A stretch of DNA of 64,000 nt. Source: Antedon mediterranea. Taxonomy: Eukaryota > Animalia > Echinodermata. Both the position numbers and the translations under genes were made by a program. The stretch is taken from the NCBI RefSeq assembly GCF_964355755.1, contig NC_092679.1, forward strand, positions 18,583,432 through 18,647,431, read 5' to 3'. The first letter of the stretch is position 1, and the number at the start of each line of letters is the position of its first letter. Positions 1-64,000 of the stretch are shown here, one piece after another. The notes under the pieces are model-generated. The model was given only the letters and a program-made list of their open reading frames with translations, ran no database searches and was not told the DNA's origin.

Positions 1-172
1 TAGAAAGTACCAATAATAATAATAATTGACAGGCTTTCCACAACAATCTTAGGCTATCCCAATGAGGCTGCTTCTTGAGGAGTTACTGTTTATTTAAAAG
101 TAATGACATATTTAGGGAAATATTATTGTTTTAATTGATTATTAATACTTCTATGTTTCTTGTTTTATGCAG

Positions 173-3100
173 AATGAATTTATTCAGAGACAGGGTAAGC
201 TGGAGGATGAGCAGAAGTCATTAGCTGAATCTTACGCATTAGCCCAAAAAAAATATATTGACGAAAAAGGTACAATACTGCCATAGAACCCCTTCTTTGG
301 GACGGACACCCCTATTCAGACCCCCCCCCCCCCCCCCCGTACAACGAACGAGGGGAAATACCGCTACGACACCCCTATCCCATGAAAAGAATGTGGGGAA
401 ATATATGCATTACCACTACAACCAACCTTTAATCAATGGAAGCCCTAATATAGGTAGCGCATTGTTAAGTCCCATGGATGTTCCCATAAGGCTTCTACTG
501 TATCTCTCTTTGAATAAAAAAGATACTTTAATATAAAGTATATAGATATCATAATCAGGATTTCAACTATTTTATTGTAGCTCGGGCAAATGAATTGTTA
601 TCACAAACAAGAACATTGAAGAGCAACATGGACAGCGCAAAGCAAGAATTAGCAGACTACAAGCTAAAAGCTACAAGAATATTACAGGTATGAAGAACAG
701 TTGCCAATATATTACTGTTTTTATGCCCAATCTCCTGAATAAATGAATTACCTATTTATATCTGAAGGCAAGGCCTGAACTCCAAAAACGTCAATTTTGG
801 AAATTGATAATGTGATTTTTTTCTTGCGTTGTAGTCAAAAGACAAATTGATAAACAGCTTGAAGGAAGGAGCAGTAGCTATAGAGGGCCAATCTAGCAGT
901 TCAGTGGAACTGGAAGAAATATCAAACGAAAGAGATTTGCTACGAGAAGAACTTCATCAGTCCAATACTAAACTTGAAACTCTTAGAATTGAAATTCAGG
1001 TGAGTCTGTCATGTAAATCTTTTGAAAAACACATTTTGATTAGACTTTTTACTTATTGTCAGCTACAACTATAAAGCTCTGCCTACACTACTGTATCAAA
1101 TCAAAATAAACATTATTATTTCCTTCAATTGCAGAAAAGATAGAAATATAATCTATAAAAACGTAATAATGTTTAAAAAAAAGAACAAATGACAAGAAAA
1201 ATTAACAAACTAATCATTACTTTCATCCAAAAATCATTAAACATGTTTGACAAAAAAAGTGTGATGTGCACAAACATGGTAGTGATATGCCCAAATACGG
1301 TAGTGATATGACATCATCATATCCATATATCGGCACATTACATTTTTTTTTGCCACATCAATTTGATAGTGTAAACAGAGTTAAACAGACTACATTGTTA
1401 TTTGTGGAAGCTATGAAAAATCTGTCATATATTTTGAAGGATTTGGAAATGATGCAGCAGGCAGATTCAGAGACGGCACAAGACCAAATCCAAGATCTGC
1501 AGGATCAACTGGAGAAAGCAAGGCAGAATACAAGAGAGTGCGAGGCAGATCTGGAGAAAAAGAACGAGGAATTAAGATACATCCAAGACGATAGTCACAA
1601 ACAGAAACTGAATCTACAAGCAAAATTACAGGAAAAAGATGAAGAAATTGTAACGTTAAGAAACCAGGTATATTGAAGATGTTCATTGTATCCAGGGGTC
1701 AGATTTATCAAACATGCTTAGAAAAAAATCATCCTTTTTTACTTAAGTCAAAATAACCTAAGTAAAAACGGGACTATTTAAAAAAAATCTTAGATGACAA
1801 AGTTCATGGCCATTCTGCAAAGATAAACAAACTAGTTCGAAATAAAGCTTTAGTTTTCACTTAAGCACTTCTTACTTATTTTGACTTAAGTAAAAAAGAT
1901 ATGCACACTAGTACCATTAGACCACTAGGGCTTCCTTGATATATGAAATAATATTGACCTATTACTACTATATCATGTATTTTTAACAGTTGGTGGCAAA
2001 GCGTATGAGTGGCACAACACAGGCAGAGTTAGAAAATCGTCTACATACATTGACCGAAAGTCTTATTCAGAAACAAACGATGCTGGAAGCATTAGGGACT
2101 GAGAAGAACTCACTAGTACTACAACTAGAAAGAATGGAGGTATGATATACAGTAGATCCCCTATTAAGCAGACACCTTTAGGAGCCAACTGTCATCCTAA
2201 TAGGGATGTCCTCTTTATACGGGTGACCCCTGAATAGGGGTGTCCCCGGAAAAGGGTTGGCCGTAGTGTTTAAACATATATGATTGCTCGTTTGTTTTAT
2301 GGAAAGTTTATCCTTAATAAGGGTGCCAAAAAGAGGGGTTCTGCTGTATTTAGAGAATCGGCAAAAGAAATACAGTAACTAAAAGCAGGAGTATGCTGTA
2401 CCATAATTGGTTGTTATATATATATTATATATCTTGGTACAGTGGTATCTACACTGGAATAAAATAAACAGTAAATAACTGATGAACTATCAAATGACAT
2501 GTCTCTCCTAATTTTTGTGGAACAGAAAAACCACAAAGACTCGCAAGGAAGCCATCATGTAATGAACAGTAACCACCGCAATCACACCGTGACCTTTAAC
2601 CACGTTGAAGACGAAGAAGGTATGTTGACGTCATCACATCAAATAATATAGGCTACACAATAAGACTTGCATTGGTAATTTTGAAGTGCATAAATGAAAT
2701 GAAATATGTTATCTTAACATTTATATATTGTTTTTAGGAGCCCGACAACGCACCCTGCCATCATTTATGCGAGAGGAGCCTAACGATCCAGTCGTGACCA
2801 AGAATGTGAAGAGGGCAGCAAACACAATAGACAAATTCAGCATACGACTAGGCGTATTCCTTAAGCGATATCCAATTGCAAGAGTTTTTGTAATTTGTTA
2901 TATGGTAAGTTAATCTGGGTACATTTAGAATAGTTAGAAGCTGTAACATGGCCGTTCGTTTTGTAGATAATATGTGTATTTGACTGGTCACTCAGAAACG
3001 CTCTACTGCTAATGCTTGCATATATAAATAGCAAAGAGTTTTGAGGAGCTACATATGCTGATGATCTGCTCACAACAGCCGAATCTTCAGCTCTGTCTAC

Positions 3101-4509
3101 ACTATCAAACTTTATGTGATGTGCCCATATATGGACATGATGTCATATCACTACCATATTTGTGCATATAACTACCATATGTGGGCACATGACACTTTTG
3201 TCGAACTAGTTTGATAGTGTAGACAGAGCTTAATAGGCCTAATCCTATTCAGTTTAGGCCAAATTGAGCTTCTGCCAAGATGAAATGTACCCTAAATACT
3301 ATGTACATAATAAATAATTATATAATAATATATATATATAATTTAATTACCGTATATAATTATAGTATATATACAATTTAATTATATAATATATATATAA
3401 TTTAATTATATAATAATATATATATAATTTAATTATATAATAGTATAGTATATAATTTAATTATATAATAATATATATAATTTAATTATATAATAATATA
3501 TATAATTTAATTATATAATAGTATAGTATATAATTTAATTATATAATATATATATAATTTAATTATATAATAGTATAGTATATAATTTAATTACATAATA
3601 TATATATAATTTAATTATATAATAATATATATATAATTTAATTATATAATAATATATATATAATTTAATTATATAATATATATATAATTTAATTATATAA
3701 TAATATATATATAATTTAATTATATAATAGTGTATATATATAATTTAATTATATAACAATATATACAGGCCCGTATCCAGGGGGGGTGCGTTGGGTGCAG
3801 ACGCACCCCCCCAAGTCCCAAAAGGTCCACTATTTCCTCGGTTGGTATTTTTTCTTGTCTTGTTTAACTAAAGACAATATCATTATATATATACAAAATT
3901 TACATTATCAATGGTATACAAACAAAAATATGCTAATATAAAATGAAAAAATACCGGTAATTAAATTACGGAATCTGAACTGACTACAAACTCGATGTAA
4001 AACATGCGCAGTCGATCATGTGACGACAAGCAATAGCTTAGCGCTTCATGTACGCGGTACGCGGTAAAGTGTTTGCTGGAGAAATACAGACAACTTAACG
4101 TCAGGGAACACGTGTACTTTTTGTCGGGGAATATAATATACTGAGTTGGCCTCATCATGAAAGCGTTAAGTTCTGGTGTCCATCGTTCAACTAGCCCAAG
4201 CCACAACAGAGAGTCTTACATCAGTCTTTAGAACGTCAAATAACGCAAATTTTTCCAGGGCCTTCGGCCCCTGGACCCTGACCGGGGGCCCTTGGCGGCC
4301 CCCTGGCCCCCAGCCATTGTTGCTCGCTTCGCTCGCACCCCCCCATTATAAATGCTGCATACGGGCCTGATATATATAATTTTGTAATTATTATCTTTCA
4401 GATTATGTTACATTTATGGGTGATGGTCGTGTTACTGACATACTCGCCAGAAATACACAATGATTTTCATCCGTTTGATTCCAAGAATCCAAACCCTCAT
4501 AACAAATGA
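173..4509 (+). CDS. GOLGA5: Golgin subfamily A member 5 (golgin-84), 3' part; 5' exons lie upstream of the window
   Basis: GT-AG exons 173-269, 581-687, 835-999, 1440-1667, 1990-2139, 2526-2619, 2738-2904, 4402-4509 (TGA) splice in frame. The product is a coiled coil with ELENRLHTLTESLIQKQTMLEALGTEKNSLVLQLERME, then DKFSIRLGVFLKRYPIARVFVICYM-IMLHLWVMVVLLTYSPEIH, the golgin-84 C-terminal transmembrane anchor. Confidence 0.93.
3089..3230. mobile_element. MITE family 1 (TIR AGCTCTGTCTACACTATCAAAC, PIF/Harbinger-like), representative copy
   Basis: About 22-bp TIRs, often flanked by TAA/TTA. Related copies at about 1075-1381, 4778-4910, 5770-5916, 9430-9593, 9777-9893, 10543-10696, 15418-15562, 20620-20737, 21060-21507, 24825-24963, 25980-26076 and 26284-26433. 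Confidence 0.8.
3310..3765. repeat. AT-only minisatellite (about 22-28-bp unit ATATAATTTAATTATATAAT..)
   Basis: Direct tandem reiteration in the last GOLGA5 intron. Confidence 0.9.
3766..4369. mobile_element. Non-autonomous DNA transposon, hAT-like (TIR CAGGCCCGTAT)
   Basis: CAGGCCCGTAT...ATACGGGCCTG with GC-rich subterminal ends, inserted in an (AT)n tract; TSD ambiguous. Confidence 0.7.
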
Positions 4510-5928
4510 AAGACAGAATGATAAATAAGAACATTTTACCTACAAGAAACACAACTTGTCAATACTAGGCTGGACCACAATGTTCTGGAAGCATTGTATG
4601 GGGAATTTGTACCTTTAAATAGAGTACAGCAATGCATTCTGGGTGTCTAATTGTAGGTTACCTGTAGTAATAAACAGAAAAGTAATTATTATATGTACTA
4701 CCCACAATTCATCAGTCATGCTGAGGTTATCAAAGTATAAGGTACAGGGTTAGACATCTCATAGATAACTAGTTTAAAGCTCTGTCTACACTTATCAAAC
4801 TTTATGTGACAAAAAATGTGATGTGCCCATATGTCATATCACTGGGCATTGGGCACATCACAAATTGTTTTTGTTAAAGACTGGTTAAGTTTGATAGTGT
4901 CAACAGAGCTTAACTTGATCATCTAAAACAAAAAAAATACAATACAAAAGTTTATTCTCAATTTCTGTTGAAGGTAAATAACATGTCACTATTTTATGTT
5001 TAAAACAAAGAAAATATTTTATCCCAACTGCTTGAATTATCCGCATTAGTTAGAGATTCATAATACAGTCAACTCTCCAAAACCGCATTCAGAATACTAG
5101 ACATGTTAGGCCACCCCAAGGATTTCCGGTCTTAGGGAGAGTTGACTTTTTGATTTTGCCCATGTTTTCATTAAATTTGGTGAATGAATATGATTAATAG
5201 TTTGTCGAAACTATTGTTAATAAAAGGGAGTATTTTAAAGCATGATTAGTGCATATTGCAAGACTTTTTTTATTCAGATTACTCCAATCCCAGAATTTGG
5301 CATAATCAATAAGATGAAGGGTTATGTTAATTATATTATTGATAAATTATAAAAAAATATAGGTTTACATATGGTTTACCTTAGCTACCAAATTGTTTAA
5401 ATTTATTTTAAATACCTAAACATGATTGCACTGTTTAAAGATATAATATGGGTGCGATGAGACTATATATGGGCATGTAATATTATTGATTTCTTTGTAT
5501 TTGATCATGTGACTTATTTTATTTACATTTTAAATTTATTTTTAGTAATAAAGCAAATCTATTCCATAATGGACTTAGAAATACTAGGACACTTGTAAAT
5601 TAATAAATAATAAAATACATTAATTAAAATAATATACTTTGTGAGTGGTGTTTATTTTTTTGCATCCACTGTAACTGTTTGTACGTAGTGCATTAGGATA
5701 CTATCGACTAAAATATAAGATACATGTAAAATAGTTCAGCTGGAAATGCCAACTGGTGGATTAACATAAAGCTCTGCCTACACTATCAAACTAGTTTGAC
5801 AAAAAAAGTGTGATGTGCCCAAATATAGTAGTACTGTAATATGACAATCCATCGTGTCCATATATGGGCACATCACAGTTGTTTGTCACATAAAGTTTGA
5901 TAGTGTAGACAGAGCTATAAGATAATAT

Positions 5929-6090
5929 ACAAATAATGAATGTTTATGAGTGCAATGGTACAAATAATGGCTCGAGGTGAATGATGAAAGGTTATATCAA
6001 CGAGGCAAAGTCGAGTTGATATAACCTTTCATCATTCACCAAGTGCCATTATTTGTACCATTACACGAATACAAAACATTCATTATTTGT
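5929..6090. repeat. Long imperfect palindrome (about 75-bp arms), likely part of a repeat element
   Basis: ACAAATAATGAATG...GGTGAATGATGAAAGGTTATATCAAC / GTTGATATAACCTTTCATCATTCACC...CATTCATTATTTGT around a CGAGGCAAAGTCGAG centre. Confidence 0.8.
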
Positions 6091-7561
6091 TTTATATAAC
6101 ATCTAGACGTTTTTTTTTCGTACACAAAAATGTTTCAAAAAGTACTATTTAACGATCGTTGAATAGTGCGTACTATTGCACGCCATGTGACCCACATTCG
6201 TCCAATCAAATGACAGGAATTTATATAGGTGTTATATAATTACTAATAACTTGGGTGTTAAGTCTAGGACCTAAAGTAGCTTGTACAGCTGTGTGTAAAG
6301 CATATTACAACAAAACATATCAACACAATCAAATTATAACTATGTTAAACATTAAATTAAGTGTGGTACTTACTCAAAGTAAGATGTTGCAATTATCTCC
6401 AATTCCTGACCCAAACTTTCTAAAAATGTGACTGATAGCTGAAACAGAAGTTTTTTTTTTTGTGACGATCAAAACTTTAAGGTTATCAGACTTTATGGTT
6501 AACAATCCTATAGTATTTATTATATGAAAACCTAGATGTGAAAATGGTAAAAGTAAAATTACAAACATAGTTTCTGTTGAATTCTTTGATAATACATTTT
6601 ATATCCACAATGAACATGATACAATTCCTCCAAGTAAAACTTCACATTTATATTTCTTTCTCAGCATTTTCATTTACATTAAAATCTAGCAGTATAATAT
6701 TCATTAGAAATGAACCAGTATTGAACTATATCTTTAGGGACCATGTCAACAATATTCTACTGCAGTTGCTGCAGTAACTAAATTTGTTGAATCCTTTTCA
6801 CATATTTTACTGTTTGTATGATGTGAATAAAGTTAAAAATCTAGAATAAATTGTGTGTACTGCAATAATATGTGATTGTATAAGTTTATGAGGCAGTCTT
6901 TGCAATAAACAGTTTGTGTGCTGCTTACCCAAAAAAGGTTGCTAAAAATTGTATAAAAAATTTTAAAGAATGTACTGTAATTACTGCAGTAGAATAATCT
7001 AGACACATTCCCTTACTTTTCCAAAAGTTACAGTATACCATAGAAGTAGTATAATATCTCTATGAATATACACAGATTTCATAATCGAAATGCTGCATTG
7101 TTGCCTTATATCAGACAAAATACAAATGATTAAATATGGACTGTGGACTTGTCAATAAAATAACTTTTTTCAGTCACCATTTTAGCGCCTCTAAGAATTA
7201 CAAGAACTAGTTATTTTCTAAGTCCTAAAAAGACCACGAAATAGCACAATACGAATCAATGCATTTAGAATTTTGATACATCTTCACCTCTCATATCTCA
7301 AACAGGTAATGACGATTTCATTTCTGACCAAGAAAAATTATAAATATTTTATGAATATATATATTTCAAAATACCAATAATAAAGTATTCTTAATATTGA
7401 TACACTTATAATAATATAAAGAAAACAATCAAAAATGTTAAAAAATATTTAAAACAACAAATTATACACCTATTACATAATTTCAATAGTAGACATATAT
7501 ATGTTTTAATGTTAACAAAAGCTACCTAAACATTGATAAATTAATTGAAACAAATGTTTAA

Positions 7562-7848
7562 AGATGTATTGTCCCCCAAAAACATGAAAAATGAAGATTA
7601 AATAAATCAGACTTTGAATATGTTATTTTTGAGTTTTAATAAAGTTAATCACTTCCATAGACAAAGAAACAAAAAAAAATCAAGTTTTCACTTATAAAAT
7701 GACAAAATAAATGGTTAAATTCAACCTTTAAATACATTTGTTTTCGATCCAATTTTTGGTCAAAGTGGATAACTATTATGCTACATTAAAATGGAATATT
7801 CAACAAAAAATTGTTTAGGAATTATTTTTTCAGGGGTACAATACATCT
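7562..7848. mobile_element. TTAA-flanked MITE family 2 (TIR AGATGTATTGTCCC; Kolobok-like)
   Basis: TTAA|AGATGTATTGTCCCC...GGGGTACAATACATCT|TTAA; a short relative at 16040-16168 and a degenerate one at about 56800-57208. Confidence 0.75.
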
Positions 7849-8863
7849 TTAATGAATGCAATTTACTACAAATTTATGATTCAGGATTTCTGCAAGTAAA
7901 TATGTTATTCATTTATTTATTAGTATATTAATTATATTAAATTTATAATAAAGTTCACATTCATTCAAGATCACTGAAAAAAAATATTCTAAAGACAACT
8001 TATTATGGTTTCTCTGGATTATATCCAAAAGCATTCATAAAAAAAAAACCCCTTCATATGAATTCAAAACTGCCAATGACTGGAGAAGAAAATCGGGGTG
8101 ACATGATGGATACCTCTTCCCACAATGCAACTAATTTGCTGCCATGTTGAGTACGTTCCTTACCGTGTAATCATTTACCACCATTCGGGTACATCCACAA
8201 TCAGTTCCCTTGACATCATTACAACCATCACAGAAATAAAAGACCTATTCCAAAAAACATTTGTTTCTCTGACCTTAACAATAAACTACCAAGTAAAATC
8301 TAACCTAGCAGAGTAATACCCAATATTGCATTGGTTTAGTACATTCAATATTATAAGCATATACAATTTGGAGGGAAAAATAAATATAATTGTTTACAAT
8401 ATGTGTGCGTTTATCAGGGGCTTTAACATAAGCGATGTGACAAAATGCATACTTAATTGTGATATTACCTGTAATTTCTATTGGTTGATTAATCTGAAAA
8501 ACTATTTAAATAAATCAACCTTGTTATCTAGGTAAGAATTTGATCGAGTAGATAACATTTAGGTATTTTTAGGAAAACTATAAAAGCGATTTACAATGGG
8601 TGAATTTGTTAATGGAAATTGATCAATTATAAACTGTGTAATTCTTATAATGAACAAAGTTGCGAATTGAGCACGAGTTGTAAATATTCTAATCACTAGT
8701 TTCACACTTAATTTGTGAATAAAAATGTTACAAAGAGACCACCTCTATTAAAAGACCATCCTTTTCTTTCTCATCCACAAATCAAAACATTCTTATACAT
8801 TGTTATATTTATTTACGGTCATTTACATATTATTTCAGGAATTTACTTGTTTTTTCCAACAAG

Positions 8864-9037
8864 CAGGGGCGTAACCATGAGCGCTTACCAGGGGCCCTGA
8901 AGCTTACAGGGGCTCACTTAGTAGGGGATGAAGGAAACAACAGATATTCAAATATGTTAAAAAAGGTTAAAAACGCTTAAGGCCTCCAGCTTTGGAGGGC
9001 CACTGAAGGTCCCTAAGACCTCTGTGTTACGCCACTG
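8864..9037. mobile_element. hAT-type MITE with 8-bp TSD CCAACAAG
   Basis: CCAACAAG|CAGGGGCGTAAC...GTTACGCCACTG|CCAACAAG. Confidence 0.85.
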
Positions 9038-9983
9038 CCAACAAGAAAGCTGTTGAAAAACTAGTTGGCATGGGCCTAGAAGCATATTTATGGTCTGAAA
9101 TAATTTGTAGATGATGCTTCCAATTTCCATTCTATGGTCCTTTAATAGCATCTCCAATATAATGTTTATAAAATACAATAATTTTCGTTTGTATAATACA
9201 CTAGTCACAGCCAACAAGACGTATCAATCAACCGTATATTACCATCCAGTTTTACAAGTTAGTACACTATGTCAATACAAATGTTGACAGATTTCATTAA
9301 AAGGGAATCTGGAAGATCCATTAACTGCAGTCTACGTAAACTCGCCTTTAACAAGCCATCCTGATGGGATAAAACATGAAGAAATAAGCATGGTATGTTT
9401 CCATTTCCAGTTTCTGATTACAAAGACTGAAGCTCCGGCTAGACTATCAAACTTTATGTGACAAAAAAATGTGATATGCCAATACTGTATATGGACATGA
9501 TGTCATAGCACTAGCATATTTGGGCGTATCACTAGCATATTTGGGCATATCACTAGCATATTTGGGCACACTATTTATGTCAAACTAGAGCTTAAAGAGT
9601 CCACCTATGGTCTGAAAGTTTTTTCTGAGGCAGTCTCAACATTGTGGAGTTCCTTACCTAATTGAATTCGACAGCTTTTCTTTTCTGACATTGACAAATT
9701 TTTTCATTTATCTAACAATTTTGCCATTTTCTGTTTTACTTTCAATTTATGTACAGCACAGACTGCTCATAAATCCCGGTCTACACTAGCAAACTTTATG
9801 TGATAACAAAATGTGATGTGGATATATGGATATGATGATGTCATATCACTACCATATTTGGGCACATCACACTATTTTGATAGTGTAGACAGCGTTTAAG
9901 AATAATTAATTTTGTGACGATGGCAACATTATAGATAAAACTTACCATTAATTAAAATGATTCTTTAATATATTATAGTATGA

Positions 9984-12900
9984 TTATGTAAGATCCATGC
10001 CACCAATAGATTTCTTGATTCGAAGTAAAATTGTTGTTAGCCATTGGTCAAGTCTAGAGATTGAGTCGTATTCTTTCACCTGTCAATAAAAAATATATAA
10101 GATATATAATAGAAGATATAACAGATGATATTGAATAGATTGATAATGTGTTACCCAAAGTTGCTGTTGAAACTGAACACACACAAAACTGTTTTGGAAT
10201 TGAGTTGGTTTTTCGTTTATATACTGTATGTATATGACAGACAGAATTTTAACCTAGGACCCTGGGATGGGGAAGCCTAGCATCTTTTTTTGGGGGTCAT
10301 TCTCATTTTTTTTTGTAGAATTTGTCTCTACAAGATTAGGAGGTATACAACTTACAGCATCGGTATAGCCATCAACATCTTCCTCTTCTAGGGCTGCCAA
10401 CAATTTCTGAAATAAAAATTAATACAAAAAAATATTCTCTAACTATAAAAATACTGAATATAGAGAAATGAAATACTGGACAGGTACATCCAGTGGTGTG
10501 TTTACATTACTCTTTTTAGAACAACACTTTCAAGGTGTTTAAAGCTCTGTCTACACCATCAAACTTTATGTGACAAGAAAATGCCATATATGGACATGAT
10601 GATGTCATATCACTGCCATATTTAAGCCTATCACTACCATATTTGGGTACATCACACATTTTTTGTCACATAAAGTTTAATAGTGGAGACAGAGCTTGAG
10701 TGTTGATTTGACGAAGTATGGTACTCACATTAAGAAGTTTATATTCACGACTATCAGCAAAAGCAGGAAACATCTCTTCATACTTTTGTACAGCGTGCTT
10801 TGCGTTTAGCGTATCTATACACATGTTACACAAAGCGGCCTTAAAGAAGTAATCCTTAGCGCTGTACTTTAATAACGGGGTATTCAACGACACTTCCGCA
10901 ACCTCGTTATAGATGTCAACGGCCTTGCTGTAATTCTCTAGTTGAGCGCTGTACTGGGCAACTTTCAGGAGGCATTTATTAGCTGAACTGTGGGAAAAAA
11001 ATATATTATTATTTTTAATTCATTATTTAATTTCTTTATAAAGTCAAAAAGTGTAAATTAACCAATGTATTCGGTCATATGACAAAGTTTATCTAATGTC
11101 ACAAAAGAAAAACATACCTGGTAGAGTCCTCTCCCTTATAGTAATCTGCTGCCCTTTCGTAATACTCAATAGCTTTCTCAAGATCGATGGAGTTGCCTTC
11201 GTAGATCTCTGCCACAGATATAAGATGTTTAGCTGCGATTGCAAAACGCCCCATGTCTGTGAAGATTTCTATGGCTTGCTGCAAACATCTCACAGCCTCT
11301 ATAGAATACAAATATAAATGGAACATTTAGTTACCACAATCAGAATTAGAGATCTTCTAATTGCAGGACACCATACCAATGAGCAACAAAAACTGTGATG
11401 TGATAGCTATCGTAACTACACCAAATTCTGTATATATGACCATTGTACTGTGCAACATTCAAGTCTTGTATCCCTCAAAATAAATTGTCAAATTTGCGTA
11501 ACTTCATATTTATGTACACTAACTTGGTGTTGCATGATACAAACAAAACAAGACACAAAATATATTCAGTACATTAAAACACATACATTATATAGCTATC
11601 CAATCATCTGTGTATACATTGTAATGTGAATCAAGATTAGACAACCATTGCTTTTACCAGAACAGAGTAATTAAAATATTTAATGTGCTGAAATTATTAA
11701 AACAGCACACTGAATTATACATAATTTCAGATTTGTGTATTCTTGACAAAGAATATCAAATTAATGTTTACTATGTAGATATATAATATTTAAAAAAATA
11801 TCAATATTTTGGTAAAAATACTGCACATTTTTCTGGAAAATAAATGAATGCATTAATTATGCAAATCTTATTAAAAGATGTAGTCTGTTGAAGAGATTAT
11901 ACGCTCCAGTTACTAATGCGATTAGTTTTCTTAATTGAAAAATTAGTTACCGGATTAGTAATACAATAACCTATATATAAAGTAGACAAGCTTAGATAAT
12001 AATAATAATAATAATATACTGTGTAGTTTAGGCACATACATATGATACAGTAGAGAGAATTTTACCCAACCTCTTTGATGTCAAGTTGACCTAAACTTAC
12101 TACTGTAGTAACATTACATACATTACAGGTGTCTCTCTTAAAGATGTATTGTCCCTTGAAATACAAAAAAAATGAAGGTCAAAATATTCTAAATTTAAAG
12201 TGGCCATATCAAAGTAATATTAAAGTTATTCACTTTAAGTCGAAAATTCGAGCTAAAAACAACAAGTTTACGTAATTAACAGGTAAATTAGTTTGATTAC
12301 ATTTCATCTGGAAAAGATGTATTGTCCCTTGAAATACAAAAAAAATGAAGGTCAAAATATTCTAAATTTAAAGTGGCCATATCAAAGTAATATTAAAGTT
12401 ATTCACTTTAAGTCGAAAATTCGAGCTAAAAACAACAAGTTTACGTAATTAACAGGTAAATTAGTTTGATTACATTTCATCTGGAAAATCATCGCAAGCG
12501 AAAGTAAACAAAGATTTCAAACCATGAGTACGCATTATGCATACGTTAATTAGGATTGTTTACAACTTGTCACGGTTGAGAAGGTATTTTCACACGGATC
12601 ATAAGGAAGTTTTATTATTATGGATACAGAGTAGCCTAACAAGCGTGTTTCATTATGGGATATGTTTTTATCGAAAACTTTGACTGGAAGTCAAAGTTAT
12701 TTTTTTAACAAAAACAACGTCTGTATTTCAGTTAAATGATTTTTTTTTTCGAAAATTTTTTGGTGATAGTTAATAATTATTATGATACTTCAAAATGAGC
12801 CACCTTTTTTCAAAATCTTTTATTTTTTATTTTTTTGGAATTAGTCAAAGGGACAATACATCTTTTAACTTTTTAACTTTAACTTTTAACTAGAAGATCA

Positions 12901-15900
12901 GTAAAGTTATATTTTCAATAGTCCTCCACTCTGGTCACAGAGTATCAGCAAACTAAGGAGGCCTTCAATTAACTAAAAATAAGGTAAAGACAATCAACCT
13001 TGTTTCAATAGTCTAGGTGTAAATATCGTGAAGAGATAAATTATTGATATTTCGTCAGATTTTATTGAAATTGTAAAGGGGCAATCAGACTTGTTATCTG
13101 ACTATTTAACTGGTCCGCAACGCATTTAACTGGCCATTGGCCGGCGGATCAGTGTTATTGCAAACGCTGATGACATACATTTTCCTTAGTTTTTCCTAAT
13201 CCAACAGAATTCAAGAAAAAGTCTAACAACATTTACCGATATGTAACCACAGGTGACAAACTGAATTGTGACATGCTATAACACAGTGATATCGACAAGG
13301 ATTACACTATACACATTATCTACTAATATTATAGAACATTCTAGAATTCTTGTGAAAATATGCAAACAATCTTTCACAATTTATTCAAATCGTGAGATAA
13401 TAGACAATATTGAACTGTTATACAAAATGCAATGATTATACAAATGGAATGAATAAGATAGGTAAATAGGAACAATTTCATGTACATAACAATCATCTTT
13501 ATAATATAGTAGTATGTGGATAAGAATAAATTACATTTCTAAATGTATCTATATTATTATGTTTATTATACATTCAAGCACTTATTCATGATGTGGATTC
13601 AGCCTAACATGCAGATTATTATCATGCGTATATATATATTCATCTGAAATTTGGCAAAAATTAGAGGGGTGGGCTTATACTTGGATTGCCATTAACAATG
13701 TAATAATGTAGTGTTTTCCCAAAGCAAGTTTTGCCAGTAAGATTTTCTTGCCAAAATTGGCTCCAACCTGTCTATTAAAAAAAACTAGTAGTAAAACTAG
13801 CCATTAAAAACATAGACAAAGAGCAATTGAAGGCTTTATTTTGTCAATTCGATAGGCAAAATACAATATTTTTTGACTTTTTTGTATTTAGTAGATTAGT
13901 TACATCTTATACAGTACATAAATAATTTGTTACTTTACTTAATTTGTCTGAATTTGGAGAGTGGGATTTGTGATTATAGATAATATTTATTTATATATAT
14001 TTTGTGTGATGGGTGAATGATTAACATAATATTAAATTGTTTTATGTTTTCTATTTGTATTGAATATTAGATAATAAATTTCATATAAAAACGATGCAGA
14101 GAGTATAGAAAAACATGCAGTCATTCCAATCAAGTCATCACTAGGGAGCTCTCGATTTGTGGCAACCAACGACCTAACAAGGTCAGGTCAATTGATGTGT
14201 CATAGGACGTCGCCTGGACCTAGAAACCATTAAAATGATGTAGTTTGGTTGTCGGTCGTCACAAATCAAAAGCTCCCTATCAGGTACTCATATTCAAACA
14301 CTCTATTCATTGATGCGAAAAGGAACATGCACACCATACTATCAATACAATTTTCAGTTTATACTCAATTACTTATACTGTACAATGTTCAGTTTGACAC
14401 TTGTGAAACAAAACTATGTATAAACAGATTAAAAACCCGCCAGCCAAAAACAACAGCAAGTAATAGAGAATCCCATGAAAAAAGCTTGTAGTTTACAGAT
14501 CAACGAAAGAGTAGCATAGATGGAACACACGAACCTCCTGTTTACATGTGTGTACATGTGAAATAATTATATATAGAGGCAGTAGATAAAATTATATTTG
14601 ATTATTGTTATAAATTTTGTATGTATTGACAATGAAAATAACCAAGCCAATCAGATTTGCTATAATCACTGAGAAAAGTAGCAGGCTAATTTGTTACTGA
14701 GCATTGTAAGTAGCACAGTTAGTTAAAATAGTGTGCAAAGAGCGCAAGTAGGATACTTGTAGCTATTGTTGTGGCTGGCAGGTTACCTAACAAGCTGAGG
14801 CAAGGTGCAGAACAATTTCCCTTTCTGAACTGAGTGTGGATTGCAGCTGGGGGGGATACAAAATCATGGCCTTAAATTTTAAATTTTCTTTAAAAAAATT
14901 GTTCCTGTATAAAACAAATTACAGGGAGTTGGTTAAACTTCTGCTTTATTCATATATTGAATAACAAATCTTTGTTATATTATTTATTAGTTTAGTGTTT
15001 AGGCCATGTTGGGACAGACAAGCATTCAGACAAGGCACAAAGCATTCTGCAATCCACCTCTGGATATTGTATCTGATACCTTCGCCGTCAACTTTCTTGA
15101 AACAGGTTCCAGCGTCCACAAGTCTGTAGCCAGCACGATGTTTCTTTTTCATCTTTTTTTCTAACGAAGCAGATTTTTTAAATGCCATTCCTGCAGCTAG
15201 ATTTCAAGAGATAGAAAAAAATCATTAGATTTTTTAGAAAAATTAACAAAAACTTACCATCCCCATCTGTTTTCTTGAAGCAAGTGCCTGCATCAACACA
15301 AGCACTTGCCGCTTCATGCTTGTTCTGTAGCCGTAGATGTATTTTAGCCGATTCGTAAAATGCGTTTCCAGCAGCTTAAAGCATAAACAAATTATTAGGT
15401 AAAACAAACAAGTTGTAAGCTCTGTATACACTATCAATCTAGTTTGACAAAAAAGTGTGTGATGTGCCCAAATATGGTACAGTAGGGATATGACATCATC
15501 GTTTCCATATATGGGCACATCACATTTTTTTGTCACATAAAGTTTGATAGTGTAGACAGAGCATTAAAAAAAATGATCTAGTTATAAAGTATACCAAATA
15601 TAATGAATACAGTTAAATCTTAAGATTGATGTTTCTACTTGGACGAAACGTAAGGAGGTAAGACCACCGGAATTTGACCAATCACAATGCGATGGGTCAT
15701 CCAAACTGTCGTTTATAATTGGTCAATTCACTTGCATTGTGCCTACATTGTTGTGAAATTCACATTTATGTTTGTGGATTGCTTGGGTGTGATTACTTTT
15801 CAAAACTTGATACAAACGATCGCAAATGCTGGACTGGTTTAAAATATAGTGGACAAAAAACTAACTAACTAAGTATTACAAATTACACATTCATAATAAA

Positions 15901-18900
15901 TTATGTTAATCAAATTAATACATTCACCACTATAGTAAAAATGTTATACGATCAACTTGATATGGAAATATAGTAACACAAAAAAAGATAAAAATATTGA
16001 TTACAGTTCATGTCTCGGATTATATGGACAATTTCTTAAAGATATATTGTCCCCTAAAAAATATATATATTTTTTTCTAAAGTGACTTTATTAAAACTGC
16101 AAATGGCCTATTTAAAAGTCTGATTTGATAAATCTTTATTGTTCATGTTTTTGGGAGACAATATATCTTTAATATTTTAATATGGTTTAAATTTATCATC
16201 ATTTTCCTGAAATATTTTCTGTCCATTTATTTAATTTTACAATAAATATTTGGATAATAGATTTTTTTATTTTAGCCATATTTAATGAGGGTGATCCATC
16301 CAGCATTTGCTGATCATTTGGGACCCTCAGAACAGATACAATATACAAAATACAACAGAAAAGTAAAAAAAAGAAAAAAAGAAAAAAAAAGAAAAAAAGA
16401 AAATTAATTACATAAGACTAAAAATCTGAATAAGAAAATTTGAAATATAGAAAATAACTGAAATGTTAAATCAAGCAAAAATATATAATATTTATATAAT
16501 AAATATTTATACTATTTTACAATGAAAACATAGTCTAGTTACAAATGAAGGTAAAAATATGTGTATTTTAATCTAGGTTTAAACCGAATATTAAGTGAGT
16601 GAGTGGCCGAGCGGTTAAGACAGTGGAACCGTAATTACGTAGCCATAACATCGGCAGAGGTTCGAGGATCACTCACTCCATGGTTCTGGTGGTAGAACGT
16701 GTCTTCTCGGATAAGGACTACAAACCGTAGGTCCAGTGTACACAACTTGCTCGTGTGCACTTTAAAGAACCTAGTACATCTTTCGAGACGAGTAGGGGTT
16801 ACCCCTGTGTATTAGTACATCACAGCCACTGATCATAACTGGGCCCTCTGGGAGATCAGTCTTTGAATGAAGAGGTTACCCAGTATAAATATATTTCAAT
16901 CAAATTCAATCAATAGGCTCCATAGTGACATTTGATTTGTGTCAATAGGACTTTCAATTTCAATCCACATTATTTTGCATTTCAATACATATTATTTTTT
17001 ATTAAAATCTCCAAGATCAGGTTGCGATTTCAATCAACAATTTGGGGATTGAAATACAATTCATTCATGGTGGTGGGTTGCATTTTCCCTGCCTGAAGTT
17101 TATTTTATCACACCAGCTACATTTTTACAACTCCCACCACTTGTCTACGCTCCAAAATAATATTACATCTTTTGTTGTATAAATAAATACCTTACCAGAC
17201 CATGCTTTTGCCATTTTAAACGAATTTGCTGCTCGTTGGTAAGTTTCACTGGCTTCTTCTAGTTTTGATGTTGATCTAAAATTATCAAATTGTAAAACCA
17301 TTAAGTCGAAACATGGAGTAATCTTCACCAGTGGCGTATCCAGGATTTTGAAGTTGGGGGGGGGGCCGGGAATTGCCAATTTGCCGACAAAATTGGTGTC
17401 ATTATCTGCTGTACATACACGATGTCTCTGATCAATATATTTTCTAGGATTACATAGTCATATTGTCTTATATGGGATAACGATGCAAAATTAAAACCAA
17501 ACCAACATTATCTGTTAGTATGTTGTATTCATATTACAATAAAGAAAGAATTAGGAAAATCTGATTTGTAGTTTTCGAAATATAGGGTCTAAAACATCGC
17601 CGAAAATTATCGTTTTTAGCCACGAAAGAAGTAAAACAATTTGCGGCCTCAGTCGACAATTCTATTAACTACGCCATTTTTGGTTAAAATAATTACATAT
17701 AATTACGTTTTTTAGTAATTTATTTTATATATAACCATTGCAAATATCAATAAAACATGTTATTAAATGCTTATAAAATATATAAAGTTGTTTACTTAAC
17801 GGAATTCGGACAAATTCATTGCTCTAACTTTGTGTAGTAACGATCAGAGAGATTCATGGCGCGAGAGAAAACATTCCGCTGCGGGTGATTCGCATCCACC
17901 AATCAAATCAGCTAGAATCCTAAATCATTCAACCGTGAGCAATGCCAATCGCGAGAAAGCTCAGCTTTGATTGGCTTACGATGACATCATATCACAAAAT
18001 GGTGGTTTTGTAGTTGAGCCTCACGGAATATTCTGTTCCAAAAATGAAATAGGGCCTACATGGATATTTTTTATGGTATATGTGCTTTTTCTTTAAAAAT
18101 TTTGAATAATAAAGGCCTCATATCGAGAAAAAAAAACGGGTTTTTGGCACTTATAATAAATATATCTTAGACAAAAAAGCACATGGCATGTGGAACTATA
18201 TAATCTCTTAGCGTAGGAAGACATACAAATCCCAGGTCATGAGAGGCTCAACTGCATGCAAAAACAAGGTTTTAGGGTAAGGTCAAAGACTTTTGAGTAA
18301 ACAATCTACCGCGTACGGCCGTACGTACGTGCTACACATTTTTTACGTGTTTCGTTAGATGTAATGAAAATAAAAAATAGTTGATCTGAAGGGATCAATG
18401 ATGATATGATATGTAAATAAACAAACACTCAAAAGAATTATGTTTACAGTTCAATTATTGTCAGAATAAATAGTTTATTTTTTTTTCCCGGCACCTTTGT
18501 TTGCCGACGGCCGCGATGATGTGCCGACGAAAACGAAATCAGGGGGGGCCCGGGCCCCCCCGGCCCCCTACTGGATACGCCACTGATCTTCACTCCATGG
18601 TCGAATCAATATTATCATTAAATATTGTAGCAATAAATGCTGAAAGAGCAGGTTTTTTTTGCTTTTCTTTTGTTGGTTATAATACAAAACATTACTATTT
18701 TTTAACTTTGAATTTTATGTCTACAAACAGTACAGACACAGTATATTAATTGTTAAAATATTGAAGAAAAATCAATAAATATTTTTGAGAAGGAAAAGTC
18801 AATTATGAGCAAGGAAAGACACAGGGAAAGGAAATTGACATTAACAAAAGCGGAATTAATTATCCGACTGTGCCTGCCTGTACTGCATGTGGATGTGGCT

Positions 18901-19284
18901 AAAAATAATAATTAAATTATTCATTTAGGCTAGGCTAGCTAGGGCTAGGTTTAGCTTATTATTAATATTATAAATAAAATTCTTCACAATATTTAATCCT
19001 AGCCCTAGTCTAGTTAGGCCTAGAATATATAGAGTACGCCCAACGGTACTGTCTATCAATCATACAGTATAATATAGTCATTTAATAATTTACCATAGGC
19101 CGAGGCTAGGCCTACACCGTACGAATTATCAACACTCTGGCATGCAGCATATCACGCGATCTGAGCGATTAAATAAAAACAAAACATACCCTCCAAACAG
19201 GCCTCCGAAAAAAGTCTGCGACGACTTGACTTTCTTCTCAGCTTCAGCAATAAGCTCTTTTCCTTTCTGCTCTTGATCTGCCAT
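9984..19284 (-). CDS. NAPA: Alpha-soluble NSF attachment protein (alpha-SNAP), 292 aa when one exon-3 variant is used
   Basis: Exons (minus): 19284-19190 ([31 protein letters not shown]), 17275-17196, exon 3 (15374-15258 or 15196-15080), 11298-11118 ([25 protein letters not shown]), 10987-10729 ([16 protein letters not shown]...[13 protein letters not shown]), 10406-10356, 10079-9984 ([31 protein letters not shown]). All are GT-AG and frame-consistent. Confidence 0.95.
12142..12863. mobile_element. TTAA-type element (family 2, long form) with an internal tandem duplication of its first ~172 bp
   Basis: Same TIRs as family 2; near-identical to 35535-36080, which lacks the duplication. Confidence 0.85.
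14142..14279. mobile_element. Small MITE (TIR TAGGGAGCT.TCGATTTGTG)
   Basis: Inverted termini; related pieces near 35100-35122 and 35506-36205, the latter interrupted by a family 2 element. Confidence 0.6.
15080..15196 (-). CDS. NAPA: NAPA exon 3b (duplicated, lysine-rich variant, 117 nt, phase 1-1)
   Basis: atctag|CTGCAGGA...GGCGAAG|gtatca; open frame [39 protein letters not shown] aligns without gaps to exon 3a. Confidence 0.8.
15258..15374 (-). CDS. NAPA: NAPA exon 3a (canonical-looking variant, 117 nt, phase 1-1)
   Basis: tttaag|CTGCTGGA...GGGGATG|gtaagt; encodes [39 protein letters not shown], close to the familiar alpha-SNAP AGNAF...KHDAA...VDAGNAFKK segment. Confidence 0.9.
16595..16912 (+). 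mobile_element. tRNA-derived SINE with a Deu/Nin-domain-like core
   Basis: A box TGGCCGAGCGG and B box GGTTCGAG. The core GTCTTCTCGGATAAGGAC..AAACCGTAGGTCC..TTAAAGAACC..TTTCGAGACGAGTAGGGGTTACCCC resembles the AmnSINE1/DeuSINE central domain as I recall it. The tail has TCAA repeats. Confidence 0.7.
17329..18585. mobile_element. Non-autonomous hAT transposon, 8-bp TSD ATCTTCAC
   Basis: ATCTTCAC|CAGTGGCGTATCCAG...CTGGATACGCCACTG|ATCTTCAC in NAPA intron 1. Confidence 0.9.
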
Positions 19285-19620
19285 TTTAAACAGAGTTTTT
19301 ATAATCTAACTGCCAAAAATGCACTTATCAAAATCAATCATATACGCATAAAAATGAGAGGTTTTACACGTCAATATGTATTTACATTGACTGAATATCA
19401 CTCAGCCATTTTTATTTCAGCTCGAAATATTTCTGAGCATGCGTAAACTTTTACAGTGATGACGTTTGGCAAAATGATAAAGTGCGTTTCAATCGAACGC
19501 GTTCTGAATTCATTTATTTAACGGCAAATTTGAACACGTGACGCACTGGTGGTTCATGAACATTAACCGGGATTTTTCAAGTAAATTTCGCTATCCTATC
19601 TTCGCTTAAAATATGTAAGT
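19285..19620. promoter_or_regulatory. Probable bidirectional promoter / 5' region shared by NAPA (-) and CatSper1-like (+)
   Basis: Divergent ATGs are about 730 bp apart. A + strand donor GTAAGT near 19615 and an acceptor near 19966 suggest a non-coding first CatSper exon. The region is locally CpG-richer with YY1-like (AAAATGGC, minus), GCATGCG, TGACGT and CACGTGAC motifs. Confidence 0.5.
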
Positions 19621-20012
19621 ATAGACCAAGTATTTTCAATAAAATTAATTTACTATAGGCCTATATGATAAACTCGAAATCATAGCCTATACCTATGAAA
19701 TAAATTCACAATGTTATTTTTGTTCTTCATGTCCCAACAAGAGTGTTTCTGAGATTGAAAATAAATTGACCAATGAATTAATACAATAAACGAATGATGA
19801 ACAAATCAAAGTAAGTAGCAACATTTGATAAGCTTGGCAGGGAAACATTTTATTTTATTTAAGTCCATGGAGCAGCATGCCTGTAAAGGAATTCCATCTA
19901 CTGGAGTCGGTGCCATAGAGTGAAGTATAGGCATAGACAACTCAATAATCAATTAATTCTTTCTAGGTTATAGGCTAGACCTAGCAACATAGAACCTACA
20001 AAGTTAGACGTG

Positions 20013-23000
20013 ATGAAGCCCTCTAGTTCAAACAACTTGGTTCCTTCTACTGGAAAATCTTCCAACCCGTCTCTTCACAAGCAACATCTCAAAGCTCCGC
20101 ACATCGATCCCCCGAGCCAATACAACATCCAGTTGAGCCACCGTAAAGAATCCATCATCCCAAGTAACAATGTCTTCGAAACAGTCAAGATAAACGACAA
20201 AGAAGAGCTGGAAATGATGGAGAAAGAGATGAGAAAGAGGAAGCTGCTTCAGAATGCTTCTCCGTTTCACAAGATGATGTACGAGTTTACGGAGTCGATG
20301 CTTTTTAACGGTTTCATCATGGTTGTCATATTAATGAATACTGCGATACTCTGTGCTCTGACGTATGAGATAGTAGCCGTACGACTTGGTAGGACTTCAT
20401 TCAAATGATGGAAGAGTGTGTGTTTGGTGAGATAGCGGTTGGACCATGGCTTCATGGTTAATAATGGTGGACCAAACGAAAAAAAAACAACAAAAAAACA
20501 ACTTTGAAACGTTTTTGATTCAGTATAATATAGTAAAAATAATAATACAGTAAAACTCCTCCTTTGAGACTCGCCTATCAAAAATAAATGTTGGCTTCGG
20601 CGCCGTTCAACATCTTTAAAGCTCTGCCTACACTATCAAACTCTTGTGACGAAAAATGTGATGTGCCTATGGACATGATGATTTGGGCGGCACATTGCAC
20701 TTTTTTGTCAATCTAGTTTTATAATGTAGACAAAGCTTAAGTGGGTTGTCTTCACTTTCTTGATGAAAGACTCGGTAGAGAGTGAATGAATGTTTTAGCA
20801 AATTTGTTTAACAATGTTATATTTCTTAGGCTGGTACATGACGTTCGTGGATTACATATTTTTGGTCATCTACTTTCTAGAATGTGTCGTCAAACTTTAT
20901 GTCTGGCGTTTGGGCTATTTCAAGGAAGCATGGAACATAGTGGGTAGGACTATTTTGTAATAATAATTAAAAAATAAATCATCAGCAACACCAGTATATA
21001 GACACAAAATAAAATAGCACAGAACGTAAATTATGGAATACGTGCTGGGCAAAAAAAGAAGCTCTGTATACACTATCAAACTAGTTTAGTATAGTTATAT
21101 GCTTAAAAGGCCCATTTACACTAGGACGATAACGATCGAAGATAAATAGATAAATAGGCCTATGCATTTTCATACATAACACAACATAAATATAAACACT
21201 TTTCATTCCAGAACCATCTATGCTCCTTTTGATGAAAATGATATTTTCACACGTCTAATCAAATGACGTCATGATTAGTAAGAGCAATAATATCGTGACA
21301 ATACAACGATTTTATTGTTTTTATTTATCATGACATCATTTGATCAAAGACAGCATAAATGATTATCCTATAGTTCTAGAACGAAAACCTTTCTAATTTC
21401 TTTTGTTTTATGTAATGAAAATGCTTATATATTTATCGTCGATCGTTATCGTCCTAGTGGAAATGGGCCTTAAATATGTCCATATTGTCACATGAAATTT
21501 GATAGCTTAAGACCTACTACGCAGTTTTTGACATAAGCTGTCAAAGTATACTGAGGCTGAGTGGCTATTTTCCAAAATGATGAATATTTAAGAATTAATA
21601 ATAATTAATATCATGTAACTAAATCATTTGTTACTATTTATTTTTAGATTTTCTAATAGTACTGTGTAACATAGCCGATCTCTTAGTGCCAGTCATAATG
21701 GGTAACGAAGTGAACATACTGCAATTTCTAAGCATACTCCGTTCAATGAGAGCTTTGAGGGCCTTACGAGTGCTTCGTACAGTGAGGTGAGAACAAACAA
21801 GGCCAACAGCCATTAAGTCGCGTGCTACAATGCATAGTGATACCGGACCGACAGACAAACAGACCGACAGACAGACAGACAGACCGACAGACAGACGGAC
21901 CGACCGACATAGTGAACTATACTGACCGAAATTACTGAACATGTTTAAAAATGTTGAAATGTTTAAAAACATTTATATTTTTTTAATTTACACGTGCGTA
22001 GCCTGTCACTTTTGACGTGCTCGTATAACGGAATTTCGAGTTGAAAAGTAAGTCAAGAAAACAGAAATCGGGCAAGAAGAGTGCGCAATAACATTTAACG
22101 CGCAGTGCGCGCGCAAAAATCTGCGCACTCATGGCAATTTTGTAAACGCTTAAAATTGCCTGAAACGTACTCTTATTTCATCGGAAATAAATTTTGAAAA
22201 TTTTAAGCGCGCTTACGCATGCGTTACATGCGCTACGCACGTAATTGTATTGCCATTATGATGATTTATGCCCTGAAATTTATGAGTACCAAATTTTATT
22301 TAATTGTGATTCATGGTTGTTAAGATATGATTACAAACGTGATTTCGTTAAATCGTGCGTAGACCGCGTAATTTTTTATTGCGCACCGTGAAAACATAAC
22401 CACATCGATTCCTGGCCATAAGGAATATTCTGTGAAAAATTGACTTAGCTAGATTAAACTGATATCAAGATAAGGTCATAAAGCGATAAAACGCATAGTG
22501 ATACCGGACCGACAGACCGACAGACAGACCGACAGACAGACCGACAGACAGACCGACAGACAGACAGACAGACAGACCGACCGACCGACATAGTGAACTA
22601 TAGAGTCGCTTCCACGCGACTAAAAAACGGCATCACCAAATGTATTTATATTCTTTGCATTCATTTTTAAATAATTGAAAAAAGTAATAGTCTAGTATCT
22701 TTTGCAGGTTTCTAAACAGTCTACAAGTTATCATGAATACATGCCTTCAATCGATGCAATCTATGGGTGCTATCGTGTCACTAATCTTTCTCTTTCTATG
22801 TATCCTTTGAAAAAGAAGTGTTATTAGGCCCTTGTGTTGCAATATTATTAATGGTAACTTCCTCTCCACTTGATGCTCCTCTCCAGATGATGCTCAAGTT
22901 GGTTCTCTAATTGGTGCGACCTTTTCGCTACCGTTTACTCTAATTGGTGCGCTACCTTTATTGCTACTTTTTTTCCTCTAATTGGTGCGCTACCTTATCG

Positions 23001-26000
23001 CTATACTTTTTGCCCTAATTTGGTGCGCTACATTTTTTATCTAATGGTGCGCTACTTTTTGCTTTAATTGGTGCGCTACCTTATCGCTATACTTTTTGCC
23101 CTAATTGGTGCGCTACCTTATCGCTATACTTTTTGCTCTAATTGGTGGGCTACATTTATTGCTACTTTTTGCTGTAATTGGTGAGCTACCTTTTTGATCT
23201 AATGGTGCGCTACTTTTTGCTTTAATTGGTGCGCTACCTTATCGCTATACTTTTTGCCCTAATTGGTGCGCTACCTTATCGCTATACTTTTTGCTCTAAT
23301 TGGTGCGCTACCTTTATTGCTACTTTTTGCTGTAATTGGTGAGCTACCGTTTTGATCTAATGGTGCGCTACTTTTTGCTTTAATTGGTGCGCTACCTTAT
23401 CGCTATACTTTTTGCCCTAATTGGTGCGCTACCTTATCGCTATACTTTTTGCTCTAATCGGTGCGCTACCTTTATTGCTACTTGTTGCTGTAATTGGTGA
23501 GCTACCTTTTTGATCTAATGGTGCGCTACTTTTTGCCCTAATTGGTGCGCTACCTTATCGCTATACTTTTTGCTCTAATTGGTGCGCTACCTTTATTGCT
23601 ACTTTTTGCTGTAATTGGTGCGCTACCTTTTTGATCTAATGGTGCGCTACTTTTTGCTGTAATTGGTGCACTACCTTATCGCTATACATTTTGCTCTAAT
23701 TAGTGCGGTACCTTCGCTACTTTTTGCTCAAATCGGTGCGCTACTTTTTGCTTTAATTGGTGTGCTACCATTTCGCTACTTTTTGCTTTAATTTGTGCGC
23801 TACCGTACTTTTTGCTATAGTTGGTGCGCATCCTTTTTGATACTTTCTGCTCTAATTAGTGCGCTACCTTTTGCTCTAATTGGTGAGCTATTTTTATCTA
23901 CTTATTGGTGTTCTACTGTATGCTCCAGTCATTTACCGTCTTTTCTCAGATACAAATTAGTAAATATAAGTGTCATGTCATCATCACATAGATACAGATA
24001 CAGATACAGTATTTGCGTTTGACTCAGAAATATAAACACTAATTATTAATTGCATTACAATAATATATGAATATTGTTGACCTTTATAATGACGTAGACA
24101 TGTTTGCAGTAATTGGGCGTGGTCTGTATTCAGAGGTAGATCCTGATAGGTTTGGCAATTTGACGTCAGCAATGTTTACAATGTTTCAACTTCTTACTCT
24201 AGATGATTGGTTCTATATTTACACTGATGCTGTTAAAAGAGACCCGGGTATGACATACTGGGAGGGGTTGAGAGGAGGGGGGGGGGGAGGGGTACGCACT
24301 GTCCTGATTCACATGTTTTTGTGGTCCTTCATACGCGTTACGCGCGTATGTGTTAAAAGCGGTAAACAGATTTAAAACGGGTTTACACCAGCAATGCCCA
24401 CCCAAGGTACTCGTCATCTTCTTCATCATCATCATCAAATAAAAAATATTCCTTTATTTTAAACAGGATCTTTTCATATAATATTCTACCTCATGATGTA
24501 CATAGCGACTGAATATTTCATATTCCTAAAGTAAGTACCAAAACGAAACAAAGTTGTCATGCTTTACGACGATATGTCTTGGATCATGAATCCAGTGATA
24601 CCGTAACAAATTCAATTTTACAATTTGATTATTTGAATAGTTTGTTCGTTGCTGTGTTAGTGGACAACTTTCAACTGACGCTAGAGGCAGCAGCGGAAGC
24701 TGACGCAGAGAGAAAAGCTGCGCTGGTAAGTCTCCATTTTTTTTAAAAAGAATTTAGAACATACGCATTCAATTCCAAAGTAACTGACATGAAAACCTCA
24801 TTAAGGCTTGTCTACACTATCAAACTTTATGTGACAAAAAAATGTGATGTGCCCATATATGGATGATGTCATATCACTACCATATTTGGGCATATTACTA
24901 CCATAATATGTGAGCACATCACACTTTTTTTGTCAAACTAGTTTGATAGTGTAGACAGAGCCTTAGTTCAAGCTACATCTTGTAGTATTTTTGGTTGAAT
25001 GACGTTATAAAGATAACAGTCAAGACCAGTAACCGTTACAAAAAGAAGCCAATTTTCTTCTAGAAAGCTGAAGAGGAGGAGCAAAACGAAAAACATGCAA
25101 GCATGATAGAACGCCAAAAGATGAGTGAAAGTAAGCATACCTCAACACCTATACCTGTATACAACAGGCCTAATGACAAATAGAAGTGCTCAGTTGCAAT
25201 GATCACATACCATAGGCATATTATTATATGACATATCTTCTCTAATTCTGGTAAATTAAGGTCTTCCAGTAGATGCGATTTAAAAGAACCATTCTCATTA
25301 CTCGACACATTTTAGAAAATTCTTCACATCCCGGTTATGCAAATTAAACTCCACCATACCAGGTTAATTATTTAAATTTCTACAAGGTATTCAAAATTCA
25401 TTACCCAACATTCCTTTTTTCCCTACTAAAGCTTGAATTCCATTGGACGCAACGCAATGACGTAAGCACGCCGCCAGTGATCTGACCAATCACGACGCGA
25501 TGGATATTCAACTGTCGCTTGTGATTAACCAAGCGTCGAGAGCATTGACATTGTTTACTTTTATTATATCCCATAGATTTGAGTTTAGCCTCATCTGTAG
25601 AGGTTCCACACATCAAGAGAACTATTGATGATTATTACGACGAACATAAATACAACTCGGGGTAGGTTTATTATCATGTAAAATAATAATATAAAATATT
25701 TTGATTCATAAATCGCGCATAATTGCTATACTATAAATGCGCCATGAAAGATGTGCCTTAATGGTTTTATCAGATAACAAAATGGATTAAAAATACTTTA
25801 CAGTTATACTGTAATCCGGAACTCATGTTTTTTTGGCTCCAACTTAACATTTATGAGCCGTCATTTTTGCCGTCATAAATTCACAGACAAATAACAAATT
25901 TCCAGTTAACCCGTCATAGAGTTGTTCATAATATAGTGTATTGGTCAACACATAAACCACGTTATTTTATACGGTTTATGGTAATATGCCCACATATGGT

Positions 26001-26586
26001 AGTGATATGACATCATCGTGTCCATATATGGCACATCACATTTTTGTCACATAAAGTTTTATAGTGTAGACAGAGCTTAACACAATAAATCTGCGATTTC
26101 AGTGATAGAAAAAGTCTTGGTCATCTTTTTCAACTGTTTGCGGCGATTGAATACCAGGGTCACGTGCTTCGCAACCAACAAGGAACACTCAGTAAAGTTA
26201 TAGAATTGGTACAGGAGGTAAGAGCTTTTTAGTTGCTCAGCCCAGTTCTCTGAACATGCAATGAATAACTTATGTAGGCCTAAAGCTCTGTAAACACTAT
26301 CAAATTAGTTTGACAAACAAAGTGTGATGTAATATGTATGGTAATGATATACCCAAATATGATAGTGATATGACATCATCATGTCCATATATGGGCACAT
26401 CACATAACGTTTGATAGTGTATAGACACAGCTTTACACAAATATGGTAAAACGACCAGTAAAATGCCGGTGGTCCCACAGAGTTGTAGGGACATCATTGC
26501 AGCTACTGTACTACACCACGTGTATTAAAAAAAATTAAATGTGGTCTTGGTATTTTGTTTTGTTTCAGACTGTTGATGATGTATGA
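20013..26586 (+). CDS. CATSPER1: Cation channel sperm-associated alpha subunit, CatSper1-like (6-TM voltage-gated channel fold)
   Basis: Exons 20013-20388, 20830-20943, 21648-21786, 22708-22799, 24098-24247, 24467-24530, 24641-24725, 25064-25130, 25577-25661, 26103-26217, 26569-26586 (TGA). S4 sensor RSMRALRALRVLRTVR, pore FQLLTLDDW (TLDDW is the CatSper1-type filter), S6 FLNLFVAVLVDNFQ and a C-terminal helical tail. The start codon is the first ATG after an acceptor near 19966, so it is tentative. Confidence 0.85.
21108..21470. mobile_element. Harbinger-like MITE nested in a family 1 MITE
   Basis: About 40-bp TIR AGGCCCATTT.CACTAGGACGATAACGATCGA.GATAAATA with TAAA on both sides; the flanks are the two halves of a family 1 copy. 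Confidence 0.8.
21796..22626 (-). mobile_element. Helentron-associated (HINE/DINE-1-like) element with (GTCY)n microsatellites
   Basis: T-rich 5' end TTTTTAGTCGCGTGGAAGCGAC hairpin, GTCT/GTCG microsatellite, subterminal inverted CACGCGACT and a 3' stem-loop; second copy at 29949-30596. Confidence 0.7.
22800..24097 (+). other. U12-type (minor spliceosome) GT-AG intron in the CatSper gene
   Basis: The 5' site GTATCCTTT matches the U12 consensus RTATCCTTT. A branch-like CCTTTAT lies about 11 nt before the AG and there is no polypyrimidine tract. Splicing restores the S5 frame (LFLY-MFAVIG). Confidence 0.85.
22905..23890. repeat. Higher-order minisatellite built on CTAATTGGTGCGCTACCTT units (about 25-37 bp)
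   Basis: Roughly 30 variant units recurring in a patterned order inside the U12 intron. Confidence 0.9.
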
Positions 26587-26875
26587 TTGAAGTACAATAT
26601 CTGCCATTTCTGAACCAAACTAAAACAACGCTACTAGTCTTTTTTAAACGAAGGACCGTGGTTGACATGCTCGCGCTGATTGGACCAAAGTATAGAGGCG
26701 CTATGCATCGCTGAACAGGGTGGTGTAGGCCTACACCGACGAATTATAATCGTACAAAAAAAAACAATATTTACAATTTTTATATTAAAAAGAATGCTTT
26801 ATTACGTTACGGGCTTGTCCAGTTTTTTAACCTACTTACAATAATTGGCACATGGCACCAAGGAGGGTAATAACT

Positions 26876-27308
26876 ATCTCACTAGCGACGCAGCGTAACG
26901 CGACCTACGCAACGTAAAAAAATGCCCTTCCAATAATTTATTTTCCCCCGCCTGCGTGAAATCAAACCCGCAGCACAGTTGCGTCGTCGGTTCTCACTTG
27001 TGTTTACGCAATACAGAATTATTCTGCGTCGATATACGTCGCTGCGTTGCGTTCTAGTGGGAACCACGTTTAAACAACGTCACTCGATTGTATCTAAAGC
27101 GTGGTTCCCACTAGAACGCAACACATTGACGTATCGACGCAAAGTGATGTATTGCGTAATCACAAGTGGGAACCGACGACGCAACAACAGTGCTGCAAAA
27201 ATCGCAGGTTTGATTTCACGCAGGCGGGGGCAAACACAATTATTGGTAGGCATATTTTCTTACATTTCGTTGGTTGCGTTACGTTGCGTCGCTAGTGAGA
27301 ACCAAGCT
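26876..27308. mobile_element. Two adjacent, oppositely oriented copies of a Harbinger-like MITE (TIR GGTTCCCACTAG)
   Basis: 26876-27068 and 27098-27308 are reverse complements. The paralogous site near 29913 lacks the second copy (empty TTA/TAA site). Confidence 0.75.
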
Positions 27309-27821
27309 TTAAAAATCGATTTTAAATGAAGACGTTTCGACGTATATTCAGATGCACGGTATCACATTTTAATAGTTTGATACATCATTACAAAGAAGTC
27401 ATGAAATAATTTTTTAAAAGATGTAAACCAACCTCATTTCTTAAGTAGGCCTATTGTATTTAAAGCAATTAATTAAGTTAAAATTAGTAGTAGTAGGTTT
27501 GATACAAAACAACTTTATGTAACCGGTGATATTTGATACGCTAACTAAAGAGTTTTAAATTCCTCAGATTACACAACTGTATTATTTTACACTAATATTA
27601 CCAGAGACTCAATAAAATGACAATTTACCATTTAACTATTTAATTGAAAATTATTAGCATTCAGTATACGTTAATACATTAATATAAGTACACGTACTGG
27701 CACAATAAATCAAAACCTATTTTTAGAAATGTTTTCAATTTAAAAAATAAAAAAAAAACTGTCCTCATAAAAAACTAATTGACATAAAAAAAAACCAAAT
27801 TAATGAAAATGAATTGTTTTG

Positions 27822-28619
27822 TTACGTCACCCACTGACGATATATTTCACTCGCAGACAAAGCCTTTCCATAAAATTTGATTTCGTCAATAAATCCATAT
27901 AAATTAAATTGAGGAAAATCTTCTTTTCCTCCGAATGTAATTTGGCTACGTATGGCCGCATAAGGTGTTGGTAATTCGTAACTTATTACGTCGTACTTGT
28001 CCAAATATAAGTTTGAGAACGTTCCATTGTGTGTAAGTGTAACGTGGTGCCAATCATCCAAACCGGTAATAGCAGAATCAATCTGTGATCCTGATGGTGT
28101 TTTAAACAGTTTTACTTTAACCCGAATTGTATCATCACTTGACATCCTAATGCATCTAAGTGAATAATGGTGGTCCTGCTTTTTACCATGAACTATCAAC
28201 AATTGTTTAACATTACCATCTGCTTGACATTTAAACCAAAAACTAACAGTAAAATTTACTCCAAAATCGTAGTCGCGAAACCCATCTACAATAACATACT
28301 GCATACCGTTGAATAGAGCAGCAGTTCCAACGACGCCTGGTGGATACGTTAGATTTGAACCGTTAACTTCGCCGTGACGTTCGTTGCCGGAGACGTCATT
28401 AACGTTACCTTCAAATGCGTAGTGTGCAAGTAAATATAAGTTTGGATCTTCGACTGGTGTTGATTGTCGAGTGGCGTTATATTTGAAGCATTTCGTTGGA
28501 CTTATTTTCTCCATACATCTATTTTTACCTACCAACTTGACCATCGTTTGGTTTCTTCCACATTTGTCAAGACTTACCAGTCTCAGTAACATAAACATGA
28601 TTAACCAACGAGACAACAT
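27822..28619 (-). CDS. Secreted LamG/concanavalin A-like jellyroll protein, type A copy 1 (265 aa, uninterrupted CDS)
   Basis: Hydrophobic signal peptide and a C-x14-C-x8-C motif, then LLAHYAFEGNVNDVSGNERHG, FTVSFWFK, DWHHVTLT and GFIDEIKFYGKALSASEI, hallmarks of Laminin_G_3/pentraxin-like beta-sandwiches. Confidence 0.85.
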   Translation of the reverse strand: MLSRWLIMFMLLRLVSLDKCGRNQTMVKLVGKNRCMEKISPTKCFKYNATRQSTPVEDPNLYLLAHYAFEGNVNDVSGNERHGEVNGSNLTYPPGVVGTAALFNGMQYVIVDGFRDYDFGVNFTVSFWFKCQADGNVKQLLIVHGKKQDHHYSLRCIRMSSDDTIRVKVKLFKTPSGSQIDSAITGLDDWHHVTLTHNGTFSNLYLDKYDVISYELPTPYAAIRSQITFGGKEDFPQFNLYGFIDEIKFYGKALSASEIYRQWVT

Positions 28620-29005
28620 CGAGCAAGAACAACTGAAAAGCAGAACTTATTAAATTCAGACAAACAAATCTAAATCGACAGAATAAATGTTTGAATATGT
28701 TTAAAAAAGAAATATATTTCGTTTCGTACAGTTATATTTAGGTTACCTGTACTATATCTCCATAATGGAGAAAAGACCTATCCTAAAATTCACACCTAAA
28801 CAGCACCATTTGTTTAGTTATTTAATAAAATCCTTTCTTTTCTGTTCAAGATTTCTTAAAGAATACTTACACTAGCACTCCGTTCGATGAAACTTCAATG
28901 AAATGAATATTCCTTCTTTTTTCCCCGAATACTTGTTTTGTTGATATTTAATCAAAAAGTGTTATTTTAATATGAATTGTTCAGTATTTATTTGAATTTA
29001 CGCCC

Positions 29006-29455
29006 TCAGACTCCTTTAATATAATTATATTGATTACTTTTTCCTGATTTGTTTTTCTTTTGTCGTGGTCGTGTCATCAAAACCTTCTTCAAGACATCTG
29101 ATGTTACGACATTTATCTCGGATTTAGTACTAGACTCATTTTCCAGTCCATTAGGTATGGATTCCATACTTTGAAATTCTTCATCTGACGTCATGACATT
29201 AGTTTGTTGATTCTCATTAAATTGGTGAGCCAAATACGGAGCAACCAGTTGATGTTCATTGGAAATATTATACAAATTCTTTACAAGAAACTTAAAATTA
29301 TCACTGGAATAGCAAATGCGTTTTGTACTAACGATCAACATACAATTATCGCGACCAGCTAATTTCACCAGTGTTTGGTTGTTTCCACATTTTGTTTGAC
29401 GTTTACCATTTACGGAAAATGTTCCAAGAACCAGGATCAACATACTGCAATACAT
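29006..29455 (-). pseudogene. Truncated type B family copy: signal peptide, Cys motif and linker, with the LamG domain lost
   Basis: The N-terminus is nearly identical to the 39693 copy. After about 29090 the ORF runs into sequence homologous to the non-coding region at 32200-32290. Confidence 0.65.
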
Positions 29456-29948
29456 AATCTGTTAAACAAAATAAAAAATACTGCATAATACATTATCTAT
29501 TTCTGGAAATAAATATTTAGGCCTACAATGAAATAATAATAATAATAATGAGGAAACAAAAAACGAACACTTGCCAACATTCACATAATAGTCGAGAGGC
29601 TATCCACATCGAAAGTATGCCTACCTAAATATAACTATTTTGTAAACGAGTGAAAATGTTACTCACTCTTTAGAGTAAAACTGTTTTCGCTCAAAAAGAG
29701 CGAGTCTGCACTCTTTAAGTGTGGTTAAAAATTCCTGAGATTATGTAATCGATTGTAGTTCACTCTGTGACGAGTGAAAATCTTTAATTAGTGACTTTCA
29801 CTCTTTTAAGAGTGGTCCTTAAACGATCTTTGCAGCACTGTTGCGTCGTCGTCGGTTCCCATTTTTTATTACGCAATACAGAACCACGCTTAAGCAACGT
29901 CACGCGATTGTACCTTAAAAATCGATTTCCAATGAAGACGTTTCGACG

Positions 29949-30596
29949 TTTTTAGTCGCGTGGACGCGACTCTATAGTTCACTATGTCGGTTGGTCGGTC
30001 GGTCTGTCTGTCGGTCCGGTATCACCATGCGTTTTATCGCTTTCTGACCTTATCTTGATATCAGTTTAATCAAGCTAAGTCAATTTTTCACAGTATATTC
30101 CTTATCGCCAGGAATCGATGTGGTTATGTTTTCACGGTGCGCAATAAAAAATTACGCTGTCTACGCACGATTTAACGAAATCACGTTTGTAATCATATCT
30201 TCACAACCATGAATCACAATTAAATAAAATTTGGTACTCATAAATTTCAGGGCATAAATCATAATATGGCAATACAATTACGTGCGTAGCGCATGTAACG
30301 CATGCGTACGCGCGCTTAAAATTTATTTTCGATGAAATAAGAGTACGTTTCAGGCAATTTTAAGCGTTTTGCCCGATTTCTGTTTTCTTGACTTACTTTT
30401 CAACTCGAAATTACGTTATACGAGCACGTCAAAAGTGACAGGCTACGCGCGTGTAAATTAAAAAAATATAAATGTTTTTAAACATTTCAACATTTTTAAA
30501 CATGTTCAGTAATTTCGGTCAGTTGGTAGGTTGGTCAGTCGGTCGGTCGGTAAACACTAATGAGCACGCGACTGCAGCCATCTATATGGCCTTGTT
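29949..30596 (+). mobile_element. HINE/DINE-1-like element, second copy (internally deleted)
   Basis: Reverse-complement match to 21796-22626; the paralogous empty site near 27342 shows insertion without a clear TSD. Confidence 0.75.
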
Positions 30597-31005
30597 CAGA
30601 TGCACGGTATCTCACATTTTGAATAGTAAACCAACCTCATTTCTTAAGTATTATATTTAAAGCAATCAAGTTACAATTAGTAGTAGGTTTGCTAATAAAA
30701 CAACTTTATGTAACCGGTGATATTTGATACGCTAACTAAAGAGTTTTAAATTCCTCAGATTACTGTATTATTTTACACTAATATTACCAGAGACTCAATA
30801 AAATGACAATTTACCATTTAACTATTAAATTGAAAAATTATTAGCATTCAGTATACGTTAATACATTAATATAAGTACACGTACTGGCACAATAAATCAA
30901 AACCTATTTTAGAAATGTTTTCAATTCAAAAAATTAAAAAAAACTGTCCTCATAAAAAACTAATTGACATAAAAAAAAACAAATTAATGAAAATGAATTG
31001 TTTTG

Positions 31006-31800
31006 TTACGTCACCCACTGACGATATATTTCACTCGCAGACAAAGCCTTTCCATAAAATTTGATTTCGTCAATAAATCCATATAAATTAAATTGAGGAA
31101 AATCTTCTCTTCCTCCGAATGTAATTTGGCTACGTATGGCCGCATAAGGTGTTGGTAATTCGTAACTTATTACGTCGTACTTGTCCAAATATAAGTTTGA
31201 GAACGTTTCATTGTGTGTAAGTGTAACGTGGTGCCAATCATCCAAACCGGTAATAGCAGAATCAATCTGTGATCCTGATGGTGTTTTAAACAGTTTTACT
31301 TCAACCAGAATTGTATCACTTGACTTCCTAATGCATCTAAGTGAATAATGAAAGTTCTGCTTGTAACCATGAACTATCAACAATTGTTTAACATTACCAT
31401 CTGCTTGACATTTAAACCAAAAACTAACAGTAAAATTTACTCCAAAATCGTAGTCGCGAAACCCATCTACAATAACATACTGCATACCGTTGAATAGAGC
31501 AGCAGTTCCAACGACGCCTGGTGGATACGTTAGATTTGAACCGTTAACTTCGCCGTGACGTTCGTTGCCGGAGACGTCATTAACGTTGCCTTCAAATGCG
31601 TAATGTGCAAGTAAATACAAGTTTGGATCTTCGACTGGTGTCGATTGTCGAGTGTCGTTATATTTGAAGCATTTCGTTGGACTTATTTTCTCCATACATC
31701 TATTTTTACCTACCAACTTGACCATCGTTTGGTTTCTTCCACATTTTTCAAGACTAACCAGTCTCAGCAACATAAGCACGATTAACCAACGAAACAACAT
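31006..31800 (-). CDS. Secreted LamG/ConA-like protein, type A copy 2 (264 aa)
   Basis: Intact ORF, near-identical paralog of 27822-28619 with homologous flanks. Confidence 0.85.
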   Translation of the reverse strand: MLFRWLIVLMLLRLVSLEKCGRNQTMVKLVGKNRCMEKISPTKCFKYNDTRQSTPVEDPNLYLLAHYAFEGNVNDVSGNERHGEVNGSNLTYPPGVVGTAALFNGMQYVIVDGFRDYDFGVNFTVSFWFKCQADGNVKQLLIVHGYKQNFHYSLRCIRKSSDTILVEVKLFKTPSGSQIDSAITGLDDWHHVTLTHNETFSNLYLDKYDVISYELPTPYAAIRSQITFGGREDFPQFNLYGFIDEIKFYGKALSASEIYRQWVT

Positions 31801-33200
31801 CTAGGAAGGTCAAAAACTGCAAAGCAGAGAACTTATTATATTCAGACAAACGAATCTAAATCGACAGAATAAACGTTTGAATATGTTAAAAAAGAAATAT
31901 ATTTCGTTTCGTACAGTTATATTTAGGTAGTACCCGGTTACCTGTACTATATCACCATAATGGAGAATTGAAAGGACCTATCCTGAAAATTTATTCAGCA
32001 CCATTTTGTTTAGTTATTTAATGAAATCCTTCTTTTCTGTTAAAGATTCTTAATTTTTAAAAAAATACTTACCACAACCACTACGGTCGGTGACACTTTC
32101 ATGAAATGAAAAGTTCGTCTTTTCGAATATTTGATTTGTTGATATTTACTCAAAGAATGCTATTTTAATATGAATTTTTCAGTATCTATTTGAATTTACG
32201 CCCTCAGACTGTAATATATATATATATATATATATATTGATTATTTTTTCCTGATTTGTTTTTCTTTTGTCGTAGTCGTATCAAAACACTGCATTTTTGG
32301 TAGATACACGTCTTCCTATCCATCCATGCGTTGCTCTGTAGAGGGAACCAAACAGGTTACCGAGGAGCGGAAAGTCTGTATCTCTACTACAACCTCCCAT
32401 CTTTTCTCTATTAACTGTGTTTTAGAGCGTGTGTGAACACCAAGACAATTAAGAAAAAAATAAAAAATAAAATAAATCTAAAAATTAATATACTTTGTAC
32501 ACGTGACGTATCTTACATACTACACCGAAATGCTTTTTCCTAATCTGGGCTCCAGACGGAGTTTTGTCTTAATATTAGTAAAAATATAAATATTTTTGCA
32601 CATATGGCGTTTCATACGTGTATTACTTGAGTTTGAATTTTCAGACAAAAATCAAAACGACGATGTGTGGAACGACATAAAAAAAAGACAATAAATACAG
32701 ACTTGGAGCAAGTCTAGCTTTTTCCAAGTAAAATTTCTTATCTTTGCTTAAAATATGCAAGTAAAGTAAACTCAATTACTCAACATCTTATGTTTTATGT
32801 TCAATATCCAAACTGCACCATTTCTATACTTTTAATGATCATGCTAGTTTGTTTGTTTGTATATTTTTTAGACTCTGTTTTTATATCTTCTACTATGTGG
32901 AAATGATTCTATGACAAAGTAATTTACTTTTAAATACTGTATAAATACCTATTTATTAAAATATGATACGTTTTTTTTCAATGGCATAAAGTGTGAAGAA
33001 CTCATAAAAGACAACAGAAAATGTATGTATACAGTTTTCATCGGTAAATAAACGGAATCTATGACATTAATTTGATATTGTTTAGGAACACCTTTCGATT
33101 TCATTTTCAATTTCGATCAATTCCGTAGGTATTGACAAATAGGGTAAAAGATCTGCTTGCCCTTAGATTAGGCCAATTAGCCCATCATTATTATTTAGTA

Positions 33201-33428
33201 GTAGGTGCATACAATATACTGGCCAGGGCCTACTAGTTGATGCAATACCATATTCTAAGGCATATAGTATGTAACTGTAGGTATATACAATATACTGGCC
33301 AGGGCCCACTAGTTGATGCAATACCATATTCTAAGGCATATAGTATGTAACTGTAGGTATATACAATATACTGGCCAGGGCCCACTAGTTGATGCAATAC
33401 CATATTCTAAGGCATATAGTATGTAACT
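33201..33428. repeat. Tandem repeat, 3 x 76 bp
   Basis: Units start at 33201, 33277 and 33353. Confidence 0.95.
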
Positions 33429-34101
33429 GGTATTTATTACATTATCTGCTTTTCGAAATGAAATATCCCAAGCTACATCAAATTATTAAACGTCGAGAGA
33501 GTATAGGTAGGTTTTGCTAGATAGATTTCATGTTGCATACTGTAGTTTTATACATATTTATCATAAACCATTTTAAGGGTGTAAACCTACCTCTTTTCCT
33601 AAGTATCATATTTTAAGCAATTTTTATTGCTTAAGATATGATACTTAAACCTACTACTACTAATTGTAACTTCTCAGTTACAATTAGTAGTAGGTTTAAT
33701 ATTTAAAGCAATTAAGTTAAAATTAGAGTAGTAGGTTTGATAACAAAACAACTTTATGTAACCGTTGATATTTGATACGCTAACTATTGTTTGACATGGC
33801 TCCGATTGTACAACTGTATTATTTTATACTAATTGTTAGAGACTCATTCATTATACATCGTCTTTGCAAACGAACATACATTAATTGCATATTATGATGG
33901 AGTAGGTGCTATTATACAACCTACTGGTATAATCGATAAATCAACACGCATTTTATAATACGTTTTCAGGTAATTATTATTGGAAAGGATTCACACGTAA
34001 TGATGACCTAAAATTAACTCAAAATAAATCTACACACGAAATGACGACCTAAAATTTAAAATAAATTTACTAAAAAGAACCATCTTGTCACGTGACTGGT
34101 A

Positions 34102-34884
34102 TCACTTAAAGGCATATATTTCTTCCGCAGACAAAGCCTTACTGTAAAATTTTATTTCGTCAATAAATCCATGAAAATTAAATTGAGGAACATTTTCTCG
34201 TCCGCCGAATTTAATGTGGTTGTTACGCATGATCGGACGATATGGTGATTCGTAACTTATTACGTCGTATTCGTCCAAATACAAGTTCCACAACGTTCCA
34301 TTGTATGTAAGTGTAACGTGGTGCCAATCTAAATCGGTAATAGCAGAATGAACATTTACTGATCCGGGATTGTCAAAAATCTTTACTTTAACCTGCATAG
34401 TATTATTTGGCATTTTATTACACCTTATTGAATATTGCAGGTTCTCTTTGTTGTCACTATATATCAAATGCATGTAGTTACTAACAGCATGACGCTTGAA
34501 CCAAAAACTAACAGTAAAATTTACTCCAAAATCGTAGTCGCGAAACCCATCTACAAAAACAAACTGCATACCGTTGAATAGAGCAGCAGTTCCAACAACG
34601 CCTGGTGGATACGTTAGATTTGAACCGTTAACTTCGCCGTGACGTTCGTTGCCGGAGACGTCATTAACGTTGCCTTCAAATGCGTAATGTGCAAGTAAAT
34701 ACAAGTTTGGATCTTCGACTGGTGTCGATTGTCGAGTGTCGTTATATTTGAAGCATTTCGTTGGACTTATTTTCTCCATACATCTATTTTTACCTACCAA
34801 CTTGACCATCGTTTGGTTTCTTCCACATTTTTCAAGACTAACCAGTCTCAGCAACATAAACACGATTAACCAACGAGACCACAT
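34102..34884 (-). CDS. Secreted LamG/ConA-like protein, type A copy 3 (260 aa)
   Basis: Intact ORF; the N-terminal half is almost identical to copy 2 and the C-terminal half has diverged. Confidence 0.85.
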   Translation of the reverse strand: MWSRWLIVFMLLRLVSLEKCGRNQTMVKLVGKNRCMEKISPTKCFKYNDTRQSTPVEDPNLYLLAHYAFEGNVNDVSGNERHGEVNGSNLTYPPGVVGTAALFNGMQFVFVDGFRDYDFGVNFTVSFWFKRHAVSNYMHLIYSDNKENLQYSIRCNKMPNNTMQVKVKIFDNPGSVNVHSAITDLDWHHVTLTYNGTLWNLYLDEYDVISYESPYRPIMRNNHIKFGGRENVPQFNFHGFIDEIKFYSKALSAEEIYAFK

Positions 34885-35534
34885 CTAGGCAAGAAGTAGG
34901 GACAAGAACTATTATAATGTATTATTTTGACAAAACTAACAGAAAATGACAGTTTTAATCAAGTTTAAAAAATACACATTAGGCCTACAGAGAGATAACA
35001 ATTATCGTACAGTGATTTCTTCATATTGAAGTCGCCAATTTTATAGTTGAACGACTTATACAAATGACGTATAATGCATCATTTACATAAGTTTATGGGT
35101 CTTCGCAAATCGAAAGCTCCCTAACAAAACACCGTGTGCAGGCATCATACCTGGGCGGTAGGCTACGGTACCGTTGTTTAGTTAAATCCTTGGTTTCTGT
35201 TAAACAAGTTTGACAAAATAATATTACTTACCATAAGTCGATAACACTGTAATGAAAATTAAGTCAGTTCAGGTACTTGGTTTGTTGATCAAAAAAAATG
35301 TTAATTTGAAAGGTTCAGTATTTTTTAATTTATGCCCTCAAACTTACATATTGAATACTTTTAGCCTATTCATTTGTTTTAGTAAGTGCTTATTCCGTCC
35401 TCAATATTCGTTTTGATAACATCAAACGTAACAACGCATGCGTCTACATAAATGGCTTGTAATTGGTCAGATGAAAATCTTTCTTTTCTTTACCGAGTGA
35501 TTTAATAGGAAGCTTTCGATTTGTTTAAGTTTAA

Positions 35535-36080
35535 AGATGTATTGTCCCTTGAAACACAAAAAAATGAAGGTCAAAATATTCTAAATTTAAAGTGGCCATA
35601 TCAAAGTAATATTAAAGTTATTCACTTTAAGTCGAAAATTTGAGCCAAAAACAACAAGTTTACGTAATTAAAAGGTAAATTAGTTTGATTACATTTCATC
35701 TGAAAAATCGTCACGAGCGAAAGTAAACAAAGATTTCAAACCATGAGTACGCATTATGCATATGCTAAATTAGGATTGTTTACAACTCGTCACGGTTAAG
35801 AAGGTATTTTTACACAGATCGCGAGGAAGTTTTATGATTATGCATACAGAGTAGCCAAACAAGCGCGTTTCATTATGGGATATGTTTTGATTGAAAACTT
35901 TGACTGGAAGTCAAAGTTATTTTTTTAACAAAAAAACGTCTGTATTTCAGTTAAATTTTTTTTTTTCAAAAAATGTTTGGTGATATTCAATAACTATTAT
36001 GATACTTCAAAATTACCCACCTTTTTTCGAAATCTTTTATTTTTTATTTTTTTGGAATTAGTCAAAGGGACAATATATCT
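35535..36080. mobile_element. TTAA-flanked element (family 2, long form)
   Basis: TTAA|AGATGTATTGTCCCTT...AAGGGACAATATATCT|TTAA. Confidence 0.85.
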
Positions 36081-37491
36081 TTAAGTCATGTCAATTGATG
36101 TGTCGTCGCCTGGACATAGAAACCACCTAAACTGTGTCGAGTTGGGGAGCGAGTAAGTAAGCCTTCGTCTCAACTTTCCCGCATACATGCATTGGTCGTC
36201 ACAAACTCCACGGTGAACATCAATACGACTTTATGTTGCCTCACGATACTATTTAATTTAAAACTTACTTTACCATGGCAGGACTAGACAAAAATATGTA
36301 CAATATACATAAATAGAAAAAAAAATCTCATAATTTTGAATGTATTTTACTTAAGAAATTTAATATAAATACATGTAATACGAAATAATATTCATAACTA
36401 TTAATTTTGTTATAGCATTACGCACGCGCAAATCCATACTAGTCAACATTTCTAAAGATCGGTTCCCACTAGGACAATCAAACGACTACTCACTTGCATT
36501 GCGCTTACGTCTTTGCGCTGCGTTGAACCATGGATTAAAAAATTAGAAGGATATGCATCGACGGTGACATCAAACGATTTTACAACGCGCTTGCCTATAC
36601 TAAAGCACTGCTGCCAATCAAACATTGAACTCCGTGTCTCTAACTGCGGCCATCTGTAGAACGCTGCGAATCAACTGCTACATTTTTTTAGACCAACACG
36701 TAACCATGTAGAAATCGGATGCGCAGTCTGAATGTTCTATTGACATGTCTGTGTTGATGATTAATTGACAACAAAAATGTATTGCTGAACAATTCTGTTT
36801 TAGTTTCATAACAATCGGACTACGAAAAGTTCACTTTCTTACGACTGGTAATTTTAAGTAGTTGGTAATATTAATAAAATATGCAATTTTTATATTTGAA
36901 TTATCATTATTTGCCTGCCATCTTCTGTCATTAAAAATTGCGTTAATCTATAGAATATTAAATTGTGCATTTGACCATGTATGTTGTTAGCGTGTCCGGT
37001 GTCCACACATAGAACAATCGTGTTTTTAATATATGGCTAAGCAGTGGTTTCTTCATAAATCTCCTTAATTATCGATGTAATTATATTTAAATTTTAGTGC
37101 CTGGTGATTGGCTAGTGGTTATGTCATCCACATCACATCCAATCACCGGGCCTAATTGAATGAAAACAGCGATCCCTCATCCGGGATTGGCTGGCTATGT
37201 ATAGTTGCGATACGTTACCTAGCGGTCGTTTTGAAAAGTACACGCAGGGCAAACTTAATCACGAACAAACGAAGTACCTATTATTATTCACACAAGAAAG
37301 ACAACGGTGAGTAGGCCTATATAGATCATGATTACACGTTGTATCTACTACACTTAATATTAGCCTAGGCCTACCTAGGCAGTATCAATGTCGGCAAATC
37401 ATATGGTTTACTAGTAAGCCTAGAAGGCCTAGGCCTAGTATCCTTGCTGATTTTGTAATTTTACATGTAGGCTGAGACAACAAATAGTTAT

Positions 37492-38243
37492 CGCCGTGGT
37501 TAGGATTCCGGCACCGGAACTCAACTGCCCACCGTTAGGGAATCCGACACGCTATTGCGCATGCTCATAGCTCTGGGAAGTGAATTTATAGCTTGCACAT
37601 CGAGTGCCACACACCGTACACCACACCACCGAGAGTCGGAGTGTTATAGGGATTTACTGTAGCCTAGATAGTCGTTGCGCGAGCGAGAGCGATGGATGAA
37701 ACTTGGCCTATGCCATACATGAATTAATAATTAAAATACGACTACGCCACGCGTTAAAATAATTATAATGATATTAATAAGTATCAGTATCTATCTAAGA
37801 ATCTTAATGCTGTTTTTAGCGTTGCGACCCTGACTTTCCGAACAGTTTTCACATCCACGCGGTGGCTGCCGTCAACAAATCAACTTGTGATTGCATGTTG
37901 TTATGTACAGTATAATGCGTTATGAAAAATCATAAAACTAGTCATGTAATTATATAATTCATAATGATATGAAGTTTATATATGAATGAAGCAACCACTA
38001 TTTAATTAAAAAATAAATAGGCCCACTGGTCACGTCTAACTGGTAGCCCTAGCCTAGATTAGTGGATACCGTATTAGTAGGCATCTAGGCTAGTTCGCCG
38101 TGTGGCGCAGCTATGAAATGATCTATCGCTGTTGTTGATAGGTATAGAGTCGCCGATTACCTCGCTCTGGGCATGCGCAATAGCGTGTCGGATTCCCTAA
38201 CGCTGGGCAGTTGAGTTCCGGTGCCGGAATCCTAACCACGGCG
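37492..38243. mobile_element. Mutator (MULE)-like non-autonomous element, about 80-bp TIRs, 9-bp TSD AATAGTTAT
   Basis: AATAGTTAT|CGCCGTGGTTAGGATTCCGGCACC...GGTGCCGGAATCCTAACCACGGCG|AATAGTTAT. Confidence 0.85.
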
Positions 38244-38429
38244 AATAGTTATTGTCTCAGATGTAGGGCTAGCCTACTACAGACAGGTCATAAAATGCTA
38301 CTTTATTGTCATAAAAACATTAGCGTAGATCAATCGCGGCAGAAACCTATACTACAATTATAGCATCTACAATTCTAAGCTAAATACTTAAACAAAATGT
38401 CTGGTCGTCATGAAACGATGCTTGTTTGA

Positions 38430-39693
38430 TCAGTTAATTTTGTTGTTGTCGGCCTCCACGTTTCGCGGCGAAAGAGAGGTATTGTAGAATTTTAATTTGT
38501 CAATCAATCCATAAAAATAACGATTGGTAATGTTTACTGTTCCAATAATGACTGGGTTAGGATTGATCGGTATAGGACCAGAGCAACAGTCAGACTGACC
38601 AGACTGTATTTCTGCATTAATATACAAAGCTGTGTAACTGCCGTTGTAGGTTTAAACCACATGTCGCCAAACTCCAAATTGAACCACTGGCGTATACACA
38701 AACGTACTAGTAGTTGGTTTTGTAAAAAGTGATAGTCTTAAAGAGTAAAACCAAGTTTAATCTCAAATTCACCATCTTCCCGGAAACCATTATTCAAAAT
38801 AAACTGTTGGTCATTACCTCCTTCCAAACTTTTATACCACAAACTAACCGTAAATTCTGATCCAAAATCAAAGTTACTGAACTCATCAACAACAATGCTC
38901 TGAGAACCAGTGAAGTTGGCGGCTAAACCACTTATACCAGTTGTGTATGTTAAGTCTGTACCATTAGATCTTCCATGGCGTTCATTGCTAGATGTATCAT
39001 TTACGTCACCCTCAAATGCGTAATAAGCAAGTAAATACTGGTTTTCTCCAACCAAGACACTGTTAGTAGTTAAAGATTGACTGATAGACTCATTTTCAAG
39101 ACCATTAATTGCGGATTCCGTTTCCATTGTACTGCCACCTTCATCTGATGTCACGACATCATCATTCATCTCGGATTGAGTACTAGACTCATTTTCCAGA
39201 CCACTAGTTGATGATCCCGTTACCATCATTGTATTATGACTACCTTCATCTGATGTCATATTACCATCCATCTCGGATTGAGTACTAGACTCATTTTCCA
39301 GACCATTAGTTGATGATCCCGTTACCACCATTGTATTACGACCATCTTCATCTGATGTCATATTACCATCAATCTGGAATTGAGTACTGAACTCATTTCC
39401 CAGTCCATTAGGTGAGGATTCCATACTTCATCTGAGGTCCTGACATTGTTTTGTTGATTCTCATTAAATTGGTAAGGAGCAACCAGTTGATATTCATTGT
39501 AAATATTATACCCATTCCTTTCAAGAAACTTAAAATTATTACTGAGATAGCAAATGCGTTTTGTACTCAAGATCAACATACACTTATCGCGACCAGCTAA
39601 TCTCACAAGTTTTTGGTTGTTTCCACATTTTATTTGACGTTTACCATTTACGGCAAATATTCCAAAAACCAGGATCAACATACTGCAATACAT
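38430..39693 (-). pseudogene. Type B family copy with frameshifts and the longest acidic repeat linker
   Basis: ORF pieces 39693-39358, 39424-38738 and 38627-38430 tile the intact 62003-63082 protein; frame breaks near 39425, 38740 and 38650. Confidence 0.8.
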
Positions 39694-39899
39694 GATCTGT
39701 TAAACAAAATAAAAAATACTGTATAATACATTATCTATTTCTGGAAATAAATATTTACAATTAAATAATAATAATAATGAAACAAAAAAACGAACACTTG
39801 GCAAAATTCACATTATATTCGAGAGGCTATCCACATCGAAAGTAGGCCTACCTAAACATAACTATAGAAGTCCTCTCTTATTGTAAACGAGTGAAAATA

Positions 39900-42800
39900 C
39901 AGTCGACTCCGCCTAAGTCGAATCTAATGGGACCGGTATAAAAATTCGAGTTACGCGAACTTCGACTTACAGATTTGCCAAAAAAAAAGCTAGGCCTAGG
40001 CCTAGGTTCACTCACTAGCCGCGCTATGGCTAGCTAGGCCTAGTGGATCCTGCCCTGTCTCGCGATCGCGGCCCACACGATGAGCCTTATTGAATTGAGT
40101 TTGCTTAGCTAGCTAGCTAGGCCTAATAAATGCTAAGCCTCTTTTTAGGCAATGATAAACTGTATTTTCTTTTATGGTTTAAGCCCGAAACAATACAAAA
40201 ACGTATAATAAATACATTTCGGTTTTTATTCGAAATCGGTATCCATTGTTTATTGCCATCTGTCTAGCACAAAATAGGTACCCACAAAACGCCGCTCAAG
40301 TTCTCAACTCTGAAACAACTCATACACTATATAGTCCATGGGATTTAGCTAAAAAATGACCCTTTTCTCACACAAATTGCAAGAAAAGGTTTTTTTGATG
40401 AAATGTGTTCTTTAGACCCTACTGAAGACATTTATCAACGTTAGGACATTTTTCGACAACGGGAAGTAGCCTAATTTGCATAATTAAAAATGGCGGCCAT
40501 TTTTAATAACGTACTATGTATCTTGGAAACCGCTTGTCACAGATACTTAATTATGGTGTTAAAATCGTTAGAATATATGTATTTATATTCACTTTAATGA
40601 AAAAGTTTGTCCAAAAATGAATGGAAGTGCTTTTTCTAACATTATTGACCTTTGACCTTGATTTATCATATCTCAGCAACCACTAATCGGAGATATACAA
40701 ATTAGGGCTTAAATTGTTCAGAAACTACACATTTATATCCAGTCTAATGGCATGTTTTTGCAAAAAATGGCGGATTCTAACATTATTGACCTTTGACCTT
40801 GAGTTATCATATCTTAGCAACCACTAATAGGAGAGACACAAAATATGGCTCAAAATGTTCAGAAACTACACATTTATATTTAGTCTAATGGCATGTTATG
40901 GTGGTAATTTAAAGTGCATGTAACCAGTTGATTTAATTTAGTTACTGAAAATATTCACTTTAAAAAAAATATTAGACTATGTATACATACATTATAGGTT
41001 TGGATTATTAATTAATTTTAAATTAGGTCTTACATCTTACTCAGGAGAAAGTTGGTGTTCACACTATTAACAGAGCCAACAAAGATGTCGTTTTTTTATG
41101 ATATATTGTACATACTTTAAATAGGCCATGTCATTTTGCAGGTTTATTAAAGTTTTTTTCAAATTAGTAATTTATTTTTCGATCAAATTAAATTGGCATT
41201 AAATGGCATATTCAACAAACAAATTTCTAAAGATTATTTAGTTTATACAGGGAGTTGTCTAATAACAACTCCCTGGTTTATATTTTGTGTTAAGGATAGC
41301 ATCACTCTTGAGGGCATTCTTTTAGGTTGAAACATAGTCTTATTAAGAAGGCCTTTTCTACTACTAGACGAATTGTTGACAACTGGAATTTTAAAAGATC
41401 GATATTAATGCAACATATTTAGTTTAGTTTAAATTGGCTATCGAGACTCATAATTAGGCTGACCACCACTTGCAATATTTTTGCCGTATACAGTAAAAAC
41501 CTCAGTTTCTTATGGAATTTATTTATTATTTCAATATAAACCATTATTATACAGTATGACTACTAGTGGTGTATAGTTTTTAACCTTTTATAATTTGTTT
41601 TTGTACTTTTTTTACGTGAATGTATTGTGTATGTACCATGTTTCTATGTGGTTTAATTTTTACCATTTTTAACCATCAATTTTAATTCTTTTAATATAAT
41701 TATCTTGTAATTCAGCTTCAGCTGCGAAGACGATAAGAAATAAAATAAACAAACGTGTAAACTTGTAGGCAGTTTATGAATGCAATAGTTTATGCTTATA
41801 AATTTAATGTACCAATGGCCTACTTTAAACTAAACATAATAAGTCAACGTTGCAACTCTTAAATTTTAGAGTGCCAAATCACATGTTCTAATGGATGTCC
41901 ATATAAAGAAGATTCCGGGTTTAAATCCTTTTCAAATATCGTTCAAATGTTAATAACCATACAATAGGCCATTATTGTACATAATGTGTTATTGGACTCT
42001 ATAGAAACATGTATGTTCTGAACAATTTGACACTAAAAATAATTTCATATGTACAATATTTTCAAAGTTATGCGATTTTATGTAGTGTAAAGTTCAAAGG
42101 TCAATAATGTTAGAATCGGCCATTTTTTGCAAAAACATGCCATTAGACTGGATATAAATGTGTAGTTTCTGAACAATTTAAGCCCTAATTTGTATATCTC
42201 CGATTAGTGGTTGCTGAGATATGATAAACCAAGGTCAAAGGTCAATAATGTTAGAATCCGCCATTTTTTGCAAAAACATGCCATTAGACTGGATATAAAT
42301 GTGTAGTTTCTGAACAATTTAAGCCCTAATTTGTATATCTCCGATTAGTGGTTGCTGAGATATGATAAATCAAGGTCAAAGGTCAATAATGTTAGAAAAA
42401 GCACTTCCATTCATTTTTGGACAAACTTTTTCATTAAAGTGAATATAAATACATATATTCTAACGATTTTAACACCATAATTAAGTATCTGTGACTAGCG
42501 GTTTCCAAGATACTTAGTACGTTATTAAAAATGGCCGCCATTTTTAATTATGCAAATTAGGCTACTTCCCGTTGTCGAAAAATGTCCTAACGTTGATAAA
42601 TGTCTTCAGTAGGGTCTAAAGAACACATTTCATCAAAAAAACCTTTTCTTGCAATTTGTGTGAGTTAAAAGTCTAAATCCCATGGACTAATACACTAGCG
42701 CGAGTTGTAGGACGCCGCCTATACTATACAACCTGCTTGAGAGAACCGATATGGTCCCACATTATCCCCTCTGTTGTTTGTTTATCGAATTACGTACGTT

Positions 42801-43047
42801 TCATCGGCTTTTTTAGCGCGTTGTTGCCGCGTAATTTGTGACTTCGACTTATACGATATAAATCACTAAAGAATGTGTGTATTCGGACCGCAAAAAGACG
42901 TCGACTTAGGCGAATTTCGACTTAGAAAAATTCGACTTACAAATAAAAATTACACAGTAATATATAGGAAAGAATTGGGACTTTCCTAAAAATTCGACTT
43001 TCGCGATTTTTCGACTTACGCGAATTCGACTTAGGCGGAGTCGACTG
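39900..43047. mobile_element. Tc1/mariner-type non-autonomous element (TA TSD) carrying a nested insertion
   Basis: TA|CAGTCGACTCCGCCTAAGTCGAAT...ATTCGACTTAGGCGGAGTCGACTG|TA; paralogous empty site near 29657 (GAGTGAAAATGTTACTCACTC). Confidence 0.9.
40332..42689. mobile_element. Foldback-like/hAT-like element with long inverted arms, nested in the Tc1/mariner element
   Basis: TIR TAGTCCATGGGATTTAG; about 40370-40890 is the reverse complement of about 42090-42660. ATACACTA lies on both sides, with an extra TA on the left. Confidence 0.8.
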
Positions 43048-43296
43048 TATTACTCACTCTTTAGAGTGAAACTGTTTTCACTCAAAAAGAGGGAGTCTGC
43101 ACACTTTAAGATTGGTTAAAATTGTCTGAGATTATGTAATCGATTAAAGTAGTTCACTCTGTGACCAGTGAAAATCGTTAACTAGTGACTTTCACTCTTT
43201 TAAGGGTGGTCCTTAAACACACTTCTCAAAGAGTGACCACTCTAAAAGAGTGGATTTATGACTGAACAAAATCAAACAAAAAACTAAATAAAAACT

Positions 43297-43962
43297 GACA
43301 AGCACCTCTCTATCCACATCCCCCCTTGACATATACATAACAGGTGACAAGCACCTCTCTATCCACATCCCCCCTTGACATATACATAACAGGTGACAAG
43401 CACCTCTATCCACATCCCCCCTTGACATATACATAACAGGTGACAAGCACCTCTATCCACATCCCCCTTGACATATACATAACAGGTGACAAGCACCTCT
43501 ATCCACATCCCCCCCTTGACATATACATAACAGGTGACAAGCACCTCTATCCACATCCCCCCTTGACATATACATAACAGGTGACAAGCACCTCTATCCA
43601 CATCCCCCTTGACATATACATAACAGGTGACAAGCACCTCTATCCACATCCCCCTTGACATATACATAACAGGTGACAAGCACCTCTCTATCCACATCCC
43701 CCCTTGACATATACATAACAGGTGACAAGCACCTCTATCCACATCCCCCCTTTACATATACATAACAGGTGACAAGCACCTCTATCCACATCCCCCCTTA
43801 ACATATACATAACAGGTGACAAGCACCTCTCTATCCACATCCCCCCTTGACATATACATAACAGGTGACAAGCACCTCTCTATCCACATCCCCCCTTGAC
43901 ATATACATAACAGGTGACAAGCACCTCTCTATCCACATCCCCCCTTGACATATACATAACAG
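43297..43962. repeat. Minisatellite, about 46-50-bp unit CAGGTGACAAGCACCTCT(CT)ATCCACATCCCCCTTGACATATACATAA
   Basis: About 14 direct units that vary only in CT and C-run length. Confidence 0.95.
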
Positions 43963-44039
43963 TAACAAAAATACATACAAACAACATACCAACTGAACTA
44001 TTGATGGCTGCATCGGTAGCATCGGCAACGTGATATCCA

Positions 44040-44460
44040 CGTGCATGTATTATTTGGGTCATTGTTTTTAAATTTTACACCGTCAAATTTACAAACAGGC
44101 TTATTGATAAGTAAATGAGAATTGTTAGACCTGATTCGATAACTGATTCCAAATGGGGATAATCCTTTGAAAATATGATAATTTGTGAAATTCAGTTTTA
44201 CACTTTTCGTACATAAGAACATGCTGGTCAGATGCAGTTCTTGTAATTCGACAACCTTCGGTATATAGAAGAATTACATTTTACATTATCAATTTGAATA
44301 TCGTAATGGCCATATTTGCACTTCTCTTCTATAAGAAAGCGGTAGGAGATTAAGCTCGTCAAGTCTTTCTTTGTAATCGGATTCGGGATAGTAAAGGATA
44401 AATTTAGTGGCCCACCGTTGAATTCGTTCCACTTTAATTAAATTACGTTTAGAGGTTCCA
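44040..44460 (-). mobile_element. CR1-like LINE 3' fragment
   Basis: Minus-strand translation KVERIQRWATKFILYYPESDYKERLDELNLLPLSYRRE matches the CR1-type post-RT motif. Confidence 0.65.
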
Positions 44461-44469
44461 CTCAAGATA

Positions 44470-46140
44470 TTTTACTAGCAGTTTTTATACTAACATTATT
44501 ACTTTCAATTTTAAAGTCATTTGGGTAAAGAGAGAAAAGAACAGGAGAAAGAACACATCCCTGATGGACACCCGTGTTAGTGAAAAGAGTACTAACTAGA
44601 AGAATGTCCACCTATCCTAACCACCTGTGGTCTGTTTGATAGAAAATCACCAATCCACAAGATTATGTGTGAATTAATATTCATATCACAGAGTTTCCGG
44701 AGCAGAATATGTGATTGGATAGTATTAAAGGCTGAAGAGAAATCGAAGAACATAGAGCGAACATATGATCGCGGTCTCTCGAGACCAGAAAAAACAGACT
44801 CAAAAAAAGTTAAGACTGCATCACTAACCCCTTTCTTACTCTTATATGCAAACTGACACGGATCACGTAACTCATTACAGTACATTCATTTAGCAGAAAA
44901 TGCTTAACAATGGATTATAGACACTTCATAATGATCGATGTCAAGGCAACGGGTCTAGAGTCGTTGTTAGTACTTGGTTTAGGTTTTTTAGGGAGTGGTG
45001 TTATTGAGGACTTTTTCCATATCACAGGTATACAGTAGTATGCGAATGATGTGACCAATTAAATAATTTATGAAAGACATAACTTATTTCATTCGAACAT
45101 CTTTTGATAAGCTTCGCAGAGATACCATCAGGTCCTGTAGCTTTTCCAGATTTAACATTCTTAAAACAATTCCTAATTGTATTAATGTCTAATTCTAAAT
45201 CACACATATGTAAATTATTTTTAATTTCTTGAATCACGTTATCTTTGTCATCAATAAAACGAGTCAAAACGAGTATAAAAAGTGTTCAAGTCATTTAAGT
45301 CCAAATTCGAGTCCAACTTATTTTCTTTCTTTCCGATTCCTGTTATAGATTTCAAGCCTTTCCATGTTGATTTAGTATTTTTTCTGTTTAAAACTTTTCT
45401 TTCCATACTTTTCTTTCACTTCCTTTATTTTTTTCCTTATCAACAGTTTTATTTCAGTAAGACGCGCCAAGTCATTGTTTTTAAAGGTTTCCTGTTTACT
45501 AATTATACGTTCACGTAGTTCTTTTATCCACGGCTTGTTGTTTGCATAAACTTTAAATTTCACATCTGATATAATGCTGTTCTCACAGAACTTAATATAT
45601 TCCGTTACGCATTCTGTAGCATTATCTATTGAAGACGCATTATCTAGAAAAATATCCCAATTAGTATTATCAAAGCAGTCCTTCAATTCTTCCTCATTTT
45701 CTTTGCTCCATTTCTTAACAGATTTAACCACAGGTTTTTCGCGCTTAACCTTCTGTATATATTTAGGTAAAAGATGCACCATATTGTGATCAGACAATCT
45801 AATTGCCGGGTTATTCTCAGCTTTGTACGTGTTCTTAATCTTACTGTAACAGAGGTCGATGGTTTTCTCCCTTCTAGTTGGAATATTTAGGCCTACATGT
45901 TGATATAAGTTAAGTAGGACATGATTCAACTTACACTTGTTAAAGTCACCAAGAATAATAGATACCGCTTCAAGAGATTTATTTTGAAGATAATGATAAA
46001 TCTCGGAAATTTTAGATAGCACTTGCTATATTAACATCAGCTCCAGGGTGGACATATACCATGGTAATGAATATCTGATTCTCTTGGTAGATAGAAAGGA
46101 CGCGACCGGAACGCTAGTAACTCCACACGACCATAATTAT
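44470..46140 (-). mobile_element. Decayed Rex1/Babar-like LINE (endonuclease end plus RT)
   Basis: RPFYLPRE, ILGDFN, SDHNMVHLLPKY, KDCFDNTNWDIF, NNKPWI, KATGPDGI and YVRSMFFDFSSAFNTI across broken frames. Confidence 0.85.
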
Positions 46141-46329
46141 GTAACTACTGGAATAGATTGGCGGTAGTCCAGGCTAGGTACAATAACATCAATTTCATCG
46201 AAAACGAACAATATAACAGCAAAACAACACAACCACATATTTCTATAAAATATCATAACGGTTGGATGACAACAATAAATACAAAAAAAACTTCACCTCT
46301 GCTTCTAAAACAGTAAAAATTTCAAAAAC

Positions 46330-46758
46330 TCAACACTGGATAAGGCACAGAATAGGCCTGCACTGACATCCGACATTTCTATTTACATCTTCATCCATCT
46401 CGGATTGAGTACTAGCCTCCTTTTCCAGACCAATTGTTGGGGATTCCGTTACCACCATTGTATTATCAACGCCATCATCTGACGTCATGACATTATTTTG
46501 TTGATGGTCATTTAATTGGTGAGGAGCAACCAGTTGATATTCATTGCAAACATCATTCCCATTTCTTTCAAGAGACTTAGATTCAGAACTGGTAGGCTCA
46601 AACCTAATGCATTTTGAAAGTGAAACCACCTCAAACATACATTTCTCCTGACCAGCCACTTTCACCAGTCTTTGGTTGTTTCCACATTTTATTCGACGTT
46701 TACCATTTACGCCAAATATTTCCAGAACAACGATCAACGTTAACACACCAAAATACAT
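46330..46758 (-). pseudogene. Type B family copy truncated after the first linker repeat, adjacent to a LINE
   Basis: Signal peptide, KCGNNQRLVKVAGQEKCM and a TSDD linker are present. Homology stops at about 46385 and Rex1-like LINE sequence follows downstream on the same strand. Confidence 0.7.
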
Positions 46759-47499
46759 AATCTATTAAACAAGAGAATACTGAATGTGAAAATCAGTAGC
46801 TAATTGTATTAAACAAGACTGAACATATTACATTTACGTAAAATATTCCAAGAACCAACATCAACGTTAAAATACTGAAATACATAATCTAATAAACAAA
46901 AGAAAAAATACTATACGAGGTCTTTTCCCGTGAAATTTGAACTTGGAAATAAACTTGTAAATTAATGATAAATGAACCAAATGTTGCATTGACAAAATGT
47001 ATATAAAAAAAGAAATCATCTAAGATTTAATATAGAAATATACGAGTTTTAAAACAATTCATATTTGAAAGGATACCCATGGAAGTATCTAAATATTAGG
47101 AAAAGAAATGAAGAGAAACTAACTTACAAAATGTGTACTTTGATACCACTCAGCACGCATTAAATTCTGCTCAATCTTTAATATTTATCACTTTTAGGCA
47201 ATAACTCGTTCTGTTGTCTCGAAGTATACACTGTGTGCATTTTAAACATGACAAACACACAAAAAGATGTTCAACCACTATTGTGCCAAAATAAAGCTTT
47301 TTAATTGGTTACACAGACAATGACAATGAAACTCTATCTTATTTTATTTCCAGGTAAACTTAACGAGTGTCAAATTATGTGATACCAATAAATTATTAGC
47401 ATTAGCAAGTTTAATTCAATTAATTAAAAGCTACGGTACCTTAGCAATATACATCAACTCACTTCATTTAACTCAATCAATTCCACAATGTCCAAAACT

Positions 47500-48395
47500 A
47501 TGTATGTACTAGGACCATTATTATTGTTTATTGATATCAACGACATACCTAACACATCCAAACTTTTACATTGTATTTTATTTGCCGATGACACAAATAT
47601 ATTTTACTCACATAAAAATAAAAAGACATTATTTACAATTATTAATGTTGAATTTATTAAAGTTGCAAACGTGTTTAAATTAAACGAGCTTTCCCTTAAT
47701 ATTAAAAAAAACAATTATCTTCTGTTTAATTATAAAGTTAAAGCTTCTATTAATGATCATATTTTTATTGATAATTTTAAAATGTTAACGAATTTAAATT
47801 CCTTGGTAGAAAAACTAACATGGAAACCTCACCTTCATATAATTAGTAATATAATTTCGCGAAATATTGACATTATGAATAAACTCAAATACATACTTCC
47901 GAGTCCCTCTAATATAGACTCATAACCCTATATAATAGGCCTACCTTAGTTCTATCGTATATTTCATATTGCAATTTAATTTGGGCCGTAACTATTATGC
48001 CCTTTGACAAGCCTTGAATCATCAAGAGAGACTTGAGAATTTGTGATGGTTTATCATTTCAATCTCACACCAAACCTTTATTCCTTAAGTTCAATGTTTT
48101 GAACATCTACGATATTAATAAACCCCAAACGGTTCTGTACATGTATCGTATTCACAATTTAATTATTCCACCTAATATTTCTTCATTATTTGTCAAATCA
48201 TCTGACAAGCATGCATTTAATACTAGACATGCAGATAATTATGTAACCGAAGCTTTTACAACAAACATTAGACGTAATTCTGTTTTATATATTGGTCCGA
48301 ACTTTGTAAATCTCTAGATTGAATTAAAAAACAAACCATCCATTGCTAATTTTTAATATAAACTCAAGAAATCTCTGGTCTGTACAATAAAAAAT
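47500..48395 (+). mobile_element. Decayed LINE RT 3' fragment (L2/CR1 group)
   Basis: VLGPLLLFIDINDIP...LFADDTNIF, HTKPLF, HAFNTR; frameshifted, with an A-rich end. Confidence 0.8.
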
Positions 48396-48633
48396 AATTG
48401 CCTGACATGCACAATCTGATTTGTTTTGCCTATTTATTTCCCTTTCTCTCAAATAATGTATCGATTACATTTCCATTATATTGTTGTTATTATTATACTC
48501 GGTGTCATGATTTTATTTCCATATGCATATTTGCTTTTTATCCTATATCCTAATAATACTCTGTTTATTTATTTATTATTTTTTAACTTGTTTTTTCCTA
48601 CTTCTTTATTATCCTTTTTATAGCATCTATATA

Positions 48634-48794
48634 TAAATTTACGTAAGGGCAAAATTCGGTAAATCGCGCGTTATTTCTAGAATGTTTACTCGATGGTATA
48701 TAAAATTGGATAGAAATTTACGTAAGGGCAAAATTCGGTAAATCGCGCGTTATTTCTAGAATGTTTACTCGATGGTATATAAAATTGGATAGAA
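48634..48794. repeat. Perfect tandem duplication, 2 x about 80 bp
   Basis: AAATTTACGTAAGGGCAAAATTCGG...AAAATTGGATAG repeated. Confidence 0.9.
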
Positions 48795-49395
48795 TCTCGG
48801 TACTGATTTTAACCACCTGATGTAACCCTGTTTACTAATTAAATTTAGTTGGATAATTAGTTATTGACAATTAAAACAAATTTAGGTTCAACGATTTGCC
48901 CCAAATAGGGGTGTTTTCCGATCGTGGTATACACTGTTTAATGGATGTCCTCATGAAAAATACCGGCACACAACAATACGAGGATACTTCGCATTTTCCT
49001 ATCTCCTCCTACGATAATTGTTTTTAATAGCTGAAAACCGGTTGAACAGCTAGAGTACAGTATCATAATGTTGAAGACAGGCCGATTTTCTTTCAAAAAT
49101 ACTATTTTGATAGATTTAATATACGTTTATACAAATGTATTGATTTGCGATGAATGGAACATTCCAATCTCTCAGACTCCCAGTTTGCAGGTAAACTTAT
49201 GAGCCCTTGGTTTAACACAAGTAGGTAAATTTATGGGCCCTTGGAGAATAAAACTTATATAGTATTGCAATACTTTTTTTTTTCTCTTTTGTGGCGTTAA
49301 CCACTATTTATTTATTCATTTCATTTCATCAACAGATTAATACAATTATTTCTAATAATAATAATAACTATTCATTGTTATTCTTACTTTTGTTT

Positions 49396-49449
<54 letters not shown>

Positions 49450-49500
49450 ACAATGAGAGAATGTATCTGGTGGGTGAAAATCTGTGATAATACCATACAT

Positions 49501-49680
49501 GGCTCTGTGGTCTAGTGGTATGATACTCGCCCTGTAAGCGAGAGGTTGCAGGTTCGAATCCAGCCAGAGACATTTTTTCATACAACTAAAAAATACGGAA
49601 CTTTCGCCAATGAGCTATGCTCGACGCGATTATGAGATCATGTTCCGAATATGAGCACTGTTTCTATAATTTACAGTATG

Positions 49681-49690
<10 letters not shown>
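49501..49690 (+). mobile_element. tRNA-derived repeat (tRNA-Pro-like body, non-canonical) embedded in (TA)n
   Basis: GGCTCTGTGGTCTAGTGGTATGATACTCGC-CCTGTAA-GCGAGAGGTTGCAGGTTCGAATCCAGCCAGAGACA plus T6 and a unique tail; a 5'-truncated near-identical copy is at 54002-54180. Confidence 0.7.
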
Positions 49691-49721
<31 letters not shown>

Positions 49722-49760
49722 CAAGATCAAATAAGTTAAAACTGCCTCAATATAGATTTA

Positions 49761-49803
49761 TTTTAACGACATGTTTCGGGCATAGCCCATCATCAGGTGA
49801 AAA
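49761..49803 (-). ncRNA. Minimal type I hammerhead ribozyme motif (Penelope-like element type)
   Basis: Minus strand TTTTCAC-CTGATGA-T-GGGC TAT GCCC-GAAA-CATGTC-GTTAAAA: intact core, stem II, palindromic ACATGT stem III, GUC cleavage triplet, stem I with one mismatch. Confidence 0.7.
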
Positions 49804-49915
49804 GAATTGTAACAAAGGATAACATATAAGTCACAAAATTACATAATAAAACAAATCAACCAATCAAAAATGTTAACAAACAAAAGGCATAGTTATAAAG
49901 GCACGCCTCCAAAAG

Positions 49916-50500
49916 CTAGGTTTTAGTAAAGGGTTTTACTTCAGTGCATTCATAAAAGAAATGGACATCATCCTCTACTACGTTGCATTGTAGGCAAGTA
50001 TCTGTGTTGCTTATTTTCCATTTTAACAGCCTTCTTTTGGTAGGTGTTATACAATGCAATAGTTTGATGTTCAACTGTTTAAGTTTATTATCTTTAATAT
50101 CTTTAATTTTTCTTTTCCATGTTAGAGACCAATCGTTCTCCATGTTAAAATATGTTTCCCATTTTGTTTTACTTTTGGATGGTTCTAGACATTTTTCCTT
50201 AATAAAAAAAAGAACATATTTGTTTGCTACTCATATTCAAACATCGAACGTGTGTTGTTTTTGAGTGCTTTTGGTTTTTATTCCTTAAAAAGATTTTCTC
50301 TTTCCATTCTTTTGGAATTGCGTTTAATACAATTTGCCATTCAGCAATCCAGTTTGATTTATACCTAAGCATATCAAGTAATTCATTTGCGTTAATGAAC
50401 CTATTCTCAATTACAATATCCTTAATATTTCGCACACCTGACCTTATCCAGTTTCTAAAATAATGACATGTCCTTGTATAAAATCATTTTGTTATACCAG
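49916..50500 (-). mobile_element. L1/Tx1-like LINE ORF2 C-terminal fragment with Cys/His motif
   Basis: KLKQLNIKLLHCITPT..LLKWKISNTDTCLQCNVVEDDVHFFYEC (zf-RVT-like). Confidence 0.75.
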
Positions 50501-50914
50501 AGTTGTTGATGCAATAGGCATTTGTGTGTGTGTTATATAGGCCAAAATTTAAAAGTTCCGTAAAAGATTTTCCCCAAGACCCTGGGATGGGATTTTTTTT
50601 TCTGACATTCTATATGGTATACTCTATCAGAAAAAAAGGAAAAAAATGTTCCTATACTTTTTTCCCGCAAAATTTGTACTGCACCCAGGCTACTAATGTT
50701 ATATACAAAACACAAATTGGGTTTGTTTAAATGAGTTCAAATAAAAAAATTGGACTCATTTTTAAGACAAGGCCTAATTCCCAGGGTGCAAATTTTACAT
50801 AAATCATCGTGTCTATTTATTCGTTTCTGTAAACGACAATGTACTATAGTCCTGCGGTACGTACATTTTTACGCTGAAATTACTGTGTATTCGAGAACCA
50901 TCTGTGGACACGAC

Positions 50915-50951
50915 CTAGATGGTACGCGAGCGAAGCGAGCGTACCATCTAG
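50915..50951 (+). mobile_element. Hairpin ending in CTAG|T, possible Helitron 3' terminus
   Basis: CTAGATGGTACGC-GAGCGAAGCGA-GCGTACCATCTAG followed by T; the 5' end was not located. Confidence 0.4.
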
Positions 50952-51156
50952 TATCTATAATTATAATAATATAATATATGTATAATGTTTGAAATGGGGG
51001 TCAGTTCTTCTTTAACTTCTTCAAGTTGAAGACCTCCATCCACACTCATATTTCTTTTAATCTAATTTATAATTAATCTATGTTATATTAGAATGTACAA
51101 CTGTATTATTTGAGGTGTTTGGAAAATGTAATACAACAAACAAACAAAGTCACAAT

Positions 51157-51538
51157 CCTCCTGGAAACCATTATTCAAAATATACCTCTTTCGAAACTGT
51201 TTTACCACAAACTAAACGTAAATTCTGATCCAAAATCAAAGTTACTGAACTCATCAACAACAACACTCGGAGAGCCAGTAAAGTTGGCGGCTACACCACT
51301 TATACCAGTTGTATATATGTAAAGTCTGTACCATTAGATCTTCCATGGCGTTCATTGCCAGATGTATCATTGACGTCACTCTTAAACGCGCAATAAGCAA
51401 GTAAATAGTCGTTCTCTCCAACCAAGAGACTGTCAGTAGTTAGACATTGGCTAATAGACTTATTTTCCAGACCATTAGTTGCGGATTCCGTTTCCATTGT
51501 ACTGCCACCTTCATCTGGAGGATTCCGTTACCACCATT
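51157..51538 (-). pseudogene. Internal fragment of a type B family copy (linker end plus first half of LamG)
   Basis: METESATNGLEN...YLLAYCAFKSDVNDTSGNERHGRSNG followed by a frameshift; no signal peptide or C-terminus. Confidence 0.75.
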
Positions 51539-51792
51539 TTTTCTAATAATAGTAACTATATATTTTCAAATACTATCGACTCCTAAACTTACTGTAACTT
51601 CAGGAGGCCAGAAGAAAATATTATTCCATGGGTAAGGCGCATCACATTATTCAATCATACTTCATTATTATTATACCTGCATTTGATTACAGTTCTAAAC
51701 ATGATAAGGCCTACTCACACGATGAATACCGTACAATATATATTTATAATCCCGAAAAAGAATTTAATGGGCGGCAAACGCTGCCTTAATAC

Positions 51793-52785
51793 TTATGGTA
51801 TCTTAGTAATATTATAGTAGTAGGCTTCTACTTGTTGTGACGACACAAAACTATTGTAAAACTGGACCTCATCAATCAAGCCATAGAAATAATGTTCGTT
51901 GTTGCCATATGCTGTTCCAATAACGACTGGGTTGGGATTGATCGGTATAGGACCAGAGCAACAGTCAGACTGACCAGATTGCGTTTCTGCATTGACATAA
52001 AACGCTGTGTAACTGCCGTTGTAGATTAAAACCACATGTCGCCACATTTGTGTATCCAATGGCGTATACAGAAATCTAGAGTTGTTCCTTTCGGTGAAAA
52101 GTGATGCATATAAATTAATATGATAACCAAGTTTAAATTCAAATTCACTATCAAAACGGAATCCATTATTCAAAATAAACTGGCTGTCAGTGCCTTTTTC
52201 GAAACTTTTATACCACAAACTAACCGTAAATTCCGATCCAAAACTAAAGTTACTGAACATGTCAACAACAATGCTCTGAGAGCCAGTGAAGTTGGCGGCT
52301 AGACCACTTATGCCAGTTGTGTATGTTAAGTCTGTACCACCATTAGATCTTCCATGGCGTTCATTGTCAGATGTATCATTTACGCCACTCTCGAATTCGT
52401 AATAAGCAAGTAAATACTGGTTCTCTCCAACCAAGACATTATGCTCATGATGGGTGCCAGTTTGCGTACTAGACTCAGTTTCCTGACAATTAGTTGAGGA
52501 TTCCATACTTTGAAATTCTTCATCTGACGTCATGAAATTATTTTGCCGATTCTCATTAAATTGGTGAGGAGCAACTAGTTTATATTCGTTGCAAACATCA
52601 TCCACACTCTTTTCGAGAAACTTAAATTTAACACTGGAACACTTAATGCATTTTGAAAGTGAAACTACCTTTAACATACATTTCTCTCGATCAGCCAATT
52701 TCACTAGTTTTTGGTCGATTGTACATTTACCATTTACGACAAATATTCCAAGAGCTACGATCAGCATTAACGAACTGCAATACAT
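51793..52785 (-). CDS. Secreted LamG/ConA-like protein, type B, intact (330 aa)
   Basis: Signal peptide, Cys motif, one acidic linker unit, YLLAYYEFESGVNDTSDNERHG, FTVSLWYK, WRHVVL, QSDCCSGPIP, FYGLIDEVQFYN. Confidence 0.85.
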   Translation of the reverse strand: MYCSSLMLIVALGIFVVNGKCTIDQKLVKLADREKCMLKVVSLSKCIKCSSVKFKFLEKSVDDVCNEYKLVAPHQFNENRQNNFMTSDEEFQSMESSTNCQETESSTQTGTHHEHNVLVGENQYLLAYYEFESGVNDTSDNERHGRSNGGTDLTYTTGISGLAANFTGSQSIVVDMFSNFSFGSEFTVSLWYKSFEKGTDSQFILNNGFRFDSEFEFKLGYHINLYASLFTERNNSRFLYTPLDTQMWRHVVLIYNGSYTAFYVNAETQSGQSDCCSGPIPINPNPVVIGTAYGNNEHYFYGLIDEVQFYNSFVSSQQVEAYYYNITKIP

Positions 52786-53504
52786 AATCTAATGAAACAA
52801 ACAGTGAAATATGAATTTTTGGAAATAACTTGTAAATTAATAATAAATGAACAAAACTAAGTCCTGCATTGACAACAAGTATAAACAAAAAGAGTAATCA
52901 ACGAAGATTTACAAATTTAAGTTTAAACAAACGACCAACTAGAAAATCTAACAAATGCTTTAGAAATATTCTATTTATGAAGTTCAGATAAACATATAAA
53001 TTACCAAATTTATGAAAATACGAGGCCTACTTTAAATTAAACCTTAACTAACGTTGTCAATAACTAAGCAAACGAGTACATATCTGTTTTATTTTGTTGA
53101 AAGAATTATGGAACTAACTTACAAATGTGTACTTTGATACCAGCCGTCGCATTAAATTACCACTACTGGCTACTCTACCATTAATATTGATCACTTTCGT
53201 AGGTAATAACTCGTTTTGTTTCCACAATGAGTATACTGATATACTTTTACATGACAAAATGACAAACATACAAAAAGATTATTAACCTCTATTGTGTGAA
53301 AATGAAAACAAAAATCGAGCTTTAATTGGGTACAGGCAATGACAATGAGACACTGTCTTATTCGTGTTTAATTAAACCTCAATGAGTGTCAAGTTTTGGA
53401 TGCATCGACCATCCATCTGCCCCAACCACTGCTAATCGAAAAGGGTGTGGTCATGTGGTGGACAAAATGTGGCTTGGATATATATGTATTTATAAGTATA
53501 TATG

Positions 53505-53535
<31 letters not shown>

Positions 53536-53910
53536 TTCGGTATCTTTTATTCATCAACAAGTATATACATAAAACAATTCATGGCAGTATAAACTGAATT
53601 GCGAACTAAGTAGTTAAAAACATTATACTAAATATACAGAATTAAACAAAATGAGCAAAATGAAGATTAATACATTAGTTAAGTTACGGTTATGTGATTG
53701 CCGGTGTTTGTCTTATATAAGGTTTATTCGAAGTTATTAATATAAAAAAAGGAAAAGGAAGTGAAAATAGTCTATATATATATATATAAATCCAAAGCCA
53801 AATTACTGAAAAAATGGCAATGCTGTGGGTATCAGTGGCTGGATCTCAATGGAGATACAAAATAAAAGCGAAAAGCTAAATCAAAACGAGAAGTAAAACA
53901 GCCAGAAAAG

Positions 53911-53954
53911 TTAGCAGAGCTTTCGGGCAACACTGGCCCTTCATCAGTGCAAGT
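53911..53954 (-). ncRNA. Second minimal hammerhead ribozyme motif
   Basis: Minus strand TTGCA-CTGATGA-A-GGGC CAGTGTT GCCC-GAAA-GCTC-TGC: core, stem II, palindromic AGCT and a short stem I. Confidence 0.6.
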
Positions 53955-53966
53955 GAATGAATTTGG

Positions 53967-54001
<35 letters not shown>

Positions 54002-54006
<5 letters not shown>

Positions 54007-54180
54007 GTATGATACTCGCCCTGTAAGCGAGAGGTTGCAGGTTCGAATCCAGCCAGAGACATTTTTTCATACAACTAAAAAATATGGAACTTTCGCCAAT
54101 GAGCTATGCTCGACGCGATTATGAGATCATGTTCCGAATATGAGCACTGTTTCTATAATTTACAGTATGATTTATATATA
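54002..54180 (+). mobile_element. Second (5'-truncated) copy of the tRNA-derived repeat
   Basis: Near-identical to 49513-49690 and bounded by (TA)n. Confidence 0.75.
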
Positions 54181-54961
54181 ATTTACACAGTGCTACGCAA
54201 CATCATTGATTTATATATATATATATATATATATATCGAAATGTATTATTTGAAATTCGTACTTTCTTTTTAAATACCTTATTCATTTGTTTACTGTAAT
54301 TGATAGAAAGAAAGATAATAAAGTTTACGTTGATTGATTGAGAATGTAGGATAGGGTAACGAATTTCAGTTATTTAACATTTTGATATATTTACATAAAT
54401 AAATGCGATTTATTAATTACATTTGGTATATCACATCCTTTGAAAGAATTTGGTAATTCTCAAAGAAATTGATTTATAATGATCTACAATTTACTAAATA
54501 TTTTGATAACATTTTTAGCGTATTTTATCATGTCTTGATATTACTGTAATTGTGTTTTATTTCATATTTAGTGGGTATATACTTGATAATACAGGTCACC
54601 ATATTAGACCCAAACAAAATAAACACCTTCCTAAAAACCCTTCTGAACAATAAAAGCCCCGGGCATTTATCCAAAAGAAATACATTATCTACATTTTCAT
54701 CTTAACATAACGCATTGAATTTCAATAAATGCGATTTCTTTTAGCCATCACTTCTCATAGTTCAGAAATATATCCATGTAAACCAGCTTCTTTTCTTAAA
54801 TATTCTACTAAAAGCAATTAATTCACAATTACAGTGCTAAAACTAATGTTATGATGTCGGTAAATTAGTATGTAAAATACAGTAGGCCTTACTAAACTTT
54901 ATAAAAATGTCTTCAAATTCTCAGCTAGCTATATTAGTTAACATGTTGATGTTGGATCATT

Positions 54962-55532
54962 TTATTTAATAATTTCAGTCACGTTGTAATAGTAGGTTTC
55001 CACATACTGTGAAGCAACTGTAATATTGTAAAATTGGACTTCATCAATCAAGCCATAAAAATAACGGCCGTTGCTGCCATGTGCTGTTCCAATAACGACT
55101 GGGTTAGAATTGATCGGTATAGGACCAGAGCAACAATCAGACTGACCAGATTGTATCTATACATTGACATAAAACGCTAGGCAACTTCCATTGTAGGTTA
55201 AAACCAAATGTCGCCACACTCCAAATTGAGTCACAGGAAAATACTTGAATCTAGAATTAGATCGGAATAAAGTAAAAAGTGATACCAATAACTTATTAGG
55301 ACCAAGTTTGAATTCAAATTCACCATCTTCCCGGAAACCATTATTCAAAATAAACTGGTTGTTATCACCTCCTTCCAAACCTTTATACCACAAACTAATT
55401 GTAAATTCTGATCCAAAATCAAAATTACTAAACTCGTCAACAACAACTCTCTGAGAGCCGGTCGCTTGTACATTTACCATTTACGGCAAATATTCCAAGA
55501 GCTACGATCAGCGTAAACGAACTGCAATACAT
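54962..55532 (-). pseudogene. Recent duplicate of the 62003-63082 gene with a 509-nt internal deletion and a premature stop
   Basis: The junction gagagcc|ggtcgc near 55459 joins positions equivalent to 62500 and 63010. GAG>TAG at 55157-55159. Flanks are near-identical to those of the 62 kb copy. Confidence 0.85.
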
Positions 55533-56164
55533 ACTCTAATGAAACAAAGAATAAATGCCGCATATACGTGGTAGTTTTCAGTGAATATGAATTTTGTAAA
55601 AAAATAAACTTGTAAATTAATAATAAATGAACAAAACTAAGTTCTGCATTGACAAAATGTATATAAAAAAAAAATAAATCAACGAAGATTTACATATACA
55701 AATATACGAGTTTTAAAATAATTAATAGTTGAGAGGCTATCCACATTGAAATGTCTAAATATAAACAAAAGTAATGAATGACTGTGCGTTTAAACCAAGG
55801 ACTAACTAGAAAATCTAACAAATGCTTTATAAATATTAGCGATTTATGAAGTTCAGATAAACAGATAAGTTACCAAATTTATGAAAATATGATAACTTGT
55901 CGAGGCCTACAGTACTTTAAATTAAACCTTAACCAACGTTGTCAATAGGTAAACTAACAAGTACATGTCTGTTTTACTTTGTTGAAAGAATTATGGAACT
56001 AACTTACAAATGTGTAGTTTGATACCAAACCGACGCATTACATGAGCACTACTGGATACTCTATCTTTAGTATTGATCACTTTCGTAGGTAATAACTTGT
56101 TTTGTTTCCTCAATGAGTATACTGATATACTGTACGTTTACATGACAAAATGACAAACACACTT

Positions 56165-56672
56165 TAAGTTGTGCTTATGTGATATTGAAAAACAAAAATG
56201 CATTCAAAAATTTAGTTCACATAATAAGTTAAGGCTCTTTTCTCTTTATAAAAAAGAAATATGTTTAAGTTATCACTTGACCAACATCATTAATTTTAAA
56301 CAAAGAAGATTATTAACTAAGTTACGTTTAGGGATATTAGAGCTAGAAATTGAAAAGGGCAGATGGGAGGGTGTAGAAAGGTATAAGAGAACGTGTAAAT
56401 TATGTAAAAAGAACATTATTGAGTATGAATATCATTTTATTTTGCAATGCACATTTTATAATGATTTAAGAAAAAGTTTTATTCCAAGATTTATTCGTGT
56501 TTTTACTTCTATTAATAAGCTATGTTTATTACTTTCCAACACAAATTTTACTTATAATTTAGGAAAATACGTCTACTTTGCTTTTGAAAGAAGAAATCAT
56601 TATCTTAAGTTATAGTTATTTTTTATTTGTTTGTATTAGGGCCAAAGGCCAATATACATTGAACTAATAAAT
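56165..56672 (+). mobile_element. LINE 3' fragment with CCHC-like motif (RTE-X-like)
   Basis: RRLLTKLRLGILELEIEKGRW..RTCKLC..EYEYHFILQC..YNDLR followed by AATAAA. It interrupts the conserved upstream module at CAAACACAC (compare 63701). Confidence 0.7.
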
Positions 56673-56777
56673 TCCCTGAAGAGGGAAAGAAGAAGAAACT
56701 ATTTTGTAGAATTTGTTTAATATTCTCCGCAATAACACAAAACCAATAAACATAAACAATTGATTTCCAATAAATGA

Positions 56778-56944
56778 GATTTACTATTGATTTACTTAAA
56801 GATGTATGAAAAATGAAGATTAATAAAAGCAGATTTACTATTGATTTACTTAAAGATATATAAAAAATGAAGATTAATAAAAGCAGATTTACTATTGATT
56901 TACTTAAAGATGTATGAAAAATGAAGATTAATAAAAGCAGATTT
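56778..56944. repeat. Tandem repeat, 3 x about 54 bp, spanning the left end of a family 2 MITE
   Basis: GATTTACTATTGATTTACTTAAAGATGTATGAAAAATGAAGATTAATAAAAGCA x3. Confidence 0.85.
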
Positions 56945-57342
56945 TGATTAGGCCATTTGGAATTTTTATCAAGTTATTTACTTATGTAAAAAAAAGAAAA
57001 CCAACAAACATACTGATTTTACTTACAAAAAGACAAAATAAACGGTTAAATTTAACCAAAAACAGACAGAATACTTTTTGCTTAAAATTACATTATTTTC
57101 AGGTATAATAATAATTTTAATTTTCGATCCAAAATTTGGGGAAAAGTGAATATCTAAATGTGACATTAAAATTACATTAAAATTATTTTTTCAGGGGTCA
57201 AAATATCTTTAAATTTCCTACCTAAAGAAATAAATTTACAATGTTGGTACTAAGGCCAAAAACGAACTACGAATTCAGAGTAAGCCTATATTTCACTATA
57301 TTTAAACAGGTTAACAAACGATGCGTCACTCAGAAATCAACT

Positions 57343-58569
57343 TTAAATTTCAATCACATTATAATAATAGGCTTCCACTTGTTGTGATGTCACAGAACTA
57401 TTCTAAGATTGGACTTCGTCAATCAAGCCATAGAAATAACGTTCGATCTTTTTATGTGCTGTTCCAATAACGATTGGGTTAGGATTGATTGGTATAGGAC
57501 CAGAGCAACAGTCAGACTGACCAGAGCAACAGTCAGACTGACCAGAGCAACAGCCAGACTGACCAGGTTGTATTTGTGCATTGACATATACAGCTGCGTA
57601 AATGCCGTTATAGGTTAAAACCACATGTCGCCACACTCCAAATTGAACCACAGGCTTATACTTAAATCTAGATTCACGTCGGGTAAAAATACTGTTAAAT
57701 TAGGATCATTCATCATATGACCAAGTTTAATTTCAATTTCACCATCCTCATGGAAACCATTATTCAAAATAAACTGTTTACGATCACCTCTTTCGAAACT
57801 TTTATACCACAGACTAACCGTAAATTCTAATCCAAAATCAAAGTTACTGAACTCATCTACAACAATGCTCTGAGAACCAGTGAAGTTGGCGGCTAGACCA
57901 CTTACACCAGTTGTGTATGTTAAGTCTGTACCATTAGATCTTCCATGGCGTTCATTGCCAGATGTATCTTTGACGTCACACTCAAATGCGTAATAAGCAA
58001 GTAAGTACTGGTTCTCTCCAACCAAGACATTGTGTTGATGGGTGTCAGTTTGAGTACTAGACTCACCTTCCAGACAATTAGTTGACAATTCAAATTCCAT
58101 TGTATGAACTTCATTTGATGTCACGACATCATCATCCATCTCCGATTGTGTACTAGACTCGTTTTTCCAGACCATTAGTTAAGGATTCCGTTAATACCAT
58201 TGTATTACGACCATCTTCATCTGATGTCATAATATTACCATTCATCTCGGATTGAGTACAAGAGTCATTTCCCAGACCATTAGTTGAGGATTCCGTTTCT
58301 ATTATATTTGTATTATCAACTCCTTCATTTTGATTCTCATTGAATTGGTTAGCCAAACCAAAGCCAATCAGTTGATATTTATTGCAAACATCATCCGTTT
58401 TAACATGGGAATATGTAATGCATTTTGATAGTGAAACCACTTTCAACATACATTTCTCGAGATCTGCCAATTTCACCAGTTTTTGGTTGTTTCCACATTT
58501 TGTTTGACGTTTACCATTTACGTCAAAAATTGAAAGAACCACGATCAACGTTAACACGCTGTAATACAT
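57343..58569 (-). pseudogene. Type B family copy with two frameshifts and a late stop
   Basis: ORFs 58584-58153, 58175-57615 and 57651-57403 tile the intact paralog. ATG at 58569, ancestral TAA at 57343, premature TAG at 57403. Confidence 0.8.
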
Positions 58570-61500
58570 AATCTGATAAAACAAAATAAAACTGTATGTG
58601 AAAACTAGCTGTTAATTCGTATTAAAAAAAACAAACTTGAAAATACGAGTTAGTTAAAGCAAGGATAGGAACTACAGTCCTTTGATCTTATGTCTGGCTG
58701 CGACAAATACCAACAGTACTATAAATAATCTCCGCGGCGCACGGTGTATGTTAGGGATGTGGAACTGATCGTGTCGCAACTACAGATAAACCGTATGATC
58801 TCCGAAAATCATCATCCTGTGATTGCCTTAGAGTTTAGAGGTTCTCCACATTTTTGCCCAATAAACATAGTGAACAAATGACAGTCAATCAAAGGAGACA
58901 AATGGAAAATAAATAACGATAACAGAAAATTACGAAATTATGTTACCTTCAACATGAACCAGATTGTAATAAATCGACGGAAATAGCAGAAGCATCACAT
59001 GCTTAACTTCATAATGTAGCCAATCACATGAACTTCACAATAGTTACAATACAATAACAAGCGCATATTCCTACAGAAGACTTTCTGAATGTATTATCTT
59101 ACAATACTGTTACACGAATAAATTCTTTTTGTATACTCGTCACGTTATATTGATCTTTCTCTCTCTAAAAAAAAGTAAAACCAATATACAGTTACATGAC
59201 AATGCCAGAATACACAAAGATGATTAAGTCAATATTAGTTAAAGGCAGTTTTCTCTTTTTAATCAATATTCAATTTATGACTTGATTTATATACAATAGA
59301 CGTACCACAGTATCAATGTGTAAACCAGTATTTTAAATATTAGTTTTACTGTGAAATTTTAAATGTACGAATTGCCCCTTTATATTACATTTTAAACATT
59401 TTATTGAATAATTTTATATATTTTATAACTTTCGTATGGTAATAACTCGTTATGTTGTCTCAAAGTACAGGTAGGCTACACTGTATACATTTACATGACA
59501 AACACACAAAAAGATGTTCAACCAGTATTGTGCAAAAATAAAGCGTTTTAATTGGTTACAGGCAATGAGAATATAGGATTCTAACATTCCTTATTCCAGG
59601 TAAACTTAACGAGTGCTAATATTTGAGTCTAGCATTGACCATCAATCTCCGAACCTCTTATAAAGGCACAGATGAGTGGTAACGATAAGCGTAAAACCGT
59701 GTAGATTGTCCCGCTATCCTGAGCGGAGTTTCTTCTCAACCGCCCGTCCGCTTTTTGGGTAAATATAGTATAGATTTTATATTATTATTGTTATCCGATT
59801 ACCGTTTACCGCTATCACTCGTCTGTGTAAATCTGCCTTTAAAGATGTATTTTCACCCAATCAGACTCTCAATAGTCCGTTTTGCAGTTTTAATAAAGTT
59901 ATTCACTTCTGATTTCACATATAAAGCCAAACGAAACGATTAATTTTAAACAAAAAAACATTTTCTGATAAACAATTTTAGTTTTTTTTCTTTAAATTAC
60001 TTTTTTTTAAGAAAAATTATTTTTTTTTTCAAAAGAATAGTAGTTATTTATCGTTGTTTTGTTTTAAAGTGGAATAATTATTACAGTCTGTCGTTTTCTT
60101 TTTATGTTGCCATCTTGTATAAGATCAGGGATAAGAGCTACAGAAAATGTTTTTATCCAGTTAGCTGCTGCTGACTGAATTCCATTTGACAGACAAAAAC
60201 TTTCTTTCTTTCTTTCCACCAATGGCGAAAACGACTACTAGTTGCGAACAAGACATTTGATGAAATCTCCACCTGGTCTATCTTGTCCGACTTATCTTTT
60301 AATTCGTATCTTGTTCATGAGTTTTTGATCGGAGGTCGGGAAGGGGCTAATTGGACCATCTGTATGCTAAATCATCCTTCTGGGAATTAAAGTTTTTTTT
60401 TGCGGGGAATTTTAATCATATAATTTATTTTCTATTTATTCAGAGACTAGGGTTCGCACGGTCTTCAAACTTGGTTTCGGTATAAGAAAAAAAACGAGTT
60501 AGGCCGTCAAGGTCAAATATCAAAATGTTCAAATTGCTCCGATCGAGCTGAAACTTGGTTGCTTGTATATTCACGTCAAATATTCAAAGAAAAAACTCCG
60601 CAATACATAATCTAGTGAAAAAAAAAATGATGGTGGATATGCATGGTTTTCTGTAAAAATGTGAACTTAATGACATAAACTTGTAAATTAACGATAAATG
60701 AACACAATTTTGACAAAATGTACACAAAATAGAAATACAAATAGAAAATTTACATATAGAAACATACGGGTTTACAAACAATTAATAGGTGAGAGGCTAT
60801 ATCCACATTGATTGAAATGCAAATATAACAAATGTAATATAGGAACGATCAGTACATACCAAAGACCAACTAGAAAACGCAACAAATTCTTTTAAACTTT
60901 TGGATTAAGTTTAGATAAACATATACATTTACCAATTTTATGAAAATACGCTAACTTGTTGAGGCCTACTTTAAGTTCCAAACTAACGTACTGTACTGTA
61001 CCTATCTTTCTAATTTTTTGAAGAGAATCATGAAACTAACTTACAAATGTGTAGTTTGATCCAATTGACAATTTAAATGATTTTTAATGACTTTAATATT
61101 GATCACTTTTGTAGATAAAAACTACTCTTTTGTTTTCTCAAATGGATATACATTTACATGGCCAAACAAAAAGATTAACCACTATTGTGTAAAAATCAAA
61201 AATAAATCGAGCTTTAATTGGTTACACGAAATTGAAATAAGACTCGATTGTATTCGTGTCAAGGTAAACTCAATGAGTGTCAAGTTTTAGATCCAACGTC
61301 GGCCACTCATCCGCCCAAACCTCCTCTAGAGTAAAACACTGCTAATCGACCAGGGTGTGGTCATGTGGTGGACAAAATGTGATTTTGATATATATGTATT
61401 TATAAGTACATGTGATTACCGGTGTAAGGAATTTCAGTTATTTAACATTTTGATATTTACACATTTATTTTCATCAATCAAGCAAGCAAAAATCAAAAGT

Positions 61501-62002
61501 AAGATTAAACATTTAATAAAATACAAAACTGTATAACAATCTATTCTCCGCAATAACACAAAGTTTTCATCTAGTAAGCATAATCAATTGATTTCCAATA
61601 AATGCGATTTATTATTTCGTTTGGTGTATCACATCATTGGTAATACCCAAAGAAATTGATTTACAATGATTTACAATTTACCAAGCATTTTTATACAATA
61701 CATAAAAACCCTTCTGAACAATAAACGCCTCGAGGCGTTTATCCAAATAGAATACAGTATCTTCATTTTCATCTTAACACGATTTTCAATAAATGCGATT
61801 TCTTTTTTCTTTCAGACGTCACATTATTTCTAGTTCAGATATATATCTATGTAAACCAGCTTCTTTTCTTAAATATTCTACCGAAAGCAATTAATTCACA
61901 ATTACAGTGCTAAAAGTATTTGACAAGCTAAATTAAAATTCTTAAAAATGTCTCCAAATTCTCAGCTAGCTATATTAGTTTATATGGTATTGTTGGACCA
62001 TT

Positions 62003-63082
62003 TTATTTAATAATTTCAGTCGCGTTGTAATAGTAGGTTTCCACATGCTGTGAAGCAACTGTAATATTGTAAAATTGGACTTCATCAATCAAGCCATAAA
62101 AATAACGCCTGTTGCTGCCATGTGCTGTTCCAATAACGACTGGGTTAGAATTGATCGGTATAGGACCAGAGCAACAATCAGACTGACCAGATTGTATCTC
62201 TGCATTGACATAAAACGCTAGGCAACTTCCATTGTAGGTTAAAACCAAATGTCGCCACACTCCAAATTGAGTCACAGGAACATATTCGAATCTAGAAATA
62301 GATCGGAATAAAGTAAAAAGTGATACAAATAAATTATTAGGACCAAGTTTGAATTCAAATTCACCATCGTCCCGGAAACCATTATTCAAAATAAACTGTT
62401 GGTTATCACCTCCTTCCAAACCTTTATACCACAAACTAACTGTAAATTCTGATCCAAAATCAAAATGACTAAACTCGTCAACAACAACTCTTTGAGAGCC
62501 AGTGAAGTTGGCGGCTAATCCACTTACACCAGTTGTGTATGTTAAGTCTGTACCATTAGATCTTCCATGGCGTTCATTGCCAGATGTATCTTTGACGTCA
62601 CACTCAAACGCGTAATAAGCAAGTAAATACTGGTTCTCTCCAACCAAGAGATTGTCATAGTTGCCACTTTGCGTACTGGACTCAGTTTTCAGACAATTAG
62701 TTGACAATTCAGATTCCATTATATGATCTTCACCTGATACATCATCATCCATCTCGAATTGAGTACTAGACTCATTTTCCAGTCCATTAGTTGAGGATTC
62801 CATACTTTGAAATTCTTCATCTGACGTCATGACACTATTTTGTTGATTTTCATTAAATTGGTGATGAGCAACCAGTTGATATTCGTTGCAAACATCATCC
62901 ACACTCTTTTTAAGAAACTTAAATTTAACACTGGAACATATAATGCACTTTGAAAGTAACACTACCTCCAACATACATTTCTCTCGATCAGCCAGTTTCA
63001 CTAATTTTTGGTCGCTTGTACATTTACCATTTACGGCAAATATTCCAAGAGCTACGATCAGCGTTAACGAACTGCAATACAT
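62003..63082 (-). CDS. Secreted LamG/ConA-like protein, type B, intact (359 aa)
   Basis: Signal peptide, Cys motif, two acidic linker units and a complete LamG-like domain ending FYGLIDEVQFYNITVASQHVETYYYN. Confidence 0.85.
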   Translation of the reverse strand: MYCSSLTLIVALGIFAVNGKCTSDQKLVKLADREKCMLEVVLLSKCIICSSVKFKFLKKSVDDVCNEYQLVAHHQFNENQQNSVMTSDEEFQSMESSTNGLENESSTQFEMDDDVSGEDHIMESELSTNCLKTESSTQSGNYDNLLVGENQYLLAYYAFECDVKDTSGNERHGRSNGTDLTYTTGVSGLAANFTGSQRVVVDEFSHFDFGSEFTVSLWYKGLEGGDNQQFILNNGFRDDGEFEFKLGPNNLFVSLFTLFRSISRFEYVPVTQFGVWRHLVLTYNGSCLAFYVNAEIQSGQSDCCSGPIPINSNPVVIGTAHGSNRRYFYGLIDEVQFYNITVASQHVETYYYNATEIIK

Positions 63083-64000
63083 AATCTAATGAAACAAAGA
63101 ATAAATGCCGCATACGTGGTAGTTTTCAGTGAATATGAATTTTGTAAAAATAAACTTGTAAATTAATAATAATGAACAAAACTAAGTTCTGCATTGACAA
63201 AATGTTTATAAAAAAAAAAAAAAATCAACGAAGATTTACATATACAAATATACGAGATTTAAAATAATTAATAGTTGAGAGGCTATCCACATTGAAATGT
63301 CTAAATATAAACAAAAGTAATGAAGAACTGTGCGTTTAAACCAAGGACTAACTAGAAAATCTAACAAATGCTTTATAAATATTAGCGATTTATGAAGTTC
63401 AGATAAACAGATAAATTACCAAATTTATGAAAATACGATAACTTGTCGAGGCCTACAGTAGGCCTACTTTAAATTAAACCTTAACCAACGTTGTCAATAG
63501 GTAAACTAACAAGTACATGTCTGTTTTACTTTGTTGAAAGAATTATGGAACTAACTTACAAATGTGTAGTTTGATACCAAACCGACGCATTACATGAGCA
63601 CTACTGGATACTCTATCTTTAGTATTGATTACTTTCGTAGGTAATAACTGGTTTTGTTTCCTCAATGAGTATACTGATATACGTTTACATGAAAAAATGA
63701 CAAACACACAAAAAGATTATTAACCTCTATTGTGTCAAAATGAAAAAATATCGAGCTTTAATTGGTTACAGGCAATGACAATGCTATCTTATTCGTGTTT
63801 AATTAAACCTCAATGAGTGTCAGGTTTTGGATGCATCGACAATCAATCCGCCCAAACGTCCTCTAGAGGAAAACACTGCTAATCGACAAGGGTGTGGGCC
63901 GGTGGTGGACAATGTGGTTAGAAGTATATGTGATTGCCGGAGTTTTTCTTGGGAATGGTGTAACATGATAAATGTCCATTATTTAACATTTTGATATTTA

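What the first reader, a model, noticed from the sequence alone, without database searches (positions are those of the whole stretch)
15080..15374. Duplicated, probably mutually exclusive exon 3 in alpha-SNAP encoding a charge-switched isoform
Seen: two homologous 117-nt phase 1-1 exons, each with AG/GT sites and an open frame, separated by only 61 nt. Exon 3a encodes [39 protein letters not shown]; exon 3b encodes [39 protein letters not shown]. The shared residues are kept despite many silent differences, which argues for selection on both. A CTAAT branch-like motif lies only about 30 nt from the 3a donor. Established: a short donor-to-branch distance can sterically enforce mutually exclusive splicing (alpha-tropomyosin exons 2/3), and alpha-SNAP binds the acidic SNARE bundle through basic surfaces. 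Inference: one gene yields a housekeeping SNAP and a much more basic SNAP with altered SNARE or membrane affinity. I know of no such exon pair in vertebrate NAPA.
Basis: partly seen in the sequence, partly recalled or inferred. Interest (0 to 1): 0.85.

Follow-up and report, generated by a model that had tools for sequence, protein, structure and literature searches.

The report
Charge-flipped alternative exon in crinoid alpha-SNAP
Feather stars carry two copies of one exon of alpha-SNAP, a core vesicle-fusion recycling protein; both are kept in two species and are likely used one at a time, and the second copy swaps a conserved acidic SNARE-facing residue for a basic one, which would give a differently tuned form of a normally uniform protein.

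Summary
Two homologous 117-nt exons (3a, 3b) lie 61 nt apart. Either gives a 292-aa alpha-SNAP, identical to the RefSeq isoforms X1 and X2 of Antedon mediterranea. Anneissia japonica has the same pair (3b 32/39 identical, 3a 33/39), so 3b is old and constrained. An RNA-type run gives a contig spliced 2-3a-4 that skips 3b. I did not see the 3b junctions directly; a second contig starts at the 3b acceptor and reads through its donor. No 3a+3b model is among the crinoid records. Steric exclusion by the short intron is likely but untested.

Exon 3 holds none of the main basic SNARE contacts. [quoted passage not shown] Both 3b copies have Arg there (0 of 147 near homologue rows do) and a net +7 segment. 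The likely effect is a weaker grip on the SNARE C-terminus and more pull toward anionic membrane, not tighter SNARE binding. The pair is machine-annotated, but my searches found no paper on it. It is a new variant of a known kind of splicing.

The parts
19190..19284 (-). alpha-SNAP exon 1 (coding part; holds the apolar membrane loop, F25/F26 = mammalian F27/F28)
17196..17275 (-). exon 2 (holds E38/E39/E42 = mammalian E39/E40/E43 of the acidic patch)
   Evidence: joined to 3a in the RNA contig
15258..15374 (-). exon 3a, ancestral type, residues 59-97, net charge 0; RefSeq X1 isoform
   Evidence: spliced 2-3a-4 in contig 2
15197..15257 (-). 61-nt intervening intron; branch-like CTAAT adenine at +33 from the 3a donor
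15080..15196 (-). exon 3b, derived basic copy (net +7, Arg at the D80 position); RefSeq X2 isoform; weakest donor of the gene (5/9 to consensus)
14922..15079 (-). read-through beyond the 3b donor seen in one RNA-type contig; frame open for 44 more codons; contig ends 23 nt after an AATAAA (possible intronic polyadenylation or unspliced RNA)
11118..11298 (-). exon 4 (R115, K121 = mammalian R116, K122)
   Evidence: joined to 3a
10729..10987 (-). exon 5
10356..10406 (-). exon 6
9984..10079 (-). exon 7 (coding part to the stop)

Best explanation
[quoted passage not shown] SHOWN: the duplication; a 2-3a-4 transcript that skips 3b; 3b conserved in a second species; net +7 charge; Arg at the D80 position; unchanged core SNARE and membrane-loop residues. 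INFERRED: (1) full-length 2-3b-4 mRNA exists, as a minor form (from RefSeq models, the weak donor and the contig end at the acceptor). (2) Double inclusion is blocked sterically, because the 61-nt intron puts the branch point 33 nt from the 3a donor; NMD cannot police it, since all combinations stay in frame. (3) After the duplication 3b changed quickly at surface positions of helices 57-73 and 77-92 and was then constrained. (4) D80R breaks or reverses the acidic contact with SNARE layers near the membrane, and the Lys run at 72-77 would sit near the bilayer, so 3b would be a lipid-dependent, slower or more selective adaptor for NSF disassembly in some cell type.
For: The window's 3a and 3b proteins equal Antedon mediterranea RefSeq X1 and X2 at 292/292. 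Anneissia japonica X1 and X2 differ from each other only in this exon. Between the species 3b differs at 7/39 and 3a at 6/39 residues (Fisher p=1.0), while the whole protein is as diverged (269/292) as Strongylocentrotus and Diadema. Fifteen positions are 3b-specific and shared by both species; 6 of them (K65, E71, K72, R79, Y82, R83) occur in 0 of 69 other rows. The 3b pair is a clade (100/100) on a stem of 1.22 changes per column, with tips of 0.05 and 0.14 (only 39 columns). 3a against 3b: pS 0.76 (saturated), pN 0.12 at the ends and 0.53 in the middle. RNA-type run X1: a 1685-nt contig covers 3a, with loose ends matching exon 2 and exon 4. No 331-aa form is among the 4 crinoid records. A donor-to-branch distance under 50 nt is the published steric criterion (PMC5740500 passages; PMC7969005 passages). 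Position 79 = mammalian D80, part of the EEED mutant aimed at the SNARE C-terminal positive patch (PMC6130971 passage; the same geometry in yeast, PMC8143792 passages). It is D/E/Q in 147 of 147 near rows and R in 2 of 128 distant rows. The alignment-based model has pLDDT 95-98 over residues 51-100 and TM about 0.88-0.90 to 20S alpha-SNAP chains.
Against: No 2-3b or 3b-4 junction was seen. The only contig on 3b runs through its donor into the intron, and I did not see the evidence behind the RefSeq X2 models. Only one RNA-type run was available, as contigs, and the three other runs laid nothing. The 50-nt threshold is mammalian: 61 nt is the usual minimal intron in Drosophila, and the sea-urchin minimum was unknown (PMC2721852 passage). 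Neutralising the acidic patch has only a mild effect in mammals and does not stop fusion in yeast, so D80R may matter little. 3b diverges faster than the rest of the protein (7/39 against 17/253, p=0.027), and Anneissia 3b has Pro for a His invariant in 69/69 other rows. The membrane proximity of the Lys run is inferred from sequence position and repeat register; I had no coordinates. The confident fold is driven by an alignment of ordinary SNAPs; the single-sequence model was low-confidence at 50-93, with no 3a control.
Confidence: 0.55

Rival explanations
1. The splicing is as described, but 3b is there for a job outside SNARE recycling. Its basic surface would bind another partner, or the K-K-x-K run would act as a nuclear import signal.
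For: Most of the shared changes (65-75) lie on helix 57-73, which is not in register with the K122/K163/K203 row. A K-K-M-K run is kept in both species. The acidic patch matters only mildly.
Against: No partner or localisation data. The run lies at a helix end in the model. R79, Y82 and R83 sit on the helix in register with the SNARE-contact row. The import-signal consensus is recalled, not tested.
Confidence: 0.15
2. 3b is mainly a non-productive or terminal exon. The transcript reads through its weak donor and is cut at an intronic poly(A) site, giving a protein of about 141 aa without the SNARE core and NSF end, or RNA that is degraded, which lowers alpha-SNAP output.
For: The X1 contig on 3b runs 158 nt past the donor and ends 23 nt after an AATAAA. 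The donor is the weakest of the gene. The frame stays open for 44 codons, as only 187 of 7384 intronic positions do (2.5%), and the first 80 nt are 45% GC against 31% for the introns.
Against: Both species have full-length 292-aa X2 models. A decoy would not need to keep the buried small residues and the C-terminal half of the exon. X1 holds 0.34 of the words of a mostly intronic 7.4-kb stretch, so unspliced RNA, repeats or DNA are common in it. No poly(A) tail was seen in the loose end.
Confidence: 0.12
3. One reading: the basic 3b isoform binds the acidic SNARE bundle more tightly and is a stronger adaptor.
For: Net charge goes from about -9.5 to -2.5. Charge drives 20S assembly, and K122E/K163E abolishes disassembly. 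K76 and R79 are in register with R116/L197 and Y200.
Against: The SNARE surface facing this part of SNAP is basic. K76 is not shared with Anneissia.
Confidence: 0.1
4. 3b is a duplicate under relaxed selection, included at low level, with no function of its own.
For: Long stem, faster rate than the rest of the protein, loss of an invariant His in Anneissia, weak donor.
Against: Open frame, exact length and 32/39 identity between two families, the same as for 3a; the derived basic residues are among those kept; silent sites between the copies are saturated.
Confidence: 0.08

Closest known systems
Tandem exon duplication-derived substitutions / homologous mutually exclusive exons (PMC8373072 abstract, section 16 and supplement; PMC5740500 passages and supplements)
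   Same: Adjacent homologous exons of equal length and phase, each coding the same part of a fold, annotated as alternatives and conserved across species.
   Different: NAPA, NAPB and NAPG have 0 hits in the held supplements of both human catalogues, where SNAP25 is found. The middle of 3b is far more altered than a conservative swap.
SNAP-25 exons 5a/5b (rows seen)
   Same: A duplicated 39-residue exon in the SNARE fusion machinery.
   Different: SNAP-25 is a SNARE and unrelated to alpha-SNAP. Its exons are 118 nt, so double inclusion shifts the frame; here 117 nt keeps it.
Sterically enforced exon pairs: OGDH 4a/4b (PMC7969005 passages), C. elegans bet-2, gly-5, gly-6 (PMC4165533 passages), alpha-tropomyosin 2/3 (seen only as a cited title)
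   Same: Donor-to-branch distance under 50 nt; in the worm cases the exons are of 3n length, as here.
   Different: OGDH uses distant branch points in a longer intron, whereas here the intron itself is short, as in the worm cases. The crinoid threshold is unknown.
Metazoan alpha/beta-SNAP (Pfam PF14938; 20S structures 6IP1, 3J96, 9OJZ)
   Same: Pfam SNAP E 1e-110, about 65-70% identity, same predicted fold, F27/F28, E39/E40/E43, R116, K122, K163, L197/L198, Y200 and K203 all kept.
   Different: Isoform 3b has Arg at D80 and net +7 in residues 59-97, against -3 to +2 in 147 near rows and at most +6 in 128 distant rows.

Membership tests
Homologous mutually exclusive exon pair | Adjacent exons with similar sequence, same length and frame | tested here: met
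Homologous mutually exclusive exon pair | Junction that bridges 3b (3a-4) | tested here: met
   contig 2 of X1, loose ends match exon 2 and exon 4
Homologous mutually exclusive exon pair | Junction that bridges 3a (2-3b), and 3b-4 | tested here: inconclusive
   Not seen in one run's contigs; the 3b contig starts at the acceptor G and reads through the donor. RefSeq X2 models in two species imply them.
Homologous mutually exclusive exon pair | No 3a-3b joining reads | tested here: inconclusive
   No joint listed, but contigs drop rare forms. No 331-aa record among the 4 crinoid records.
Homologous mutually exclusive exon pair | Both exons conserved across species | tested here: met
   Antedon and Anneissia, protein level only
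Sterically enforced pair | Predicted branch point under 50 nt from the upstream donor | tested here: met
   All three branch-like motifs lie at +15, +33 and +36 of the 61-nt intron
Sterically enforced pair | Branch point mapped, and intron below the species' splicing minimum | not testable with these tools
   No genome held; the shortest other intron of the gene is 130 nt; the echinoderm minimum was unknown in PMC2721852
alpha-SNAP (PF14938) | Family profile over the full length and helical-hairpin fold | tested here: met
   (model guided by ordinary SNAPs)
alpha-SNAP (PF14938) | Core SNARE-contact and membrane-loop residues | tested here: met
alpha-SNAP (PF14938) | Complete acidic EEED patch (isoform 3b) | tested here: not met
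   D80 position is Arg in both 3b isoforms; E39/E40/E43 are kept. This is a functional feature, not what defines the family.
alpha-SNAP (PF14938) | Supports NSF-driven SNARE disassembly (isoform 3b) | not testable with these tools
   needs a biochemical assay

The most novel reading that the evidence does not exclude
Crinoids use a splice switch to make a second kind of alpha-SNAP whose membrane-proximal face is charge-reversed. It binds anionic membranes but repels the zippered SNARE C-terminus, so it acts as a cell-type-specific brake or a selective adaptor on fusion (for example in neurons or gametes) and can mix with the ordinary form in one 20S ring. The brachiopod Lingula may have reached a similar solution independently through another exon, which would make SNARE-interface isoforms of alpha-SNAP a recurring invertebrate device.
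Probability: 0.2. Interest if true: 0.75.

Novelty: new variant of a known kind. Interest (0 to 1): 0.47.

Why it matters
Alpha-SNAP is the general adaptor for SNARE recycling, and its exon-3 segment is very uniform: the D80 position is D, E or Q in 147 of 147 near rows. A natural, conserved charge reversal there, switchable by splicing inside one gene, is a ready-made test of what the membrane-proximal acidic patch does. Laboratory neutralisation of that patch gave only mild effects. The case also shows specialisation by exon duplication where vertebrates used gene duplication (alpha and beta SNAP; recalled). Limits: it is seen only in feather stars, the splicing type is well known, and both isoforms already sit in RefSeq as automatic models.

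Tried and rejected
No genome is held for this window, so I could not measure intron sizes genome-wide or compute dN/dS for 3b between species; no Anneissia DNA was available.
Run search: no holder is on record as RNA; X1 behaved as RNA, since it holds a spliced contig. X2, X3 and X5 laid nothing on 14930-15415, which is no evidence. Only that 486-nt stretch was laid, so exon 2 and exon 4 junctions show only as loose ends. Uncovered bins (the 61-nt intron) prove nothing.
RNA-pairing (docking/selector) control: the inverted repeats in 11100-17400 (69 pairs, the 25 longest shown) are transposon-like or AT-rich. One MFE fold had no shuffle control. No support, but not excluded without a second genome.
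Purine-rich enhancer as the cause of the Lys run: purine fraction 0.62 against 0.59, no support.
A decayed third copy in the read-through stretch: no hit.
Teleost alpha-SNAP insertions at the exon 2/3 boundary: read by eye as intron-like, not exon-3 copies.
The single-sequence fold was uninformative. No complex prediction was run, as no crinoid SNARE was on hand.
No scan of metagenome contigs took place.
Earlier scan findings: three look-ups, all empty.
Literature: 0 papers for alpha-SNAP + mutually exclusive exons; 3 listings for NAPA + alternative splicing, none on this by title or abstract start; 15 of 25 listings, none on this. No divergence date for the two crinoids was found. Zhao 2015 was not read, so the EEED facts are second-hand. 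The list of 12 contact residues in PMC6457932 is in a figure I could not see.

Full report
OBSERVATION. The region is the third exon position of a minus-strand alpha-SNAP gene: e1 19284-19190, e2 17275-17196, 3a 15374-15258, 3b 15196-15080, e4 11298-11118, e5 10987-10729, e6 10406-10356, e7 10079-9984. Both third exons are 117 nt, AG/GT-flanked, phase 1-1 and open. They share 68/117 nt and 20/38 residues, with 12 of the 20 shared codons silently different. The match is far beyond chance (107 against a next best of 19 among 127,772 positions). Silent sites are saturated (pS 0.76), while pN is 0.12 at the ends and 0.53 in the middle. The intron is 61 nt, with the CTAAT adenine at +33. No third copy exists in the gene.

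IDENTITY AND CONSERVATION. A search with the 3b peptide found one protein among 18 candidates: Anneissia japonica alpha-SNAP isoform X2. Its cluster holds Antedon mediterranea X1 and X2, which equal the window's 3a and 3b proteins at all 292 positions. Anneissia X1 is the 3a form. So both isoforms are already automatic RefSeq models in two crinoids. Between the species 3b differs at 7/39, 3a at 6/39 and the rest at 17/253 residues. 3b is not faster than 3a (p=1.0) but is faster than the rest (p=0.027). The whole protein is as diverged as in two sea urchins, Strongylocentrotus and Diadema (269/292 in both pairs). An unselected copy would be unlikely to keep frame, length and 82% identity (inference). 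The two 3b peptides form a clade on a long stem with short tips (100/100; 1.22 against 0.05 and 0.14; 22 rows, 39 columns): a burst of change, then constraint. Records of other echinoderms, hemichordates and amphioxus carry no isoform label, except Acanthaster, whose X2 has the same exon 3. Their genomes were not searched, so unannotated copies are not excluded. Human catalogues of duplicated or exclusive exons give 0 hits for NAPA, NAPB and NAPG in the held supplements, where SNAP25 is found (long files may be cut).

SPLICING. Five runs hold the stretch; none is on record as RNA. Four were laid on 14930-15415, and only X1 gave contigs. One (1685 nt, depth 99.7) covers exactly 3a, and its loose ends match the end of exon 2 and the start of exon 4 (read). 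So 2-3a-4 mRNA exists and skips 3b. The other (276 nt, depth 16.6) begins at 15197, the last base of the 3b acceptor, covers 3b, and runs 158 nt past its donor. Starting exactly there is what an assembly graph gives where spliced and unspliced upstream paths meet (inference; one study, a weak hint). The read-through ends 23 nt after an AATAAA and keeps the frame for 44 codons. It may be unspliced RNA or an intronic poly(A) product; this is the main result against a clean exclusive pair. The 3b donor is the weakest of the gene. I recall that NCBI builds alternative models from aligned transcript evidence, but I did not see that evidence. Double inclusion (331 aa) and double skipping (253 aa) keep the frame, so NMD cannot enforce exclusivity, and no 331-aa form is among the four crinoid records. 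A donor-to-branch distance under 50 nt is the published steric criterion (PMC5740500, passages; PMC7969005, passages), and worm pairs of 3n length are often enforced by very short introns (PMC4165533, passages). But 61 nt is a normal minimal intron in Drosophila, and the echinoderm minimum was unknown (PMC2721852, passages). Steric control is therefore likely, not shown.

PROTEIN. Both isoforms are full SNAP-family members. With a 73-row alignment, 3b folds at pLDDT 95-98 over residues 51-100, with helices 57-73 and 77-92, and matches 20S alpha-SNAP chains at TM about 0.88-0.90. This shows compatibility only; alone, the sequence gave low confidence there. Small or apolar positions (A60, G61, A63, F64, A68, L70, A80, A87, G88) are kept. 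Fifteen positions are 3b-specific and shared by both species, six with residues absent from 69 other rows. Net charge of residues 59-97 is +7, against -3 to +2 in 147 near rows (redundant, mostly animal, both 3b rows left out) and -5 to +6 in 128 rows from the best 150 of 3949 distant representatives (rows that do not cover the segment were dropped).

MECHANISM. The known basic and apolar SNARE contacts R116, K122, K163, L197, L198 and Y200 (PMC6457932, first part of Results), K203 (recalled), and the F27/F28 membrane loop (PMC6757032, passages) lie outside exon 3 and are unchanged. Position 79 is mammalian D80, one of four acids (E39, E40, E43, D80) mutated to break the contact with the positive patch near the SNARE C-terminus, with a milder effect than K122E/K163E (PMC6130971, passage). 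Yeast Sec17 has acids facing basic SNARE layers +3 to +8, and neutralising them still allows fusion (PMC8143792, passages). Both 3b copies have Arg there; 0 of 147 near rows and 2 of 128 distant rows do. By repeat register, positions 79 and 82 align with Y200 and with K122/K163/K203, so R79, Y82 and R83 likely face the SNARE bundle. The Lys run at 72-77 is in the N-terminal third, the end of SNAP that is near the bilayer, and may add attraction to anionic lipids; I had no coordinates to check this. Rivals are a non-SNARE role, a terminal or decoy exon, tighter SNARE binding, and drift.

NOVELTY. Homologous exclusive exons are a known, rare and usually functional class (PMC8373072, abstract and section 16). 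Three searches found no paper on such a pair in alpha-SNAP (open-licence library only). The isoforms are in RefSeq but, as far as these searches go, undescribed. Verdict: a real, conserved new variant of a known kind. Splicing as alternatives about 0.8; the specific functional model about 0.55 overall; interest 0.47.

Noticed in passing
proteins P0104 and P0125 (Lingula anatina RefSeq alpha-SNAP isoforms): Two 293-aa isoforms differ at 24 positions confined to residues 187-243, including Tyr to His and Lys to Thr at the Y200 and K203 equivalents. This looks like an independent duplicated alternative exon that alters the SNARE-contact row; its DNA was not seen.
   Followed up: partly
window 14922-15079 (-): The sequence past the 3b donor is GC-rich for 80 nt, keeps the frame for 44 codons and has two AATAAA; one RNA-type contig covers it.
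   Followed up: partly
window about 19600-25100 (+): A multi-exon ion-channel-like gene lies head-to-head with alpha-SNAP, a few hundred bases from its start codon; one exon has a weak Ion_trans hit (E 0.001, below cut-off). A CatSper-like reading is a recalled impression, untested.
   Followed up: partly
window 27800-63100 (-): A tandem array of about ten related long ORFs, intact and broken, with apolar N-termini and a Laminin_G_3 domain (2 of 2 tested hit), interleaved with retroelement-like fragments near 44600-48300, 49900-50500 and 56150-56600.
   Followed up: partly
window 15295: Run X1 differs by one base in exon 3a, at the third position of a Val codon; silent (read).
   Followed up: yes
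protein P0077 (Loxostege, 353 aa); P0166, P0288: P0077 repeats an exon-5-like segment. P0166 and P0288 lack exactly the exon-3 segment, which suggests that the same exon boundaries hold in other animals.
   Followed up: no
window 15417-15565, 22900-23900 and many other places: A short inverted-repeat element recurs throughout the window, one copy about 40 nt upstream of the 3a acceptor; a tandem array of a short unit lies at 22900-23900.
   Followed up: no
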